From contig NC_079169.1 of assembly GCF_947568905.1 (NCBI RefSeq), positions 25,048,001 to 25,112,000 of the forward strand: a stretch of 64,000 nt of DNA, written 5' to 3'. Origin of the DNA: Ostrea edulis. Lineage: Eukaryota. The translations under genes were made by a program, and so were the position numbers. The notes below the pieces were generated by a model. The model searched no databases, was not told where the DNA came from, and saw only the letters and a list, made by a program, of their open reading frames with translations. Below, piece after piece: positions 1 through 64,000 of the stretch (within the stretch, counting starts at the first letter, position 1; every line of letters starts with the position of its first letter).

Positions 1-2483
1 GACAAAGTTTCATCAATAATAATACCAAGTAATTTTGACTCCTGAACACATTCTATGACATGGTTATTTATCACTAAATTTAATTTTCGATACTTTGATA
101 ATTTTTGTGCCGATCCAATAAGCATACATTGAGTTTTAGACAGGTTTAAGCTTAATTTATTTTCCTTAATCCACATTATACTGCGCTGAAGATCTTCATA
201 CATCTTTGACTCAATATTTTCCACTGACTTATCTGTTACATCTTGTGAAGTATCATCTGCATACATATTTACATGAGAATGTTTCAGTGCTTGTGGATAG
301 TCATTAATATACAGGATAAAAAACAATGGGCCTAAAATAGAGCCTTGCGGAACTCCAATGGTTACATTTCTTTCCTCCGATAAATTGCCTTTCCAAATAA
401 CTCTCTGTGTACGATTTGTTAGATATGATTTAAACCATTCAAAAGTATCATTGCATATGCCAAATGACTTGCGTTTGTGTAATAAAACCTTGTGATTTAT
501 AGTGTCAAATGCTTTCCGTAAGTCTATAAAAATTACACCAGTAAGTTTACCTTCATCAATATTTTTAAGCCATCTATCTACTAGAGAAATAAGAGTACTT
601 TCACATGAGTGTTTTGGCCTAAAACCAGACTGACAATCTGTAATTAGAGAATTTACTGACAAATACTCATAAAATGAATTAAAAACATGCCTTTCTAAAA
701 TTTTGCTCACACAAGGTAAAATGGATACAGGCCGATAATTATTAACTAGACATTCATCCCCTGATTTAAAAAGTGGTACAACTCGTGCCTTTTTCCAGTC
801 ATCTGCACAAGTACATGAAGATATAGAATAGTTGAAAATATATGCAAGAATATCACATACACTGTTTGATGAAAGTTTTAGAAGTTTGACAGAGATACCA
901 TCCAAACCTGTTGCCTTTGATGCAGACATACATTTTATCTCATTTTCAATAAATTCTGCAGTTATACCTGGTATTGTATAAGAATTTTTAGGCATTTGTT
1001 CTTCAACTGTAGGTAAAGTGTCATCAAAATGTTTTCCTAGCTCATGACCAATGTTACAAAAGTAATTATTAAAACATTCGGCAATATCCTTTGTATCTTT
1101 AAAAATTACGTTATTGTCCTTAAGAAATGTACAGTTTGTATTCGTTTTCTTAGATGGTAAGAATTGCCTAAGTTTGTCCCACATGTCCTTGGGCTTGTTT
1201 TCTGCCTGGGAAATTGCTTCCTCAACAAATGCATGTTTTGCCTCCCTGATCTTTTTCGTCACCCTGTTTCTTGATGCTCTGTATAGGTTCCACGCGTGAT
1301 CATCATTACTCTGTGTCGCCTTTTTAAAGAGGTGTTCACGACAGTGCATTTCTGTAAGTATGTCATCGTTTATCCATTCTTCTGAACGTGAGTTAATTCT
1401 TCTTTCTTTTAGAGGAATGTGTTTATCCACCACTTCAAAAAATTTAGAATAAAAGAATTGCCACATAGTATCAATATCCACCATTTCATATATGGGACTC
1501 CAGTCAATAGTGTTTAGTTCTTCTTGAAAACTGCTCTCATTTAAGTTTTTAAAATTTCTATATTTAATATGAACGTGACTGTTTGCACCGGCTCTAATTT
1601 TACCATTTACAGCGTAAATCAAGTTGTGGTCACTTAATCCTATTGGGAATACTCCTGATGAAGAAAACTTATCCGGACTATTTACATAAATATGGTCAAT
1701 TAAAGTACTGGAGTCTTTAGTCTCACGTGTAGGGTTTTTTATCAGTTGCTGAAATCCAATGTTTTTCATGATAGTCTTTAAACGCTTTGTCTTGTACTCA
1801 TCCACATTGAAATCGCCCATAATTAGAATATCTTTGTGTTCTGCTATTAGTTGTTCAATCCGCCCCTCAAACTTCTCTAACCAATCTACTGTGGAATCTG
1901 GAGGTCGATAAGATAAAGCACAGGATGTCTTAGTCGACTGCCCAATAGAAATCACAAATTCAAGCATTTCCAAATCATCCATGATTTTTATGTTTGTAAT
2001 GGTAAATTTTTCTTTAATGTAGACTAATATTCCACCCCCATTCCGGTTTCTATCCCTCCTCAGAATTCTGTAACCATTCATTGATATTTCAGAATTTTCT
2101 ATTTTGTTGTCCAATTTACTTTCAGTCAAGGCCAGAACATCAAATGCACCTTTACGTAGCATTATTTTGATTTGATCCAATTTACTTAAAATTCCTCTCA
2201 CATTCAAGTGTGCATATAAAATTCCCTTAGGTACAGTTTCCAAAAATTTCTCAAGAGATTGGTCAACATTAAAGCCAGTTGAAATTTCACTTATACAAGA
2301 GTCACACAGCCATTCTACCTGATTAGGAATTTCCATGGTTTGGGTTGTAGTTTTCACTACCTGATTACATCCAATACAGTGAGCATTTATGGTCTGTTGA
2401 GCTCCTTCTGGTCCTGGGTTTAAATGGACATCGTTTGATAAAAGTAGACATAAAAATCCTATATAGTGAGTAGTAGCCGTCGC
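1..2483 (-). CDS. Non-LTR retrotransposon (CR1/L2-group LINE) ORF2: 2A-like peptide, Cys motif, APE endonuclease, reverse transcriptase; runs off the left edge
   Basis: Manual translation of one minus frame: LLSNDVHLNPGP (2409-2441), CIGC..WLCDSC, AHLNVRG, ALTESK, RRDRNRNGGG, YRPP, IMGDFN, TLIDH, GLSDH (APE); IDLRKAFD, GVPQGSILGPLFFILYIND (~300-360), MYADD (~255-270). The NPGP and GVPQG codons are in the same frame. The ORF track lists no terminating minus-strand ORF here, which implies no internal stop. Upstream in-frame TAA at 2484-2486; first in-frame ATG at 2334-2336. Confidence 0.93.
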
Positions 2484-3748
2484 TTATCTCTTAATTGCGG
2501 TCACTGATTTATAACGGTTTTTCTATACCGGAGATTTTGCTAAGAATTTCTTGGCATGATAATTTTATAATTCAATTTAAAGTTAGGAAATATACGGAAG
2601 CATATCAGGGCGCAGCAGTATCTTTTTTTTAGTTTGTTATAACAAATTAGTAATTTGTTTTAACAGATTATTAATGCCAATTGGCAATGCATCAAATTCA
2701 CTCATGGATGCCATCGTATTACATCCGAGATCTATGTCGAGTGCGCGAGACATTCGAGGAGTTCCGATTGGGTCCCCTTAGTTTGGTAAATTCGTACCTA
2801 AACAGCGTACGCGTAAAACGATAGTTGAGGATGTCTGTCGGTAATTAGTCATGATTATGACATTAAACATTGATTCTGTTGTCCAGCTCTGGCCACGCGA
2901 AGGTTCCCCATTCACCCAGTCATGTTATTTTGAATAAAAAGTAAAGAAACTATACTTCCTAAAGTAAATAATGTAACCCCAAAAGTGTGGTTCTACAATA
3001 TTTTGATTAAGAAAGAAAAGGGAATAATGATAGTACAGTCTTTAATCGTCTTGATGATGGAATGATAATATTAAAATTTCTCTTCGATAACTATGACTAC
3101 TTTAACACTTAATTCAATAACGAGTATGCTTTAACAACCGAAGTTTAAAAAGAAGCACACCATTTATAGTGTATATATCAAAGTGGATTGAAATATTGCG
3201 AAAAAGTGCGTGTACTACACATGTATAATTACAAATAATATGTACAGTGATACAATAAAATGCGCATATAAATGCACCATATATGAAATTGCGATTCATT
3301 TAAGTTACCTTAGATATATAGAACTCAGTTTGATTCAATATTGTCTATAATGCTAAAACGCGGACTTTCGGCAGATCACAAGATCGGCGACTGTGTTCAG
3401 GTTTCGGCATTTATAAAACGTACTAGATTGACCGCTTTTTGGTATCCGAAAACTCTGGTTCAGTATCTTCTTTATACAGAATTCCCAGAAAAGTTATATG
3501 ATTCTTGTTTAACAAACAGTTATCACAATAAGTTTGATGTCATTCTATCAACTATTAAGAGAGAAATCATGCAAAAATTGTTATCCGGGACTTTCGGGTT
3601 TCGGCCGTACTACATTTACCGCTTGCCGGACATTTACACCGACCCCTGAAGTTATCGTAACGTCCGGTTACGGAAAAGAACGAGTGTGATCCGATTGTTC
3701 TGTTCATTATTATTACCAACAACTTGAACAAGGAACTGAAATAACAAG

Positions 3749-17728
<13,980 letters not shown>

Positions 17729-20700
17729 ACTGGCTCCCATTCCCTTTAGCTACAGCAACTTATGGATAGGAATTAAAAGAAAACTCGGGATGTTCTAGGA
17801 CTGTTGATAGTAAAAATTATTATTTAACATTGTACCATTTCCAAAAAATATTATACACTGTTCAGTGTAAACGGAAATATAAATCTGTATTGGGTATTAT
17901 TATCTAGTTCATTTACAAATATCGCCATATACTTTGTTTTGCTGTTTTAGAATTATAAATTGTAAGATATCAAAGTTTTATATGATCTGGGCAATATCTT
18001 GTATGAGTTAATTATAGATGTTGAGTTTTGTTATGAGTACATGGTTGTTATTCTTATATATTGTACATTATGATAAAAAATTTCCAGAACAAAGTGTTTT
18101 CTTTTTAGCCAGGTTACCATGGTGACAATTTTATTATTTTTGTTAGTGTATTGGACAGTCACCCTTGTTTATTTGTGCTTCTAACATATCATTGTTATTT
18201 TAATATATATATATATATAATCTCATGTTTGATCTTTTATTATTGGACTTAAAATTCAGGAAATTGTGAATTCAGTTTTTGCACAGCTGAGAGGATCGGC
18301 ATTAAAATGTAAATTTATGTACATGTGAAACAGAGAGACACTGGAAACTCTAATTCATGATTGCACAAACTGTTTCTTCTGATCTCTAAATGTGCTAAAT
18401 ATGCCTATTGTTTATAAGTGTCCATACAGTAATATTGATTTGATTTTTTAAAATCTTAGCATATGATTGAAAAGACTTGTAAATTAATTTAAAATCGAAA
18501 TGTAAAACTCGACAAAAAACATATAAATATCAAAGATTTTAAATCTTAATAGTTATGGCACATGTTATTTAGATTGTTATATCAGAATCTCATCATTAGC
18601 TGCATGACACTTCTTTTGAAGTCTTTATAAAGTAAATTTGAAATTTGACGATACAAGATAATGTCTGCATGAATCTTTAATACTGAGTACAGATTGGCAA
18701 GTTTTTGGTAGGGTGGAAAATTGGGGTGGGTGATGAAATAACTTGTTTTACCAATTTTCTAAGTAAATTAATACACATGAAGTACACAGGTAATTTACAC
18801 TACATTTATTATCATTATTGCAGTAATAAAATAATATTCAGTTTGTTAAAAAAAAATGTGGACACAATCTATTTTGCCATCAGGCTTGCATTTGACTAAA
18901 TAGTTTTCCTTCCTGTTGACAGTGACTGTAAATTAACGGTATCATCATTGTGAACTGTTAGGCTTTATGTTTTTAAGACTCTATGTTATATACATGTGTT
19001 TGTTGTATGTTCATCTAAAATTTAAAAAAGAATGTTAAACATTTTGCAGTTTATCATATTAAAGTTTATCATTCCAATTTCATGTAAATTTATGGTGAAT
19101 TTACATTATATTGACACAGAAATTGTGATATCATATTAAATTAAGATTTACTTTTGCATCAAGGAGCATTGACTCTGTTTCCAGTAGACTTCTTTCACTG
19201 AAATATATTCCTTTAAAATCTGTTTTTGGATATGAAATTTAAATGTACATATATGTGAAGGTGTTTATAATTCACCAGGTACATCTATATTGCCTCATTT
19301 TGCTGTGTTCTGTAAGTTGTTGTTATATATGTAATAAATCAGGAAAAAAAGGTGTGAAATTTTGTGGATCAGAAGCGAGAACGACACTATAGATTTGCTT
19401 CCACACTGAGCACTTTTAAGTGCTTCCAAAGAAGTATGTAGCACTTGTCTGTCTCCTGCTTTGTCAGATAACAATAGAATGCTACATGTATAAGATGCTG
19501 TAAACTGAGAGAAGTGGAATTGTAATGGGGGGGGGGGGTTTACAAGTAATTTGTAAATGACCTTTTATGAAAATGATCCCGTAAACGTTTCCATTAGATA
19601 TGGAAACTGAGAATGATTTAGTCTCCACACTGTGGAAAAGGTCATTTTGTTAGTGCCATTTATTTTCAAATTGTTAATTTCCCATTGAACACAATTTGGG
19701 AAGGAATCGATGTTTTCGAAGACATTCCATCACACTCCCTGAAATACTCATACAGACCCGAGAGTCAAGCCACTTGAGCGGTGTACGTGATTGTTGTAAG
19801 ATGATCTCTGTAACATAAGTATATGTACATGTCAATTCAATGGTGAGATGACAGATTGGAGATCACAAATATTGCAAGTGGATAACTCTGTAAGAAGGGT
19901 GATTTCTTCCGTTGTTTAAATGATACAAAGAGAATATTCACATTGTGGTTTTCCTGTCAGTCCGCGTCTTCCTGTTCAAACCTTCCCATTTGATTGGAGT
20001 ACGTTGATATATCTATTGATGGCATGTGAACGGAAATCGGTGTATCATTTTATCTGCCCCGTTTTCTGGATCCGGTATTCGTGCAAGAAGAACAGCTGAC
20101 TAGTTTATATGACGAGTTCTGTACATGCTTGTTTCAGAACACACTTCTATTCTGGGGACGGGTGTGAACTGACGTACATTGTCATCAACTGCTTTAGTAC
20201 TGCGTTTGATAATCAGAAAATACTAGATTATTGTGTAAATACCCTTAACGATATTTATACGGATTTTAAAATGTTCATTTTCTGTCCGCAGCTGTTTATG
20301 TATGTTTCCAAGGTGGTGCTGTTCATTCCATTTCACACTTGGAGAATATTGTATGAACTTCGGACAGAGGAGACAGATTTCTACGACGTCCATGAAAACC
20401 ACACCAAACCTCACCTTGCAGGTGGATGAAAGATTTTTTCACTTGACTGGTTTTTGTGATTTCAGCGAGGTTCACTATGAAAAGGGGAAAAACCCAACCA
20501 GCAGAGCGATTTGGAGCACCATGGTCCCCCCCCTACTGCGACCTGATGCAAGACATTTGTTACGTGGCAATATGTGTTCTATGATTATGTAATAATCTAA
20601 CTCCAGACTTTTATCAGGAAGTTTTATTCGCAAACGGAATTAGAACGAGGTGATACCACTCCATCAATGAGACAGAGCTTCGTGCGTGAGGCATTTCTAC

Positions 20701-21287
20701 AAACTGTAAAAATCTGCCAGTGATTTTCTCAGGATATAGTAGAGTTTTTTGTATTCTTTGTTCATGATTTTACACAGTATTGATAATTCATAATGTATAT
20801 GTATGATAGTTATCAATATGATGGTTATCAATATAACTCTTTTAAAGAGTATTTATTCCTGATAATTATTCTATATATACTGCACACACACATGTTTAGT
20901 GTAAAGGTTATACACCCCCCCCCCTCCACTTTTAAGTTTTACGAGGGGCTAACTAGAGGTATTCCAGCTTGAGATTTCACAAAAATGAACTGGACCATTT
21001 AATTCATTGACCATTTTGCACATTTCACATTTACTAAAATGTTTTTCAAGCATCCAAAATAACGACGAAATATCTCTCCTTCTTCCTGGTATGTGAGGGG
21101 GGTTTGCAGAGATTGGTATCTGTGTTTAAGTACCCTGTTTAATTTTGTATTTTGGCACATTTTCTGTATTTCAGTACTCACAATCCATCAATATATATTT
21201 TGTAGCGTATTTTCAGCATTTTAGATATACATTGATATTGTTAAAAGATCTTATACAGTGTATCGATTTTAGCAATAAGTTTTTAGT

Positions 21288-21376
<89 letters not shown>
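21288..21376. repeat. (CT)n microsatellite
   Basis: About 44 CT units with one interruption. Confidence 0.98.
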
Positions 21377-21379
<3 letters not shown>

Positions 21380-21612
21380 AATCAAGAAACTGATCACTAT
21401 CATAAATTATGTTATTTATCAGTTTTATGTGTTTAGAGCATACACACAATAATGTTATATAAGCTTTGTTGTTTCTTCATTTCTTCACACTTTGAACAAT
21501 GTACATGTACATTGCAACATTTACACGCATTATCGTGCGGTATTTGTGTGATTACAAACAAAAGATACCACGCATGGAAATCATGCAAGCCAATTTGTCC
21601 CGTGTAACATCA

Positions 21613-21803
21613 TATATCCAAACATCACTAATCGATCAGATCACTAATCGATCTTTAATCGAACACTTCTCGGTAGATTACATTTCCTAATCGATAAAAA
21701 TCCCCCTAGAGTTTGATAAATTACATTTCATTACATAATCAATCAACAAGTGTTCGATTACTATCGATTACTGATCTGATCGATTAGTCATGCCTGGATA
21801 TAT
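21613..21803. mobile_element. Small MITE with imperfect TIRs
   Basis: TATATCCAAACATCACTAATCGATCAGATCA..TAATCGAACACTT is mirrored by AAGTGTTCGATTA..TGATCTGATCGATTAGTCATGCCTGGATATA. Confidence 0.65.
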
Positions 21804-22014
21804 CTGAGCTCAATACATGTTACATTAATTTTACGCTACCCGTTACTTATCCGGTTGGTGGAAAATAAGACATCCACGGAACGTTTCTAACCCTCTCGAC
21901 CCACAGCCACCCCCCACCCCCCACCCCACCCCAACTAAAGGCCATCCGTCCTCTGTCCCCTTCTCGTTCCAAATATCACTAGGATGATAAATATGATAGA
22001 ACAGATCATAAATA

Positions 22015-23150
22015 TCGTAGTAGTTAGAACCGTGGATATCGGACTGGGTAGCTCAGTTTTTAGAAAACCTGAATAGTAATCCAGGGGTTCTGGGGTGGAT
22101 TCCCGGTCCAGTCCAAAGTTTTCTCCTTATCAATTCAATTTATTCGCTCAAACCATGTACATCAGGGTAAAAGAAATAAAAAATCAAGAAAATCGTCACA
22201 CTATATGTATAAATATGATTGTAATACATTTGAGAGGTAGCAGAAGAACAAGTACGAGGAACAGACAATCTCACAGAAATGTGAAATAAATACACAAAGA
22301 TTTCTTAATGTTTTCATATTTTGATTTGACAGAACATTTGGTCTTTCATAATGTTTTTTATCTAAGTATTTTTTTCCTTAATTGTGAAAAAGTTGAACAC
22401 TGTAAAAATAAAATGTAGTGGAATTCATCACCTATTCCTCCTTTAATGTCACACAACGTACAGTCTTTCATTCTGAGGAATACTAGTACCAGTCCGTACC
22501 ATCTTCCTGTCTCTATAGGCGAGTGGTGGTTTGAAGAGCGAAATTTCATAGATAATTTTCTTAATTTTACAGGCAAAGTAAGTATATATATTTCTCTGAG
22601 CCAAAACAATGTTTGTAAACCTGGCCCTTCGAGGAGTCAGTCATTCTGGAGAAGACCACATCTGAATGAATGGATCTTTCAATATCTGATTTACCGTTGC
22701 AGATAACCATCTAACATTTACAGCATATCATTTAAAATATTTGGAAATCTATACATGTTTAATATTCTTTAAATACAGTCAATCCATGGGTTTTTAAATT
22801 CATCTTTATCATATTGGATATAAATATATATATATAGATAATGCTAAATACTTTATTTTTTGGACATAACAATTTTGTTCAGTAATCAGTATGTAGTCAT
22901 CTCGTATAAACCTTGATGTATATCGGAAAATGCCCAGTTTCTCCACATATATTGAGCTTTTCAAATTAAAAATAGTTTTCGGAAATTTCAAATGAACAGG
23001 TTCATTTATATCTAGGTTTTCGTAATCCCATCCTTTTCTTTTACATTTGGTGCCGTTGTCCACCCTTGGACTTCAGATGAAAGCCCTGTCAGGGACAAAA
23101 GAATCTGTAGCTTGAAGGAGGGAGGAAATGCAGTAATTAGAACCACAGGA
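22015..23150 (+). mobile_element. Degenerate tRNA-LTR TRIM (Helenus-like), apparently split by a LINE 3' fragment
   Basis: LTR-like tRNA head GTAGTAGTTAGAACC..GGGTAGCTCAG..GGATTCCCGGTCCAGTCC (22015-22130). At 23030-23150: TACA-TTTGGTGCCGTTGTCC (PBS), an internal part similar to 41100-41200, PPT GAAGGAGGGAGGAAA, then TGCAGTAATTAGAACC (start of a second LTR). Confidence 0.55.
22330..23000 (-). mobile_element. LINE 3' fragment with C-terminal CCHC zinc knuckle (clade uncertain)
   Basis: SNHHSPIETGRW..CTLC..IGDEFHY..C; frameshifted and containing stops. Confidence 0.75.
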
Positions 23151-24064
23151 ACCTGAAGTGTGGATGTCGTGTACATACATCTTATGTACATATCTCCCTT
23201 TTCTATCCAATAGAAAAATAATTATAGAACCAATAATTTATTGATTTGATTTGAACAGTATCTTATTCATGTATATATAGAAAATACATACATAAATAGG
23301 ATTAGGCACAATGCTTATATAAGCCCTCTCCATAGGTCAAAGGTCAGTTATGACAGAATAAAATTTAAATAGTACATGAAAATATATCAAAATGATTCAA
23401 GAAAAAAAAGTTTACAAATAAGAGAGAAAAAATGAAACAATTATAAGAAGGAGAATATAATTATGTGCCGGTTAAGTTAAGAGTATAACAACTAATACCT
23501 ACAATAATTTGAATTCAGAAGTATAGTTATACAGTGAAGTGAATGAGTACATATGTACATACATTTTTGCACAAGAATATCAAATACTGAATCTTCTACT
23601 TTTTTCAATGAAGGAATGAACTGTATCAAATAGTTTTCAATTAGTACTAAAAGATTCCCCATTGACACCATTTAACAATATTTCAACTGTAACGGGGATA
23701 TTTATAAGTGAACTGAAGTTATTTAAGACCACTTCTCTTTGTGCATTGTAATATGGACATTCCATGAAGAAATGGTAACTATCCTCACATGGATTGCCAC
23801 AAAGATTAGAAGATGGATTACTAATAAGACGCTGATTAAAGAGATGCGTATTAAGATTGCTAGCCTGATTGCGAAGTTGGCAATGTACGACATTTACTCT
23901 ACAATTACCATGATTATATGATTTAATATATGTATTTCTTGCGGATTTTTAAAGTTTGTTTTTGAAAGATGTAATGGAAGGTGATTTTGTTGTCTTCAGG
24001 AAGGTTATTCTAGAGTTTTATTGCATGCTGGTACAAAACTATTCATATATGATGATGTTCTAAC

Positions 24065-24189
24065 CACAGACACTCAACGTTTTAAATATCTATAATAAAA
24101 AAAAATGTCTTCCTGTAAACATGTTTACAGGAAGACAATAGGAAGACAATTTTTTTTATTATAGATATTTAAAACGTCGAGTGTCTGTG
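24065..24189. mobile_element. 125-bp foldback MITE with 8-bp TSD (family copy 1)
   Basis: Termini CACAGACACTC..GAGTGTCTGTG, almost entirely self-complementary; TSD GTTCTAAC at 24057-24064 and 24190-24197. Confidence 0.9.
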
Positions 24190-24306
24190 GTTCTAACCTG
24201 TGGAACAGTATAAGTCTTAGAGGCCCTAAGGTTGTAATTATGATGTGATGATTCACATAATTCTAACATCTCTATAAGATAGTTTAGAGTAGGGATATCC
24301 ATTTAT

Positions 24307-24667
24307 AATTGGTACCGTATAAGTTTTACATTATGACCCCTGGGTCGAGGCCTCTGCTGGTGGACTGTTAGTCCCCGAGGCTCTCTACAGCCCAGTAGCT
24401 AAGTACTTCGTTACTAGCTTGAAAATACGGATGTATATTTAATTGCTGTTAAAAAATTTAGAATTAAGGATTATCTCCCTCATGCATAGCTCTTATCCTT
24501 GGACGAATTTGGCTCCACTTTTTTGGCACGCTGGTTTTGGCTATATTTAGCTCTAAAACTTCATAGTTATTTCGGATTTCAAACATTTCGGTTGAGCATC
24601 ACTGAAGATACATTATTTGTCGAAATGCGCATCTGGTGCATCAAAATTGGTACCGTACAAGTTTTAT
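24307..24667 (+). mobile_element. Non-LTR retrozyme-like repeat (338-nt monomer plus terminal redundancy), copy 1
   Basis: Direct repeat AATTGGTACCGTA(T/C)AAGTTTTA at 24307 and 24645 (period 338); near-identical to 28999-29290; contains a hammerhead at 24596-24639. Confidence 0.8.
24596..24639 (+). ncRNA. Minimal type I hammerhead ribozyme (stem II first pair mutated)
   Basis: GCAUCA-CUGAAGA-uACA-uuauu-UGUC-GAA-AUGCGCAU-C^-UGGUGC; the G-to-T change at 24609 breaks the first stem II pair. Confidence 0.75.
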
Positions 24668-25159
24668 ATAGAAGAGAATAAGCCTATGATTTCTTCTTCT
24701 GATTTCGAAAGGTTCCCATCCCAATTCAGTATAGCGTTTACTTCATTCCCGTAATTATTCGTGCTGCTTCAATTTGTACACCTTCTGATAATTTTGAATC
24801 TTGTACGCTACAACCATCCCATACAACATCAGCATATTCTAGTACTGGTCTGAAAAAAGAAAAATATAGTTTGTTAAGGGAGTCTCTACAAAATGTGTAT
24901 TTGAGCATTCTAAGAATATTTAGAAGTTTGCATGCTTTTTGGCAGATTCCTTGAAAATATGATGGTCAACTTCCATTAGACTGGAATTGAAAGCCTAGAT
25001 GAGTATGCTTGTCACATTTTATAATTGGTTCATCTTGAGTGCCAAAATGAATTGTAGGCTTGGACATTGATTTTCGAGTAAAATCAACATTTACAGTTTT
25101 ATTTGGGTTAAAATCAACTACCCACTGTACAAACCAGCGTCTAATACTTTCTAAATCAG

Positions 25160-25345
25160 TTGGTTGGTTGGTTGTATATTGTTTAACGTCCCACTCGAGA
25201 ATTTTTAACTCATATGGAGACGTCATCATTGCCGGTGAAGGGCTGCAAAATTTAGGCATCTGCTCGGTGCTTATGGCCTTTGAAAATGGAGGGATCTTTA
25301 TCGTGCCACACCTACTGTGACACGGGATCTCGGTTTTTGCGATCT
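25160..25345 (-). mobile_element. 5'-truncated bivalve SINE (Meta-domain-like) with (AACC)n tail
   Basis: The minus strand reads GTGTCACAGTAGGTGTGGCACGATAAAGATCCCTCC..GGGACGTTAAAC..(AACC)n; 13-bp TSD CTTTCTAAATCAG at 25147-25159 and 25346-25358. The domain assignment is from recall. Confidence 0.8.
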
Positions 25346-26899
25346 CTTTCTAAATCAGATGTTAATGACTGTGTTGAACATCGGCTATAACAAACAGAGA
25401 TGTGTCATCTGCAAAAAGCCTTATATGATGTACTAAGTTAGTTATTTACATGTATGTACAATAAGAATAAGAAATGCCCTTGTACAGACCCTTGAGACAC
25501 CCCTGCTTTAATTAAAAGTACCATTAACCTTCTAAGACTACTTTCTGAGCTCTGTCACTTGTATAGTTCTCAATCCAATGATACATATTACCTTGGATAC
25601 CATTTTGTCTTAATTTGTACAATAAACCTCTATGCCAGACCCTATCGAATGCCTTACAAATGTCACAGAAGACAAATCTAACCTCTTTACATTTATCTAA
25701 AGATATAATATTGTTATAAATTTCTATAAGTTGATTTACAGTAGAATCGCATGGTTGAAAACCAGACTGATATTTTAATAATAAATCATTATCAGGAATA
25801 AAATTATACAGGTGTTTAGATATAATTTATCCAAAATATGTTGTCTCCCCGCCGATCATTGATGGGGAAATCACATATTTTGGATGGATTATTGCAATTA
25901 CATTTTTATGCTCTGAAGAAAGGTGAAAATTAAAATACAAGGAACTATACCGAAAACTTAGCTAACATGTATGGACGTACTAGGAGCCAACCCAATTATC
26001 TTAACTTGACTTTTATCTTCTTTTTATTTTTACGTTTTCCTTATCCGACTAAATTACAGACGTACATATATATGACACCAGCTGCAATGGATTTACAATA
26101 AATTACATGTATAGCAGATCCAATGGTCATCTTCAGGGGATGGTGTTTGTGCGTGCGTGTTTGTGCGCGCGTGTGTGTGTTTAATGTAGGAGACCCCGAG
26201 GATGTCTTTGTTAGTTTGTGACCACACACTATGATCATACGTAACTCCTTCTGTCATAGAAAAGAGTTTTGACATCATCATATGGCATAGAAAATTAAAA
26301 CAGAAAATGTAGTAAGGAAGCGATATCCCTAGTAGGCAGAGAAATAATCAGCAAAAGGTAGTCCAGGGTATTATATATTCAAGTAATTTGCAAAATTCTA
26401 AACTGGAATTCGAGTAATGTGTCATGCCTCAAAAATATGCTTTTCCACATAACATACATTACAATATTTTTTCTAAAATTTATTTTGATTCGAACTTGGT
26501 ATGATGCAAAGTTGTAGTTATCAGAAACAGGGTTATATATAATCAAGAAGCATTAGCCGCATTTCGAATACACCTGTTAAGATTATGTTGTTTTTCAGAA
26601 TCAACCTTCCGTTGGGAACTGAACTGAACTGAGTTTATTTCTCATCACAGCTACACAACTGTATACAGAGATTTAGTACATGTATTTTATATAAAAGTGA
26701 TAGTAATATATCACTAAATGTTTTAAGGCATGCGTGAGTATGGAGATAGGCAACATGTACAGTTTTAATTTCGAGTAGTCATTGGGTCGGGGAGCATAAT
26801 TTATTAATATTTCTTATAAAGGAACACAATTTTCTTAGAAAAGATTGCTTGTTTGAATTCATTATATTTTTAAATGTGATGATGATATTTTTGAGATGT

Positions 26900-27980
26900 A
26901 TTTGTTTCGGTGATAAACATTGTTTTCTTATATCAGAGACTTGCAATTAAACATGTAGTGGAATTCATCACCAATTTCATTTAAATCACATTTATTACAA
27001 TGTCTTGTTTCTCTGGGCTCGTTTCGTCAACGTCCACTTACAATAGGTAAGTGATGATTACAAGTTCGAAATTTACAAAAGGTTATAGCATCTTTTCTAG
27101 GTAGGATATCCAAATATTTTTCGAATTTTAATTCATCCCTGTACATTCTGTAGTGTATAGTTTTTGATAGCGTTTTAATGTCAGAATTCCACTTTTGCTT
27201 CAATTGATCGAGTAAAATAAGTTTTACTTTTGACTTTAGCCAGTTTGGATTACATGCGTTATTTTGCCAAACCAATTGTTAAGGATATTTGAGATGTTCT
27301 TGAACCAAGCAATCTCTTTCGCGTATTGGTTTGTAACATTATTACTCAGTTTTAACAGGAGAGTCGCTATTTTTGTTTCTTTACAAAGTGAATTTTGTGC
27401 CAAAATGAGATATCTACGTGTTTGTATTTGTATGTGCATGGGGTGTCGGTCAAGCTCACCGTACACCATCCAGTCGAGGGTAGATTGTTTTAATTTCAAT
27501 AATAATTTGCAAAATTTAAGATGGACTCTTTCTATAATTGCATTATTTGAAAATCCCCACACCTCACAATCGTATAATAAAATGGGTTGAACGATTTTAT
27601 CAAACAAATCTAAATGACACTGTATTGATAAGCTTTGCAAATGTCCTTTTCTAAGAATCTCATAACTGCGTTTTTGGCTTTTTCTATTTGTTTTTGTTTC
27701 GATTTTTTTAATGATCCTGATGTGCTAAATAAGATACCAAGATAGTTAATGTCGTCAACAATTTCAATGTTTTTGTCACCACATACAAAAGTATGATTCC
27801 GTTTTGGATTACCTTTTACTGATTATCAAGACTTTTGTTTTAATAAGGTTTATCTTTAAATTCCATTTTTCGCAATATTTATAAAAATGATACATTTGGA
27901 CCTGTAATTGTTCTGCAGATTCAGCTATCAAGATAGTGCCATCGGCGTATAATAATGCAAACAATCTAATTAAAGTACAA
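26900..27980 (-). mobile_element. Decayed LINE RT C-terminal part with CCHC knuckle
   Basis: LYADGTILIAES, LFDKIVQPILLYDCEVWG, IERVHLKFCK, WMVYGELDR, TCNHHLPIVSGR, GDEFHYMFNC; frameshifted. Confidence 0.85.
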
Positions 27981-28998
27981 ATTTAAATGCTGTTCAAACA
28001 TTTCAGATATTGTAGGTAAATCATCAACAATACTGTACTGAAAAAAAAGTCTTGCATGTCATTCAGATATATTGAAAATAAGAATGAAGACAAATGTTCC
28101 CCTTGTCTAACACCATTTTCACAATTAAAAATTGACGTGTTGGGAGATGTTAGGTTTAGGGAAAATCAGTTATAGAAATGTGCAAGTCTAACCTTGAATG
28201 GCTAAGTATTTTTATTTTCAGTAAATCATCCATGTCAATGCACGGTTCCTTAATAAAATATTTGATCAAGTGAAAAGTCAGGTGTGTTGTGAAATGTGAT
28301 TTTCAATATGTGTTAAAAACAGTTTCATCCGAATATGCACATGTAGTATCTTGATCTTGATTCTTTATGGTGATGCATCATGTTGACTTTCATTCACCGC
28401 AGTAGCATACTATTGTATACTCCCATTATGGTATTTGTAAAGATTTTGCGCTGTTTCGGTTTTGGTGAATATGCCTGGTGGTAGAGATCTCCAGTCTGTT
28501 ATTGTGTTTGGTAGGAAACTACATGTATATTTCAAAATATATGTCCTAGCATATATCCTATTGAGGTTTTCTTGTGCATATTTTTGGTGAAACGTATTGG
28601 TCTGTTGAGAAGATTGTTGGTATGCTGACACTGTTGTTGAGGCCTTTAAATATCAAGATTAGTTGGTATTTCTTTCTTCTATCCACAAGTGGTTGTAATT
28701 TGAATTTGTTGTATATTCGTGTCATTGACCCTGGTTCATATATGTAGTCTGATGTTATAAATCGTGCCGATCTCTTCTGTTCATCTTCTATACATGTAGT
28801 TTATCCTTCGGGTATTCTTGATGAGGGTTCCAGACAGAGCTTGCATATTCCAGGCGTGGTCTTATTTATCCTTTATATGATTGCATTTTCACCTCAGGTG
28901 GACAAGATAAGTTCCTTCTAAGTGATCCTAATATTATGTAAGCTTTATTGCAGGCGTCTGTGACGTGCTTCCCCAGTATAAGTTGTTTGTTATATGCA

Positions 28999-29290
28999 CC
29001 AGTAGCTTAGTACTTCGTTACTAGCTTGAAAATACGGATGTATATTTAATTGCTGTTATAAAATTTAGAAATTCATTTCAAAATTAAGGATTATCTCCCT
29101 CGTGCATAGCTCTTATCCTTGGACGAATTTGGCTCCACTTTTTTGGCACGCTCTTTTTGGCTATATTTAGCTCCAAAACTTCATAGTTATTTTGGATTTC
29201 AAACATTTCGGTTGAGCATCACTGAAGAGACATTATTTGTCGAAATGCGCATCTGGTGCATCAAAATTGGTACCGTATACGTTTTACACT
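28999..29290 (+). mobile_element. Retrozyme-like repeat, copy 2 (5'-truncated)
   Basis: Near-identical to 24390-24667; ends with the same AATTGGTACCGTATA.GTTTTACA motif. Confidence 0.8.
29216..29259 (+). ncRNA. Minimal type I hammerhead ribozyme (intact consensus)
   Basis: Stem I GCAUCA/UGGUGC, core CUGAAGA, stem II GACA/UGUC with UUAUU loop, GAAA, palindromic stem III AUGCGCAU; predicted cleavage after AUC at 29253. Confidence 0.85.
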
Positions 29291-29379
29291 AAGTACTAGT
29301 ACTTGGTTGATGTTAAAAATTCAAGTGCTGTGCCTTTTAGAGTGTAACCGTATTGGATGTTGGTCTTCTTTCTGCTTAG

Positions 29380-29809
29380 CAGGGGCGGATCAAGGAATTA
29401 CGGTTACGGGGGGCGCCACTGTATGAGGCAGGAGGTCTGGGGGTCGCCTTGAGGTCCCCAGAGGGTCCAGGGGGGAAGCCCTGGTGGGGACCCAAGGGGC
29501 AAAGCCCTCAGAAGCTCCTGGATTTTAAATAGGGCCTGAAATATGTCTCCTATTTAGTTATTTGTACTATATTTTATTATTTTTAATAAGGTGAAATTAA
29601 TAAAATGACGCAAATTTTTAAGGGTTTTTGGGGAAAAAAATTAAGTTCTCATAATCGAGTAATTCAAGAAATCAAAAGATTTTGTCATTTATTTCCCTGG
29701 GAGTGGAAGAAATTATTGCTTATCGTTTAGTACATTTTTCTAAACAAGATACCACGATTTACATAAAATTTTAGGGAGGGGGGCGGCCCCCCCTTTAAAT
29801 CCGCCACTG
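29380..29809. mobile_element. 430-bp MITE with 5-bp TSD
   Basis: TIR CAGGGGCGGAT / ATCCGCCACTG; TSD CTTAG at 29375-29379 and 29810-29814. Confidence 0.85.
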
Positions 29810-30401
29810 CTTAGTGTATGTCAATTTTAAAAAATATCTATACATGGTCTCCGAACAAAAAACTTGATATTTATTATCCTGCTTTATGACGAATCAATGA
29901 TTTATATGCCAATGAAACTAGAGCTTTCTCCCCGTGTCAGAGGTACAGGAAACCACTCCGACTTTAAATGAAATTTACTTACTTACCCCATTACATACGC
30001 GTGCAACATCTAATTTTGAAGATTTAGTCTTTACTGAACGTATTTTCGACCTCGGATGATGAAGACGTGTTTTCGTAACATTTTTAAAGTTTTGGACCAT
30101 TATAGTTGTTTGGGCGTACAAGCTTAAAATTGATTGTAAGGTCGGGCAATGTTTGTAAAAACCGGATAGAGGTGTTTGCAAAAACTGCACTTGCATACAT
30201 TTACCCTGTCGCACCCTGTCTTGTCGACGCTCCGTTGGACGCGGTGTCTATAATATTATCTTCAGGTAAACAAAATAAACCTACTACTTCATTTAGTAAT
30301 GTAACGTTTCTGGGTTCGAAGATTCGGTTGCTCTGTCTGAGCAATTTGAGGAATAATGAAATAAATGATAAAGCTCTCAATCAAGTATTTTAATTAAAAA
30401 A

Positions 30402-30731
30402 TGTACAAATATCCTATTCAGTCCTGGAGCGCGTGCGCTTCCTAACTAAGTCAAATAGCATTCACACCTTTCGTAATAAAAACAACAAAGTCTCGAAAGC
30501 CTTATACAGGCACGTAAGACTTGTTAACCAAGTTTGATTTCTCACCTAAGCTGTATACAGGACTAACTCTGGTCGACTTCAGTCTGGAACTGACTAAGAG
30601 CTCTGATGTCGCTGCTTTTATACCCTAATTAATCAAGTGATCCCGGGGGATCTAAAGGGTGCAACAAACAGGAAGTACTTGCTCCACATACAGAATGGGA
30701 TAAATTGATTTCGATTCCTACTTTTGTTTCA
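30402..30731 (-). repeat. Putative 3' LTR (~330 bp) of the Gypsy element
   Basis: On the minus strand it follows GGGACGCATTCCTGGAAGCGTGGGTAA, begins TGAAAC, contains GGGTATAAAAG (TATA-like) and ends TGTACA; there is no second copy in the window to confirm it. Confidence 0.55.
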
Positions 30732-31139
30732 TTACCCACGCTTCCAGGAATGCGTCCCGCATTTAAAATCATTAACAACCTGGGCTAAGAATGTAATGCG
30801 TGGTATCTGACCAAAAATACAACAACAAGCTTAAGCTACTTGGCTTTCATTTTTATATGATTAAATACTGACGTACAGAGTATGCGCTAAAGAAAAATCA
30901 CTAACAATGCTCATTATTAATTTTCAAGGAAAAATAGTCAGAAAACAATCAACCAATGATTCAGAAATGGTGCAATCACCACCGATATCAAACATAATAA
31001 TTACAAAAATACAAATGTCAGAAAAATAATTGGCATGAGATTCTTCCTAAAACCAGTTTTCCTCCTCATGCACTTCAACAACTGTTCTCCCATCTTTCTG
31101 GTATGTCTCCTGCACCCTGTCTAGTCTACGTCGTTTCTC

Positions 31140-31727
31140 TCACTCAGTTTGTGTACACATCTCTGCACAATCCGTAACTGTCAGGGTACTGGCATCAACT
31201 AGCTGACGATATGTCTGTGTACTTGCTTCCCGAGATATACATGAAAATTGTGCGGAAGGCACATTCAACTGAATTGAAACGCGTTTCCTGGGAATAGTCA
31301 TCGGATGTTGGAATGGTGCTGGAGCACATGTCGTCCGGGGGTCTTGGCATGCTATGGATTTTAAAACTGGCGCTGAGACCGGAGCTGGTCTTGTTGGCTT
31401 CCTCTGGCAGACTTCGTCAGTAGGACAGTTCTGAGATGTGCTCCCAACCACATCAGATAGGTTCCCTGGGTCCAACTGCTCCCAGTCATCTGTGCCGCTA
31501 TCAGCTGTCGTCAAAACCATCTCACCATGTCGAGTGCGGCGATGTCTTCCCAAGTCACTTTTCTTGTTTGTGGCATAGTCACAATCGACGCATTCAAATT
31601 TCTTCTGCCTCCGCTGTCTACCACATTCCACCACATGTCTCTCCCACTCAGTCTCATTCAATATCCTTAGGTTACACATCGGACATCGATGGCCTTCTTT
31701 TCTAGAAGTCGTCTTTGTATTTACCAT
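31140..31727 (-). CDS. Accessory ORF3 of the Gypsy element: two C2H2-type zinc fingers plus a low-complexity tail
   Basis: HRCPMCNLRILNETEWERHVVEC and FECVDCDYATNKKSDLGRHRRTRH; starts 118 nt after the pol stop on the same strand. A likely ancestral extension runs to 31047 (..EKRRRLDRVQETYQKDGEQ/VEVHEEENWF*) through one stop and one frameshift. Confidence 0.75.
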   Translation of the reverse strand: MVNTKTTSRKEGHRCPMCNLRILNETEWERHVVECGRQRRQKKFECVDCDYATNKKSDLGRHRRTRHGEMVLTTADSGTDDWEQLDPGNLSDVVGSTSQNCPTDEVCQRKPTRPAPVSAPVLKSIACQDPRTTCAPAPFQHPMTIPRKRVSIQLNVPSAQFSCISREASTQTYRQLVDASTLTVTDCAEMCTQTE

Positions 31728-31844
31728 GCTCTAACAAAATATAAGGAACACTTCAATTACTCTTATTTCAGTATTCATACAGCAGGTTTATATATACATA
31801 TATACACATATATTTACACATAAGCACAAGTTAATCTTAAAGCT

Positions 31845-34800
31845 CTAAGCGCTGTAATCAACTTCATAATCCTGAAGCCATTTGGGCGGGATTTTAGCGC
31901 GACGCGGTCTACTGTTCTCGCTTGTTTCAGTTTCCGCGCTTATTGTCCAAGGTTCTTCGAATTCAGCCACTGGAACATCAATGGGAGACTGCTGGTCTCC
32001 ATCTGGAGATTCATGCCTGTCACATACGTCTCTATCTGTTTCTCCTTGAAGTATTTGAGCATGGCTTTTTCTCATCCTATCACAATGTATGACAGTGTTT
32101 TCCCCTAGAGAACCGCATGCAACTGTATACAGTACATCAGATAGTTTTTTCTCGACTTTGTAGGGTCCCCTCCAAAACGAAGTCAGTTTAGGGGAGCAGC
32201 CACTCTTCCTGACTGGACAGTATACATATACCATTTCTCCTGGTTTAAAGGACGACCATGACAATTTGACATCATGGTATTTCTTTTGTCGCAGCATCTC
32301 CCCGGGCATGTTATCTCTTACAATTGCATGTGCTTGCTCCAGGCGCTCGCGCAATATCCAGATCCACTGGTGTGCTGGAGTGTCTTTCATCTCTGAAGAC
32401 ATTTCGTACATTAAATCTAGAGGCGTTGTTGCCTCTCTTCCAAGCATTAACATGTTGGGAGAAAACCCGGTGCTTTCATGTACTGTGGAGCGATATGCCA
32501 TGAGTATGTAGGGAAGGTGCAAGTCCCAATCTCTCTGATTCTCTTGAATATAGGCGCTCAGCATTGATATTAAAGTGCGGTTGAAGCGCTCAACCATACC
32601 ATCCGATTTTGGATGGTAGGGTGTAGTCGTTGTTTTAGTGATTCCCAGTAGCCGACACATTTTCAAAAATACTTTGCTCTCATACTGTCGCCCTTGATCT
32701 GAATAGATAACGGAAGGAACGCCAAATCTTACTATTATCTGTTCCATAATCGTTCGAGCTATAGATTCCGCCTCCATATTTGGAAGAGCAAAAGCCTCCG
32801 TTTATTTCGTGAAATAATCTGACACGACGAGAATATGACGATTCCCTCTGTCGGTTTCTGGTAGTTCACATAAAATATATGTGGCTATCCTTTCCATAGG
32901 TACACCTGATGCTGTGATCTGCATTGGAGCCCGTCGCTTTGGGATAGGATTCTTTCTTCTTGTACAGATATCACATCCTGCTATGTACTGGTGGACATCC
33001 CTTTGTAATCCCGGCCAGTAATATCTCTGTCTAATTCTGGCTAGTGTCTTTGTTACACCAAGATGTCCTGATGTCTTGTTATCATGGCTCATCTTTAATA
33101 CATTTCGCCTCTCTGAACTTGGAATGATAATCTGAAATGTCTCTCGATTTGAGGGGAGCAAAATCCATCGTCGTACTAAGAAGCCATCTCGAATGCTCAA
33201 TCTCTCAAATTGATTCCATAGTGACTTAATCACGTAACCATACTGTGAGACATTGGAAAATATTGGTCGTTTGCCTTCCTCAACCCAATGACGCACTAAA
33301 TGAATATCTCTGTCATCCTCCTGTGCTTCTAATAAATTTATATTGTCTCTATCAGACTCCTCTTGATTTACTTTTGAGGGCTACTGCACAATTCTCACTG
33401 ACTGATTAGGTTGTTCTTCCCAGTTGGGATGAAATCCACATTGTGTGCACGGAATTCTGCTGAGAGCATCCGCATTCCCATGCTTCCTACCTGGTCGGTG
33501 CTCTATCTTCATGTCGTAGGTGCTGATGACCTCAAGCCACCTAGCTAACTGGGCCTCTGGATTCTTGAATTTGAGAAGCTATTTCAGTGATCCGTGGTCT
33601 GTTCTAAGAAGAAACTGTCTCCCGTACAGATAATGACGGAATTGTTTTATAAAATGCACGACAGCCAACAATTCATTTCTCGTCACACAATATCGTTTCT
33701 CTGCTTTGGTTAATATGCGACTGGCATAAGCTATCACGCGCTCTTTTCCACCTACTTTTTGTGAAAGCACGGCACCTATAGAGTGGTTGCTCGCGTCTGT
33801 GTCAAGTATAAATGGCAAAGATACGTCTGGTATGTGCCAATATCGGTGCAGAAACCAATCTTTTACGAAGAGTCTCAAAAGCATCTTGTGTCTCTCTTGT
33901 CCATTGGAATTTACGTCCCTTTTCCGTCAAGCGGTGCAATAGCTTTGCTTCCATAGCAAAATCTTTAATAAATCGCCTATAATAACTGCACAACCCGAGG
34001 AAGGAGCGGACACCAGAGACACTTGACGGGACTGGCCATTCAGCAACTGTTTTAATCTTTTCTGGATCTGTCGCAATGCCTTCATTTGAAATAATATGTC
34101 CCAAGTATGATACTTCAGTGGCAAACAAGTTACACTTCCTTGCTTTTAATTTCAGACCCGCTTTTTGCAGTCTATCAAAAACTTTTTCGAGGTTGCTAAG
34201 CATATCTTCAAATGATTTCCCAATAACTATTTTATCGTCAAGATATACCAGGCACAAATCCCACCTGCAAGGACTGTCTCCATTAGACGTACAAAGGTCG
34301 CAGGCGCACAGGTTAGATCAAATGACATCACATTGAATTGAAATAGGCCTTTGCGTGTTACAAACGCTGTTTTACTCTTGTCCTCGTCGTCCATGGCCAC
34401 TTGCCAATATCCGCTGTTGAGGTCTAGCGTGGAGAATAAAGCATGTCCAGACAGGTGATCAAATGCTTCATCTATATTTGGGAGGGGATACGCGTCCTTA
34501 ATTGTTACTGCATTCAGTTGCCTATAATCAATGCAGAAGCGCATCGACCCATCTTTCTTGCGCACTAGAACCACAGGTGAAGCCCAAGGGCTGTTTGATG
34601 GTTCTATTACATCTTTTCCCATCATTTCGTTGACTTGTTTATCAACTTCCTGTAAAAGATGCAATGGGATTATCCGTGCTCTGTGCTTAATTGGTTTCTC
34701 AGTAGGACTAGTATTGATTTTGTGCTTTACAACTGTAGTTCGACCAAGATCAAAATTCGAGGTAGCAAACAAAGTTTGATATTTATGCAGAAATTTTTCT

Positions 34801-35592
34801 GCTTGCGCAGCTTGTGCACACGACAGATTTTTCATACATCGATCTAGTAATTTTTGCACATCAGATCGGAGTCCTACACCATGTTCTCGTACTGTTTCTG
34901 GTGTGTTCTCTTCATCAGCAGCTGTCATTTTAGCTATCATCGTTCCCTTGTATATCTGTTGGATTTCATCTGTAATATTCATAAGTCGCACACGCAGTTT
35001 CGCCACCTTTTACCAATGTTCTCCCAACCAATGCACAGCCCTTCTCCAGAAATTTTGCTTTTGGCTCAACTATGTAATCTGAGCTTCCGAATGTATTTTG
35101 CACTGCAATTCTAGCCTCGGTAACTAATTCACTTCTAGGGGGGATAGAAATGTCATTAGCTGCAACGACACGGTAACAGCCCATGACTCCTTCACATGAA
35201 ATGTGATATTCCTTGTTGTTTAGTCTCAAAGTGTTAGAGTTGAGATCTATAACGCCATTCCCTTTCTTCAAAAAGTCTAAGCCAAGGATACCTTCGACTG
35301 TGATGTCTGTTACCATAGCTGGAATAATTGTTTCAAACTTTCCTATTCGGATCTGATACTCTCATTTTCCATAATGCGATAGTGCGTTTCCACTTGCATT
35401 GAAAACTTTCTGCGCACTCTCTTCTAATTCAGGTCGATTTTCCTGCTCTATCATATTGTGCAGTCTCTTTGAAAGTAATGTTAATGAAGCCCCTGTATCG
35501 ATTAACAGTTTTGTGCGTGTACCATTAACAACAGCCTCAATAAATATACCAGCCTCATTACTCATGGTGCTTCCATCCACGTGTCCTTGCAT
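31845..35592 (-). pseudogene. pol: Gypsy pol (protease, RT, RNase H, integrase), disrupted
   Basis: LIDTGASLTL (PR); SPWASPVVLVRKKDGSMRFCIDYRQLN, VYLDD (RT); FILDTDAS (RH); HDNKTSGHLG..CDIC, SDQGRQYE, GMVERFNRT, WRGPY (IN). Split across several ORFs. Confidence 0.95.
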
Positions 35593-35604
35593 GCGTTGAT
35601 TTCT

Positions 35605-36873
35605 TCAGCGCTTACTACGAATTCGCCGCGCACTCCCACTATTTGTTTTCTCCGTTGGGCTATTACTGGTTTTATTTGTGTCTTGATTCCTTAGTTTCGG
35701 ACAATACCGACGAATATGCACCTTTTCCTTGCAATAATAACAAATCACCCCATCGCTAGTTTTCTTATCTTTCAACTGTGATGTGTTTTTTCTTTGCCTC
35801 CAACTCTGATCTTGGACCTGTTTTTCCAATTCATCTAGCTGAGTTTGCATCGTTGGCATCAGGTCTATTAGTTCTAATGGCTGTGCGGTTTTTACATGAT
35901 CGCGTTCTGTACTCTCAACCATCCGCAAATCGCCTCGCCTCTCCGTTTTATAGTAGGCATCCAACTCTACTGCAAGCCGTATCGCATCATCAAGAGTTAC
36001 GGGTCTACTCTGTTTAATGCGTAAGCGCATATCCGAATTAACTAAGGCATCAATGAACGCATCTTTCCCCAATGTTTCCCGAACTTCCGACGGCGCTGTA
36101 GGGTAAGCTAGACAAGTTAGTCTACGGATAGCCTGTCCCAGTTCAGACAATGTCTCAGATGCCCTTTGTTTTCGTTCTTTTAACTGCGCACGGTATAACT
36201 CAGTCTGACTGGGTGGCGCAAAGCGTTCTTGTAGCGCCTTGACCAGCAAATCATACTGGTGTCCTGTTTCTTTTGAAACATTCCCAAGTACGCCCTATGC
36301 CGTTCCTCTTAGTGAAACAGCCAAGTAAAGACCTTTCTCTTTCTCTGATCAGTTGTTTATGGTAGCGCATGCGTCAAAATGGGATTTATAGTCCAGCCAA
36401 GATTGACTGCCATCAAATGTTGCAGGTTTGATATTGCACTTTGAACTTTTATTGGTTTGATCTATTTCATCCATGTGCCGTTTAACATTCAGCGAGTTTC
36501 TGACACCTGCATCCAAACTCTGTGCCTGCGCGATTCCCTGTCTTGTATTTGGCGCACTCAGTAGTGGAGCATTGTAATCAATCGGCGCACTCGCAATCAA
36601 CGGCGCATTTGCAATTATCGGCGCACTCTCAATCGACGGTGCACTAGCAATCGACGGTGCACTTGCAAATGTCGGCGCACTTGCAAATGTTGGCGCATTC
36701 GCAATCGACGGCGCACAAGCAATCAACGGCGCACTTGCAAATATCGGCGCACTCGCAATCGGTGGCATGCGCGCAGTCTGCTGTGCTTCTACCATTAATC
36801 TATGCTCATTATCGTCAACAGAATAATTATCACAATTTGAGTTTGTTTTATAATGCTTGTTATGGCGTTCCAT
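35605..36873 (-). pseudogene. gag: Gypsy gag with CCHC knuckle and 18-bp repeat, two in-frame stops
   Basis: KPATFDG..W.DY..HF..CA..N, LYLAVSLRG, ERFAPPSQTELYRAQL, CYYCKEKVHIRRYCP. Confidence 0.9.
36580..36775 (-). repeat. 18-bp coding tandem repeat (~11 x AP-x-[IF]-A-[SN]) in the gag N-terminus
   Basis: PPIASAPIFASAPLIACAPSIANAPTFASAPTFASAPSIASAPSIESAPIIANAPLIASAPIDYNAPLLSAP. Confidence 0.9.
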
Positions 36874-37195
36874 AGTTTGTTCTCATCATATAGTCGTTAC
36901 GGATAGTTGGTCACGGCTGTCAGACCGGTTTGTAAATGCTTACGTGTTAGTTCTGACCAGGCCGTGGAAGTGGGAAGGTGTTTCCGCCCAATGTGAGAAA
37001 ATGATAGACCTGTGTGGTGGAGAGTTTTACCTGTGTGGTTTACTGGGCCTGCGTTGTATGTACATTTAGTACGGGTGTTCGAATGATGTTCCTGTGTGGA
37101 AAGTGAGAACACAATTTTGAGCATTTCGACAGCGGTGAGTGTGAACTGTTTATTTTTGTTTACGTTAGGAAATTTTGTTACTCTATTTAAATTTA

Positions 37196-37604
37196 TGTAA
37201 CCAGTTTATTTGTATTACACAATATACCCGACATATGCAAGTTTTCAGTATATAATGTATATGTAAAAACCCCGACTGTTTTTGTGTAATTATAGGTGAC
37301 CAGCTGTGTGTGTTATTGTATGGCTCGAGCAGGTGCTCGCAACATGTATAACATGGCGTTCTGAGATATTTGAACAGCGTTGGAGAACGACCTATAGAAA
37401 TACAGGAAATACGTTCACGGCTACAGAAACGTTGAGCGAGTGATGGACAAAGTGTCACCACGTGTCTGAAGACAGCCAACGACTGTTGTGTAAAGTGTGG
37501 TAACTCTTTAGTCAACGTATTTTGTTTCGCCATCCTGTGTAACATATTTCGAATTCGAGAGACAAGTCTGCTGGTTTTCTTACATAAGGCAACATAACGT
37601 AACA
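37196..37604 (-). mobile_element. Solo LTR (409 bp) nested in the Gypsy leader
   Basis: TGTAAC..GTAACA termini; 4-bp TSD TTTA at 37192-37195 and 37605-37608; AATAAA near the minus-strand end; unrelated in sequence to the 30402-30731 LTR. Confidence 0.8.
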
Positions 37605-38396
37605 TTTAGCTTTAGTCGGGTACACGTGTAATCGTCTGTAAATTCATATTTTTGTTTTGTTTTTGTGTGTATGCGTGTTGTTGTGTGCATGCGTGTGTAT
37701 GAGTGTAGATGTTACTTGCTATATTAGTGAGCACGATAATAAACTTATTTGCACATACTCTTGATCTTTCTTCAAAGAACGGTTTGCAGCGAGGGATTAT
37801 TTCCATGCCATTATCACAAATTGTGACAATAGTTATGCAGTGTATCTGCAATTTCGGCTTCATTTCTGCAAGTTTTCTTTTGCGCTTTGGCAGGCCTCAT
37901 TGTAACATGAGTCTTGTCTGTACTTTCCTCGATGGCGCGTCCGCTTCGCTCATTCCTCTGCAATATTACTGTATCATCCGCTGTAGATGACTGTAAGTGA
38001 CCCTGGCCTCCACTTGCACCAACCATAGCACAGGTGCTGGTGGACAAGACTTCCGGTACCCCCCTTCTTGTATTTTTAAATGTTCAATTCCTTGGGTATT
38101 TCGGACGTATTTTATCAGAGTTTATATATTTCAATGGAATACACAAATCTCGCATAGAAACCGTTTTTAAAAATGTCATATCACCGATCATTATTTAAAA
38201 ACGTAAGATCGCCCCTAAATATTTTGAAAGAAACCACTAACGGTGTTCCGTATTTGACGTAAAGTTCTACAACACGAGCAAGGTAAGTGCTTGGCACAAG
38301 TTTAAACATGTTTATTTACAGTTACATTCGTCATAATTGGTCTATTTAAAAATGTTTGAATACTACAAGGTTATTGTCGTATCATTATACGTTGTC

Positions 38397-38504
38397 TGCA
38401 TCCACGGGCACTGGAAGTTAATGTAAATATATAGTGTGTGCATGTCCTTTTTTATACATGCACACACTATATATTTACATTAACTTCCAGTGCCCGTGGA
38501 TGCA
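38397..38504. repeat. Perfect 49-bp inverted repeat with 10-nt loop
   Basis: Arm 38397-38445 is the exact reverse complement of 38456-38504. Confidence 0.95.
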
Positions 38505-39072
38505 TCAAGATGAAGGCACGAAACGTATCGACAAAATTATATTTTAAATTAAGATATCGCGGTTTGATTTAAATTCAACTGTCCTTTTGTTTAATTATGT
38601 CAGAAATCCTAAAGAATGAACAATGAATTAAACACAAGTGTTTGCTCCAGTACAGCTTTCCCGCTTAAAAGTACGTATAAATTCTAGTGTAAATGAAACT
38701 AGTAGCATAAAGCGAAACCAAATTATAGATCCATCATTAGACTCCCTCAAAGACAATTCTTAGTAAATCTAAGCAATTCCCATTCGTCATATATCGCCAA
38801 AGAATATTGGTTTTGTGGGTAAATCAGCAAAATTAAAATAACAGGTTAAAATTGGAGGGAAATTTAAAATGTTCAATTTGTACGATGGAGGAAAAGGGCT
38901 AAAAACGATGAAATCAATATTTAGGTCAGGTCTATTCTTCCGACGTCGTCGGATACCCATGGATGATCTCGTCATAAAAGACGAGATTATCTGGGTGTAT
39001 CTGAAAATGACCTAACTGCCTGCCTGAAACACTTTGATTTTAGATGAAATCTCAAACTAAATGTACTATACA

Positions 39073-62200: not shown

Positions 62201-64000
62201 CAATCATAGTTTTTGATGCAGACAAGTTAAGGCCATTTCTCTGTAGAGCTTGAAGTGTCCTTGTGAAGTTATTAAGGAGGTCTTCAGGAGTAGATCCACC
62301 ACAGTACAAATCATTAGCTAACTTAGCGACTACACCCTCCTGAACCAAGTCACCCAAAACTCTACAGGTTAGCTCCTCTAAAATGGTCTCCGAGCCAGGC
62401 ATACCCATCGCTGAACGGGCATAAACTCTGACGCCACGAAAGGGGGTTACCACTCCACAGTACTTCATGGATTTCTTATCGAGTGAAATTTGGTAAAATG
62501 CCTGAGTGTGTAAGGTCTGTTATGGCAATATAACTCCACTGAGCAATTTGTCAGAGAGTCGAATCTACATCAGGCATAAGAGATGGCTGCGGCTTGCTGT
62601 ATCTCCCAACATCTGTAAATGCTGTAACTAATCCAAATCCTCCAGATGGCGTTTTGACCAGAAATGATGGATTTACATACTCGACATTGACTTTCACAAT
62701 CTCTGGTTTAGTAAAAACACCACATGCCTCCAACTCATCAAACTTGTCCTGAAGTGTTGAAAGAAGTTGTTTATTGTAATGAGGTAAGCGCCCCTTTCTT
62801 TGAAGTCTCAATATACCTGGCGAATTGCCAATATGAAGCTAAAGTGACCAGGGTTAAAATGTAAATATGTTAAAAGAGTATTTTATAGAATTTAAATAGT
62901 TTCATTGTTATTGATATCTGTATTAATATAGGGAGGTGACCATTCTACATTGATCCAGTGCCTTTTTATGGGATTCGAAACTGTGACTCTGAGATGTATG
63001 AGAGTTTGACTTCTAGGCGGGCAATTCTACTTTCACTTTAAACGGTAAGTTGAAAAGAGCATGCTGCATCTTTGATGTAAAATATCTCGAAAAGGAATCA
63101 AGGACTCTATTGCAAATTTGGCCTTGTTGGAAAGGTTAGGAATTTTGTTGAAAGTTGATATCTGTCATTATACTGGGAAAGTTTTTTTTTGAATTAGGAG
63201 GGGTTGAAAATGGGTATATTTTCCTCATTTTTGTTGCTTTTTTACTTCCAGGATGGCAGGTGCCTGAGTGTATCTTGACCCATTACCAGGCTAGCATCAG
63301 ATGTCATGATGGACCTTTAAAATCTTTCACATGTGTACTTTCAAGAACCATATACATTATTTTTGAAAATTGGTTGCCATGGTAATAAAATCTGAAAATT
63401 AAAATATGGGCTTCTGAAGGCGAATTTTCCTCCATTTCCTGGTAGTTTGAGACCTTGAGGAGGTTTAACTGGTCCCATATTGACAACAGCTTTAAGTGGA
63501 CCACTGGCACCATTGTAGCCTTTAAACTCTGGGTTAAACACCTCACTGTATGCATCAAGAGTCTTCTTGAACTGTGATTTCATCGCAGGAGAAAGAGTAT
63601 TGTCAGGGTCAAGGTTGACTGCAGCGGGGTGTGTGGTTGTTCGTTTACTGTATTTAGTGTTGGGTTTCGGGATAGGTCTAGTGTCTCCATCATCTGGAGA
63701 GACGTTAGGAGAGAAAGTGGGTCTCACTAGGCACAAGTGTTGGTTTCGTTTAATTGTACAAGGTTCATTTGACAAGTTAGCAATCCGTACTTTTCCTGCC
63801 ACGCTGTCTATAAATGAAGGAGGGGGCCAATTTGTTGTAGAATTCTGGCATACTGTGGGTTCAAGTGAAAATGTGTTGTACTCATCGGGACTTGTCATGT
63901 CGTCGGGAAGCTTGACCTCAATGTACTCTCCTGGCCACAGAGTTGTGGTGTGGGGTACAGGAGCTCGAAGTACTTGTGTGAACCGAATGGAGTGGTGTCC
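59226..64000 (-). mobile_element. Second Gypsy/Ty3-type element (different lineage), decayed; continues past the right edge
   Basis: [52 protein letters not shown] (RT catalytic Asp replaced by Asn), [77 protein letters not shown] at ~59780-59797; putative 3' LTR 59226-59779 (unconfirmed). Confidence 0.9.
62804..63454. mobile_element. 651-bp TIR element inserted in the RT of the second Gypsy
   Basis: Splits GPVKPPQ|RKGRLPHYN; 4-bp TSD TTGA (62800-62803, 63455-63458); termini AGTCTCAA / TTGAGACC. Confidence 0.8.

Follow-up and report, generated by a model that had tools for sequence, protein, structure and literature searches.

The 64,000-nucleotide stretch of Ostrea edulis DNA analysed here (hereafter, the window) carries a Ty3/Gypsy retrotransposon on its minus strand. 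Pfam matches to gag, protease, reverse transcriptase, RNase H and integrase follow one another in the Gypsy order from 36830 to 31845 (Table 1). The element retains only its 3′ LTR; its 5′ end is missing, and no 5′ LTR was found in the 64-kb window. At 31727, 117 nt past the integrase stop and ahead of the 432-bp LTR, a further open reading frame (ORF3) opens with an ATG on the same strand as gag-pol. The first-pass annotation had described it as an extra ORF of 195 codons in the env position. Its strand and its place between integrase and LTR stand, but the true gene has 226 codons and is cut short by an in-frame TGA. Four near copies (L002–L005) have no stop at that codon, three of them being broken at other sites; the window copy is therefore broken, and programmed read-through of the stop was ruled out on the same ground. 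The EEENWF end suggested for the protein is in frame, at 31047, but it sits past the in-frame stop (31142–31140).

Table 1. The Gypsy element and its ORF3: features and positions within the window
Feature	Position	Strand	Remark
3′ LTR, TG...CA	30300..30731	-	432 bp; purine-rich tract precedes
ORF3, 226 codons, broken by one in-frame stop	31047..31727	-	
Predicted C-terminal beta-hairpin, past the stop in the window copy	31053..31130	-	folded on a natural near copy
In-frame TGA, cuts the window copy at 195 aa	31140..31142	-	absent in near copies L002–L005
Conserved LC8-type QT motif (putative)	31143..31166	-	Q193, T194 invariant in 31/31 rows
First LC8-type TQT motif (putative), family-specific	31209..31232	-	
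R-K-x-T-x-P motif	31386..31403	-	R109, K110, T112, P114 conserved ≥90%
Acidic W-x3-DPG-x-L motif	31458..31484	-	DPG-like in 24/26 families, loose pattern
C2H2 finger (C46, C49, H62, H67)	31527..31592	-	
C2HC finger (C15, C18, H31, C35 invariant)	31623..31685	-	
N-terminal arm, histone H3 register	31698..31724	-	5/9 identical in window copy
Pyrimidine-rich tract + AG splice acceptor	31731..31751	-	3 nt 5′ of ATG; homologous acceptors used in four processed copies
Integrase (H2C2, rve, C-terminal domain), broken	31845..33380	-	
Reverse transcriptase + RNase H, broken	33579..35009	-	
Aspartic protease + linker, broken	35010..35604	-	
gag main part, 18-bp tandem repeat inside, broken	35605..36830	-	
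gag 5′ piece	37828..38028	-	~1 kb of unrelated DNA between piece and main gag

The further claim that ORF3 is better preserved than gag and pol did not survive closer counting. One break in 226 codons, set against seven stops and about three frame changes in the ~1,500 codons of gag-pol, corresponds to the same rate of decay. Comparison of the window ORF3 with a near copy gave a pN/pS of 0.88 (12 non-synonymous and four synonymous changes). The window copy is dead.

The window holds several other repeats. The 18-bp tandem repeat in gag (36565–36786) encodes a six-residue Ala/Pro-rich repeat and varies in copy number in public reads. From ~7000 onward a 28-bp satellite array of ~209 registers extends over several kb, and a 280-bp repeat occurs twice (24392–24666 and 28999–29286). 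Several minus-strand pieces between 23600 and 28800 resemble non-LTR retrotransposon reverse transcriptase, as judged by eye. ARAGORN calls a tRNA-Leu at 41229–41302, with a degenerate second copy close by; this is probably a tRNA-derived repeat.

ORF3 is the third gene of a Gypsy clade

The 895-Mb genome of the same species was searched for ORF3, which gave 142 matches from the 150 candidates scored (of 259), representing at least 136 distinct loci; 10 kb was fetched around each of the 135 loci outside the window. Among the 136 ORF3 loci listed, 112 have a same-strand integrase that ends no more than 700 bp upstream, 129 have some gag or pol sequence upstream, and 94 are enclosed with their unit by an LTR pair (≥300 bp). 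Grouped at 70% identity, the 68 near-full ORF3s make up 26 families. For the reverse test the best 150 integrase matches were taken (150 of 2,107 candidates scored). Eighty-four of these were ORF3 loci already, and 60 of the other 66 were fetched, hence 144 of the 150 were examined. The ORF3 profile matched 39 of the 60 newly fetched loci, so that ORF3 is present in 123 of the 144 examined loci among these best 150 of 2,107 candidates. All 21 integrase loci without ORF3 are at least 93% identical over the integrase to ORF3-bearing copies, and deletions, truncations or an N gap are seen in them, except where a known locus had come up a second time. Around integrases recovered by a generic search, a small control with a short flank, the ORF3 profile was found within 1.5 kb at 0 of 30 loci.

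The integrase tree places the 22 ORF3 families with a usable integrase (four of the 26 had none) on one branch with 95/92 support, apart from 26 other integrases; three of the 30 control loci were too short to be included, the tree contains one long row (L099), and long-branch warnings were raised among the outgroups. The ORF3 branch also takes in one control row, L289, a clade member whose ORF3 is deleted. The first-pass annotation had supposed that ORF3 is encoded by the element, and had named as the contrary outcomes that other copies lack the ORF or that its homologues are unlinked to LTR elements; the tests of both failed to refute it, and the supposition is borne out by linkage in both directions. 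ORF3 is the third gene of the whole Gypsy clade, and chance insertion was rejected by the two-way integrase/LTR linkage together with the purifying selection described below.

In several families a PBS-like TGGTGGCAGC, assigned to tRNA-Leu, is visible 3′ of the 5′ LTR, as are 4–5 bp target duplications. Some copies are young: 41 of 95 LTR pairs are at least 99% identical. The LTRs of 23 families have a common 3′ end resembling ACGTTACA, and the words GGGTATA and AATCATT are enriched in them; no shared target motif stood out in the family LTRs beyond TATA-like and AATCATT words. Three groups of ORF3-less loci have common deletion ends (L224, L242 and L246; L223, L228 and L239; L259 and L262), which suggests that ORF3-less derivatives were themselves copied. 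One locus, L076, holds an unbroken 235-aa ORF3 with its acceptor and has no gag or pol match within 7.6 kb and no LTR pair; it is a fragment or an orphan.

Across 11 family pairs, pS over the first 70 codons was 0.65–0.97 (near saturation) versus a pN of 0.15–0.28, and the pooled within-family pN/pS was 0.37, calculated over non-independent pairs. ORF3 is under purifying selection across the clade. Integrase and ORF3 have the same nearest neighbour in 13 of 21 families, and their distances correlate weakly (Mantel rho 0.16, p ~0.055; 276 of 5,000 permutations).

Multi-finger proteins crowded the results of a profile search over 1.84 billion proteins, and the taxonomic range that it gives is therefore a lower bound. 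Only about 31 of the top 150 hits were full-length relatives. The source names given for full-length relatives are Ostrea edulis, Saccostrea, Magallana gigas, Pinctada imbricata, Mizuhopecten, Argopecten and Pecten. ORF3 relatives thus occur in oysters, a pearl oyster and scallops, those outside O. edulis being known from protein records. Two clustered proteins (P0257, P0321) are fused integrase–ORF3 models. Identity with REST/NRSF, a large multi-finger host gene outside transposons, was rejected, as the identical 217- and 226-aa 'REST-like' proteins are ORF3s within LTR elements. The first-pass annotation had also proposed ORF3 as a possible source of new host zinc-finger genes; no domesticated copy could be demonstrated.

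ORF3 is expressed by splicing

A pyrimidine-rich tract followed by YAG lies within 25 nt of the ORF3 ATG in 20 of 26 families, compared with 277 of 5,320 ATGs elsewhere and 87 of 1,136 ATGs in flanks. In four copies from four families (L068, L090, L149, L161) a stretch is missing that opens with GT and ends exactly at the ORF3 acceptor AG. Reverse-transcribed spliced RNA leaves such a mark, and these copies are read as processed for that reason. Among the 77 deletion junctions of the first scan, only two of the 71 elsewhere are GT–AG. The deletions in L099 and L101 were rejected as splices, since their junctions stop a few bases short of the acceptor and have no GT. Furthermore, one contig of run X1, whose RNA nature is guessed, covers ORF3 from the acceptor onward, with an overhang of 22 bases that matches a host exon ending AG|GT. 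This exon is locus L211 (G000:C1:9129213–9129234, minus strand); its junction with the acceptor is possibly the result of exon trapping by an insertion absent from the assembly. Both the processed copies and the X1 contig join onto the acceptor, which therefore works. ORF3 is spliced like env: it combines an env-type position after pol with a spliced subgenomic mRNA. No donor was found for the main ORF3 mRNA; a good candidate follows the PBS in the window's family, and other families are without it. Reads mapped to a young family gave no RNA cover, which counts neither for nor against a donor, and none of the runs listed as containing the sequence is on record as RNA.

The phase between acceptor and ATG is mixed (11/6/3), and this favours a start at the conserved Met and argues against a fixed coding upstream exon. 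In two of the four processed copies (L068, L161) the protease linker runs in frame into ORF3. Such fusions recur in different families and data sets, through splicing in these two copies, through deletion in L099 and L101, and in the proteins P0231, P0232 and P0236. An alternative Gag-PR-ORF3 product is possible; because of the in-frame linker, the N-terminus of ORF3 would be blocked in it.

Fingers, QT motif and N-terminal arm

The C2HC and C2H2 fingers recognised in the first reading were both recovered in the window copy, as CX2CX12HX3C and CX2CX12HX4H (Pfam zf-H2C2_5, E 2e-5, below the curated cut-off). Across the clade ORF3 is 210–270 aa long, and the invariant residues in 31 aligned sequences are M1, K5, T7, C15, C18, H31, C35, C49, H62, Q193 and T194. 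Finger 2 has the classical pattern in 26 of 26 families, with K or R at −1 in 25 and R or K at +6 in all 26. Its beta-beta-alpha fold is predicted with pLDDT >90, and no TGEKP-type linker is present in the ORF3 alignment. Weak matches were obtained to Pfam zf-C2H2 in 25 of 31 rows and to zf-C2H2_jaz (dsRNA-binding) in 12 of 31. In the AlphaFold prediction the two fingers form a confident pair, the middle is disordered and a beta-hairpin stands alone at the C-terminus. The best Foldseek match of this model had an E of 0.004 with an rmsd of 6.5 Å or more, and none reached E 0.001. Structure and profile searches returned only C2H2 proteins, CTCF among them, and a protein atlas search only unnamed clusters and generic C2H2 proteins. 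A UBZ4-type ubiquitin finger was considered for finger 1 and rejected, as the Asp after His that we take to be its mark is absent.

The protein is not env, as the first reading had also held. It has no hydrophobic anchor (the highest 19-residue hydropathy is 0.37 in a near copy and at most 1.31 over the 26 families), and its N-terminus is polar and basic, so that the signal peptide and the transmembrane anchor of env appear to be absent and that identity was ruled out.

Near the C-terminus, a QT dipeptide occurs in 26 of 26 families (chance ~0.22 per protein). The commonest residues around the last QT are D at −4, G or A at −2, T, V or I at −1 and E or D at +2, and this context agrees with the published LC8 motif as described in PMC6607443; the same source reports that many TQT peptides fail to bind LC8. 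The form [TVIS]QT without Pro is found in 24 of 26 families and falls in a region of low pLDDT, as would suit an LC8 client. The window ORF3 has two QT motifs, most families have one or two, and the range is one to three. The initial guess that the TQT motifs resemble LC8 sites, offered then as speculation, gains support from this conservation and context at the level of sequence. The only full LC8-like match found, L208 (G000:C34:3771–4022), is intronless and lies on a small contig.

A likeness of the N-terminus to histone H3 was spotted by eye before testing. Residues were counted after the Met and compared with positions 1–9 of the host's own H3. Over 26 families, identity was found at T3 in 23, K4 in 25, T6 in 25, R8 in 17 and K9 in 19, and A1 was matched in six. 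The in-register identity has two exceptions, R2 and Q5, which were matched in 0 of 26 families and 0 of 30 library representatives. Mean identity over the families was 4.46 of 9 in register versus 0.35–0.54 when shifted, with 7 of 9 in the best family; the 30 library representatives, which partly overlap the families, gave a mean of 3.97. At least four identities occurred in only 7 of 3,146 background Met starts and in 1 of 116 multi-finger proteins. The 26 families are of common descent, and the H3 match therefore counts as one event and not as 26; it is best described as one striking coincidence that selection has maintained. In 26 of 26 families the Met is followed by Pro, Val or Ala, each of which permits its removal. 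In H3, R2 is important for LSD1, WDR5 and many PHD fingers. The arm is not a SNAG domain, which has Arg at position 2 and an aromatic residue at 4: Arg at 2 was seen in 0 of 26 families, and position 4 is Lys. T-P-x-K/R occurs in the arm of 10 of 26 families, so that the arm may instead serve as a CDK site or as a basic arm for DNA binding.

Known systems and possible functions

Non-env third ORFs are an already known kind. CERV of the C. elegans element Cer1 is, like ORF3, a non-env protein in the env position of a Gypsy element that is made from a spliced mRNA, and it is described as a nuclear regulator with a Cys-rich region (PMC10309623); the likeness of ORF3 to it in this latter respect is drawn from sequence. 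CERV differs in its 517 aa, its exons common with gag, its possible C4 finger and its restriction to Caenorhabditis as stated there, compared with the 210–270 aa, C2HC and C2H2 fingers, H3-like arm and QT motifs of ORF3. The ORF3s of bdelloid rotifer LTR elements also follow pol and are typically produced from spliced messages; those described are GDSL esterases, DEDDy exonucleases and transmembrane or coiled-coil proteins, each family-specific, and the word 'zinc' is absent from the available text (PMC5408684). The SNAG repressors Snail, Gfi1 and INSM1 are C2H2 proteins with an H3-mimicking extreme N-terminus, often with Pro after Met (PMC5896174). They are host genes, however, whereas the oyster ORF3 lacks Arg at 2, keeps K4 and T6 and has its fingers directly after the arm. 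ASCIZ/ATMIN, as described in PMC5963919, is a zinc-finger transcription factor whose disordered tail carries TQT motifs for LC8. ORF3 is like it in description, but has one to three such motifs where ASCIZ has many.

Oyster Gypsy elements are dominated by MolGy1, MolGy2 and the C-clade, with 23, 47 and 28 subfamilies in O. edulis, and the ORF3 clade is for this reason probably one of the three; as described, these groups are defined on RT/RNase H only (PMC6238403, PMC9679248). Neither 'ORF' nor 'zinc' occurs in the available text of these two mollusc LTR surveys, and neither 'zinc' nor 'ORF3' in that of PMC10294476, supplements aside in each case. The search of openly accessible papers returned no description of a C2H2 third ORF for these elements and none of a transposon-encoded H3 mimic; Repbase may list ORF3 unnamed. 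New here are the H3-register N-terminus of ORF3 and the QT motif in 26 of 26 families.

Our main reading, to which we assign a probability of roughly 0.5, is that the ORF3 protein is a nuclear chromatin regulator, dimerised by LC8, with its fingers on element DNA or RNA and its H3-like arm turned to chromatin factors. Translation would start at the conserved Met and the Met would be clipped, placing T3-K4-x-T6-x-R8-K9 in the register of H3. The arm might engage an H3K4/K9 reader, writer or eraser, by analogy with the SNAG arm of Snail and Gfi1, which engages LSD1. LC8 would pair two chains and so let the two-finger units bind with avidity, probably to the element's own LTR or RNA. The outcome would be to the element's advantage, most likely through relief or timing of germ-line silencing, with anti-silencing as the simplest benefit. 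ORF3 probably works in trans, because ORF3-less copies with common deletion ends appear to have been copied. A stronger version, in which the clade encodes an LC8-dimerised H3 mimic on zinc fingers that hijacks or jams the host's H3K4/K9 machinery and keeps the element active, is tentative, and we put it at somewhat short of even odds.

The same features could belong to a plain DNA-binding transactivator or repressor of the LTR, its arm being a minor-groove basic arm or a CDK site and the H3 likeness incidental. We regard this as an unlikely account, if one to be taken seriously: besides T-P-x-K/R, the arm has basic residues at 8–9, abuts finger 1 and never matches R2 or Q5, the fold and profile matches are to DNA-binding C2H2 proteins such as CTCF, and two fingers on their own bind weakly. 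GAGA-type proteins use basic arms of this kind. Such an arm has no need of two threonines, however, and conservation falls on T3, K4 and T6 as counted from the N-terminus, where the first residue is always small; the spacing to the first Cys is variable. The H3-register arm would be left unexplained if ORF3 bound RNA in the manner of Rev or CERV and served to export or package genomic RNA in unspliced form, LC8 being a transport link or oligomeriser. Position and spliced expression recall CERV (PMC10309623), a strong acceptor means that unspliced RNA must escape splicing, the weak zf-C2H2_jaz matches point the same way, and the in-frame protease-linker fusions could carry ORF3 into particles; yet its sequence and size are unlike those of CERV as described, the helix of finger 2 resembles a DNA reader, and we consider this role quite improbable.

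In Drosophila, transposon silencing guided by piRNAs cannot do without LC8 (PMC7861614), and ORF3 seems dispensable in cis, as might be expected of a decoy that soaks up LC8 or chromatin factors throughout the genome with no targeting of the element. LC8 is abundant, however, most families offer it one or two motifs, and the conserved fingers suggest targeting, which makes a decoy very unlikely. Panoramix is not known in molluscs. Next to no credence is due to the idea that ORF3 began as a chance capture of a host zinc-finger fragment and is passive cargo. Its fingers do resemble many host multi-finger proteins, and the window copy drifts neutrally, but saturated synonymous sites alongside conserved motifs over 26 families contradict it through the selection result, and ORF3 has its own acceptor and is present in the proteomes of three bivalve orders.

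Few regulatory proteins are known from animal LTR retrotransposons, and ORF3 is ancient, selected, spread over many families and still present in young copies. If the arm is an H3 mimic, ORF3 would be a transposon-encoded histone mimic, with histone mimicry as a counter-silencing weapon. ORF3s are deposited, in RefSeq among others, as oyster genes named 'RE1-silencing transcription factor-like' (REST-like) or 'Pegasus-like', and these misnomers can swell the counts of zinc-finger families and lead bivalve expression studies astray. One of the deposited proteins, P0107, bears the label of a bacterial symbiont and is probably host DNA in a metagenome bin.
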